NCBI GenBank assembly: GCA_026770705.1
Contig: JANJGN010000036.1
Location: 4,092,001-4,156,000 of the forward strand
Reading direction: 5' to 3'
Length of the DNA stretch: 64,000 nucleotides
From: Isurus oxyrinchus
Lineage: Eukaryota
Numbering within the stretch: the first letter of the stretch is position 1; each line of letters begins with the position of its first letter. This document shows, piece by piece, positions 1 to 64,000 of the stretch. A model generated the notes under the pieces. It saw only the letters and a list, made by a program, of their open reading frames with translations, was not told the origin of the DNA and did not search any database. The position numbers and the translations under genes are program-made.

Positions 1-932
1 AACTCCCTTCCCCACTACATTCCTCTCTTTCCTCATTGAAGACGCTCTTTAAAACGGCCTCTTTGAAGAAGCTGATCATTGAGGCTAATCTCTTGGTTTC
101 AAATTCTGCTCCAAAACTCTGGTGAAACATCTCATGGCGTTTTATTGCGGTTAAACGTGTTATATAATTATAAGGTGTTGCCTGCCAGCTCTTGTACTTA
201 TCCATTACACTACAGGCAAAAGGGAAATATTCATTCACATCTGCTGCTGTACATCCTGCCTGTCTCAGCGTCAACTCTGAAACATGTATAGCACAATCTC
301 ATCCTTTATCTGTTAGTCTCTGTCTCCGTATATCTCTCTGAAATGAGCTTCTCTATTACAGAACAAGGAACAGAGAGAAGTACAGCACAGGAACAGGCCC
401 TTCAGCCCTCCAAGCCTGGGCCGATCATTATTGCCTGTCAAATGGAATTCAGATAAATACCTAAAGAGAAAAATAATTCCAGGGCAAAAATTATAAAATA
501 TCAGCTCTGGAACTTATTTGGCATTGGGGGTGAAAAGCCTAAAGTCATGTCAGAAGCAGCAGGGGTGGTGGCAATGGGTGATCTTTTGTCTCAAATCGAA
601 TGAATGAATTAAAAAGGGCCAAATCCCCTTCTCCGCAAACATGTTTCTCTAGTCTTTGATTAAAGTGATACATCCCGCCCTCTGCTGACGAACTGCAGCT
701 ACTGCACAGACAGGAGCTAAATCATTAGGGAATCACGAAGAGGGAGGACAATATCAAAGTAAAATGGGAGGAACATCAACGCAGCGACAACTTCAGTGTG
801 GAAGTAGAGCTCGGCATTTGTTAACATGACGCATAGAAAACCTGGCAAGACTTTGATAAATTATGGAGGTATGTAAATTACCTGAAATGTCTTTTACTTA
901 CTTTTAATGGTAATGTTTAATATGTTTCCTAG

Positions 933-1013
933 TCTCGGAGAGGACCTCCCTTTGGCTCCCTGGAGTTTGCTGCATTGGGCAAAAGATCAGAAAAGAAAGC
1001 GGGTCGCAGATGA
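933..1013 (+). CDS. Terminal coding exon of an upstream paralog of the VJ-C1 receptor (SRRGPPFGSLEFAALGKRSEKKAGRR*); rest of gene lies 5' of the window; may be a pseudogene
   Basis: Acceptor tatgtttcctAG at 931-932; 81-nt exon colinear with 13837-13917, same stop position; homology continues into the flanking intron and 3'UTR; AATAAA at 1230-1235. Confidence 0.75.
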   Translation, partial: SRRGPPFGSLEFAALGKRSEKKAGRR

Positions 1014-2329
1014 GAATCCGGGTGAATTCTCTCTGATGAATTGTGGAGGAGTCAGGATTTGCCAAAGAACCCACCGCATTTCCGCTGCAATTGCCAAACT
1101 TCAGCAGCCGGTTTAAGGCCAAAAAGCCAACTTTTCGCTCACAACTCATTTCAACTGGACTACACCCGGTGTATTTTCCAAAGAGGAGATATAGAAGGGA
1201 GCAAAGTTTCACTGAACTCAAAACCGATCAATAAATCCTCGCAAATCCATATGCAAAACTTCGGATGATTTTGATGACTTGGTCAGGCGGGAGACATGAG
1301 GCTTTGTCAGGGGGTGAGGGATTTGCAGAAAAGTAGTTCTCTCTCCAAAAATACAATTTATTAATGAAAATTAATGAACGTGCTTATGCAACCCTTAATA
1401 TCTGACATTCCATAAGATGTAATCTAAATTGATTTCTTCCAGTAAAGTATGTTGATCACCACATTTACAAATAGAGTTGACATTTACAAGACAAGTCTTT
1501 GTAATTTAAAGACTTGACTAACTCTTTGTCTTTCTATGAATCTCACTGACTTAATGCTTCAGACCAGAGCTCGAAAGGTTTACTCACTTTCCAAGTTTCA
1601 CACAAAGAGCGGGGAGGGGAGGAAATTAAAGAAAAAACGATCGGCCTGCGATAAACTGAAGAAAAGCGCAGGCTAAATGCTGCAACTTGTCTTTGCGAAG
1701 CAGCTGTGGAAAGAGAGACAGTGACCTTTGGCGAGAAGGATCCTGGGCTTCATCCGTGACGCAGGACTCTGTGCTTTACTTGGTGTTCCGAGGGATGCGC
1801 ACTGAGATAAACATCAACTACCGTCCCATAGGACAGCAAACCGTTCAGACTCTGTATTGCTTTAGTTGTCCAAAAAATATACTTTATTAATTCGACGTGC
1901 TAAGGTACATAACATGGTCGTTCCGCTTTGTGATAAAGTGCAATGCTGTTCAATCTCTTTCAAAACAGTATGCGGCGCTCCGAGGTACTTCAACACCCTT
2001 GTAAACTGGTTAGATTTTCTGACCTCCATTGAGATACGTTAACTCTGTCTAGACGAATGATTAAGTTTTCCTATCCCCCTACTTCATACGGTGCCCAGTT
2101 AACGGGCGGTTAGTTATCTAACGATTCAGGTGTTTCCGTCACTTCTCTACAGCAGCAAAGGGGATCATTTGAACATTCAGAAAAGGTGTAAAATAAGTTC
2201 TATTTAATTAATCACCTGCCAGATAGGAAAATTATGGGTGTTTTCTCATGATTAGTTATGTCAATGTTGCTCATTTCAATCTATTTCGTAGTTATGGGAT
2301 TGTTACCCAGGCTGTCCCTGGGCCAGTCT

Positions 2330-2725
2330 GCTTGAGCGACACCTCATCCAAAACTTCAAATGTTCACCCTCTCCAGCACCGAATCACAGCGACTTCAGCG
2401 TGTAGCATCAACAAGTTGCACTGCAGCAACTTGCCAAGGTCCTTTCGACAGCACATTCCAAACCTGAAACCTCTACCACCTCAAAGTACAGGGGCCAAAG
2501 GGGGCACCATGATCTGCAAGTTGCACAACAGCAAGACATGGACATATTTCCTCCTTCGTCGCTGGGTCAAAATCCTGGAACTCCTTTGCCAATGGATTTG
2601 TGGATCATTTTCGCCACAGGGACTACATTGTTTCAAGGACCCGGCTCACCATCACTTTCTCAGTGGCAATTAGGAAAAAGATGTTTGCCTCGCCATCGAT
2701 GCCCATATCCTGTGAATAAATATTA
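2330..2725 (+). mobile_element. 3' fragment of a CR1/L2-group LINE (family 'A', ...KMHCSNSPR...HLPNP tail)
   Basis: Degenerate match to the fuller copy at 28380-29215, including the gctgggtcaaaatcctggaactcc and gctcaccaccaccttctc tail motifs. Confidence 0.75.
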
Positions 2726-4007
2726 AAAATTAAGGCATTTTAACTTTGGAAAATAGTCTGTATCAGGGATAAATGGATCATTCCACAGTTAGATACTTTC
2801 TTAATTACTTTCTTACCTTCAATATAGGGCAGGAAATTGATCAGATGTTTCCCAGAATTCACTATCATCCCAACTCAACATCGCCCCTGAAAATTGATTT
2901 TAGGAATATCAAAGTATGAGGACTTTCATAGAGTTAAACTGATAAATCCAGGCTGCTGGCTGGCTTTGACTTACGGCTTAGATGGTACCTCCTTCACCTT
3001 TGAATAAGAAGGTTGTGGGTTCATGTCCACTTACAGAGTGATGCTTTCAGTATCAGTACTGAGAAAGGGAAGGAGCACTTGGGAAGGAGCTGTTTCTCAG
3101 GCGCGATTTAGAAATGCGAGCCTGTCAAACATCTCAGCTGCATGCAAAAGATCCCACAGCCACCATTGGAAGACGTGTAGGCGGGGGTGAAAAACTCCTT
3201 TGTGTCCTGAGACCAAAACTTACCCGGCTGTCAAATCTGTCCATTGTCACGTTGATGGTTGTGCGAATTGCTCTGCACAAATTGGCTTATGCGTTTCTCA
3301 CATTACAACGGAAATGACATTTCAAAAAAGAACTTAATTGACTGCCAATTGCTAAGGGATGCACTGAGGTCGCGAAAGGTGCTATAGAAATGCGCGTCTG
3401 TCTCTGTTTTTAAACTCCGAGATCTCATGTTAAGTTGGGGTACCGAGCGGCCAGGTCATTTTAATGTGACTGGAAAGTGTAAAGTGTAAGTGGAGAAAAG
3501 GGAGGGGGAAGGGGTGAAATTTGAATAAAACATGAGCTTTTGGGCCCGATAACAAGGGAGATGAAGAATGAAGAAAGATTGGATATGAGAGTCTTGGACG
3601 GAATGTCCAAATGTTAGCCGGGCTCCAAAGGGACGCTAATATTTTAAAGAGGAGAATAATAGTTCCATCAGAGTTTAACATTTGTTCAGCAGGGATACTT
3701 TCACATGTTTCCCCCTCCTGTCCACACGGGGCCGCTCCAACGCCCTTCATGTCCTTCTATACTCTCTGGTCCTCCCGCAGTCACCTTTTGCCTCCCCCCG
3801 AGCCCGGCTGCTGCTCTTGGCGTGACTGTTTCTCTTTTTCAAAAAACCAAATCGTCAAAGGAAGTAGATCCTCTGCAGATTATTTACAGATTGCTATATC
3901 TCCATTCTCCCCTTCCTGAAATCTGTCTGTGTCGCTGCATAAATGGATCATTGATTCACGTGTTTGAGATGCAAACCAAAATGGAAAAGCAGGCTCCCTA
4001 ATGCCTG

Positions 4008-4690
4008 AGGGATATAGGGAGGATCACTGTGTCCTGAATATCTGTAAGATTTAGCAATTCACACAGAAAGAATAATGCACCTGTACAAGTCAGGGATATA
4101 GAGAGGATCAATGTGTCCTACATATCTGTAAGAGTTAGCAATTCTCACATACAGGATAATGTCCCTGTACAAGTGAAGGATATAGGGTGGATCATTGTGT
4201 CCTATATAGCTGTAGGAGTTAGCAATTCACACATGCAGGATAATGTACCTGTACAAGTGAAGGTTACAGAAAGAATCACTCTGTCCTGTACATCTGTAGG
4301 ATTTAGCAATTCACATACACAGGATAATGTACCTGTACAAGTGAGAGATATAGAAAGGGTTATCATGTCCTATATATCTGTCGCAGTTAGCAATTCACAC
4401 ATACAGGATAATGTACCTGTACAAGAGAATGATATAGAGAGGATTACTGTGTCCTGTATATCTGTAAGAGTTAGCAATTCACGCAAACCGAATAATGTAC
4501 CTGTACTAGTGAAGGTTACAGAGTGGATCACTGTGATCCTATATATCTGTACTACTTAGCAATTCACACACACAGGATAATGTATCTGTATAAGTGAGGG
4601 ATATAGAGGGGATCACTGTGTCCTGTATATCTGTAAGAGTTAGCAATTCACACAGACAGGATAATTTACCTGTACAAGTGAGGGAAGATC
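4008..4690. repeat. 84-bp minisatellite, about 8 copies
   Basis: Unit ~gtacaagtgagggatatagagaggatcactgtgtcctatatatctgtaagagttagcaattcacacacaggataatgtacct; aagtg recurs at 4592 and 4676 (period 84). Confidence 0.95.
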
Positions 4691-4857
4691 CGCATGATGA
4701 GTGTGTGTTACTGAGAGAGAGAGAGAGAGGGAGAGAGGGTTTCCGGCAATATCCAGTGGAGGGACATTGCTCAAGGTGAAGGTGATTGTGGAGTGTGTGA
4801 TTTTTTTTAAAGATAATCTGTGTTAATCACCAATAACCCTACAATTTCAGAGGGGCT

Positions 4858-4932
4858 TGGCCTAAATAGCCAAGTGGTTATGGTACTGGGTTTGTAACCC
4901 CAAGATCAAGAGTTCAAATCTCACAATAGCAA
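4858..4932 (+). mobile_element. tRNA-derived SINE head / tRNA pseudogene (Thr-TGT-like anticodon loop)
   Basis: A-box TAGCCAAGTGG, anticodon arm ggg-TTTGTAA-ccc, B-box GAGTTCAAATC; acceptor stem does not pair. Confidence 0.6.
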
Positions 4933-5599
4933 ACATCATGTTTTCAGTGGCGAATAGCAACCTAAAGTCCAGGCAGCCATTTTTATGGGTGGGGTGGGGT
5001 GGGGTGGGGTGGGGCTTCCCTCCAGACAGGCCCTTGGATGGCCTGCACTAATGTAAAGTTAATGACCCTTTACCCTGGACTTCACCACCGCCACCGACCC
5101 CCACAACCACTACCCCTCATCCCGCTGAAGCCCCGCCACACACAAACACCCCACCCACGGTAGTTAATAGCATCTCTCTCTCCACCCAAATGAACTTAAC
5201 TTCTCTTAAACAGCCCAGTTTACTATAGTTTAGTTGTTGCTTGAGAGTCTCCAATGCTTTGCACTGACTGTTACATTAGTGATCCGGCCAACAGTCAATC
5301 CTTTGGAAAACTGATAGGATCGATTTGAGTTCTACCCCTTTCCCACCTTCCTACTGGCGGTGATTTCAATGCAGCCAAATTCATTCCTGGATAAAGCATT
5401 ACTCCATAAGCCTTAACATATGTTTCTATTGTTAGGTGACAGAGAAATTCCAGATAGAACGATAATAGGTATTGGGATGCAAATGAAGATGATCATTATA
5501 GACTCCTAATAACCTCTGTTAATCTGGAGAAATATTCTTTGCAATCTAAAACTATAAGCAGGCAAAAATATCAAACAAGCATTTCTGGGTGTAAATCTA

Positions 5600-5990
5600 A
5601 GAATGAGAGATGAACTGATTGAAACACCAGGTTCTGCTGGGGCTTCACACGGTGGATGCTAATAGGATGTATCGGCTCGTGGGGGGGATGAAGAATTAGG
5701 GGCAGAGTTTCAGAACAAGAGATCTTCCATTTAAGAAGGAGATGCGGAGGAATTTCTTCTCTCGGTTGGTCGTTAGTTTATTGGAATTCGCTTCCCCAGA
5801 GAGCACTGGATCCTAGGCCATTTGCATATATTCAAGGCTGAATTGGGTGGATTTCTGGTTGACAAGGGAGTCTAGGATGATGGACACGAAAGCGCCCCTG
5901 AGGCCAAAATTGGATTAGCCGAAAACCTACTGAATTGCGGAGCAGGATCGAAGGCCTACTCATGCTCCGATTTCTTCTGATCTTTTCATC
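5600..5990 (+). mobile_element. CR1-type LINE 3' remnant
   Basis: gagatgcggaggaatttcttctct, tattcaaggctga and gcggagcagg..gaaggcctactcatgctcc motifs shared with other CR1 copies in the window. Confidence 0.65.
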
Positions 5991-7249
5991 TTCGGTCACT
6001 TGAAATAAATATTGAAATATGAATTGTCCATTGATCTCAGAATCAAACTGAATAGAATGTGGAAAATATTAAAATATTTTTACCATGCAAATACGTGTTT
6101 GCGTTGAACTGGTTTAGACTCAGTGTTAAATAAAACGAAATTGTTAGTGAAGGGCTTTACAAATAGGTTCAGCTAGTTGATTTTCTTTGTGGGAGATGAT
6201 CAATCGGCTTTCGGATTCAAGTCAAGTAATATTTAAAAGCGATGAACATTAAAGAAACGCTTATTAAAATGTCCCTGTTAGACATCAATACTCACTCGAT
6301 CAACCGCTTTACTGATCCAAATCAGAATCAGGATGATGAGTAGAACCCGGATGATGGCGACAGTTATGGCAATGGATCAAAATGCACCATCCCAACCGAG
6401 ACAAATTAATTAGAAACTACTGATGGGTCAAATCATTCTTTTATGGGACTCCCTCATGGGAAACTTGAGCCAATTATAAAGTCAAAAAAGCAAATCCGTG
6501 CTGCAAATTCTCTGCAAGACTCCATAGGAACCCATGGCAGGGAATCTTTAGGAGAATGCCTAGGAACGGAAGTTGAGAGAGAAGAGGGAGATACATTCAT
6601 CTTAATGTGACTAACCTGGTAGAATGAATTACTGTCAGAATGTGTTTGGTAATGAGCAGACAGTGTTTTTCATTCCTGAGTGTCTGAACTGTTCTGCAGA
6701 AATACTTGACCTTGAATAACAAAGAAGAGAGTCAGTGGACCTTGCAGCAGAGAGCGGGGCTGGGAAACAAAGAGGCGCATTGGCTGTGACCGCGGCTGTT
6801 TACTGCGAGTCTCAGAAAGACACCTCGCTCGCAGCCCATTCGGGGGCTGTGCAAAACACATCGATTGATGTAACTAGCTGGACTTGATTCTGATCGCTTT
6901 TCGCTTGAGATGGAAAATGATTTTAGATCTAGAAGGTGTCGGTGGTTTTCCTGTTTTTACAGTTGAGTACAGAACCGCCTGCATTTGACTCAATGTTAAA
7001 CCGCAGACAGAAGAGCTTTTGCCGTCCAGGGTAGATTCAACTGAACAGAGAACAGTCTGGTGTACATTCACCTCATTTACAGTGTCCTCACCGACCTGAC
7101 ACCGGGATACTGTTTATCTGCGATGCCGGGTATTTGATTTAAAAAAAATAACTGATCCCCAATATTAATCACAATTGATGCACTCCCTTCATCAGAGACT
7201 CAGAGAGATAGTACTATCTATACACAGGCAGCACTGCAACCAATAGCCA

Positions 7250-7545
7250 AGTTTGCCACCACCCAGAAGAGAAATGGGAGAGGGGGCATGTGAGCACCAC
7301 CAACTCCAATTACCCCGCAAGACAAACTCTATCCTGACTTAGAACTACATCGCTGTCCGTTCACCATCTCTGGATCAGAATCCTGGATCTCCTTCCCTGA
7401 CAGCACTGTGGGTCCCCCGACACCACAGGGACTGCAGCGGTTCAAGAAAGCTGCTCACCACCTTCTCAAGGGGCAACTAGGTACGGGCAATAAACGCTGC
7501 CCTATCCCGCGACCCTCACATCCCATGAATGGATACAAATAAATT
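7250..7545 (+). mobile_element. LINE family 'A' 3' tail
   Basis: ggactgcagcggttcaagaaagctgctcaccaccttctcaaggggcaactaggtacgggcaataaa matches 29100-29170. Confidence 0.8.
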
Positions 7546-8027
7546 AGTAGACTGCTGCCTTCAGCAAAAGATGAAGAAAAGTGTGTTTTTATATCCGTTT
7601 CTGATAAACTTTTCACCCACTGTCCCTCAGTTTCACTGCTCTAAAGAATTTTCTCATTACCGATTCCCGCAGATTCTCTCTGCCCTCCTTGCGCTGAATT
7701 CCGGCTGAGAATTAGTTTCCATTAAACCCCAAGGTGGATCTTTAGGAAAATCTGCAACGTTCCGCTGGGACATTCCCGTCGGAAATCTTTATTCCCGAGG
7801 TTACTAACAGATGGCAGACAGGGAAAAATCTCCTTATATATTCAGGGTTTAACAACGCTCCCTTATTGTGGCGCTTTTTAAAAATCATGTCCACTGTTAT
7901 TGCCGCTGGTTACGTGAGCCGGTTCTACCCGGGTTATTTACAGTGAAGCCGCTCACTCAACAGGAGAATGCGAGTGTGATCTCCGTTCAGGATCTAAATT
8001 CAAACCCGGTAAACAGAGGCCTGAGGT

Positions 8028-8243
8028 TCTGAAATAAAAATAGAAAATGCTGGAAAAACTCAGCAGATCTGGCGGCATCTTTAAAAACAGAAAATGCTGG
8101 AAAGACTCATCTGGTCAGAAACAGAAACAGACCTGACGTTCCCACTCCGTGTGACCCTCCTTCCGAATCTTCCTGCTGAGCTTTTCCAGCATTTTCTGTT
8201 TTTAATTCAGAGTTGCAGCAGCCGCAGTATTTTGCTTTTATCT
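8028..8243. mobile_element. Short element with inverted terminal arms (Penelope-derived/SINE-like)
   Basis: gaaaatgctggaaaaactcagcag ... ctgctgagcttttccagcattttc inverted pair; the same arm ends the Penelope fragment at ~38640. Confidence 0.55.
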
Positions 8244-8960
8244 TGGCCTCAGGTCCTGGTCTGATTCTGATGCGGATCAAACGGTTGGTTCATTCGTTCT
8301 GTGAAAAATTCTATAGGAAGTTCCCGTTGGTGCATTTGCTTGTGATCGTATCTAGAAAAAAAGCAAGTCAGCTCCGGGACCAGGAATATAATTGAAAACA
8401 AAGTAGTTATGTTCGTTTCTAGTACCTTGTTCAGACCACACATGGACTAATTGCAGGTTTTTGGACTCAATTTTATAAGAGGTTGACAAGCCTGATACAG
8501 GAGCTGAGAGGTTATAACTAACACGAATAACTGAACAGCCTAGGTCTCTTTTCTTCAAAGACAAGACTAGGAGCGAGCTGACAGAGGTTTTTAAAACTGG
8601 ATCAACTGCGACCTTCTCAATGACAACTAGGGATGGTTAAACTAGAATTAAACTTTAACTGCAATATTCAGCATACATCTATACAATTATAATTCTGTCA
8701 CCCCTTCTGAATGACATCCCCGTAAATTTATTTATAAACATTCTGTGACGCACAGACAGTGAGCACAGTAAGTCAAACGCATTCACCAGGACTCCTCACA
8801 CAAAATGGCGTCACACTTTCCATAGCATAGCTCGTCATCGTTTCCACCGCATCTGAAAGGGGAGCAGCTCACTGTGGCTGAGCTCAGGTCAGTCTGCGGA
8901 CACTCCGGCTGCAGTAAAAAACTGGTAAGAGCGAAAACAGGGAGAACTCACCGCGTCAAG

Positions 8961-9015
8961 ATGTCCAAGGAATCTTTATTTCTGATGCTCATTTTCCAAG
9001 TGCTGAGGTTTTATG
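8961..9015 (+). CDS. VJ-C1 Ig-superfamily receptor exon 1: signal peptide MSKESLFLMLIFQVLRFY
   Basis: ATG at 8961 (aagATG), hydrophobic 18-mer, phase-1 donor G|GTGAGT at 9016. Confidence 0.85.
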
Positions 9016-9286
9016 GTGAGTAAGAGGCGGGTGGGAACTCAGCCAGAATCAGGATTTAAGAAACTGAAAACGTGACCCAGTGACCAGGTGCATGGATTTG
9101 ACCTGATCATGTGAGTTTCTTTACTGGTTTCCCCGAAAAAACGAAGGAATCAAATTGGAGAATTAATCTAAGCGCGAAAAATTAAAGCCATTCATGTAAG
9201 CGTTGTAAAATTATACGCGAAGTCTTTCGAAGCGGCTGCTTTCAATCCCCCAATAACCAATAGTACTCTAACAATAATGTCTCTAG

Positions 9287-9619
9287 TTACAGAATCCGAG
9301 TCCCGTTTGCCTCAGAGTTCCATCATAATGACTGCTGATGTCGGAGAGACGGTGGAATTAGCCTCTCACTACAGTTACGAAGTGGGATTCGTGTCCAGCT
9401 ATTTCTGGTACAAACAGCGTGTGGGTGAAGCCCCGAAACGAATCGACAGCCAGTCCTGTCAGGGAGCCGATTGTAAGTTTATTTCTAAAAAAGGTAACAG
9501 CGAAAATGTGTTGATTCTGGAAATTCGCAATGTCCACGTGAATGACTCCGGTTCCTACTACTGTGCCCGTAGGGGTAACTATGCACCGCTCCGGAATGGA
9601 CCCATACTACTGGTTGGGG
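9287..9619 (+). CDS. Receptor exon 2: V-set domain with germline-joined J-like G strand
   Basis: GETVEL.., FWYKQRVGEAPK, LILEIRNVHVNDSGSYYCAR, NGPILLVG; phase-1 acceptor at 9285-9286 (in-frame alternative at 9291-9292); phase-1 donor G|GTAAGT at 9620. Confidence 0.92.
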
Positions 9620-9701
9620 GTAAGTAAAATAAATTCAGATCGTGCACAGCTTTAATATTTGGTGCAAATTAATCGTTAACTGTGCCCCAATCTCTGTCCA
9701 G

Positions 9702-10031
9702 ACAGTTCCACCAACAATACGACTGTGCTGGTGTTTGTCCCGCCGGGTGAGCTGCATTTGAGGGAAACCGTCCCCTTAGTGTGTTTGGTCAGTGGAGTTT
9801 CTTCCAACCAGATTTTCATTTTCTGGAATATTTCCGGATTGGTCACCGAGGGACAGAACGATCCCGGTACAATGGAAGCGGACGGGACTTACAGTATCAG
9901 AAGTCACGTCATGGTGTCGAGGGAAACCTGGAGAAGTGGTGGCGTCTGTATTTGTATCGTTCAACTGGGGTCTCGAAACAAATATTGGACAAAAAGCGTG
10001 TCGTTCCCCAAACGAGCAGAGGTAGGGACAG
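9702..10031 (+). CDS. Receptor exon 3: C1-set Ig domain
   Basis: VLVFVPP, LVCLVSG, IFWN, DGTYSIRSHVMVSRETWRSGGVCICIV (C1 signature as in Ig/TCR/MHC); acceptor tctctgtccAG 9700-9701; donor G|GTGAGT 10032. Confidence 0.92.
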
Positions 10032-10489
10032 GTGAGTTGGCAATCTGTTCAATGGCGGCTTTTAAGCGACTTTAGAGTCTATTGGAGTGATTAATTAGCT
10101 TTTGAGAACCTGCAGGATGTAAGTTTAATTATAAATATACATCTTATAAATATGTTAAAATAAGCTCGGGTTACATTTGCCCCAGTGTAGACTTCTTGTA
10201 AACAATTTCTGGGCTTTTCTTATATTTCCCCCTCACATCGTAAAATCCTAGAACGATGGACGCGGAAAGAGGGATTTCGGCCCATCGTGCCTGTGCTATC
10301 TCTTTGTAAGAGTTATCCCATTGGATCCACCCTTTCCCACCAACACTGACACATTTTCGTCTTCAATTTAGAACGTGATTCCTCTTCTGAAAGCTATTGT
10401 TGAATCCACTTCCACCGCCCACTCCTGGCAGTGGATCATGGAATGAAATTGAGGTCAGTTCCTCACTCGATGCGCTTTAAAAGCTGGAA

Positions 10490-10985
10490 ACAGCCAAGAA
10501 TGCTTTGGCGAGGGTATACAGGATATTTCCCAGAATGGGACCAGGGATGAAGGACTTCAGTTAATGTGGAGAGACTGTAGAATCTGGAATGTATCTCCTT
10601 AGAGCAGAGAAGGTTCAGGGAGAAATTTAATAGAGGCGTTCAAAATCATGAGGGGTTTTGATGGGATAAATAATGAGAAACAGTTTCCACTGGGCAGGAC
10701 GATCGGTAACCAGAGGGACCCAGGTTGAAGAGAATCGGGGAAATAACCAGAGGAGAAGATGAGGAGATTTTTCTTGAACTAAGCGGGTTGTGATCTGGAA
10801 CACTCTGCCCAAAAGGGCGGTGGAAGCAGATTCAAAGGGAAATTTCCAAAGGAGGAATTGGATAAATACCAGATGGAGAGAATTTTTCAGGGATATTGCG
10901 GGAAGAGCAGAGATGATTGGACTAATTGGGCACCTCTTTCAAAGAGGCTGCAATGGCTCAATCGTCGGGATGGACTGCTTCTAGG
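10490..10985 (+). mobile_element. CR1 LINE 3' fragment in receptor intron 3
   Basis: Degenerate RT C-terminus (ctccttagagcagagaagg..ggagaaatttaatagagg..ttcaaaatcatgaggggttttgat; IWNTLP). Confidence 0.7.
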
Positions 10986-11073
10986 CACCCTTTTGGATCA
11001 CGTTTCCCATCAGACAGTCCCAGAGAAAAATCATTTGACCGAGCAACAGTTTCTAAGTATTTTGTCTCTGTAG

Positions 11074-11175
11074 GATGGTGCAGTCCGGCCCTCCATGTCT
11101 TCATAACTGTCCTGGTGATACTGGTTCTACTCTTGGTCCTTATTTCCATTTGGATTCATAGAAGTGGCAGATCAG
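11074..11175 (+). CDS. Receptor exon 4: Cys stalk plus transmembrane helix (GWCSPALHVFITVLVILVLLLVLISIWIHRSGRS)
   Basis: Acceptor ttttgtctctgtAG 11072-11073; about 20 uncharged hydrophobic residues followed by a basic stop-transfer; phase-1 donor at 11176. Confidence 0.9.
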
Positions 11176-11273
11176 GTGACGATTAATATTTATCAGGGAC
11201 ATTTTCATAATTGGTTGTCCAATGTGACTCCCTGCTCGTAGTTTTAAATTGCTAATTTACTTTCTCCTTTCAG

Positions 11274-11304
11274 AAGAACGAGACAAGAGATCCCACAATG
11301 AAAA
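11274..11304 (+). CDS. Receptor exon 5: cytoplasmic mini-exon (EERDKRSHNE)
   Basis: Strong acceptor ctttctcctttcAG; donor AA|GTGAGT; phase 1 to 2. Confidence 0.8.
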
Positions 11305-11518
11305 GTGAGTAACTGAGGCATTTGAAAACTTCATGGCGAAATCCCTGACTATATTTAACATTGTGTCTAACACAGTTGAACCCTAGCATTGATTCCATCG
11401 ATATATTCTGTCATTTTCCATGAGCTTTTACAATTAATGCAAACACCACTCGACAATTTTCTTCTGCGCCAGGGTTCACAAAACATAACATGTGTTCGAA
11501 ATTTTTGTTCACATCCAG

Positions 11519-11571
11519 ATTTAACTTGAGAGAGAGAAAGCAAAGAGAGAGGCACAATGAGCGACAAATGG
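11519..11571 (+). CDS. Receptor exon 6: cytoplasmic mini-exon (KFNLRERKQRERHNERQM)
   Basis: Acceptor ttttgttcacatccAG; donor G|GTAAGT; phase 2 to 1, required to keep the frame between exons 5 and 7. Confidence 0.75.
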
Positions 11572-11972
11572 GTAAGTTACATTGAAATGTTGGCACAGAT
11601 TAAATTTCAAGTGGGTGGAATTGGAAAGATGCATAAGAGCATTTCCCGCCATCAAATTCCAGAATCACAATGCTGTCAGTGGGTGGCACAGAAAATCCCA
11701 ATTACTGGTTAATAATAGCAGCAACAATATACCAGTTGGAAAACAGGCCCCAGTGAGTGCATAGTGCTTGTCTTTCATTGGCGATTTTCACAGCACTGAA
11801 GTATTGAGGGACCTTCTGTGGATTTGGTGCCTGGTGACATATTGGGGCCCATTGATGTATTGGGGCCATTGGTACATTGGCGGATCATTGGTGCATGGTG
11901 TATCTCTAATAATAGTGGATTATCCAGGCTGGGATAATATTTTAATTTATACCTTATCCATTAATAACACAG

Positions 11973-12022
11973 ATGACCACCGTCAAACAGAGGCAAAGCG
12001 CGCACATCGGGATGTAATACAG
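11973..12022 (+). CDS. Receptor exon 7: cytoplasmic mini-exon (DDHRQTEAKRAHRDVIQ)
   Basis: Acceptor acacAG 11971-11972; donor CAG|GTGAGT 12023; phase 1 to 0. Confidence 0.75.
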
Positions 12023-13836
12023 GTGAGTTTTTTTCAAACCGTTGTAATTACATGCAAAAACGTGTTTTTTGGGATAAGGTACAAGGCTGCCCAAGCTGTG
12101 TATTCCACGTGTTTACCAGAGAGCAGGTCCAGAGCACCTGAATTTGTATAAAATCCCACTCGCCCCTGTAACTGGAATCAGAAAATATACCCCAGTCCCT
12201 CTTCCCATCTGATAATAGAAAGGACAGGATAATTTTCTGGGTAGAATGTCCCCGTCAGGTTAACGGCGGATTTCCAGCACTTCATATTTCAGATTTCTGC
12301 TATTTTCTTTTATCTCTACATTGAGTCTTATCCCCCTCACTCAACTCCCACCTTTGTCCCTCCTCCGACTCAGCCAAATTAGTAAATACGTTGGCGAATG
12401 GAATTACTGGGAAGATAAGGCCAAACCCACAGGAGTTTTGCAGATAAATCAAAATGTGTTGCTGTTGTCATTGGACTAAGAAGGAATCAGTTGGAGCAGA
12501 AATTTTGCGTTTGTGTGTGTGTGTGTGTGTGTGTTCAGAGGCTTGAGCAGAGAGTCTAGACTGAACTTCCAGAGCGAGTGCTGCACTGTCTGAGGTGCCG
12601 ATTTCACATGAATCGTTAAATCGAGGCCCTGTCTGCCCTCTCAGATAGTGCGTGGCATACAAGGCCATGGGCCTGGTGCTGGAAAATGGGATTAGAATAG
12701 TTAGGTTCTTGTTTGACCGGCACAGACTCCATGTGCTGAAGGGCCTTTTTCTGCGCTATTGACCTCTATGGCTCTATGACTACTGCCATTATTGCAAGAA
12801 GAACAGTGGTGGGGTATTGGGGGGATGGTAGATGCCGGGTTGGGGGGGTTCTCTCTGGTGTTGGGTTTCATATTTTATCTTTCAACCAGCATCTTAAAAA
12901 AGTAAATTATCTAGCTCATCAATTCATTGCCGCTTATGGGATCTTACTGTGCATAAATTCGCTGCCCTGTCGCATTAAGAACAAAAAAAGTGGATGTGAA
13001 TGTTCTGAGGCTTCTTCAGTTCATGGTGGACGTTATATAAACGCACGTCTTTTGATTGTGTTTGCGTCATTCTTCTGAAAGTGATGAATTCTGTGGCCTC
13101 TACTCAATCGTGTAGATGGCACATGGTGAAACACAGTAATCGGATTCAACAAAGGAATCCAATCAAATTGATAGACTCAGCACCCCAGTTTTCTGATTAA
13201 ATTTTGGTCAGTTCCAGTTGCTTTACAAATTCTGTTGCTCGGTCAAAAAACATAAATTCAGACATTTTTTTGTCAGACAAATGAAGCAAAACATTCCTCA
13301 AATTGATATACAGGGCAATGGAAACCAATCCAACAGCAAACTTCAAGAAGGGATTAGAAAAATATTGGAATGGGAAAATAATGGTGGCGATATGGGGGCA
13401 GAGAAGTGCAGAGGTGGTCTAACTGTATAGCTCTTTCAAAGAGTTGGCACAGACACAATGGGTACAACGGACACCTTCTGTGCTGTATCATTCTGTAATT
13501 GTGTAAAACGTGGTTACGGGAGTGGGTAATTTTGACTATCTCAGAGATTCATAGTCAGAGAATCGTAGAGATCTACAGCACAGAAAAAGACCCTACCACC
13601 CATCGAGTCTGTGCCGGTCAAACAAGTACTTAACTATTCTACTCCCATTTTCCAGGTGCTAGGCCCATAGCTTTGTATGCCATGGCATCACAAGTGCATT
13701 TCCAAATACTTCTTAAATGTTACTTAAGGGTTTCTGCCTCTACCACCCTTTCAGACAGTGAGTTCCAAATTCCCACCATATTCTGGGCGAAAGTGTTTAG
13801 AAACATTTCGCTGTTAATGTTTAATATGTCTCCCAG

Positions 13837-13917
13837 GCACAAGGCGGACCTCTCTACGCATCCCTGGACTTGGCTGCATTGGAAAAAAGATCAAAAAAGA
13901 AGGCGGGTCGCAAATGA
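13837..13917 (+). CDS. Receptor exon 8: terminal exon AQGGPLYASLDLAALEKRSKKKAGRK* with ITIM-like YxxL
   Basis: Acceptor tgtctcccAG 13835-13836, phase 0; conserved with the paralogous exon at 933; AATAAA at 13990 and 14258; summed exons total 1035 nt = 344 aa + stop. Confidence 0.8.
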   Translation, partial: AQGGPLYASLDLAALEKRSKKKAGRK

Positions 13918-15189
13918 GAATCCTGCCTGTTTCTCTCTGATGAATTATGGAGTTGACAGGATTTGTCAAAAAACCCATAGCCTTGTGGAAATAAACATGG
14001 AGCCGAAGAGGCTCCCATGAAGCAGTTATCTTTCCCCATGCACTCACCAGAGCTTGCAAACACTGGCTCATTTTGTTAAATATAGAAGCTGTTTTAAATA
14101 TTATTAAGGATATCCCACCGCTATCATGTAATTTAAGTGTAAAAGAAACATTGAGCAAAGACTAAGAACTTTCCTTATTTTCTCTGCAATTTGCCTGCTG
14201 ATTATGTTAGTCCAGTTACTGACAGGATGTTCATTTCTTGACAAATGTCTGTATGTAAATAAAATAAATTATTCCTCGACTATAACGATGCACCAGAAGT
14301 TTGTATTGATTAATAATTAAATTATAATTAAATATCACTTGGTTAAAACTGCAATTTCTGCGAAGTTGGCAATATCAGTCCTGGGTTAAGAAGCTCTCAG
14401 TGCTGTGTTTCTTTCTCTGAGATATGTGTTCTATCATTTACTGAATTAGAGCACAGCAAGACAGAGACTCGGGCAGTGATTCAGAAAACTTGTAATTGTT
14501 CTGTTTCATTTTTACAAAGCCCCCTTCTGGTTAGTGTTCAACTTTAAACCTACATGTCAGTGTTGTCACATGAGTATGGCTTGTTTTGGAGCAAGAGGTG
14601 CTGTGGAAGGTGGAGTGGAAATCTGGATCTCTCTCCCTCAGAAAGCTGTTGATGTGTAAGTACCAAGGGGTCGGGGAACAAGGTGAATGAGTCGGGTTTC
14701 GTACATGAAGTGAACATGAATGTTGTTTTTATATATTTTGGGGACACGGTGGTATTCGATGAAGAAAGATGTGTGTGTGTGTGTGTGTGTATGTGTGTGT
14801 GTCTGTGTGTCCATGGATAATTAAACTGGGGAAATTTAGTAAAGACAGATTGCCTGTGGGAGCTTAGGGATGAAATATAAAAGTGCTGAATGCATGCATT
14901 TGTCATGAGAGGCTATGGTGATGTTGGCATTATAAGCAAATACGTGAGGGCTTGTCTTTTCAGTTGCCAATATTTCATAAGTGAGCAAGGGAAGGTTATT
15001 AAATTTTATTTGATGCAGATGTGGAGGCAATAGAGAGGCATGGAGGATTTTTTAGATTGGAAAATTTGAGTTAAAGGGATGCTTAGGACAGTGGAGCTCA
15101 AGATGAAAGTGGGAAAATAGTATTTAAGGGAAATGCTTAATTGAGTTGAGGCGGCTGTGTGAGGGGAATGCCCTGAGCCCAGAGATTGT

Positions 15190-15870
15190 GGCCTTCAGGG
15201 TGCGCACAAGATCTTTGAATGTGACAGGACAAATTGAGAAGGCTGTTTGAAAAAAAAACGATAGGCCTCTTTTAGCTTTACAAACAGAGGCAAAAAGGAG
15301 CAAAAGGACAGGTAGAAATGGTAATTGTTTATTCAGGATTAGTTCGAACCCAGCTGAAGGAGTGTGTTAAACTCTGATCACCAACCTTTGGGAAGAATTT
15401 GAATGTCTTAGGGAAGATGCAGAGGAGATTTACAAGAATGGTTCCAGGTATCTGGGAGTTCGGTTACGTGAAGAGATTGGAAATTCTGGGATTGTGCTCT
15501 TTCGAACAATGAAGGGTGAGGGGAGATATAATCTAGAATGTCAAATACATGATGGGTTTTGACTGTTTAATGAAGGTGAAACTGGTTCAAGTGGCTGAAA
15601 GTTCAGGCAGACGAAGACACAGATTTAAGGTGATTGACAAAGAACCAGAGGTGAAGTTTGTGAGATTATCTGAAAGAGCAAGTTGTTGGAATTCACTGTC
15701 TGAAAACATGGTGGAAGCAGATTCAATAATATTTTTCTAAAGGCAATTTACCAAACAATTCAGAAGGGAAAATGTGGGAGTTTGGGAATGAGGCAGGGGA
15801 GTGGGCCTACTTAGTTATAATTAAGATAGCTCTTAAAAAGAGACAGCACTGACACAATGGGCCGAAATGC
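15190..15870 (+). mobile_element. CR1 LINE 3' fragment
   Basis: Degenerate RT C-terminal motifs (gcagaggagatttacaagaatggttccagg; WNSLSE; gtggaagcagattcaat). Confidence 0.7.
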
Positions 15871-16624
15871 CCCCTATTGGGCTTTATCAGTCTCTGGTTT
15901 AATGAGCATGAGGTGGAATGTCAAGATCGAGAGAGAGAGAAAGGGAGAGAGAGAGCTTGTGTGGAAAAGCGAAAGGAACATAGAGACAAAGACTTTTTGG
16001 TTGTAGGGTTCACATTTCCGTATCTGCCTGTGTCCATTCCTGTTGAGGCTGCACACTGCCTCCTCATTTGCCTGGCGCCCAGCACCACCCAAGCTCAACA
16101 GGGGGTCGAGCTGTGTGTCGGACAGGCAGGTGGTTCAGACAGCCTGCAGCTCTTAAAGGCAGTCAGTCCCTCTTAGAGGGAAGCTGCCCTGAATCACAGG
16201 AGGTTGCTGCTGCGGACTGAGAATGCTGCAATGGGAGGCAAGATGACTGGAATACTAGGGCAGAGACAGGGCTCCACAGTTCACACGGGAGGAAAGGCTA
16301 TGTTTTCGTGTCTGGAGCCCTCAAGGAATGAAGGGAATGGGAGCAGGTGTCCAGGGATGCCAATGCAGCTAGTCCGGCCCCAGGAACCTAGCAGCAGTGC
16401 CAGGAGAAGTTAAACAAGCCCACACAGGTGAGCAATGTCAGTGAATTCATCTCCACGTAGCACCTCCTCCCCACAACAGCACCAACCTCTCCGTAGCACC
16501 TCTTCCCCACAACAGCACCAACCTCTCACATGGCTACATGTACCACACCCACCCACCCCCACCCCCTCCCATTCACTCACGTCCCTAACACTCAGGACTA
16601 ATGGCTAACATTCATACACTCCAC

Positions 16625-16890
16625 CTCACTGGGAGAGGGGGGTGCTGTGGAGAGGAGGGAATCGCAAGGAGGAGGGTCACTGGGAGAGGGGGGGACTGTG
16701 AAGAACAGAGGATTCCAGGGAGGATGATCACTAAGAGAGGGAGGGACTGTCGGGGGGGGCGGGACCACAGGGGGAGGGTCACTGAGAGAGGGAGGGGCTG
16801 TGGAGAGCGGAGAACCCCAGGGAGGAGGGTCACTGAGATAGTGAGGGACTGCGGAGAGCCCCAGGGAGGAGGGTCACTGAGAGAGAGGAA
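16625..16890. repeat. G-rich ~42-bp degenerate tandem repeat
   Basis: Recurrent gggaggagggtcactgagagagggagggactg. Confidence 0.7.
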
Positions 16891-19800
16891 CTCAAATCCT
16901 CAGCCGAGACCCAATCAATAATTTATAAAGTTTTAGCATAACATCCACACTGTTGCAACTATGCCGCCACTTATAAATCTAAATATCCTGTGTGCCCTTG
17001 AACCATCTTATCGATTTGTATTTCCATTGTTGAAGCAGTGTGTACATAAGTTCACTCTGTTTTTAATTGCCTTATTTAGGTTATATTGTCCCTCTTTTTT
17101 CCTCCTCCGAAATCTATCCTTCACTCTGCTCTGCATTCAATTTCATTTACCATGTGTTTTGCCATTTCACCAATCTATCTATATCTTCCTGAAGTTTAGA
17201 GCTATCCTCCTGTTTATATTTCCCAGTTCCTGCTATCTGGAAACGTTAAAATAATGTCATTTAGACATGAGTCTACATCACGTATAAGTATCAAAGTAAG
17301 CATTCGTCCCAAGGCTGGCCCCTGGGGGCATCACTGTATACTGCTCTGTCTAAATAAGCATCGTTCACGACTTCTCCCTACTTTCTGGCCGGAATTTTCC
17401 GTGTCTGTTGGCATTGGACGTGTTCAGTGGCACGAACAGACAATATAGCAAGAAGGCCAAAAAATCAGTTTAACAACATTGAATCATCGCCCCCTGCTGG
17501 ATCATCCGAGCACACTGGCATTATTGCACGCCGACATGTTTCACAACTGTACATAAGTGATGTGCACCTGGTTCTGAGTTCTGTTCTTTGTAACAATAAA
17601 AATGAACATCTGCAATTAAATGTTTCTTGGACAGAGCAGAGGGAATTTTACTCTGTATCTAACCCCATACTGTATTTGGCTTGGGAATGTTCACACACAT
17701 TTCCAGAATGCAGGAATGGCTGAAATATGTGTGTGTATCTGTGTGTGTGTGTGTGAGTGTGTTGGGAGTGCTCAATGAATAATGCAGTCGAGATTTCACT
17801 CTGAAACACCAGAATTTAGGCTAAGGGGTGATTAGATCAAGCGCTTCAAGAAAATAATGGAAAGGGAGAGCGTTGATAAAGAGCAACTTTTTTCTGCTGA
17901 TTGGGAAATCTAGGAATTGGAGACATTGGATTTGAGACTATGTTTACAACTTTAGACTTTTTTAAGATTGAAATTAAGAAACACTTTACCACACCAGGTG
18001 TGATATTAGTTTGGAACAATCATCTGCAAATAGCAATTGATGCTAAGGCTGTCGTTAATGTTTAAATTTGAGGTTAATAGATTTTTGTTAACCAAAGGTA
18101 TATAGTGATATAGAGTTAGATCACAGATCAGCCATGATCACATAGAATGTAAGAACAGGGTTATAAGGGATTAAATTGTATCCTCCTCTTCCCATGTGCT
18201 ATGACCAATATCCTTCCTTCACTCTCTGCATCTCCATCTCCCAGTTGATTTGTGTCTCTCTCTGAGAATCTGTGGAAAAAAAATCCACAAAGTCTCAGCC
18301 AATTTAGGTTTGTTCAGGGTGGCCATTTTATGTGAGCTCAGCACTGAGACTTTTATGATTGACTTGACTCCTCACTAAGATAATGTTAATTCTTGAAATG
18401 TGACAGACACACAGTTTTGGAGACACAAATGAGGGATTTATACCCTGGAATTTCAAAAGATCAGGGGCGACTTGAACATGATTTTCAGGAGAATAACGGA
18501 AACCTATAGAGTAGATAGAGAGAAACCCTTATTTCTGGCTTTGGAGCCTATGACTTGAATAATAGGCCAATTATTTAACAACAGTCTGAAACCCTTTCAA
18601 GAGTGACAATAAAAAACACTTCTACACACAAGGGTGGTAGAAGTTAGGAACTGTCTTCTGTAAATGAACCCTCCCTATCTCCTCTAGTACCACCATCCTT
18701 CGATATCAGTTTTCCTTCAATTCTGGCTTCCTGAACATCTCCAATTTTAATCATTTCACTATTGGTGGTCTGGGCTCAAACTCTGTAATTCCTTCCCTAA
18801 ACCTCTCCATTTTAATACTTCTCTTTCCTCCATTAAGACACTTCCTGAAACCAAACCCCTTTGACCAAACTTTTGGGCATGTGCCCCAAAACTCAATTGT
18901 GCCTAGGTGTTAATTTTTTCATGGTAAGGGTCCTGTGAAGTATCTTGGGAGAATTATGATCAAGGTGCTACCTAAATGCAAGTTATTGTTGTGTATGCCT
19001 CAGTACCAGCTTCTGCCCATTTTCAGTACGCTGCAGGTAAAAGAGAATGATTCACTCCCATCTGCTCCTGCACATCTGGTGTGTGTCTCATTGTCAGCTC
19101 TGAAACATATGCAGCACAATCGCATCCTGTTTCTGTGTCTCGCTGGCTCTGTTTCTGTATCACTCTCTCTCTCTCTCTCTCTTCTGAAATCAGCTGACTA
19201 ACAGAAAGCTTTCATCCCTCTCATATCTATTTTATTCCAATTCTGTGCCTTATATTCATGAGTTGTTACTTTCTGTAAGTAACTCTCCTGGGACAGGGAA
19301 TCCACGGAGAAGAACATCAGGTGAAAGCTTTCTCTCCTGAAATCCATGTTTCCTGTTTGTTTCTTGCTGCCTTGTAGCTAATTCTGTCTGGAGAGAGCAG
19401 AGGGTAAAGGCTGAGTGGATTTGTGATGAACAGGGTTATCCTTTATTTACAAACTGTACCTGAAGCAAGCGTGTGTAAATAATAGTGATCAGCAAAGGGT
19501 CACCGATAGAATCATAGAATAGTCCAGCACTGGAAGTGGCTATTCGGCCCATCCAGAAGTGCTGGCTGTTTTGAAGAGGAATCTAACGTTAGTCGCACAG
19601 CCACTCTCTTTCCCCCATAATCCTGCATGTTATTCTCATTCAATGATTTATCCAATTCTCCTTTTGAAGGACCCTATTGAATCATTAGCCACCTCCCTAG
19701 CAGACATTGCATTACATAGTTGTGTTCTGAGAGATTTGGGTGTCCTTGTACAGACATCAAACAGAAAGTTAACATACAGGCACAGCTAACCAGGAGGAAG

Positions 19801-22800
19801 GTAAATGTAGTGTTGGCCTTTATTGCAAAGGGATTGGAGTACAAGAGTAAAGAAGTCTTGCTGCAAGTGTTTTGCTGAGACCACACCTGGAATACAAGGG
19901 GTAAACATTCTTATTAAACACCGAAGCATTCCACAGAGCAAAGGTCACAAATTCAACACAAGTTTCATTTTGGCTGTCTCCGTGATCTGCTCAGAGCCTC
20001 TGATATGTGGGGCTAGCTGAGAATGTGATGCTGGGACCTGAGCCCACAATCTGATGATTCTGATGTAAGATTTCTTCTCACTGAGCCACAGCTGGCTCCA
20101 GGTTCCCTTTAGCATTTTGCTGTTGTGTGCGGGGCTAGATATCTTTCTCAAAGAAGTTTTACCTTGCGTGTTATTTACCACAGAACAGGGCCTGCACGGA
20201 GTTCTCTAGAATGAGGAAGTACCGTTTAAAAACAAGGGGTCCCCCATCGAAGATAGGGATGAGGAGTAATGTCCTCTCTGAGGGTTGTTGGTGGGTTTGG
20301 AGATCTCTCCCCCAGTGAGCAGGGGAGGCTGCCTCATTGAATATATTAAAGGCTGAGTGAGACAGATTGTTGATTGGCAAGGAAGTCGAGGTTTATGGTG
20401 GCAGACAGGGAAGTGGAGATAATCCTACAATCAAATCAACCATGATCTTATCAACTGCAGGAGCAGGCTTGAGGGGCTGAATGGCCTGCCGCTTCTCCTC
20501 TTTCTCATGCTCTGCCTGCTACCTTCCAGCCCACTGCCCTGCAGGAACACTGACTGACACTTTCCATCCCAATCTCTTCCTCTTTCTCTCTGACACTCTC
20601 AGCCCTTTGTTATCCACCCCTCTCCCTGTTGTTCTCTCTCCATCTTCATCTTGTCTCTCTCTGTTACCCAGTCCAGCTGGACGAAGGGAAGTTGAGGCAG
20701 TCACACAGGAGGGAGCTATAACATGTACCTGACTCCCTTTTTGTAATTGCCCTGGGAGTATTTGATGAAAGAGTAAGGAGGTAGATTCATTCTGTTTCTT
20801 GGTCTATTTTGTCCTGGGATGGTTTCAATGGAGATTTATACTGGATCCCTGCGATTTAAAAGGTTAAGATGTGAGTTCATTCAAGTTGTCAAAGTAATAA
20901 TTACTGAGATTATTGGCAAGTGTAGTCTCTCCACTTCTCTCTCCATGCTTATCACTCATTAATTATTTCCACTTCCACCATCCTCGTAGGCCACATGTCC
21001 AAGGTCAATCCCAGTCTCTATGTAAAACAAAAAGTTCTTCCTCAAATCCCATCAGCATTTCTCATCCAAAACCTTCAATCAGTGTCGCCCTGTCATCGTA
21101 GAACCAGCAGCAAATGAGAACAGCTTTTCTTCCTCTACTTTATCTGAACCCTCAGCAACTCTCATTACAGTGCGGGTGAAATGGAAAGGTTCACTCCCCT
21201 TTGTTACTGTACAGCTGGTGTGTGCCTCAGTGTCAGCTCTGAAACACTTACAGCACAATCTCATCCTGTTTCTGTGAGTCTCTGTCTCTCTTTCTCTCTC
21301 TGTCCCTCTCTCTCTGCCTCTGAAGCTAGCTTCACCATTGTCTAAATGACATTGACGATAATTCAAAAGTTCTCCATTGTTAGTAAAGTCCTTTGGAGAC
21401 CCTAAAGCCCTGAAGTGCCCATTATAAATGTCTGCCCTTAAGTTGCTTTGAGGACACTCAGAGCCAGCCTGTGACTGCTGTGAAATGTGGGCCTGGCCTC
21501 TCCCTTGGTCGACCATCTCACTTTCTAACACATACACAAATCTTTCATGAGTCTTGTGTCTGTTTTCCTCAAATTCTTTTTTCGGATATTCACCTGTTAT
21601 TACTTTTTGGGGGACCTGCAACAATCTGGCCCAGGACAGATTTCTCAAACAAGAAAATCAGCCTGAACCTTTCTATCCTGAAATCTGTGTTTGCTGTTTG
21701 TTTCCGCTCTGTCCCCCTCTCTCTTTCTGGGTGTCTCTGCCCTTCTGCCTCTCCCTGTCATAAGAACATAAGAATCTAAGAAATAAGAGCAGGAGTAGCC
21801 CATCCGACCTCCTCGAGCCCCATCCGTCACCCCCTATTGGGCCTTCGGTGTGCTGCCTCTGGATAGTTCACGTATGGATTCATTCAATACACATGGCATA
21901 GTCTATTATATGATGGAAAGCAGCCAACACTGTTTCACTCAGTACAGACACTACCTTAATGATGCAATGTTATAATATCTAGTCAGACAACTGTCATCCC
22001 ACAAGGGCAAAATTTCACTGGGTCAACATGCTTACCAAACACTAAACTGTCCCACAAAGCAAGGCTCAAAATCCAACACGATTTTCCTTGTTTGATTCTC
22101 CCTGGTCTGTTCTGATTCTCTGATATATTCCTGGTGCTTATTCTCCACATGGGCAGTCGTCCTAACCCCGTGTGTCTGTCCTGCTCTCAAACACGGCATC
22201 CGACTATAATAAGGCAAGTGATACAGGAGCGCCTGAGTGACTGAGACAGGTGAATCTCGATCCTGACCCAGATGTGTACGTGACAAGGCTTAATGCCAAG
22301 GACAATAGAAACCATGCTTCACTCTGTGTCTGAACCGTGCTGTGCCTTCATTCAGTGTTTGATGGGATGGTGCCAATGTGGAGAAGTTCATATGAAAGTG
22401 TGTTTGAAACGTGATGGGGGCTCCTGCCTCTCCTACCCTTTCAGACAGTGAGTTCTAGATGCCCCGCAGTCTCTGGGTGAAAATATTACTCCTCAGTTCC
22501 ACTCAAATCCTTCACATTCAATCGATGCTCCCTGGTTATTGACCTCTCTGCTCAGAGAGAAAGGATCCTCCCTACCCACACTCTGTTCTTTGGTAGCCAG
22601 GTTTCAGGAGGCCTGGAGTTGGGAGAGAATTCCGACCTGCCCATCACAACCTGTCCTAATCTTGTACAGCTCGAGCAAACCTTCCCTCAATGGGATCAAA
22701 CCCAGTTTCTCCAAACTCACCATGGAGCTAAACTCCCTCATTTCTGCCGATTAATCCACTCTCAAAGATTCTAAAAATATTGATATTTTCCCTCTCAGTC

Positions 22801-23836
22801 TGTTTATTCCACCCAATCTTTCTTACTTCTCTTCCTTAACCACAACGTCTGCATCGCTCCCCCATCTTTTGTGAACACAGACACGACACAGGGATGTTGG
22901 ATTTGAGACGATGTTTAGAATTTTACACTTTTACAAGCGAAATTACAAAACACTTCTAAACACAAAGGGTGGTAGAAGTTTGGAAGTGGCTTCCCCAAAT
23001 GCCCCCTCCCGATCGGTCCCAATTTGTTAAGGGAACAATGGACAAAGTTGTCCAAGTTTTAAGGGGAACTGATGGGGTATTAGTTTGGAAGTGCCTTCCC
23101 CAGGCAGCAATTGTTGCTGAGCCACTTGCAGGATTTTAAAGCTGAGGTTGACCTTATCTTCACGTGCCTGTCAGCACATCAACAGTAAAATGTACAGATA
23201 TTTCACAGCTAGATTCACACAATACAGACAGTAATCTATGTTATATTTTGGAAATGCTGAAAATGTTGTTAAAGATCATTGCACTTTCTGTAGCGACCAT
23301 TTTGAAATGTCTGGAATTTTTTTTAAGATTGTATTGAAGGACCTTAGATTGCAACATGATCTAAGTAGAAAATCTGAATATCATTGCACTTTATGAAATG
23401 TTTTGCAACCTTCTTTCAAATATTTTATGAATAAAGAATACTTTTGCAAAAAGTGTGTGTGTGTGTGTGTCTGAGATTCAATGTATTTATTCATGATTTA
23501 AGATGATATGATAGAATGCTTGCTGAAATGACACAAAGCTACAAACAGAGTGCGTCCAAAGAGACTTGACGGTCCATACATTTGAGCGGAGGGCAGCTTT
23601 ACTTGAATGATACCAGGAAGAGGTAAATTAAAAAGTGAGATTACACAAAGCCGGGATTGTATTCCCACGAATTTAGGAGGATCAGGGGTGATTTCATCCT
23701 GCACTTCAACACCCTTGGGTCAGAGAAGTTTGGAACTGTCGTCTGCAAATGACAATTGATGCTCAGACAACTGTTAATTTTTAAGTGTAAGATTGACCTC
23801 AATTTATTCTGTCACTCCCTGTCTCATGATCACTCT

Positions 23837-23873
<37 letters not shown>

Positions 23874-24544
23874 TGTTTCTCTCCTCCTCTATCTGAACCT
23901 CCGTAAATCTCCACATACATCAATCAGACATTTTGTGTTTGTTCATGGTGGCCATTTTCTCCCCGAAGCCCTGTATATTCACATCAGGTCTTCCTTACTT
24001 TTGACCTCCCGTCCCCTTGCAATAAATGGAAACACTTAATTTCTCTTACTAATTGTTGGCTGCACCAGCACGTCCACTTTCTGTGATTTGTGTTCAAGAA
24101 CACTCAAATCATCCGGGCAACAACGTTTAATAGTTTCTCACCATTAAAAAAAAACAATTCTATTTCTCTATTCTTACTCCCAAAGTGAAGCATATTTCTC
24201 CAAATGCTATTGCATCTGACGTGTCGTTACCCACTCGGTTAACCTGTCTACATCCTGCTCTCAACTTACTTTCCTGCCTAACCATGTATTGTCAGCAAAC
24301 CTGGAGGCTTGTTCCCTTAATCTCTGTTGTTTATAGAAATGGTAAATAGTTGTGGCTTTAACAGTGAAAGGGAGGGTTCATTGAGAGTGTGTGATAGAGA
24401 GAGTAAGGGAGAGTATATGTTTTGAGCTGTAATATCACCCATGACCTTAATGAAGTACGGACAGGCTCAAAGGGCCGAATGCCCTCATCATGCTCCTATT
24501 TCTGTAATTAATTACTCCTCCTTTAGGTGACAATCCAGTCACTC

Positions 24545-24900
24545 AGTTGTGGCGTGAATAATGGCGTCTCCTTTTCCCATAATCCGCCGCGGCTAGAAAA
24601 TGTCCTCTATCAGTGACACGGGCCGCGCTGCTCTCTGGGAAGGGTAGCCCAGCGCACATGCGCAGCCCCGCTTCTCACCCGCACCGACTGCTTTTTATTT
24701 ATTTATAAAGAGGAAGGAGACCGCGGTGACGTCACGAAAACATGGTGGCCGCTGCGCCCCCCCCACCCCACCCCCGGGCAGTTGCATAAAGAGCAGCGAC
24801 TGGGCGTTGGGGCGGGCAAGAGGTGACTCTAGGAGGAGCAGCGGGTGGAGCAGGAGGTCCTTAGGAGAGTGAGAGCGGCCTCTAGCGGACAGGAGGGGAA
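24545..24900. promoter_or_regulatory. CpG-island promoter-like element with no assignable gene
   Basis: Local CpG/GC rise; YY1-like AATGGCG (24560), ZNF143-like TTCCCATAATCC (24574), NRF1-like GCACATGCGCA (24654), perfect CRE TGACGTCA (24727-24734), GC box GGGGCGGG. Confidence 0.6.
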
Positions 24901-26739
24901 ACAGCAGCAGAAAGTGTCTCTCATCCCAAAGGCCTCAGTTCAGTTGTTAGAGGCTCTGGGAACCTCTTCAAATATAAATTTCAGCTTCTAAATCCATCAC
25001 CAACAAAAACCATTCCCTTTGCTGAGCAGCTTCACTCTCCATTCCCACCCTGTATTCCACCTTTTTCACAGCAACTGTGCTCCCAGATTCTTTACACCCT
25101 GAGATATTTGCAGCAAAACTAGTCCTGGGTCACATTTAATAATTGTTTTGGGGTCAGACATCAGTCACATCATCAATTACATTCCCAACCTGGGCTATGG
25201 GGATATATTTGTATTGTCTAATTTCAGAATAAAGTCCACAGACAGTTTTAACTTTGCTTGTGTTATTCTTTAAATAAGCTACCTGCTTGACTAGAGTGAG
25301 ATTGACATTAACCGTCTCTTCTTCCTGTCTGTCTGTGTCACAGTGGATCTGTGTGTTTGTGGATGTGTGTCTGTTAAGACGTGTGTGAGTTAGTGTGAGT
25401 ATGTATGTCTGTGTGTGTGTCTATGTCTCTCAGTGAGTGTGTTTATGAATGTGGATGAGTGTGTGTGTGTGTGTGTGTGTAAGATTGATATTATAAAGCA
25501 GCAACACATGCCACCTTTGGAACAGAATCATTTTACCCACCCTGTTTCCTGTTGATGTTAACGGCTTCCAGAAATAACAGATATCATTCAGCATCTGTGT
25601 GTTTATTGTGTTTTGGGGAAGGGTCACCAGTTTTACCAGAGTCAACACTGATTTATAAAAGGAAAAATTTCCTTGGCAATTCTGTTGGAGATTTTTTGAT
25701 GTTTGTGGCTGGTAGGTTAACTAAGGGGCAAGAGTGGAGGTAGTGCATTTGGATTCCAACTCAGCTGGTCTCTCTCTGTATCACCATAGCCAACAGGCGA
25801 GCAGACCAAGAGCTGCAAAATGGGAATAGATTGCAGAGCTCTTCACTTCTGGGCCAGCACAGACACACTGTGAATAAAGGCTGTAAAGATGTGAAAATAA
25901 ATTCTCTCCCATATATTGCTGGCGTTTGCTATGTAATTTCTTCCCTCTAGGACAAAGAATGTGCGAAATTGAGAAAATTGTCTTGGAGACATAGGTAATA
26001 AAAAACCTTTAACAAGATCCAAACATTGACAAGATATTGCAGAGGAGTTACAGAATACAGCAAATTTTAACTACTCCCATTCTGAATGGGATTAGAATCT
26101 GATAACTGAATCAAATATGCACATTGCAGACTGAAATAATCCCCAACTACCATCTCCAGCCAATATCCCCAATGGGGAATGAGGAGAGAGCTCATGTACA
26201 GGGTGAGGTGATAAAAGAGCGAATGCACCACCCGAGCAAACTGTGCACCCAGATTGAAACTTCAATCCCTTACACTGTTGGTCAATATTCACTCTTCATC
26301 AGTCTGTTTCCAGATGCAGCCATGCAGGAGCTGAACTTCTCTAGACTGGCAAAGAGCAGTGCCTGTAGAGGTGGTGAGCTGCCAGCAGAGGGTGGGCTTG
26401 TATCACTTTAATCACAAGACAGTGAAACAGGTTTGAGAAGAGGCTTTGACCCTTTTTTAAATTAATTCATTGATCAAAAGATATTTTTAAAAAGACAAAT
26501 CTCTGACAAAAGACTCAATCACACACACTTTTACCAATCTATGTGCGTCGGTGTGTTTGTGTTAGCTCTCTCAGTGCGGTTGTGTGTTATACAGAGTTAC
26601 CATCACATGCTTCATATTGACCTGTTCCATTAAACACTGTCAGGTCCAGTTGAGAATGGTGTTGGGTATAGAGTAAATTTCCCCCCACATTTTCCCATCA
26701 AACATCCCCAGGGCAGATAATCCTGTGTTATAGCTTCAT

Positions 26740-27720
26740 CAGGTTGACACCTCATTGTTAGGCATGCCCAGTGCTCTTCCTGGATGCCCTCCTGCACTCT
26801 TCATTGAACCAGGGTTGATCCACTGGCTTGGTGGTAATAGTAGAGTGGGAGAGGCCACGAGGTTGCAGATTGTGTTCGAGTACAATTCTGCTACTGCTGA
26901 TGGCCCACAGCACTTCATGGATGCCCAGTCTTCAGTTGCTAGATCTGTTCAAAATCTATCCCATTTGGCACAGTGGTAGATCCACATAACACGATGGAGG
27001 GTATCCTCAATGTGAAGGTGGGACTCTGTCTCCACAATGACTGTGCGGTGGTCACTCCTGCCAATACTGTCATGGACAGAAGCATCTGCAGCAGGCAGGT
27101 TGGTGAGGATGAGGTCAAGTATGTTTTTACCTTCTTGGTGCCCTCACCACCTGCAGCAGACCCAGTCTAGCAGCTATGTCCTTTCGGACTCAGCCAGCTC
27201 GGTCTGTGGCGGTGCTACAGGGACATTGATTTCCCCCACCCAGAGTACATTCTGCGCCCTTGCCACCCTCAGTGCTTCCTCCAAGCAGTGTTCAACATGG
27301 AGGAGCACTGATTCATCAGCTGAGGGAGGGCAGTACATGGTAATCAAGAGGTTTTCTTGCCCACGTTTGACCTGATGCCATGAGGTCTTGAGTCAATGTT
27401 GAGGACTCCCAGGGCAACTCCCTCCTGACTGTATACCACTGTGCTGCCACCTCTGCTGGGTCTGTCGTCCCAGGGATGGTGATGCCTGGGACGTTGTCTG
27501 TAAGGTATGATTCCGTGAGGATAACTAAGTCAAGCTGTTGCTTGACTAGTCTGTGAGACAGCTCTCCCAATTTTGGCACTAACCCCCAGATGTTAGTAAG
27601 GAGGACTTTGCAGGGTGGACAGGGCTGAGATTACTGTTGTCGTTTCCGGTGCCTAGGTCAATACTAAGTGGCCAGTCCGGTTTCATTCCCTTTTTGGGAC
27701 TTTGTAGAAGCTTTGCTACA
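26740..27720 (-). mobile_element. LINE family 'A' endonuclease (APE) region, degenerate
   Basis: Minus-strand PKLGELSHRLVKQQLDLVILTESYL; reverse complement of the 36620-37300 copy. Confidence 0.8.
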
Positions 27721-27779
27721 ACTGAGTGGATTGCTTGGCCATTTCAGAGAGCATTTTAGAGCCAACCACACTGCTGGTG

Positions 27780-28370
27780 GCTTGCCACAAACAGAAATCC
27801 CCGTACTCCAAAATATAAAGGGAGACCAATCAGATCAAGCAGCATCCAGGAAATAGAAGATACAGAGGAAGACCAAAGTGGTATTCTTGGGTGAAATCAT
27901 AAAATCCAAGAGGCCCTTTTGGACTGAGGATATCATAATCAATAGCCACAATCTTAAGTTGGACAGAGGGAGATGGAACTGGAAGGCTGAGGAAGCAAAG
28001 GCTAGAAAATAGAGGAGTTTCACAGCGCTCAGGGGTATGCTTCAATGCAAGGATTATAGTGAATAAAGCAGATCAGCTGAGGACACATACAAATCTGGCT
28101 GGATGATATCATAGCTATTACTGAAACATGGCTTAAGGATGGACATTCCTAATCACAGGGTTTTCAGACAAGATAGAGAAGGGGATGAAAAGGGTGGAGA
28201 GATGGTAATTTTGGTCAAAGAAATGATTTCAGTTGTGAGGAGGGATGGTATGTTAGAAGGATCATCAAATGAGGCCGTACGGGTTGAGCCTAGGAACAAG
28301 AAAGGGGCAGTCACACTGGGAGTGTACAATAGAACCCCAAACAGTCAGAGTGAGAGAGACAGGCTCCTCT
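27780..28370 (+). mobile_element. CR1 LINE ORF2 5' (APE) fragment
   Basis: atcatagctattactgaaacatggctt (IAITETWL), FRQDREG..KGG, GVYNRTPN. Confidence 0.7.
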
Positions 28371-28379
28371 GATACTGAA

Positions 28380-29215
28380 GCAGTCCATGTCCAAATGCAG
28401 CAAGACCTGGACAATATCCAGGTAACGTGGTAGTAATTTTCATGCCGCTTAAGTGTCAGGCAATGACCATCTCCAACAAGCGAGAATCAATTGCCCCTTG
28501 ACATTCAATGGCATTACCATCGCTGAATTCCCCACTATCAACATCCCGGGGGTTACCATTAACCAGAAACTGAACTGGACCAGCCATATAAATACTGTGG
28601 CTACAAGAGCAGGTCAGAGGCTGGGAATCCTGCAGCGAGTAACCCAACTTCTGACTCCCCAAAGCCTGTGCACCATCTACAAGGCACAAGTCAGGAGTGT
28701 GATGGAATACTCCCCACTTGCCTGGATGAGTGCAGCTCCAACAACACTCAAGAAGCTCGACACCGTCCAGGACAAAGCAGCCCTGCTTGATTGGCACCCC
28801 ATCCACAAACATTCACTCCCTCCACCACCGACGCACAGTAGCAGCAGTGTGTGTACCATCTACAAGATGCACTGCAGCAACTCACCAAGGTTCCTTAGAC
28901 GGCACCTTCCAAACCCATGACCTCTACCATCTAGAAGGACACTGGCAGCAGATACATGGGAACACCACCACCTGGAAGTTCCCCTCCAAAGCACTCACCA
29001 CACTGACTTGGGAATATATTGGCCGTTCCTTCACTGTCGCTGGGTCCAAATCCTGGAACTCCCTCCTTAACGGCACGGTGGGTGTACCTACACCACAGGG
29101 ACTGCAGCGGCTCAAGAAGGCAGCTCACCATCACCTTCTCAAGGGGGCAATTAGGGATGGGCAGTAAATGCTGGGCCCAGCCAGCGACACCCAAATCCCA
29201 TGGACAATTATTTTA
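28380..29215 (+). mobile_element. LINE family 'A' ORF2 C-terminus plus 3'UTR
   Basis: KLNWTSHINTVATRAGQRLGIL..IYKAQVRSVMEYSPLAWMSAAPTTLKKLD, frameshifted. Confidence 0.9.
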
Positions 29216-29644
29216 AAAAGGGACAGAGATAGACAAGGTGCTGGGAAAAGAGGGCCTGCTGCTGAACTCACCAGACCCTGACAACCATCAGCACTAAGCA
29301 CAGGGTTGACTAGATCTCTTACCAGTGGAGGCGTGTGTGCATCTGACCAGGTTTTGAGCCAGCCCATTCATCTGCACTCCTATCTTGACCATGGCACCCT
29401 CAGGCAGCACAGATCAGCACTGCCATCCACCAATGGACAGCCTTTACCAGACTGAATTGGCTACCCAGACAACTGCAAGGGCAACACAGCCAACTTTCTA
29501 AATGTTTCACAGGTCCCTCCACACATAGACTGTCACCCTCACCTTCTTCCAAAGGAAACGACCACGATACTGTAAGATTTATAGATTGGGGGCCACATTT
29601 ATAGACTAGTCATAAGTAATTTTAAGATGGTTTATTAAGTTAAG

Positions 29645-30205
29645 AATGTAAGAACATAAGGAAGAGGAGCAGGAGTAGGCCATTCGGCCCCTCAAGCCTA
29701 CCCCACCATTCAATAAGATCATGGCTGATCTGCCCCAGGCCTCAACTCCTCTGTCGTACCAGCTCCTCATAGCCCCCAACTCCCCGATATTTTAAAAATC
29801 TATCCACCTCCTCTTTAAATACATTCAGTGATCCAGCCTCCACAATTCTCTGGGGTAGAGAATTCCAGACATTCACTACCCTCAGAGAGAAGAAATTCCT
29901 TCGCATCTCAGTTTTAAATGAGTGTCCCCTTATTCTGTAACTATGTCCCCTAGTTCGAGATTCCCCCACTAGTGGGAGCATCTTCTCATATCTAACCTGT
30001 CAAGGCCCCTCAGAATCTTGCACGTTTCAATGAGATCACCCCTCATTCCTCCAAACTCCAATGAATAAAGGCCTAACCTGTTTAGCTGTTCTTGATAAGT
30101 CAATCCCTTCATCTCAGGAATCAGCCCAGTGAATCTCTTTTGAACTGCCTCCAATGCCAGTACATCCTTTTTCTTAAATACGAGGACCAAAACTCTACAC
30201 AGTAC
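29645..30205 (-). mobile_element. CR1 LINE 3' end
   Basis: LEAVQKRFTGLIPEMKGL, RTRGHS..EMRRNFFSLRVVNVWNSLP; microsatellite-like tail aagaacataag. Confidence 0.9.
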
Positions 30206-31635
30206 TTGAGAAAGCAAGTTGATTAAGAAACAACAGTTTAGATATGATACATTTACTAATTAGGCAGAAGTGTCCAACCCGGAACTGCTCAAGAAAGCAG
30301 CACTCCGCTCTCCAGTCCAAGTGTTAGTAAACTCTTCCCTCGATCTCTTGACTTTCCTCCTCCTCCCCTGGTCCAGCCTCCATCTGTAGAAGGCATTTCC
30401 CCAACGAGAACTGCTCCCCCACCAGCACCTAGCAGCACCTCAGCCCCCTACCACCAATATGAGCCCTATCTGTATACCCTTTTTTGGGGGCCAGTAGCTT
30501 ACCCAGTGTCAATCATCTAACTCTTCTGACCAATGGATACAGGACAGGTAGTCAAAACATCAGGGTGGTTACCACTTTGAGGTGAGAGGTCAGCATCTTG
30601 CTGAGGGTCATACCCTGACCTTTCCTGAACGCATGGGAGATAAGGGGGTACACAGAGCCCCACCTAAACACTCGGATATCCGAAAAGGGCAGCCTGAGCT
30701 AAGCGACCATGCTGTTTCTGAAGGCTGTTCAGAGGTCAAAGTGTTTGTAAAGAGGGGCAATCAATGCTGCATAGGAAATCCTATAAAACGCAGAAGATAC
30801 CTGCTTATTAAAGACCCCAATTTCTTACAATCCGGCAGACTGGCCAAACCACCTGGTCTTTCCCTATGACTGAGGGGTGGTAACAGTGGCTTGGGGTGGA
30901 GTAAGTGAGGGGGAGGTAGGGTGTGTAAATACTTGAGTATTTGAGTACAGTATAAGACCTGGGGAATGTAGTGAGAAGGGTTAAAAGCTCTTATGCTAAT
31001 AGCTAATAAACATCATCAGTGGGATCAGATCCGCATGTGACTGGGCCTCAGTGAGACATGGTTCCGAAAGGAGCCTTGTCCACGAAGTTCCCGAATGCCC
31101 GGTTTCCAGACATCTCTCTTCCACACACCCTGGGACCAGCTACGATGATATTTCAGCCCTCACCCACTCGCAACACATCGCCGTTCCACACAGGACCCAC
31201 ACCACCACCCGCTCGCCACTCAGTGTCAAAACCCTAGCGGCCTGGTCCCCGAGTCCTCGCGGCAACTCAGGAGTGAGGCAGTGAGGGCTCTGCAGGGGAA
31301 CGGCAGGCGAGGGCTGGGAGTGGGGCAGTAAGGCAGCCAGAGAGAGGAGCAGCGGTGAGGGGTTGGGAGCTGGGCGGCAGGAGGAACAGCGAGCCGGCTG
31401 GCTGGCGAGGCAGCGAGGGGGGTTGGGAGTAGGGAAGTGATCGACACGGGTCTAGTTAATGCAGCATCACTGGCAGTAACAGACACTGCAGCTACATGCA
31501 TGGTGAGGGCACCCTTTGCAATTGCATTGTGAGCAAACGCAGCCCATCTTCATCCATCCTGTAGCTTTCCTCTGACCAGAGCTGGATTTTCCACCATCTC
31601 CATATTGAGACTCTCTGATTCCTATTCTCAGCTGA

Positions 31636-32065
31636 AGTGGTCCCCAGTGTGGTGTCTCGGTGTAAGTGGTCCCTGGGTGTGGCGTCTCGGTGTAAGTGGT
31701 CCCTGGGTGTGGTGTCTCGGTGTAAGTGGTCCCTGGGTGTGGCGTCTCGGTGTAAGTGGTCCCTGGGTGTGGTGTCTCGGTGTAAGTGGTCCCTGGGTGT
31801 GGCGTCTCGGTGTAAGTGGTCCCTGGGTGTGGCGTCTCGGTGTAAGTGGTCCCTGGGTGTGGCACCTCAGTGTACGTGGTCCCTGGCTGTGGCGTCTCGG
31901 TGTAAGTGGTGCGTGGGTGCGGCGTCTCAGTGTAAGTGGTGCCTGGGTGCGGCATCTCAGTGTACGTGGTCCCTGGCTGTGGCGTCTCAGTGTAAGTGGT
32001 GCGTGGGTGCGGCGTCTCAGTGTAAGTGGTGCCTGGGTGCGGCATCTCAGTGTAAGTGGTCCCTG
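31636..32065. repeat. 30-bp minisatellite, about 14 copies
   Basis: Unit gtgtggcgtctcggtgtaagtggtccctgg. Confidence 0.95.
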
Positions 32066-32560
32066 CATTTGGTCTCAGGGAGGAAACTCCTGGTTTTATC
32101 TCCACCTCCCCAACTACCTTCCTCAGCCAGAAGCTTTTGATCTTTCCCTGGCTTCTCTTTCTTTCCAGGCCTCATGTTTCACCGTGTTGTGGAAGAGGAT
32201 GTCTGCCCTGTCGAGGGTCCCTCTGCTGCACATTTTTGTACAGGTATTTCCCATTTAAAAGGGGAGAGGTGGAAGGTGTGCAAAGCTGGTACTCATCCAG
32301 AAGAGTTACCAAGGGAACCGAGAAATCATCTAAAGCTAAAAAGAACAAAACAGCCCAAAACAGAGCATTAATATATCTCCTCACCTTCGAAAATGAAACA
32401 GTCAACACAGTGTTCAGAACAAACCCGATTTATTTGACGTTTACCCAGGATATTAAATTCCAACCCATTTATCAGAAACAAACAGGTGACTGTTCAAATG
32501 GTCCAGCCGTGGGTGTGACTTAGCATCCGCATTGATAACCAAATCCAATCCTTGCAGGCA

Positions 32561-33883
32561 CTAGTGAACTTGCTGGTGTCTCAGCAGGTTAGATAACTTT
32601 GCGAATCCCTTCCCGCACACAGAGCAGGTGAACGGTCGCTCCCCACTGTGAACACTCTGGTGCGCAGTTAGGCTGGACGAGCGGGTGAATTGTCTCCCAC
32701 ACTCGGAGCAGGCGAAGGGTCTCTCCCCGGTGTGAACCCGCTGGTGAGTGAGGAGGTCAGACGAGCTGGCAAAGGCCTTCCCACACAGGAGGCAGGCGAA
32801 GGGCCTCTCCCCTGTGTGTAAGCGCTGGTGTCTCAGCAAGCTGGATTTCTGAGCGAATTCCTTCCCGCACTCTGTGCAGGGGAACAGCCACTCCCTGGCG
32901 TGGGAGCGCTGGTGTATCAGCAGGTTGGAGGACCGAGTGAACACCTTCCCGCACACCGGGCAGAGGGAAAGCCTCTCCCCGGTGTGAACCCGCTCGTGCT
33001 CTGCGAGGCGGGTCCTCTTCCTGCAGCGGGAGCAACGAGACGGTTTCTCGCCCGTCTGAGGCTGCTGGCGTGTATTCAGTTCCGCTGGGCTCTGAAAGGC
33101 GTTTCCGCAGCCGGAGCACTTGAAAGGCCTGGTGTGAATGCGCTGGTGCGTCTGCAGGCTGGACAGCCGCGTGAACCCCTTGCCGCACTCCGAGCAGACG
33201 AACGGCCTCTCCCCTGTGTGGCTGCGCATGTGGCCTTCCAGCTGAGACGGGTAAATGAATTCTTTCCCACACACAGAGCAGGCGAATGGTTTGTCCGCAG
33301 AATGGGCCCGCCGGTGTCTCAGCAGGTAGGTTGAATTAGTGAAGGTCTTCCCGCACTCCGAGCAGGTGAAGGGCCTCTCCTTGACGTGCTCACGCTGGTG
33401 GGTCCGGAAGTCGGCGGAGAGAACGAAGCCCTCCCCACACACGGAGCAGGTGAACGGGCCGGCGCCGGTGTGAACCCGCTGGTGTCTCAGGAGCTCGGAC
33501 GACTGCCTGAATCTCTCGCCGCACTGGGAGCAGCAGAACGGTCTATCGGTGTGAATCAGCTGGTGTGTGCTCAGCTCCTCGGAGCTTTTAAACCTGTCCC
33601 CACACTCCGAGCAGTTGAAAGGTTTCTCCACTGTGTGAATTCGCTGGTGCGTCAGCAGGTGGGCTGACTGGGTGAATCCCTTCCCACACTCGGAGCAGGT
33701 GAACGGCTTCTCCCCCGAGTGAGTCCTCTGGTGCTTATGTAGGCCGGAGGACTGAGTGAATCCCTTCCCACACTCGGAGCAGGTGAACGGCCTCTCTCCC
33801 GTGTGGTTGCGCCGATGAATTTCCAGAACAGACGGGGATCTGAATCCCTTCCCGCAGTCTCCACATTTCCACGGCTTCTCCAT
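32561..33883 (-). CDS. C2H2 zinc-finger protein, 440 aa, 14 intact + 2 degenerate fingers, no KRAB
   Basis: Tandem CxxC-x12-HxxxH with TGERPF linkers; last-exon acceptor ttttacAG at 34231-34230; minus-strand AATAAA at 32434-32429. Confidence 0.93.
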   Translation of the reverse strand: MEKPWKCGDCGKGFRSPSVLEIHRRNHTGERPFTCSECGKGFTQSSGLHKHQRTHSGEKPFTCSECGKGFTQSAHLLTHQRIHTVEKPFNCSECGDRFKSSEELSTHQLIHTDRPFCCSQCGERFRQSSELLRHQRVHTGAGPFTCSVCGEGFVLSADFRTHQREHVKERPFTCSECGKTFTNSTYLLRHRRAHSADKPFACSVCGKEFIYPSQLEGHMRSHTGERPFVCSECGKGFTRLSSLQTHQRIHTRPFKCSGCGNAFQSPAELNTRQQPQTGEKPSRCSRCRKRTRLAEHERVHTGERLSLCPVCGKVFTRSSNLLIHQRSHAREWLFPCTECGKEFAQKSSLLRHQRLHTGERPFACLLCGKAFASSSDLLTHQRVHTGERPFACSECGRQFTRSSSLTAHQSVHSGERPFTCSVCGKGFAKLSNLLRHQQVH

Positions 33884-34364
33884 GGTTCAGGCGTGCTCGT
33901 GTCTCTCCGGGGTTAGATGATCTGTTGAAGCTTCGTCCACACAAAGGACGTGCACATGGTTTCTCCCCACTGTGAACGGTGTGATGTCTCCTCAGGCTGT
34001 GTAACTGCTTAAAGCTCTTTCTACGGGCAGTGCACTGCAACACTCTCACTCGGGCATGTGTAGGTGCTTTTCCAGTCACACTGATGTTCAAAACCTATTC
34101 CCACTGACCGAACAGGCAAACATTCGAAGGCTGATGATATTCAGGTCCTGATGAATCGAGAGACTCTGTCAGATCTTGACAGGATGTTTGGTTTGAGTTT
34201 CCGTCTATAAATCCCCTCCATCTAATATCCTGTAAAAAGAGTTTAGAAAAGCCATCATCGTAAGTACAGGATAGAAATACAGAACAAAAATATTCTGCTT
34301 TCTATGTTTTATTTTCCACCCTTGTTTCCCCAAAGCTGTAAACTCCCATTCCGACACACACAAA

Positions 34365-36020
34365 CTCACTCTCTCTCATGCACACTCACTCTCTCTCCCT
34401 CTCACACGCACATTCACTCTCTCTCTCCCTCTCTCACGCACACTCTCTCTCTCACGCGCTCACTCTCTCTCACGCGCTCACTCTCTCCCCCTCTCTCACG
34501 CGCTCTCTCTCTCTCCCCCTCTCTCACGCGCGCTCGCTCTCTCCCCCTCTCTCACGCGCGCTCGCTCTCTCCCCCTCTCTCACGCGCGCTCGCTCTCTCC
34601 CCCTCTCTCACGCGCGCTCGCTCTCTCCCCCTCTCTCACGCGCGCTCGCTCTCTCCCCCTCTCTCACGCGCGCTCGCTCTCTCCCCCTCTCTCACGCGCG
34701 CTCGCTCTCTCCCCCTCTCTCACGCGCGCTCGCTCTCTCCTCCTCTCTCACGCGCGCTCGCTCCCTCCCCCTCTCTCGCGCGCTCGCTCTCTCCCCCTCT
34801 CACGCGCGCTCGCTCTCTCCCCATCTCTCACGCGCGCTCGCTCTCTCCCCCATCTCACGCGCGCTCCCTATCTCTCCCTCTCTCGTGCACACGCTCTCCC
34901 TGTCACGCGCGCTCGCTCTCTCTCCCTCTCTCCCGCGCGCTCGCTCCCTCTCTCTCTCCCGCGCGCTCGCTCCCTCTCTCTCTCCCGCGCGCTCGCTCCC
35001 TCTCTCTCCCCCGCGCGCTCGCTCCCTCTCTCTCCCCCGCGCGCTCGCTCCCTCTCTCACGCGCGCCCGCTCCCTCTCTCTCTCACGCGCGCCCGCTCCC
35101 TCTCTCTCTCACGCGCGCCCGCTCCCTCTCTCTCTCACGCGCGCCCGCTCCCTCTCTCTCTCACGCGCGCCCGCTCCCTCTCTCTCTCACGCGCGCCCGC
35201 TCCCTCTCTCTCTCACGCGCGCCCGCTCCCTCTCTCTCTCACGCGCGCCCGCTCCCTCTCTCTCTCACGAGCGCCCGCTCCCTCTCTCTCTCACGCGCGC
35301 CCGCTCCCTCTCTCTCTCACGCGCGCCCCGCTCCCTCTCTCTCTCACGCGCGCCCGCTCCCTCTCTCTCTCACGCGCGCCCGCTCCCTCTCTCTCTCACG
35401 CGCGCCCGCTCCCTCTCTCTCTCGCGCGCCCGCTCCCTCTCTCTCGCGCGCACTCACTCTCTCTCTCACGCGCACTCACTCTCTCTCTCACGCGCACTCT
35501 CTCTCTCACGCGCACTCACTCTCTCTCTCACGCGCACTCACTCTCTCTCTCACGCACACTCACTCTCTCTCTCACGCACACTCACTCTCTCTCTCACGCA
35601 CACTCACTCTCTCTCTCACGCACACTCACTCTCTCTCTCATGCACACTCACTCTCTCTCTCACGCACACTCACTCTCTCTCACGCACACTCACTCTCTCT
35701 CTCACGCACACTCTCACTCTCACGCACACTCTCACTCTCTCTCACGCACACTCACTCTCTCTCACGCACACTCACTCTCTCTCACGCACACTCACCTCTC
35801 TCTCTCACGCACACTCACTCTCTCTCTCACGCACACTCACTCTCACGCACACTCACACTCTCTCTCACGCACACTCACTCTCTCTCTCTCACGCACTCAC
35901 TCTCTCTCTCACGCACACTCACTCTCTCTCTCACGCACACTCACTCACTCCCTCTCACACACACATACACACTCTCACTCCCTCTCACACACACACACTC
36001 TCTCTAACGCGCACACACAG
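34365..36020. repeat. 1.65-kb compound (CT)n/CACGCGCG satellite in the ZNF intron
   Basis: Units of ~20-28 bp: ctctctcacgcgcgctcgctctctcccc, then cacgcgcgcccgctccctctct, then cacgcacactcactctct. Confidence 0.95.
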
Positions 36021-36619
36021 AGACATACACGCTCCATCCTTCCTATACTGAAATCCATACCCGTCACACTATCTCTACCATCAGTTTCTTCCACTCCCAA
36101 TTTTCTCCCTCTTACTCCATACTCGCTGGTTCCTCTCCCTCTCTCTTCTCCCCTAAGGATGCTGACTCTGGCTGGGTTCAGTTCGACACTCACGGGCTCA
36201 TCTCTCTCTCTCCCCTCTCCTGATGATGCTGACTATATCGGCGTGTGAGCTCTCTACACCTTTTCCAAAACTCTGCCCTCATTGATAAGCTTTCCCTCTG
36301 TAATGTAACCCAATCATGGTGAGGGGCTATCCCTGACCTTTCACCTTTTTCCCTTTAGTTACTTAGCCCTGACACAGAAACCATAGAAATTTATGATCCA
36401 TCACCCCCACTTTCCAGCACTTACTCCTGTATGTTACAGCACCTCAAGTGCGTATCCAAGTTATGAATTTGCCTCTACCATCCCTTCAGGCAGTGAGTTC
36501 CAAATCTCCAGCGCGCCAGCAAATTTAGCAACCCATTCCTTCCATCCCTTCATCCAGATCATTTATATCAATTGTACAAAGTTGAGGTCCCAGCTCTGAT
36601 CCCTGTGGCACACCAGACG

Positions 36620-37955
36620 TGGTGGCTCAGTGGTATACAGTCAGAATGAGAGTCCTCAATATTGACTCCGGATCCCATGATGTCTCAGGGCATTAGGGCC
36701 AACATGGGCAAAGAAACCTCCAGCTGATTTCCACCTACCTAACCCTTCCCACCACACCATGACCCCCCCCACCCCATAAATCAATGCTCCTCCATGTTGA
36801 ACACCACTTGGAGGAAGCACTGAGGGTGGCAAGGGCACAGAATATACTCTGAGTGGGGGACTTCAATATCCATCACCAAAAGTGGCTCGGTAGCACCACT
36901 AATGACCGAACTGGCCAAGAACTAAATGAGATAGTTGCTGGGCTAGGTCTGCGGCAGGTGGCGAGGGAACCAACAAGAGGGGAAAACCTATTTGACCTCG
37001 TCCTCACCAATCTACCAAATGCATCTGTCCATGACAGTATAGATAGGAGTGACCAACACACAGTCTGCATGGAGATGGAGTCCTGTCTTCACATTGAGGA
37101 TACCCTCCATCATGTTGTGTGGCATTACCACCGTGCTCAATGGGATAGATTTCAAACAGATCTAGAAACTCAAAACTGGGCATCCATGAGGTGCTGTGGG
37201 TCATCAGCAACAGCAGAATAGTACTTGACTACAGCCTGTAACCTCATGGCCCGGCATATCTCCCACTCTAGCATTATCATCAAGCTGGGTGATCAAGGCT
37301 AGTTCAATGAAGGCATTAGGAGCAGCACCAGGCTTCCCTAAAAATGAAGTGTCAACTTTGTTAAGCTACAAAACAGGAATACTTGCCTGCTAAACATCAG
37401 AAGCCAAATGCGATTGACAGAGCTAAGCGATTCCACAACCAACAGATCAGATCTAAGCTCTGCAGTCCTGCTGTATCTAATCATGAATGGTGGTGGACAA
37501 TTAAACAACTAACAGGAGGAGCAAGCTCCACAAATATCCTCATCCTTAATGATGGGTGAGCCAGCACATCAGTGCAACAGAGAAAAGCTGACGCACTTGC
37601 TACCCTCCTCAACTAGCTGAGTGGATGATCCATCTTGGCCTGCTCACTAAGTCCTGAACATCACAGATGCAAGTTTTCAGCCAATCTGATTCACGCCACG
37701 TGACATCAAGAAACAGCTGAAGGCACTGGATGCTGCAAAGGCTACGGGCCTTGACAACATTCTGGTAATGGTGCTGAAGACTTGTGCTCCAGAATTAGCC
37801 ACCCCGCTAGTCAAGCTGTTCCGGTACAGCTACTACACTAGCATCTACCCGGCAATGTGGAAAATAGCCCAGCTACACCCTGTGCACAAAAAGTAATCCA
37901 ACCCGGTCAATTACCCCTACCCCCCCATCAGTCTCCTCTCAATCAATAGCAAAGC
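36620..37955 (+). mobile_element. LINE family 'A' APE to RT-start region, degenerate
   Basis: GDFNIHHQKWLGS, PTRGENLFDLVLTN, SDQHTV; later KATGLDNI..LKTCAPELA. Confidence 0.85.
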
Positions 37956-37989
37956 GGTCACCCAGTCTGCATTTTGTCTCTCCAGTGTA

Positions 37990-38670
37990 CCGAGAGGGTG
38001 ACCACTTTGCGAAACACCTTCGCTCAGTCCGCAAGCATGACCCAGACCTTCCTGTCACTTTCCATTTCAGTACCCCACCCTGCTCTCATGGCCACATCTC
38101 TGTCCCTGGCCTGCTGCATTGTTCCAGTGAAACCCAGTGCAAACTGGAGGAACAGCACCTCATCTTCCGAGTAGGCACTTTACAGCCTTCTGGGCTTAAC
38201 ATGAGTTCAACAACTTCAGACAATGAACTCTCTCCTCCATCCCCACCCTGTTTTTAATCCAAATTTTTAATTTATCTTTTGTTATCCTTTTTCCCTAACC
38301 CCTCCACCCATCCCCCGCCCCCATCCCCCACCCACCCACAGGGTCACCTGTCACTTGATTCTTGTTTTACTATTAACACATTCTGCTACCTTATCTTTAT
38401 GCCACTATCAGCACCTTCTTTAGTCTTTAACACTACCGTTAACACATTCCTTTGTCTTGTGTCCTTGACATCTTTGTCAATCTCTCCTTAGCTCCAACCT
38501 ATCCCTAACTTTCTATCTTGCTCCACCTCCTCTTAAACAGTATAAAATCCATCACATCTCTCCTTCTCTTTAGCCCTGAAAATCATACAGGCTAGAAACG
38601 TTAACTCGATTTCTCTCTCCACAGGCACTGCCAGACCTGCTGAGTTTTCCCAGCATTTTCTATTCTTATT
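37990..38670 (+). mobile_element. Penelope-like element fragment (GIY-YIG endonuclease C-terminus plus tail)
   Basis: FAKHLRSVRK..LPVTFHF..KLEEQHLIFRVGTLQPSGLN, typical of fish PLE endonucleases. Confidence 0.8.
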
Positions 38671-39099
38671 TTAGTTGGAGTTCTAAATTGCGGAAAGGCC
38701 AATTTTATTAACCCGAGGGTGATTTAGGGAAAGTGGGCTAGAAACAGCTACTTGAAGCTAAATGAGTGTCAGAGCACAGAGCAGTGGGAGGCAGTCAAAG
38801 GGGAGATTCAAGGGGTTCAGAATAAATAGGTTCCCACAAAGAGAAAGGGTGCGACATTCAAATCTATGGCTTCCTGGAGATTAAGGAGCTTACACGGTAA
38901 GATAAGGCAAAAAAGGAAAGCTATGTCTGACACCGGAAGCTCAATACTACATTAAAGCAAGAGGAGTATAGAAAGTGCAGGAGTGAAATCAAAATGGAAT
39001 TTAAAAAAAGCAAAGTGAGGGCATGGAAGAAGCAAAATCAAGGAGAACCCAAAGCTGTTTTATCAATACATTACGAACATACAAACCCCTCATTGCAAC

Positions 39100-39810
39100 A
39101 ATACGGTCCCTCAAGCTCGCAATGCCACTCAATAAGATCATGGCTGATCTGAGTGTAACCTCCTGCCTACCCCCCGATAATCTTTCGCCCCCTAGTTAAG
39201 TGAGAATCCATCTACCTCTGCCTTGAAAAATATTCAAAGGCTCTGCTTCCACCGCCTTTTGAGGAAGAGAGCTCCAAAGTCACAGGAGAAAAACTTTTCT
39301 CCTTGTCTGTCTTAAATGGGCAACCCCTTTATCTTGAAACCATGACCCCTAGTTCTACATTCACCTGCAAGAGGAAACATCCTTTCCACATCTACCCTGT
39401 CGAGACCCCCCTCAGGATCTTAAAGGTTTTAATCAAGTCACCTCTTACTCTTCTAAACTCCAGCGGATACAAGCCTAACCTGTCCAATCCTCCCCCAGAA
39501 GACAACCCGCCCATTCCTGGTATTAGTCTAGCAAACCTTCTCTGAACAGCTACTAACACGTTTACATCCTTCCTTAAATAAGGAGACCAATGCTGTGCAC
39601 AGTGCTCTAGATGTGGTCTCACCAGTGCCCTGTACAACTGAAGCATAACCTCCCTACTTTTGTACTCACTTCCCCTCACAGTAAAAGATAATATTCTATG
39701 GACTTTCCTCATTACCTGTTGTACCTGCATACTAACCTTTTGTGATTCATACACTAGGACGCCCAGGTCCCACAGAGTCTCAGAGCTCTGTTATTTATCA
39801 CCATTTAGAT
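39100..39810 (-). mobile_element. CR1 LINE 3' fragment
   Basis: LYRALVRPHLEHCAQHWSPYLRKD..VQRRFARLIPG. Confidence 0.9.
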
Positions 39811-39819
39811 TATAAGCCA

Positions 39820-40430
39820 GAGGATTAGCCATGGTATAAAATATAAGAGCAGGGAGGGTATGCTGCAAGTGCATAAAACATTAGTTAGGCCACAGCGTGA
39901 GTGCTGTGTGCAGTCCTGATCACCTCATTACAGAAAGGTTCTAACTGCATTAGAGAGAGTACAGAGGAGATTCACAAGGATGTTGCCAGGACTGGAAAAT
40001 TGCAGCTATGAGGCAAGACTGGATAAGCTTGGGTTGTTCTCCTTGGAACAGAGGAGGTTGAGGGAAGTTTGGATTGAGGTGTACAAAACTGTGAGGGGCC
40101 TGGATAGAGGGGATGGGAAGAGCCTATTTACTTTAGCAGGGAGGTCAGTGACTGGGGGCTTAGATTTAAAGTCATTGATAGAAAGATTAGAGGAGAGATG
40201 AGGAAATAATTTCTCACCCAGGGGGTGTAAGGGTCAGGAACTCTCAGCCTAAAATGGTAGTAGAGGCAGAAACCCTCAACTTAGAAGGTGTCTGGATATG
40301 CATCTCAAGCACATTTGCAGGGCTGTGGGTTAAATGCCAGCATGTGGGGTGAGGCAGGGTGGCTCATCTTTCGGCTGGCACTGACATGATGGACCAAGTG
40401 GCCTCTTTTTGCATGGAAACTCTCTACGAT
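39820..40430 (+). mobile_element. CR1 LINE 3' fragment
   Basis: MLPGLENCSYEARLDKLGLFSLEQRRLR. Confidence 0.85.
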
Positions 40431-40439
40431 TTCCCCGGC

Positions 40440-41920
40440 CAGTCTGCATTTGTCCTTCGCTTAAAGGCGCTCCCTCACCACTCTCCATTTACAGACACCT
40501 CCTCACTAGCCCTCCATTTACAGATACTCCTCACCAGTCTCTATTTAAAGATGCTCCCTCACCAGTCTCTATTTAAAGATGCTCCTTCACCAGTCTCTAT
40601 TTAAAGATACTCCTTCACCAGTCTCCATTTCTCCTCCAATCCAGATGCTCCCTCACCAGTTCCCATGTCTGCTCCATTTACAGGTGCTCCCTCACCAGTC
40701 TCTATTTAAAGATGCTCCCTCATAGTCCCCATGTCTCCTCCATTTACAGATACTCCCTCACCAGTCCCCATTCCTCCTCCATTTGCAGATGTCCTGTCAC
40801 CAGTCTCTATTTAAAGAGGCTCCCTCACCAGTCCCCATTCTCCTCCATGTACAGGCAACCCCACACCAGCCTCCATTTGCAGATGCGCACTCACCAGCCT
40901 CCATTTGCAGATGCGCCCTCACCAGCCTCCATTTGCCGACGCGCCCTCACCAGCCTCCATTTGCAGACGCGCCCTCACCAGCCTCCATTTGCAGACGCGC
41001 CCTCACCAGCCTCCATTTGCAGACGCGCCCTCACCAGCCTCCATTTGCAGACGTGCCCACACCAGCCTCCATTTGCAGACGTGCCCTCACCAGCCTCCAT
41101 TTGCAGACGTGCCCTTACCAGACCCCATTTCTCCTCAATAAACAGACGTTCCCTGAATTTCTGACTTTCCAGCACTCCAGGTCTACTGTGGCGCATGTGC
41201 TAAGAGTGCCGAGTGTTGATTTGGGCCAGGGTGATCTGCTGGCAAATGAATGGCAGTTGAATGCTTTTTTTAAGGTGCACTCAGAGTTTGTGCAGCCCCT
41301 GGTTTCTTAACCCGCTTGTTAACCAGTCCCCATTTCTCCTCCATTCACAGGTGCTCCCTCATCAGTCCTCATTTCTTCACCATTTACAGATGCGCCCTCA
41401 CAAGTCTCTATTTAAAGATGCTCTCTCACCAGTCTCCATTTTCACACATGCCCTCACCAGTCCCCATTTCACCTCCATTTACAGATGTTCCCTCACCAGT
41501 CCCCATTTCACCTCCATTTACAGATGTTCCCTCACCAATCCCCATTTCACCTCCATTTACAGACACTCCCTCACCAGTCCCCATTTCACCTCCATTTACA
41601 GATGTTCCCTCACCAATCCCCATTTCACCTCCATTTACCGACGCTCCCTCACCAGTCCCCATTTCACCTCCATTTACAGACGCTCCCTCACCAGTCCCCA
41701 TTTCACCTCCATTTACAGATGTTCCCTCACCAGTCCCCATTTCACCTCCATTTACAGATGTTCCCTCACCAGTCCCCATTTCACCTCCATTTACAGACAC
41801 TCCCTCACCAGTCCCCATTTCCCCTCCATTTACAGACGCTCCCTCACCAATCCCCATCCCCATTTCACCTCCATTTACAAACGTTTCCCTCATCAGTCCC
41901 CATTTCGCCTCCATTTAGAC
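40440..41920. repeat. Promoter-flanking minisatellite (28-bp and 39-bp unit arrays)
   Basis: ctcaccagcctccatttgcagacgcgcc (28 bp, 40860-41120) and ctcaccagtccccatttcacctccatttacagatgttcc (39 bp, 41450-41880). Confidence 0.92.
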
Positions 41921-41929
41921 AGCCCCCGG

Positions 41930-42280
41930 ATCCGCTCTTACCTGCTGCAACTCGGCATCCGGCGTCTAATGCACCTCTCCAGCGCATGCTCAGTGCGGAT
42001 GGTTGGTGTCAAGCGCGCATGCTCAAACTACACGGCCCAGTGAGCCCCTTCTGCGCATGCTCGGCCCCCTGCCGAGCAAGCCTCTCGTGCGCATGCCAAG
42101 ACTCACGCCTATGATCATCACGCAATGCCCATCAGCCTCTCCTGCGCATGCCCATTACACGCCACCCAATGAGCCTCTCCCGCGCATGCCCCGCGGGCCT
42201 CCCGCGCATGCTCATCTCACTGGTCTTCAATGTCCTCATTCAGAAGGAAGTACAGAGGCTGCTAAATGCTGGAAATCTGT
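41930..42280. promoter_or_regulatory. Bidirectional CpG promoter shared by head-to-head ZNF genes
   Basis: Seven GCGCATGC (NRF1-like) sites between 41981 and 42211; minus-strand donor (plus cttacct, 41937-41943) and plus-strand donor ct|GTAAGA at 42279. Confidence 0.7.
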
Positions 42281-44559
42281 AAGATCAGGAAATACTCAGC
42301 AGATCAAACAGCAGCTGTGGACCAGGAAACAGAGTTAACTATTCAACCACAACAAACAGCTGGTAGGAAATTGTAAACTATTGTGTTCAAAGTAAGAAAG
42401 TCTAAATGAAGGTTATTCTGTGTGTGTGTGTGAATGCACAGAGTGTGGTTAATAATATTGGTCAATTACAGCAGCAGATTGACATGTGTAAATATGATGT
42501 TGTGGCTATAACAGGGAGCTGGCTCTGAGTATTAAATCTTACTCAGTACAAGGTGTTCAGCAAAGACAGGAAAGGAAGAGAAAAGAGAGGCTGGCAGTCC
42601 TGTTTAAGGAGAGAAGATATCCCAGAGGGAGTCAAAGAAATAATCTATTTAGCTAGAGTAAGGAACAAAAAAAAGGGGATATTACATTGCTCAATGTGGT
42701 CTATCGGCCATGAACTGGTGGGAAAGCTGTAGAGGAAATTAGAGATCGATGAGTTATTGAGTAATTATAATGGGGGATTTTAATTGTCTGAATATAGACT
42801 GGGATAGTCATAGTGTAACAAGCAGAGAAAGGCAAGAGTTTCTGGAGTGTATTCAGAATTTTCTATCACAGAATTGTTATTGCATAGAGGCCATTTGGCC
42901 TGTGTGTCCGCACCGGCTCTCTGAATGAGCAACTCATCTCATGCCAGTCCCTCCTGCCTTCACTATAACCCTGTACATTCTTCCTTTTCAAATTAACAGA
43001 CTAGTTCACTTCTGAATGCTTCAATTGATCCTGTTTCCACTCAGAGGCAACGTCTTCCACACCCTAACCGCTCGCTCTGCTAAAAATAAATGTTCTCCTC
43101 AAATCACTTTTTTTGCTTCTTTTACTAATTACTTCAAATATCTGCACTCTTACTCTCAATTCTTTAGTAAGTGAGAACAGTTTTTCCCTATCTACTCTGT
43201 CCAGTCCCCTCGTGATTTTGAATACATCTATAAAAATCTCTCAACCTTCCCTTCTCTAAGGAAAACAATCCTAACTTTTCCAATCTATCTTCATAACTGA
43301 AGTTACTCATCCTGGAACCATTCTTGTGAATCTTTTCTGCAACCTCTCTAATGCTTTCACATTCTTCCTAAAGTGCAGTGCCCAGAACTGGATGCAGTAT
43401 TCTAGCTGAGGCCGAACTAGTGACTTATGTAAATTCCACATAACCTCCATGTCCTATAAATGAAGCCCAGGATACTGTATGCTTTATTATCTGCTCTCTA
43501 CCTGTCCCTGCCACCTTCAATGATTTATGCACATATCCAGGAAGCTCTGCTCTTGCACCCCTTTTAGAGATGTATCCTTTATTTTATATTGTCTCTGCAT
43601 GTTCTTCCTACCAGAAATTCCACAACCCAGAGCTCAAGCTACTGCAACTGACAACATTTCCTGCACAAACGGTTAGCCAGGGCAAAAGAAGCATCCTGGA
43701 GTCCCCTCGTAGCACAGGATGGGTACACTCTAGTTTGGAGCAGCCCTGCCATTTCTCTACATATTAACTGATAACCTTGTTACTGTGATTAAGCTTCATT
43801 ATTGGAAATAATTCTTACCAATATTAATTAAGCTTTACTAAAACAAATAAAACTTATTATTAATAAACCTTAGCAATATTGATAAACTCAACGATTACTA
43901 ACTACACCTTACTACTGGTAATAAACCTTACTTAAGAATAAAAGACTCACCAGCTGCTCATTTGTTACTTGTAACTAATAGTTCAAATTTTTAACATTTT
44001 TTAAACTCCCAGTTGTTTAGATTCAGTCCTTAAACAGCACTACTCACCATCCAATCACCTTATGATATTCCCGTCATAAATGAAATCACGATTTTTTTTT
44101 AAAACCTGGTGTTCTCCAGCAGCTTTCTCAGGTATTCGCCTCTCTCTCTCTCTCTCTCTCTTTCCGACATGGTCCTATAGGTCCGCTGTATCGTATCCTC
44201 TCCCAGGTAACTCTAGGCCCCAATTGTCGTTCTGTATTTACCACCTCTCCCTCTGCAGCGTGTTCCTTACAGGTTCGCCATCTCCTCTCTCTCCCAGTGT
44301 TACGAGTTTAGAAAAGGTGGTATTTGTATATTTTAGAATCTCAGTTTAGCTGTACACTCCATAATACACAAACCCAAATTGCCTTTGAAACTGTTTGAAT
44401 TCGACTTAGATACAACCATCAGGCAAGGACTCAGACACCACATCAGTAAATAGTATTGAAATTTATTAATTATAAGCAAGTTTTAGAAACTTATCAACTA
44501 ACTGGGGCAGAATATAGGTAAAGTATACTTATCAATGAAACTCTATCAACTCCACATAC

Positions 44560-46415
44560 AAACATACGAATTAGAAGCAAGAGTGAGGCCACTCGGCCCC
44601 TCGAGCCTGCTCCACCATTCAATAAGATCGTGGTTGATCTGAATGTAACCTCAAGCCCACATTCCTGCCTGCCCCTGATAACCTTTCACCCCCTTGCTTA
44701 TCAAGAATCTATCTAGCTCTGCCTTAAAAATATTCAAAGACTCTGCTTCCAGCACCTTTTGGAGGAAGAGAGTTCCAAAGACTTGCTACCTCTGAGAGAA
44801 AAAAATTTCTCACCTGTCTTAAATGAGCGACCCTTTATTTTTAAATAGTGATCACTAGTTCTAGAATTCCCCATAAGAGGAAACATCCTCTCCACATCCA
44901 CCCTGTCAAGACTCCTCAGGATCTTAAAGGTTTGAATTAAGTCGCCTCTTACTCTTCTAAACTCCAGTGGATACAAGCCTAACCTATCCAGCCTTTCCTC
45001 ATAAGACAACCCATCCATTCCTGGTATTAGCCTAGTAAACCTTCTCTGAACAGCTTCTAACACATTTACATCTTTCCTTAAATAGTGAGACCAATATTGT
45101 ACACAGTACCCGAGATGTGGTCTCACCAATGCCCTGTACAACTGAAACATAACCTCCCTACTTTTGTAATCAGTACTCCTCACAATAAATGCTAACATTC
45201 TATTAGCTTTCCTAATGACCTGCTGTACTTGTATACTAACCTTTTGTGATTCGTGCACTAGGACACCCAGATCCCTCTGACTCTCAGAGCTCCTCAATCT
45301 CTCACCATTTAGATAATAAGCTTCTTCCTTCCAAAATGAAGGATTTCACACTTGCCCACTTCATTTGCCAGATCTTTGCCCACTCACTTAAGCTATCTAT
45401 GTCACTTTGTAGCCTCCTTACGTCCTCAACAATTTACTTTCCTACCCACCTTTGTCTTGTCAGCAAATGTAGCCACAATTCCCTCGGTCCCTTCATCCAA
45501 GTCATTTATATAAATTGTAAAAAGTTGAGGCCCCAGCACTGATCCCTGTGGCACACCACTCACCACATCCTGCCAACCAAAAAAAGACCCATTTATGCCA
45601 AATCTGCTTCCTGTTAGCTAGCCAATTTTCCACAATAACCTTTGATGTGGCACTTTATCAAATGCCTTCTGGAAGTCTAAGTACAGCACATCCACCTGTT
45701 CCCCTTTATCCACAGCACATGTGACTCCTTGAAAGAACTCTAATAAATTGGTTAAACATGATTTCCCTTTTACAAAACCATGTTGACTCTGCCTCATTGC
45801 CTTGAATTTTTCTAAGTGTCCTGCTATAACATCTTTAATAATAGCTTCTAACATTTTCCCTATGACAGATGTTAGGCGATAGTTTCCTGCTTTCTGTCTT
45901 CCATCCCACTTTTTGAATAAAGGAGTTATATGTGCTATTTTCCCATCTAATGGAACCTTCCCCGAATATAAGGAATTTTGGTAAATTAAAACCAATGCGT
46001 CAATTATCTCACTAGTCACTTCTTTCAAGACCTTAGGGTGAAGTCCGTCTGGACCTGGGGATTTGTCAGACCGCAGCCCCAACAGTTTGCTCAATCCCAT
46101 TTCCCTGGTGATTGTAATTTTCCCCGAGTTCCTCCTTCCCTTCTATTTCCTGATCTACAGCCATTTCCAGGATGTTACTTGTGTCCTCTATAGTGAAGAC
46201 TGAAGCAAAGTACCTGTTTAATTCATCTGCCATCTCTCTACTTTCCATTATCAGTTCCCCAGACGCACTGTCTATGGGACCAACGCTCACTTTGTTAACT
46301 CTGTTCTTATTTAAACAAACTCTTACCATCCGTCTTTATATGACGAGCTAGCTTTCTCTCATACTCTAATTTTCCCTCCTTACTAACCTTTTGTCATCGT
46401 TTGCTGTTCTTTCAA
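44560..46415 (-). mobile_element. CR1 LINE ORF2 (RT) ~1.85-kb fragment
   Basis: KSPGPDGLHPKVLKE, QHGFVKGKSCLTNLLEFF, VLYLDFQKAFDKVPH, LYRALVRPHL. Confidence 0.93.
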
Positions 46416-47489
46416 ATGAGTGATCAATCCAAGAGAAGTGGACAACAACTTGAACTCCTCAGGCCGACAGAGAAAGTCACTGTCTCCAAGAAGTCCTACA
46501 CCTTCCCAGGATTTCTACAGGCAGGGAATCTACCACTGAACCGGTCCCAGTACTAACTACTCATCTGCCCTGAAGCTCAGTAGAAACGACCTTTACTGAC
46601 AAGATACTCAACTATCTCCAAAGATCTAGACCGGTTCTCCCATACTTGATTACACACAGATCGTTCCCGCAATCCTTTTTTTTATACTCAAAAGATGTTG
46701 TACACTCACCTTAGACAAGTTGTTGGAAATGGCTGATTGGCCTCTAACTTATCAATAATGTGATAAGACTTAATTCCATTGGTTCTGGCTAATTACGCAC
46801 ATTGTCTTAAACTTAAGACAATGCCTTCCGTTAAGCTATATCTCTTATCCTGATCTCTTTACAGGAGTCCCATTCATTAAGACAGACTCAACAACCAAGT
46901 GTGTGTTCCTGATAGGGAGGGAGTCCACGGCTCACCCCATTTCGTTCCCAGCTCTGACTGCACTTTAACTTTCTCATAAGAAAAAGTAATGGAGTAATAC
47001 AAAAATAACAAAGTGTCTTCTAATTAACTACTGATTCTTAAATACTTATCCTTCAATTAAGTGAGGTACACTATTTGGTCAATCATCTGTTGTGAGTTAG
47101 TGAGTGCTTCGTAATACGGTTTTGGGTTCATTTGTTGTAAAATGTTAACAATATCAAAATGGCTTCTTATCTCAGTGCCAGCACAAAATGGCATTTAACC
47201 TTGTTAGCTTGTTACAATGAATATAACTTAAATTAGCCTGAAAATGGCTGGGTTACACTAAACTCTTTTATTTATACCAGGTAAAATTCTACATCAATAT
47301 GTTTCCAATCCATTGAGAAAGGAGGCACTGCTGGACCTGGTTCCTGGGAATGAGGTGGGTCCAGTGTTCGTGGGAAAACATTTAAAAGACAGTGATCATT
47401 GTATCATGAGGTTTAGGTTGGCTATGGAAAAGGACAAAGAACAATCCAGAGTACGAATAATTAACTGGGGGAAAACCAACTTCAGTGGG

Positions 47490-47970
47490 GTACATAAGAA
47501 ATAGGAACAGTAGACCATTCGGCCCCTCGAGCCTGGTATGCCGTTCAATAAGATCATGGCTGATCATCTTGTGTTTCGATTTCCACTTACCATCTAAGCC
47601 CAATAACAATAGATTTTTGTTAGGCAAGGGAATCAATCTATCTCTGCCTTAAAAATATTCGATGACCCCGCCTCCACTACCTTCTGAGGCAGAGAGTTCC
47701 ATAGTCGCACAACCCTCAGAGAAAAAATTTCTCCTCATCTCTGTACTAAAAGGGTGACCCCTAATTTTAAAACAGTGCCCCTTAGTTCTGGACTCATCCA
47801 CAAGAGGAAACATCCCTTCAACGTCCACCTTGTCAAGGCTGTTCAGGGTCTTGTATACTTCAATCAAATTAGTCCTCACTCTTTTAAACCCAGTGGAAAC
47901 AAGCCCAGCCTGTCCAACCTTTCCTCACAAGACAACCCACTCATTCCAGGCATCAAACTTGTAAACCTCC
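47490..47970 (-). mobile_element. CR1 LINE 3' fragment
   Basis: LIEVYKTLNSLDKVDVEGMFPLV..RTKGH..EMRRNFFS. Confidence 0.85.
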
Positions 47971-48727
47971 TTTGGATCAACTGGATTCAAAGATTGGCAG
48001 GTAAAACTTAACTCAACAATAAGCTGTCTTTAAAGAACGCTCTTTAAAGGGAAAGTGTGGCCTGAAGCTCAGCTGGGGGTGAAATATGACACCAAGGTTG
48101 AGACCAATCTTGCCCAATCTCGCACAGTTGCCAAGGAGAGGGATGAGGTCGGTGGCTAGGGATTAAAATTTGTAGTGAGGATGGGAGACACTGGCTTCAG
48201 TCATACCAACATTTAATTGGAGCAAATTTTTGTTCATCCAGTGCTGGATGCCAGACAAGTTGTTAAGTGACTTGGAGAGAAACTTAGATGATGGTGTTCA
48301 CATATGCATACTACCCTTGTCCTTCTGGGTGGTGAGGATCGAGGGTTCATCAGGTCCTGTTCTGGTTGACTTTTCCTTATATAAAATCTCTCCTTCACCC
48401 ACTGCTCCTCCATAGAGGCCAGAATCTTGTGTAGGTACAGACCAGGTGGCAGGTTCCATTCCCTGAAGAACATTAGTGAACCAGTTGGGTTTTTATGACA
48501 ATCCACCAGGTTTCAGAATCACTTGTTCGTAGTGTCAGCCTCTCAAATAATCAGATTCATTCAGCTCAATTTCCTTGATGTTTCGCTCGATTCTCTCACA
48601 CTCCGTTTTTTCTGTTTTGAATCAATTTCACAGGGCATTGGGATTTGCATTCAGGAAACTCAGACATTACATCACGCTCTGAAGGAATCAGCTAATTTAT
48701 TGGAACCTGATTATCGTTGGTGTGAAC

Positions 48728-49438
48728 ATGGAAGGAATAAGCACTGTTCACAGTGGGGAGAAACCGTCCACGCGTTCTGTGCGTGGACGAGCCTTCAGCC
48801 AATCATCTGCCCTGTTGAGACAGAAGCACGGTCACTCCAGTGAGAAACCCTGGAAATGTAGGCACTGCGGAAAGTTATTCGGTTGCCCATCTGTGCTGGA
48901 AATTCATCAACGCATTCACACTGGCGAGAGGCCGTACACCTGCCCGGCTTGTGGGAAGGAATTCACTCAGTCATCCAGCTTGCTGATACACCAGCGCATT
49001 CACACCGGGGAGAGACCATTCAAGTGCACCGTGTGTGGAAAGGGATTCACTGTGTCATCCGGCCTGATGAAACACCAGCGAGTTCACACTGGGGAGAGGC
49101 CGTTCACCTGCTCTGAATGTGGGAAGGGGTTCACTCAGTTAGGCAACCTGAAGACACATCAGCGAATTCACACGGGAGAGAAGCCATTTACATGCTCCAC
49201 GTGTGGGAAGGCATTCACTGTGCATTCCCACCTGCAGGAGCACCGACGAGTTCACACTGGGGAGAGGCCGTTCGTCTGCTATGAGTGTGGGAAGGGATTT
49301 GTTAATTCATCCCACCTGCTGAGCCATCAGCGAGGTCACACTGGGGAGAGACCATTCACTTGCTCCAAGTGTGGGAAGGGATTCACTCGGTCATGCTACC
49401 TGCTGAGTCACCAGCGAGTTCACAATCAACCACAGTGA
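48728..49438 (+). CDS. C2H2 zinc-finger protein, 236 aa, 7 intact fingers + 1 degenerate N-terminal finger
   Basis: ATG at 48728 ([13 protein letters not shown]); TGERPF linkers; acceptor tttcacAG 48632-48633; AATAAA 49506. Confidence 0.9.
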
Positions 49439-50195
49439 TTGGATTTTGCTATTAACCAGATCCAGAACTTTACCATGCTCATTAGTGTCAGTTTCTGCTG
49501 ATGTTAATAAACTCCAGCCTCCTGTCCAGTTATAGATGTTAACACTCTGGATAAAAATCAAATCTGTCTTGAACACAAGTTGTGTTGTGTTGGGTTTGTC
49601 ACCTCCCAAATCCCAGCCAATCTTTCCCAGAAATTCATCTTTGATTCCTTCCAATCAGATTTCCACCCCTGCCACAGTACCAAAGCTTGTCTTCTCAAAG
49701 TCACAATGGCAGCCTATATCACTGACCATTGTAAACTCCTGCCTCATCCTTCTCAACCTGTCTGCAGCCTTTAACCCAGTTGACCAGACCATCCTCCTCC
49801 AACACCTCTCACTTGGTTCCATTCTTACCTATCTAATCGCAGTCAGAGAACCACATGCAATGGCTTCTCTTCCCTCTCTCATGTCCTTACCTCTGACTAT
49901 CATCTCCCAAGATCGATCCTTGACACCCTCCTCTTTCTCATCTTTGCACTGCCAGTAAGTCCCATCATATGAAAACACATTAGTTTCCAGATGTACACTA
50001 ACACAACCCGGCTCTACTCACCACCGCCTCTCCTGACTCCTCCACTGTTGGACTGCTCACCCGACACCCAATAACAGAAGAATATCAATTTCTTCCAATT
50101 AAATACGAAAGAGACTGAAGTCATTATCCTCAGTGACAAATTCCGTTTCCAGACTATTGACTCCATTGCTCTACCAGGGAGCTGCTTGAGACTGA

Positions 50196-50981
50196 TAGGC
50201 GACAGATGAAGTTCAATGCGGAGAAGTGTGAGGTGATGCATTTTGGTAGGAAGGTCATGGACAAACAATATAAAATAAAGGGTGAAATTTTGAAGGGGGT
50301 GCAGGAGCAACAGGACCTGATTGTATATGTGCACAGATCATTGAAGCTGGCAGGACAGGTGGAGAGAGCAGTTAATAAAGCATTCAGTATCTTGGGCTTT
50401 ATTAATCGGGACATAGAGTACGAGAGCAAGGAGGTTATGCTGAATTTACATAAGTCACTCATTAGACCTCAGCTGGAGTACTGTGTACAGTTCTGGGTGC
50501 TACGTTATAGGAAGGATGTGAACACATTGGAGAGAGTGCAGAAGAGGTTTACAAGAATAGTCCCAGGGGTGAGAAACTTCAGCTATGAAGATAGATTGGA
50601 GAAGTTGGGACTGTTCTCCTTGGAGAGAAGAAAGCTCAGAGGAGATTTGATCAGGATGCTCACAATCGTGAGGGAGCTGGACAGAGTTGGTAGGGAGAAG
50701 TTGTTCCCGCTCGGAAAAAGTATCAAGAACGAGAGGGCACATATTCAAAAGATGTGACGTGAGAAATAACTTTTTCATACAGCGAGTGGTTCGGGTCTGG
50801 AATGCTCTTGAATGCTCAATCAAGGCATTCAAGAGGGAATTAGATGATTATGTGAATAGAAACAATGCAGGGGCCCAGGGAAAAGGCATGGCAATGGCAC
50901 TAGTTCATAATGCTCATTTGGAGAGCCGGTGCAGACACAAAGGGCTGAATAGCTTCCTTCTGTGCCATTAAAATTCTGCGA
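50196..50981 (+). mobile_element. CR1 LINE 3' insertion specific to ZNF unit 1
   Basis: MKFNAEKCEVMHFGR..LIRPQLEYCVQFW; the empty site gagactgaatcactctg is present in unit 2 at ~59068. Confidence 0.9.
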
Positions 50982-51759
50982 ATCACTCTGCTCCCAATCT
51001 TGCTGTCATAGTTAACCCCAATATAAGTTTCTGACGACATTGTGGGTGTCCTTACACCACATGGACTGCAATGACTCTAACCTCCAGAAGGACAAGGGTA
51101 GTACACACATGGGAACACCAATGCCTGAAGTTCCCCTCCAAGCCACTCACCATCCTGACTTAGAAATATATCAACGTTCCTTCACTGTCACTGGGTCAAA
51201 ATCCTGGAATTCCCTTCCAAACAGCACAGTGGGTGTACCTGCACCACACGGACTGCAGCAGTTCATGAAGGCAGCTCACCACCACCTTCTCAAGAAGCAC
51301 TTAGGGCAATAAATGCCGGCCTTCCCAGTGATGCCCAGATCCCGTGAAAAAAATAATGAATTAGCTCTTGGACAAGCTAAGCCTCAATTTTAAAATTCCC
51401 TATTTTTCAATCCCTCCATGGCTTTCCCTATCTCTGTAATCTCCTGCAGTTCAACAACCTTCTGAGATCGCTGCACTCATCCAGTTCTGGCCTTTTGAAC
51501 ATCCCTGATTTTAATCACTCCACCATTGGCGGCCGTGCCTTCAACTACCTAGGCCTGAAGCTCTGGAATTCCCTCTCTAAACCCCTCAGTCTCTCTACCT
51601 CTCTCTCCTGATTGAGGCTGCTCATTAGAATTTACCTCTTCCACCAGATTTTGGCCATTGGCCGTACTATCGCCTTACGTGCCTTACTGTCAAATTTTGC
51701 TTTATAACATTACTGTGGAGCACCTTGGGACATTTTGTTCTGTGAAAAGCGTTATGAAG

Positions 51760-52215
51760 AAGCTCGACCACCATCGAGGACAAAGCAACCTGCATTATTG
51801 GTACCCCATCCACAAATCTTCACTCCCTCCAGCACCGAGACACAGTGGCAGCAGTGTGTGTACCGTCTACAAGATGCACTGCAGGAACTCACCAAGCCTC
51901 CTTAGATAGCACCTTCCAAACCCAGGACCTCTACCATCTAGAAGGATAAAGGCAGCAGATGCATGGGAACACCACCACCTGAAGTTCCCCTCCGAGCCAC
52001 TCACCACCCTGACTTGGAAATATATCGGCCGTGCCTTCACTGTCGCTGGGTCAAAATCCTGGAACTCCCTCCCTAACAGCACAGTGGGTGTACCTACACC
52101 ACGTGCACTGCAGCGGCTCAAAAAGGCAGCTCACCACCACCTTCTCAAGGGGCAATTAAGGATGGGCAATAAATACTGGCCCAGCCAGTGCCACCCACAT
52201 CGCATAAATGAATAA
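51760..52215 (+). mobile_element. LINE family 'A' 3' end (duplicated at 59325-59780)
   Basis: gtgtaccgtctacaagatgcactgcagg...gggcaattaaggatgggcaataaa. Confidence 0.85.
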
Positions 52216-55200
52216 ACATAAATGCAAGTTGTTATGGTATCATGGCAGCTAGTTTTTGCACAATAAGATTCCACAAACAGCAATTAGTGATTAATCAGGG
52301 TTTTTTTGTTTTGGTGGTGTTAGTAACAGACCAGAATCGGCCTCACTGCACCAGGAAAACTCCACTGTGGCCAGGATGTGGAGTTGTTGAGAGTGGAGCT
52401 AACTGAGCGCTCGAAGCTTCAGTGTACCTTCTCGAACCACTGTCTGGTTCTTTGTTCTTAATCTGCTGACTCTCATTTGAAGTTTTTCCTGCAGTAAGAT
52501 TTGGAATATTGATGTGGGAAATAAAGGGTTAATATGATCACTGAGTGTTACTTACGAAAGCAGTTTCTCTCATTTTAGTGCACTTGTGATTCCATGGAAT
52601 AGAAGGCTATGGGCCTAATGCGGGAAAACGGGATTAGAATAGTTCGGTACTTGCTTGACCGGCGCAGACTCGATAGGCCTTTCTCTGTGCTGTAGACCTC
52701 TGACTCTATTTTGCCACTGCAACTGTCGGCCTGCACAGCTGGTCTGTTTTTCCTATGTGTTTTGCTAGAGATGAAGTTACTGTAGTTGATAAGCTGAAGC
52801 CGTTTTTCCACAGTTGTACTTTTTGGCTAGCTTGCTTGCCTGTGAGAGTGTCATAGGGTGTGCTTACCAGGGAAAGATGAAGGCCAGAAGTAGACAAAAT
52901 AAGATCGGGCATGCAGCCAGCTGAATCTCTACTGTGTATAAATAAGTGTTACTGTAACTGCTTGTTTGTAATAAAGAGCTTCTGACTTTAACCATTTCCG
53001 GACTCTGAGCGGCTTTTGTCCCACAACAAATATTAATCTGAATTTCATTTTTTAGAGTAAAATTTGCAACTTTTGAATGGGCTATGAAAGAAAGTTCTCG
53101 GGTTCATTTCACACCTTTGGAACGTTGCAAAGTGATTCACAATCAATGATGAATGGAAGAATGATGAGACAGTTTAAACTAAATGCTACTATTTTAACTA
53201 GAGTGCAGCAAAAGTAAGACCCGGGAGTGTATGGACATGAATCTATGACAGTTGCAGGCTAAGTTGATTAAACACGTTGAAAACAATGTTATCAGGTGCT
53301 ATTAATAGAGACATGAAGTACTAGAGCAGGAACATTCTACTAAATCTGCATCAATCACTGACTGATCCTCAGCTGAAGCACTGTTCAATTCTAAGCACTA
53401 TACTTCAGGAACAATGTCAAGGATGTGGAAAGGGTGCATGGAAAACTTATCAAAACAGTATCAGGGATGAGGGGTTTCAGTAATGTGCAGACTGGAGAAG
53501 CTAGAATTGTTCTCCTTGGAACAGAAAACATGCAAAGATACGAAATAGAAGCAGAAGTAGGCCCTTCGGCCCATCGAGCTTGGAGATTATAGCAGTGTTT
53601 CAAGGCCAAATGAAAAATACAACTATAGATGTGTCAGGAATCAACTGTATTCACGTGGGGATTGTTAACATGGGAGCATAGGATATATTTACTACAATAT
53701 ATAGGCATTATATAAATTCAAACTATTGTTGACTGTGGGCAGAGATTCAGTTGCCTGTCTGAGCGGGAACTCATGGCTATAGGCACACCAGGGAGAGATA
53801 GTGTTCTTCAGCTGAGTATGGATTCACTGGGTCATCCCATTTACTGGCACAGCAGAATGGGAAAGAGATTCATTCATTTACCCCACCTGCTGGCATTCTA
53901 CCGAGTTCATATTTAATTGTCGGGGTTAATTCTTCTGTTATTGCTGCTGTCAATCATATCCAAGATACAATAGTAGCGGTGCAGCAACATATAATAATTT
54001 CATGATGTTTCTCTGGTTTATGGGCCTAAGTATAATTTGGGTCTGTCTGTGTAATTTAATTACATTTGAAGTGCAAGCTTGACATGCTAATGAGTAATGG
54101 ATGCTGGCTTAGCATGTAAGGTGTGAAGGGAATTTGCATTGTTTGATAAATGAAGGGATTTGGATTTCAAAGGGATCTTAGTCTGTTTACAACAAACCAG
54201 ATAAACAAAGCTGAGCAGTGTGTTCATTTTTCCCAAAGGTTTCTGGCAATATTGGCAACGTGAAAGTTTTAACACTGTGAGGAAGATACAGTTTCAAAGA
54301 CATATGGAACAATAGAATTTACATATTTAAAAGAGAGAAAAATATATAAAGGCGAACGAAAGACTAACAGGAATATGTGAAATAGCCTTAATGAAATGTA
54401 TGCATGAGTCTATATAACAAAACTGAAGTTGGGGAAACACCATTTGGAATTCCACTGTCAAGTGGGTATTGTGTTAACTCACTGGTTCTGTTTCAAATCT
54501 AAAATCTGCTTGGATCGTTGCCTTAAAGGGAGTGTAACTGCGGGTCAGGTTAATTAAGAATTTTAGAAGTTATTATAGTAGTAATTGTAGTCTTATGTAT
54601 GTGCTTGAAATCTTTTATTTTGTTAATAAACATTTTAATTTTTAAAAATCTCTAAAGGTCCTGGTGGACTCATTATTTCTGAATTAAGTGCACACATCTC
54701 ATAACACAACAAATTGCAAAACCATTATGATCACACAACCAAGTTTCCTTTGTAGATTTCGTCCACCTGACACATCGTAACAAGCAGAATGTGGATTTCT
54801 GTCTCCAGCACCTCAATTTTTCCCTCATTTCTCAGTGACTACAACTGGATAAATGTCTTGGATCTGGCTGGATTGTGACTTCTTTTGATCTATAAAAAGC
54901 TGTTTTGACTCTGAAGCCCAATATTCCCCTGACTTTGTTGAGTGCCGTTCCAATGTTCCAGGACGTCTGTTGCACAATACCTAGCAGGTGTTAGCCCTTT
55001 TGCATCTTCATAAATTACACTATTCCTGACGTTCATGTGCTGCCTAGCGTTCCTTGCCATGAATTTCATTTGCAGATCCGTAAGCAATGGACTTACTGCC
55101 ATTTGAACAAAACTATTTCCACTCCTAAGGCTCGACTGATTGTTTAATAGTTGTTATGGCATCATAGCACTCGGACCGGATGACAGCATAAGAGTTGATT

Positions 55201-55659
55201 GTTTCTAAATTATCCACATCAATAGCAACAGCACATTCTCTAGGCTGCCACTCTTGTATGACATTGATGGACTTTTACACTTGTAAGAGACAGTATCCTT
55301 CAGATGGAACTTGTGGAGGCTCTAGCCACAATCTTCCTTAGATAGCTGTACTGCAAAAGTACTGATAGATTACAAATATTCCACCCATGTTCAACAACAC
55401 AGCACTTGCAGGCCAATCAGTTTAACATCATTGACCTAGGTCATTAATAGGAAGAGCATGAGAGCATGTGTTCCAACACTGACACTACAAGCCTTCCCAT
55501 AGTCCAAAAAAGAATGCATTAATCACTACTCTGTTTCCTGTCACTAAGTCAATGTTGTATCCTTGTTGCTACCATCATTCTTATTCCATGTGCTATAAAT
55601 TTGATCACGTCCATTATGTGGTACATTATCAAATACCTTTCACTAGCATTTCCAAATAT

Positions 55660-56232
55660 TTCCTCATTAGTCTCCATTTACAGGCGCTTCTTCACCAGTC
55701 TCCATTTAAAGATGCCCCCTTCAAGTCTCCATTGCTTCTTCATTTACAAATACTCCCTCAAGCAGACCCTATTTCTCCTCAATTTAGATACTCCCTCAAG
55801 CAGACCCCATTTCTCTTCCATTTACAGACGCTCCCTCAAGCAGACCCCATTTTTCCTCCATTGACAGACGCTCCCTGAATTCCCCAGTTTCCGACACTCC
55901 CTGTCTGGCGCCGGGCCGTTTGGTGGCAATTTGAGCCGGGGCAGGTCCTGAGAAACTGGCTGTTGAACAGAGTTTAATGTGTTATTTTTAACATGACTTA
56001 AAGATGCGCTCAGACTTTGTGCAGCCCGACTTCACTCTTACCTGCATCAAACGGGCGCCCAACAGCCCAGTGAGTTTCTCCCGCGCATGCTCAGGCCGCA
56101 CTGCCCAGAGAGTCTCTCCCGCGCATGCTCAGGCCGCACTGCCCAGAGAGTCTCTCCCGCGCATGCTCATCTCACTAATCTTCAAGTCCTTTCAGAAGCA
56201 AGTACAGAGGCTGCTAAATGCTGGAAATCTGT
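55660..56232 (+). promoter_or_regulatory. ZNF unit 2 promoter: minisatellite + GCGCATGC sites + non-coding exon 1
   Basis: Paralog of 41300-42280; three cgcgcatgctca sites at 56082-56169; donor at 56231. Confidence 0.7.
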
Positions 56233-57558
56233 AAGATCAGGAAATACTCAGCAGATCAAGCAGCAGCTGTGGACCAGGAAACAGAGTTAACTATTCAACC
56301 ACAACAAACAGCTGGTAGGAAATAGTAAACTGTTAGGTATGTTCAAAGTAAGGTCTAAATGAAGGTTATTCTGTGTGTGTGTGAATGCACAGAGTGTGGT
56401 TAATAATATTGGTCAGTTACCGCTGCAGATTGACGTGTAAATATGATGTTGCAGGTGTAAGGGAGAGCTGGCTCCTTATAGGTCCGCTGTCTCTAGGTTC
56501 TAGATCAATATGTTTCCATTCCAATGAAAGAGGAGGCACTGATGCACCTGGTTCTTGGGAATGAGGTGGGCCAAGTGGATCAAGTATCAGTGGGAGAACA
56601 TTTAGAAAACAGTGATCATTGTATCATGCAGTTTAGGTTGGCTATGGAAAAGGACAGAGAATAATCCAGAGTACAAATAATTAACTGGGGGGAAAACCAT
56701 CATTAATGGGGTAAGAATCTGGGCTGGAAAAATTGGATTCAAAGGTTGACAGGAAAACCTTTTACTCTACACTGAGCTGACATTAAAGAGTAGCAGACAC
56801 ATGGGAACAACACCATCTGGAAGTTCCCCTCTAAGCCGCTCGCCATCGCCATTCCTTCACTGTCGCTGGGTCAAAATCCTGGAACTCCCTCCCTAACAGC
56901 ACTGTGGGTGTACCTACACCACAGGGACTGCAGCGTTTCAAGATGGCAGCTCACCTCCATCTTCTTGCTTAAAGTGAACATGGGGCTGAAGCTCAGCTGG
57001 GGGTGGGGGGGGGGGTGCCCAGTATCGCACAGTTGCCTAGGAGAGGGGTGAGGTCGGTGGCTAGGGAATAGAATTTGTAATAGGGATGGGAGACTCTGGC
57101 TTCAGCCATACAAACATTAAATTGGAGCAAAGTTCTGTCTCTCCAGTGCTGGATGCCAAACAAGTTGGTAAGTGACTTGGAGAGAAGCTTGCAGGTGATG
57201 GTGTTTGCATACACATGCTGCTATTGTCCTTCTGGGTGGTGAGGATCGAGGGTTCATCAGGTCCTGTTCCGGTTGAATTTTCTTTATATAACATCTCTCC
57301 TTCGCCCACTGCTGCTGTCTCCCCTCTTTCTCCTCCATAGAGGCCAGAATCTTGTGTAGGTACAGACCAAGTGGCAGGTTCCATTCCCTGAAGAACATTA
57401 GTGAACCAGTTGAGTTTATATGACAATCCACCAGCTTTCACGATCACTTGTTCTGAGTGTCAGCCCCACAAATAATCAGGTTCATTCAGCTCAATTTCAT
57501 TGATGTTTTAATGTATTCTCTCATGCTCCATTTTTTGTGTTTTAAATCAATTTCACAG

Positions 57559-58300
<742 letters not shown>

Positions 58301-61300
58301 CTACAGTGATTGGATTTTGCTGTTAATCACATCCAGGACTGAACCATGCTCATTGGGGTCAGTTTCTGCTGACATTAATAAACTCTAGCCCCATATCCAG
58401 TTATAGATGTTAATACTCTGGATAAAAGTCAAATCTATCTCGAACACTAAGTTGTGTTGTGTTTGGTTTGTCACTTCCCAATTCCCAGCCAATCTTTCCC
58501 AGAAATTCATCTTTGATTCCTTCCAATCAGATTTCCACCCCTGCCACAGTACCAAAGCTTGTCTTCTCAAAGTCACAATGGCAGCCTATATCACTGACCG
58601 TGGTAAACTCCTGCCTCGTCCTTCTCGACCTGTCTGCAGCCTTTGACACAGTTGACCAGACCATCCTCCTCCAACACCTCTTACCTGGTTCCATTCTTAC
58701 CTATCCAATCGCAGCCAGAGAACCACAGGCAATGGCTTCTCTTCCTCTTCTCAGGCCCTTACCTCTGATTGTCATTCCCCAAGATTGATCCTTGACACCC
58801 TCCTCTTTCTCATCTACACACTGCCTGTAAGTCCCATCATATGAAAACACATTAGTTTCCACATGTACACTAACACCAACCCAGCTCTACCTCACCACCA
58901 CCTCTCCTGACTTCTTCACTGTTGGACTGCTTACCCAATACCCAATAACAGAAGAATATCAATTTCCTCCAATTAAATATTGAAGAGACTAAAGTCATTA
59001 TCCTTGGTGACAGCTACAAATTCTGTTTCCTAACGACTGACTCCATCTCTCTACCAGGGAGCCGATTGAGACTGAATCACTCTGCTCCCAATCTTGCTAC
59101 TGCGTCTTCAACTACCTAGGCCTGAGGATCTGGAATTCCCTCTCTAAACCCCTCGGTCTCTCTACCTGTCTGTCCTGATTGAGGCTGCTCATTAGAACTT
59201 ACCTCTTCCACCAGATTTTGGCCATTGGCCCAACTATCGCCTTACGTGCCTTACTGTCAAATTTTGCTTTATAACGTTACTGTGGAGCACCTTGGGACAT
59301 TTTGTTGTGTGAAAAGCGTTATGAAGAAGCTTGACCATTGTCGAGGACAAAGCAGCCTGCATTATTGGCACCCCATCCTCAAACATTCACTCCCTCCATC
59401 ACCAATGCACAGTAGCAGCAATGTGTACCATCTACAAGATGCACTGCAGGAAATCACCAACCCTTCGTAGACTGCACATTCTAAACCCAGACCTCTAACA
59501 TCTAGAAGGACAGGGTCAGCAGACAAATGGGAACACCACCACCTGAAGGTCCTTTCCAAGCAACTCACCATCCTGACTTGGAAATATATTGACCGTTCCT
59601 TCACCGTCGCTCGGTCAAACTCCTGGAACTCCCTCCCTAACAGCACTGTGGCTGTACCCACACTACAGGGACTGCAGTGGTCCAAAAAGGGAGCTCACCA
59701 TCATCTTCTGGAGGGGCAGTTAAGGATGGGCAATAAATGCTGGCCTAATCAGCGATGCCTACATCCCATGAATCATTAAATATAAATACAAGTTTTACTG
59801 TTCCACAGCAGCTAGTTTTTTCACAGTAAGATTCCACAAACAGCAGCTAAGTGATTAATCAGAGTTTTTTTGTTTTGGTGGTGTTAGTTAAAGACCCAAA
59901 TCGGTCCCACTGCACCAGGAAAACTCCACCCTGGGCAGGATGTGGAGTTGTTGAGACTGCCTCAGCTGAGTGTGAAGCTAACTGATCTGTTAAGGCTTCA
60001 GTGTCCCTTCTCAAACCACTGTCTGGGATCTTTCTTCTTAATTTGCTGACTTCCAGTTGAAGATATTTCTGAGGTAAAATCTGGAATATTGATGTGGGAA
60101 ATAAAGGGTTAATATGATCACAATGAATTTTACTTATGAAAGCAGTTTCTCTTACTTTATTTTACCACTGCAACTGTTGGCCTACGCTGCTGGTCTGCTT
60201 TTCTATATGTGTTTTGCTAGCGATGCAGTTATAAGCTCAAGCTGTTTTCTGTTTTTCCACATTTGTACTTTTTGGCTGGCTTGCTTATCTATGAGAGTGT
60301 CATAGGGTGTGCCTTACCAGGGAAAGATGAAGGCCATAAGCAGACAAAATAAGATCGGGCATGCAGCCAGCTGAATCTGTACTGTATATAAATAAGTGTC
60401 ACTGTAACTGCTTGTTTGTAATAAAGATCTTCTGACTTTAACCATCTCCGGACTGAGTGTCTTTTGTCCCACAACGAATATTAATCTGAATTTCATTTTT
60501 TGGAACGAAATTTGGAACTTTAAATAGGCTGTGTAAGAGAAAGTTCTCAGTTTCATTTCGCAATTTTCATACCCTCGGAACGTCACAAAGTGATTCATAA
60601 TCAATGATGCATTTTGGATGGTAGAATGACAAAAGACAGTTTAAACTAAATGCTATTATTTTAACCAGAGTGCAGCAAAAGTAAGACCTGGGAGTGTATC
60701 AACATGAATCTTTGTGGCAGGCCAAACTGATTAAACACTTTGAAAACAATATTTATCAGGTGCTATTAATCGAGACATGAAGTACAAGAGCAAGAACATT
60801 CTACTGAATCTGTATCAATCACTAACTGATCCTCAACTGAAGTGCTGTGTTCAGTTCTGAACACTATACTTCAGGAACAATGTCAAGGATTTGGAAAGGG
60901 TGCACAGAAAACTTACCAAAACTGTATCAGGGATGAGGGGTTTCAGTAACGTGCAGACTGGAGAAGCTAGAATTGTTCTCCTCAGAACAGAGAACATATG
61001 AAATAGGAGTAGTCCGTTCAGCCTGCTGAGACCAGTGTTTCAAGACTAAATTAAAAACACAAGCACTGACGTCTCAGGAACCAACTCTATTAATGTGGGG
61101 ATTGTTCATATTTCTGCGAAGGAGCATGGGATATTTTTACTACATTATAAGCCAGAGATTCATTTACCTGTCTGAGCAGGAAACTCATGGCTATAGGCAC
61201 AACAGGGGGACAGAGTGTTCACCTGCTGAGTGTGGATTCATTGCGTCATCCCATTTACTGGCACAGCCGGACAGTCAAACACAGGGAGGTTATTCAGGTA

Positions 61301-63034
61301 CTTGAAATGCATGAAAGCAATTTATTCAATTTTTTCAACTGTTAACACACCATTTTTAAGATTTGATAGGATCCAATCAGAGCAGAAATTGATGATGGCA
61401 ATCACATTAACTGGACTTCACTCCAGGTTGGTGCCACCGTGTTGCAAAACAGTAATTCTCCAGATCCCGATTCTTAACGTAATTCTTGGATTAGGAGTGA
61501 AAATGGCTTCCGCTTCATTGTAAGACAGTGCTTCCCAAACCCTTTATCTGCTGTAACCTCGTTTCACTGTTTCATACTTGGTGCAACCCCAGAATGAAAG
61601 GGGGGGGGGGGCGGTGGGCAATGAATATTTTGAGTGAGCTGGGGGTCCAAACAGCAGGGATACAGGCACAAAAAACACAGACATCTATCATTTTTCCGGT
61701 TCCATTGGTGTCAGCAATTGGGCCTCAGAGCTCATTGGATTAGGCCTTGCCCACAGAAAAGGAAATCACACACATTTAAAGAGGCCTGGGAGCACATCGC
61801 AACAACTGCCAAATCTGAGGTTCCACTCCACAGCCGCCATTGCTGCCTTGTAGCTCAGAGCCCTGACTGCTCGGGGGTCATGGCCCTCAATTTGAGAACG
61901 CCTGCTGTAAGGGCGATAGACAACTTTGTAGCTACTCCATAATGTTACAGACTGACCCACTGGATCTCGTCATTTCATCTCATCGCAGTTCTTTTCATCA
62001 CTGCTGGAAGTAACATATATTTTTATATCTGTTGGACTGTCATACAGAACATATCTTTTTATTTTCTGTTGGACTGTGGATTAAGAGTACAATGGCTGCA
62101 GTTTGAAAGACATGTCCACTGGAACAGGATGAGAGTTGTGTACAATGTTGCAATCCCGGAACAGAGTGTGCCATGAAAGAGTGGCTGGTGCGGCAAAGGA
62201 GTCCTGGACCAAGGGAATTTCATTTTTGGAGCGAAATTTGCAACTTTGAATAGACTGTTTCATTTTGCACTTTTCACACTCTTGAAACATCGCAAAGGAG
62301 TCCTGGACCAATGCCTGACAACAATGTTTTAATTAGCTCCTGCTCGGGCAAACAGGTTTTGTGTTAGGACAGTGCAGCAGAATAGCTCTTAGTGTGAAAG
62401 CAACAAGACCTAAAACCTCTTTCTCCTATTTGTGGAAGATTCCAATAATTCCACAATAATAGCTATCTGGCTTTTTTCCCTCATATCTATAACCTGCTCT
62501 CTCTCTCTCTCTGAAAACCCCTGTCAAGAGGCCAAGGGTAAAATGACTCTTAGAGACATTGAAGGGCAAGTGCTCAACTAGTTTACTAAATGCTGAAAGT
62601 GCTGGAAGACTACCTCATGTAGTCTACCAGAACCGGAAGGAATTTGGAAGACATTGATCAAAATCAACCCATCAAATCCTGTACTCCAGAATTGGTGCTC
62701 TTGAATTGTTTTATCCCATCCTTAAAATCCATGTTTTTGTGTGTCTCATGTGTCTTGTATGAGGGTGTATAGGGATTTAAGAAATGGGGTAGAGTTTAAG
62801 TTGTAGTGTTAGAAGTCAGCAGTTCACATTTCTTTCTTTTGCCAATGGTTAATGACAGTTTGCTCAATAAACAGTTATTTATTTAGTTTACAAACCCGGT
62901 GCTCACATTGTAAACCTAAAATTAAACAGTTAGGTAGAACTGGGCAATCTAGTGCTTTGGTCAAACTTTTCACATTTGTCACAGCTCGGGGAGCACTGAG
63001 GCTTGATATTACAGCACACTATCCTCGATTTATT

Positions 63035-63578
63035 GACGTTCCCTCGCCAGTCTCCATTTACAGACGCTCCCTCGCCGGTCTCCATTTGTAGACTCTCCCT
63101 CGCCAGTCTCCATTTGTAGACTCTCCCTCGCCGGTCTCCATTTGTAGACGTTCCCTTGCCAGTCTCCATTTGTAGACATTCCCTCACCAATCTCCATTTA
63201 CAAGCGCTCCCTCGTCATTCTCCATTTGCAGACGCTCCCTGACCACCCTGGAGTTCGGCGATTTGAGCCGGGGCAGATCCTGAGAAACCGACGGATGAAG
63301 GGCGGTTTAATGCTCTTTATTTAAATCTGACTTAAAGATCCACTCAGAGTTTGTGCAGCCCGACTTCCTCAGGGTTTATTAACCCGCTTCATTCTTACCT
63401 GCATCGGATTGACACCTGCTGCCCAGTGAGTCTCTCCCGCGCATGCTCAGAATGAGCCCTTATTGCGCATGCGCTGCCCAGAATGCCCTGCGGGTCCCTC
63501 CCGCGCATGCTCATCCCACTGGTCCTCAATGTCCTCATTCAGAAGGAATACAGAGGCTGCTAAATGCTAGAAATCTGT
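63035..63578 (+). promoter_or_regulatory. ZNF unit 3 promoter/exon 1 (coding exon predicted just beyond the window)
   Basis: 28-bp minisatellite, three GCGCATGC sites, donor at 63577; 63905-64000 matches 48180-48275 upstream of the unit-1 ZNF exon. Confidence 0.7.
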
Positions 63579-63708
63579 AAGAACAGGAAATACCTCAGCA
63601 GATCAAACAGCAGCTGTGGACCAGGAAACAGAGTTAACTATTCAACCACAACAAACAGCTGGTAGGAAATAGTAAGCTATTAAGTAAGAAAGTCTAAATG
63701 AAGGTTAA

Positions 63709-63748
<40 letters not shown>

Positions 63749-64000
63749 AATGCACAGAGTGTGGTTAATAATATTGGTGAGTTACATCTGCAGATTGACG
63801 TGTAAATATGATGTTGTGGCTATAATAGGGAGCTGGCTCTGAGTATTAAATCTTACTCAGTACAAGGTGCTCAGCAAAGACAAGAAAGAAAGAGAAAAGA
63901 GAGCGATGGGAGACACTGGTTTCAGTCATACCAACATTTAATTGAAGCAAATTTCAGTTCATCCAGTGCGAGATGCCAGACAAGTCAGTAAGTGACTTGG

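Follow-up and report, generated by a model that had tools for sequence, protein, structure and literature searches.

Non-rearranging receptor genes named PRARP and VJC1 have reportedly been described by Fu et al. and by Ohta et al. in 2019. These genes carry an RSS-less single-exon VJ, one C1 domain, and a TM, form a single pair or a small number of pairs in each genome, have ITIM/ITSM tails, and encode disulfide-linked homo- or heterodimers. We know of no NxxR activating form of PRARP/VJC1. A VJ-type domain and paired inhibitory/activating forms are also found in NITR (V-I), SIRP (V-C1-C1), and CD300 (a single V), and to our knowledge none of these families has two head-to-head chain types.

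The shark family analysed here resembles PRARP/VJC1 in its RSS-less VJ exon, single C1, TM, tyrosine tail, and two related chain types (types I and II), as well as in its pairing, with 39 of 46 type II genes lying head-to-head with a type I leader, nearly all at a spacing of 2.3–2.9 kb. It differs in gene number, which exceeds 100, and in possessing an NxxR form. Compared by architecture, the family would fit PRARP/VJC1, and our homologue searches returned no sequence named PRARP or VJC1. Among the 20 of 150 matches that were looked up, V-C1-Cys-TM-tyrosine proteins occur in coelacanth, sturgeon, gar, lungfish, caecilian, turtles, and ostrich. The available text of two further papers names PRARP solely as a VJ gene (PMC10751288, PMC11599192). 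No description of the shark cluster was found in the mostly open-access literature searched; the 2019 PRARP/VJC1 papers and the UrIg paper may cover shark VJC1 genes.

The predicted signalling design is like that of FcR-gamma-coupled paired receptors. In LILRA/LILRB, NKp46, FcalphaR, OSCAR, and the Xenopus ILR/FCRL/SLAM receptors, as presented in the available parts of the sources, short-tailed members with an NxxR TM stand beside members with an ITIM and an uncharged TM, in large clusters with many pseudogenes and species-specific ectodomains (PMC6557307, PMC4536121). These features are shared with the shark family, but the ectodomain family is not, since LRC receptors such as LILR/KIR have C2-type Ig domains, whereas a V-set and a C1-set domain were found here. 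UrIg and UrIg2 are likewise elasmobranch non-rearranging VJ + C1 genes with a split leader that have been mis-annotated as Ig light chain, but they have 3 (UrIg) and 9–11 (UrIg2) C1 domains instead of one, and the available text presents them as single genes with liver/gill expression and describes no ITIM/NxxR pairing (PMC12227049). The V-C1-connecting Cys-TM order and the two chain types recall TCR alpha-beta/gamma-delta, but the shark family is without RAG rearrangement and carries its own tyrosine motifs rather than CD3-binding TM charges. Neither separate RSS-flanked V and J nor a TM-less secreted chain, as expected of Ig/TCR genes, was found among the genes read. By its predicted domain organization, the shark family is not part of the LRC, the IgL/TCR genes, or UrIg.

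The window, that is, the whole 64,000-nucleotide stretch analysed (C36:4,092,001–4,156,000 of the 4.98 Gb genome), lies at the end of a receptor cluster of ~3.5 Mb. It contains one intact type I gene, hereafter gene B, and the remains of others:

710..868, + strand: intronic sequence of the relic, no exon (three stops; splice sites not common to paralogs)
933..1013, + strand: PFGSL last exon, an orphan, of a dead type I gene of putative activating type (NxxR TM)
6296..6391, − strand: frameshifted TM-exon relic, ~2.5 kb upstream of the gene B leader
8961..9015, + strand: gene B exon 1, leader
9287..9619, + strand: gene B exon 2, V domain (V-set) with joined J-like G strand
9702..10031, + strand: gene B exon 3, C1-set domain
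11074..11175, + strand: gene B exon 4, juxtamembrane Cys and uncharged TM
11274..11304, + strand: gene B exon 5, cytoplasmic
11519..11571, + strand: gene B exon 6, cytoplasmic
11973..12022, + strand: gene B exon 7, cytoplasmic
13837..13917, + strand: gene B exon 8, ITIM-like PLYASL and stop

The exons at 933–1013 and 13837–13917 are both 81 nt long, in phase 0, and preceded by an AG acceptor, and they encode SRRGPPFGSLEFAALGKRSEKKAGRR and AQGGPLYASLDLAALEKRSKKKAGRK, respectively, each followed by a stop codon. They share 63 of 81 bases, and codon 7 is TTT in the upstream and TAC in the downstream copy. The original prediction that this aligned pair of equal length and stop lies ~12.9 kb apart in one orientation (12,904 bp on a shared strand) and that the upstream copy has lost the sole tail tyrosine by a TAC>TTT change holds, as the TAC codon encodes the only tyrosine in the spliced gene B tail. 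With its flanks, the repeat extends over 166 bp (908–1073 and 13812–13977; 80% identity, E = 5e-37), beyond which no second gene B exon is repeated near the upstream copy.

Gene B has AG/GT at all junctions of its eight exons and a 344-codon open frame, in which Pfam detects a V-set (E = 2e-7) and a C1-set domain (E = 3e-9). The B-strand Cys of its V domain is replaced by Ser; in an alignment reading, this Cys is missing in 7 of the 25 intact type I V domains, gene B included, the scripted count of 8 containing one pattern miss. Gene B is likely an inhibitory member of a shark paired-receptor family, judging from its predicted tail motif and TM. Relics like that at 6296–6391 on the − strand also precede several other type I genes. 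Gene B closes the series of type I genes found in the cluster, and from there to C36:4,176,000 no family exon was found. Low-depth contigs from four runs presumed to be RNA cover family exons, none of them assignable to gene B, and introns as well; among those on family exons, one C1-to-TM join was found in run X12.

In searches with the last exon and C1, all scored copies among the matches listed fell on C36, between 0.58 and 4.11 Mb; a genome-wide pattern search gave many off-target repeat matches and was used for C36 positions only. We read 1.8 of the ~3.5 Mb of the cluster, picked around the last-exon/C1 matches. These 1.8 Mb contain 69 type I genes (built of 8 exons, as gene B is) in which leader, V, C1, and TM are all present, 25 of them intact through the TM (19 with the motif, 3 with NxxR, and 3 others with broken tails), and 46 type II genes (6 exons, an FGNGS J motif, and the tail TLYARL), 35 of them intact, of which 23 have the motif. 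V and J form one exon, 81–102 bp from the single C1 exon of each gene, and FGxG is present in the type II J and degenerate in that of type I. A loose RSS pattern matched 2 of 60 V exons, and these two are near-identical copies. These gene structures show a family of predicted non-rearranging VJ-C1-TM chains of two types, arranged head-to-head ~2.5 kb apart, in which type I has either an uncharged TM and a PLYASL tail or an NxxR TM and a short tail without tyrosine. Since both chains are intact in only 4 of the 46 cassettes and a type II partner is missing from all 3 intact NxxR genes, this arrangement does not imply co-expressed heterodimers.

The dN/dS ratios (Nei-Gojobori, on non-independent pairs and without a significance test) were 0.61 and 0.72 for V and 0.49 and 0.44 for C1, and the values above 1 in a few 10-codon windows are suggestive only. 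A divergent type II-like C1 lineage (~50% identity) has open C1 frames at C36:1694689, 1926778, 2049446, 2457238, and other positions, none of them with an assigned V or TM of its own. Between 1.9 and 4.0 Mb, C36 contains large near-identical segmental repeats, in which some last exons and their flanks are identical, reflecting either recent duplication or assembly redundancy.

The original prediction had suggested looking for a charged TM residue in the paralogs, and an NxxR arginine is indeed present in 29 type I units; in four sister relics of the upstream copy, the motif reads NVVRM. Across 72 type I units with both a TM and a last exon, the unit of 933–1013 being left out, the tail Tyr is absent in 22 of 22 with an NxxR TM and kept in 43 of the 50 others; since the last exons form two clades and include near-identical segmental copies, the 22 cases are not independent. 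Three of the 29 NxxR units read are intact, with open frames through V, C1, and TM (C36:1685961, 3893897, and 3958108). These three genes have no exons 6–7, and each can be spliced only if an acceptor is shifted at some junction; in one of them, 11 nt are deleted at the end of the TM. Among the nine splice choices tried, none gave a tyrosine motif and one gave a lone tyrosine, and the tail is cut or frame-shifted before codon 7 is read in frame, with the exception of one splice choice. The inhibitory and NxxR forms share 77–81% ectodomain identity here and 87–98% in three other sharks.

A single Tyr-to-Phe event defining the activating class was rejected, as codon 7 encodes F, H, L, or S across the clades. 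The Tyr-to-Phe change is not the switch; from the predicted proteins, the defining change would be the TM arginine. Three genes with intact ectodomains have broken tails and an uncharged or differently charged TM. Two of them (C36:2316447 and 3239097) combine an uncharged TM with a frameshifted tail, and the type II gene opposite each is intact and has likewise lost its tail tyrosine; these are candidate signalling-dead decoy pairs. In the third (C36:982664), the Arg is one residue off the NxxR position and the tail is truncated, which may possibly represent an independent step towards an activating form.

The NxxR form is not confined to this genome. Best homologues came from lamniform sharks at 65–71% identity, where the queries were V-intron-C1 read-throughs of two paralogs and the identities include the intron-coded linker. 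Among 23 TM-bearing type I homologues of other species, 4 have NxxR and a short tail (Heterodontus, Scyliorhinus, Hemiscyllium, and Chiloscyllium; all annotation models), and the Scyliorhinus tail contains one YxxV. In a TM tree, the 7 NxxR rows form one group (SH-aLRT 94; 1 change, with 0 of 500 shuffles as low), although the tree has only 34 columns, among them the NxxR motif used for labelling. In a quick ectodomain tree, by contrast, the NxxR rows are scattered among same-species inhibitory genes (6 changes versus a shuffled mean of 6.7), and an NxxR/inhibitory pair of Hemiscyllium shares 98% identity in the ectodomain and 31% in the TM. This contrast is the pattern expected if an old activating TM exon were retained while the ectodomain was renewed from inhibitory neighbours.

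Ordinary pseudogene decay in a birth-and-death inhibitory cluster, in which the Arg is incidental, would also produce a tyrosine-less class. Such decay is in keeping with the 26 of 29 NxxR units that are broken, the loss of Tyr in 7 of 50 non-NxxR units as well, and the fact that no RNA record is listed for an intact NxxR gene, but it does not account for the NxxR TM, a single lineage found in four shark orders on ectodomains that match those of same-species inhibitory genes at up to 98% identity. Such a distribution needs long-term retention, and we regard mere decay as unlikely. The genes probably form a family of paired receptors whose NxxR form is ancient.

The linkage between NxxR and the tail thus bears out the idea of a paired-receptor family, with both motif-bearing and NxxR members, but that of a tandem array with functional divergence applies to the array and its motif-less Arg-TM members and not to the local pair, because the copy at 933–1013 is an orphan. 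The two exons do not belong to a working receptor pair: the upstream copy has no V, no C1, and no usable TM, and both outcomes that had been set against the idea, a lack of upstream V/C1 exons or disablement of all exons, are what we find locally. On the strand of 933–1013, no type I V or C1 exon was found within 80 kb upstream. The sole TM-like exon in that region is frameshifted, contains stops, and has no acceptor; this exon, at C36:4,079,280 on the + strand, was rejected as the TM of 933–1013, as it is a different relic beyond the homology breakpoint. The same strand carries, 7.6 kb upstream, the decayed remains of an exon 7, which has 49 nt instead of the expected 50.

The exon 7 relic, 933–1013, and gene B form a block that is an inverted copy of one occurring four more times, with about 85–91% identity among the blocks where compared. 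The block can be aligned with its sisters as far as C36:4,084,507, where homology breaks off ~0.7 kb short of the sisters' exon 5 and TM. In the four sisters, a stop immediately precedes the TM, whose sequence is NVVRM, AC stands in place of AG at the last-exon acceptor, the gene B counterpart is broken, and neither V nor C1 was found. When 82 last exons and their flanks were placed in a tree, 933–1013 grouped with these four NVVRM-TM relics (support 100/98), within a wider clade of 19 rows (100/100) that comprises NxxR genes and orphans and no intact gene; the other 18 last exons all stand alone or in broken genes. Since this clade holds no intact gene and V/C1 exons are missing upstream, 933–1013 is almost certainly a pseudogene relic, and its placement makes it a predicted descendant of the activating-type (NxxR TM) lineage. 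Duplication of a block that includes gene B has copied the relic no fewer than five times, and the present copy lost its TM exon at the breakpoint ~8.4 kb upstream, the sisters being already without V and C1. A second tyrosine-less last-exon relic of the same clade, with an internal stop, lies upstream of the window (C36:4081543–4081623, − strand).

It is very improbable that 933–1013 is the final exon of a functioning paralog without the tyrosine, whether an activating receptor or a decoy, located just upstream of the window. The intact acceptor, length, frame, and stop of 933–1013, unlike the AC acceptor of its sisters, and the exon 7 remnant on its strand would suit such a gene, but the 80 kb without type I V/C1, the frameshifted TM-like relic, and the 49-nt length of exon 7 argue against it. 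The relic reading also covers the sequence at 710–868, which had been flagged as a possible in-frame exon with stops: the stops at 827, 854, and 857 are present, but the exon is not. Its acceptor or donor is kept in none of the four nearest paralogous blocks, and none of the 16 paralogous stretches whose alignment reaches the donor has its GT. Since the splice sites are not preserved in paralogous blocks, 710–868 is ruled out as an exon and is intron. Most likely, 933–1013 is a nonfunctional remnant of a putative activating member, and 8961–13917 is a putative inhibitory member.

That the genes are germline-joined Ig light-chain clusters, which sharks possess, or TCR loci is very improbable, as the database labels 'immunoglobulin kappa/lambda light chain-like' and 'Ig heavy chain-like' and the antibody chains among solved structures as best matches are outweighed by each gene's own TM and tyrosine-motif tail exons, the joined V and J so close to C1, the two RSS-like matches in near-identical copies, and the weakness of the antibody matches themselves (type I best E = 2e-23).

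In a paired system of this kind, PLYASL/TLYARL tyrosine-motif chains would recruit SHP-type phosphatases, and NxxR chains would activate by joining an FcR-gamma-like adaptor through its TM aspartate. The juxtamembrane Cys, present in 24 of 25 intact type I and 35 of 35 intact type II genes, may join two chains in a TCR-shaped dimer. With signalling taken over by the TM arginine, the tail exons would be free to decay, the Tyr-to-Phe change being a record of that decay, and exchange between 'on' and 'off' genes may keep the ectodomains alike within species. The genome contains a zeta-like TM exon (C18) and, twice on small contigs (C1723 and C1648), a TM exon that we take to be FcR-gamma-like from its sequence features, all with Asp. 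The latter contradicts a 2014 survey whose available text reports no FcR-gamma in sharks (PMC4016189). In LRC, FCRL, and SLAM receptors, according to the parts of the sources available, NxxR marks FcR-gamma coupling (PMC6557307, PMC4536121).

The modelled complex of the Heterodontus type I and type II ectodomains scored 0.56, compared with 0.01 for the best control, in a range where passes are mostly wrong; the runs agree in at least 89% of contacts, and the partner pLDDT is 78. Of 78 solved pairs, 51 reached the mark for this score, as did 2 of 108 mismatched pairs, and passing scores of 0.60 or below came from only 5 solved pairs and all 4 passing mismatches. The model lends weak support to type I/II pairing, and likeness to Fab/TCR structures may produce the score.

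The exon at 933–1013 is ordinary debris, and the interest lies in the family that it marks: a non-rearranging two-chain VJ-C1 receptor with more than 100 genes and an activating form that would be common to four shark orders. NxxR-type activating receptors and an FcR-gamma-like adaptor would thereby predate the split between cartilaginous and bony fish. The family provides named candidates for shark innate-lymphocyte receptors and for the capacity of a pre-RAG antigen receptor, and it corrects database entries that name such proteins Ig light or heavy chains. As a tentative and rather doubtful extension, the cluster might be a germline TCR-shaped repertoire, in which ~25 type I chains pair in trans with ~35 type II chains, NK-like or other lymphocytes carry the many resulting heterodimers, and an ancient NxxR type I chain with FcR-gamma is the 'on' switch. 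If so, the cluster would exemplify, in a living animal, antigen receptors that owe their diversity to gene copying rather than to RAG, and it could supply the NK receptors still missing from sharks.

Beyond the receptor cluster, the window contains C2H2 zinc-finger genes at 32561–33886 (− strand), 48683–49438 (+ strand), and 57760–58300 (+ strand), a set with one 441-codon open frame, one shorter frame, and one frameshifted duplicate. Tandem repeats occupy 4006–4685 (84 bp unit), 31527–32156 (30 bp), 34263–36000 (28 bp), and 40446–41935 (39 bp).
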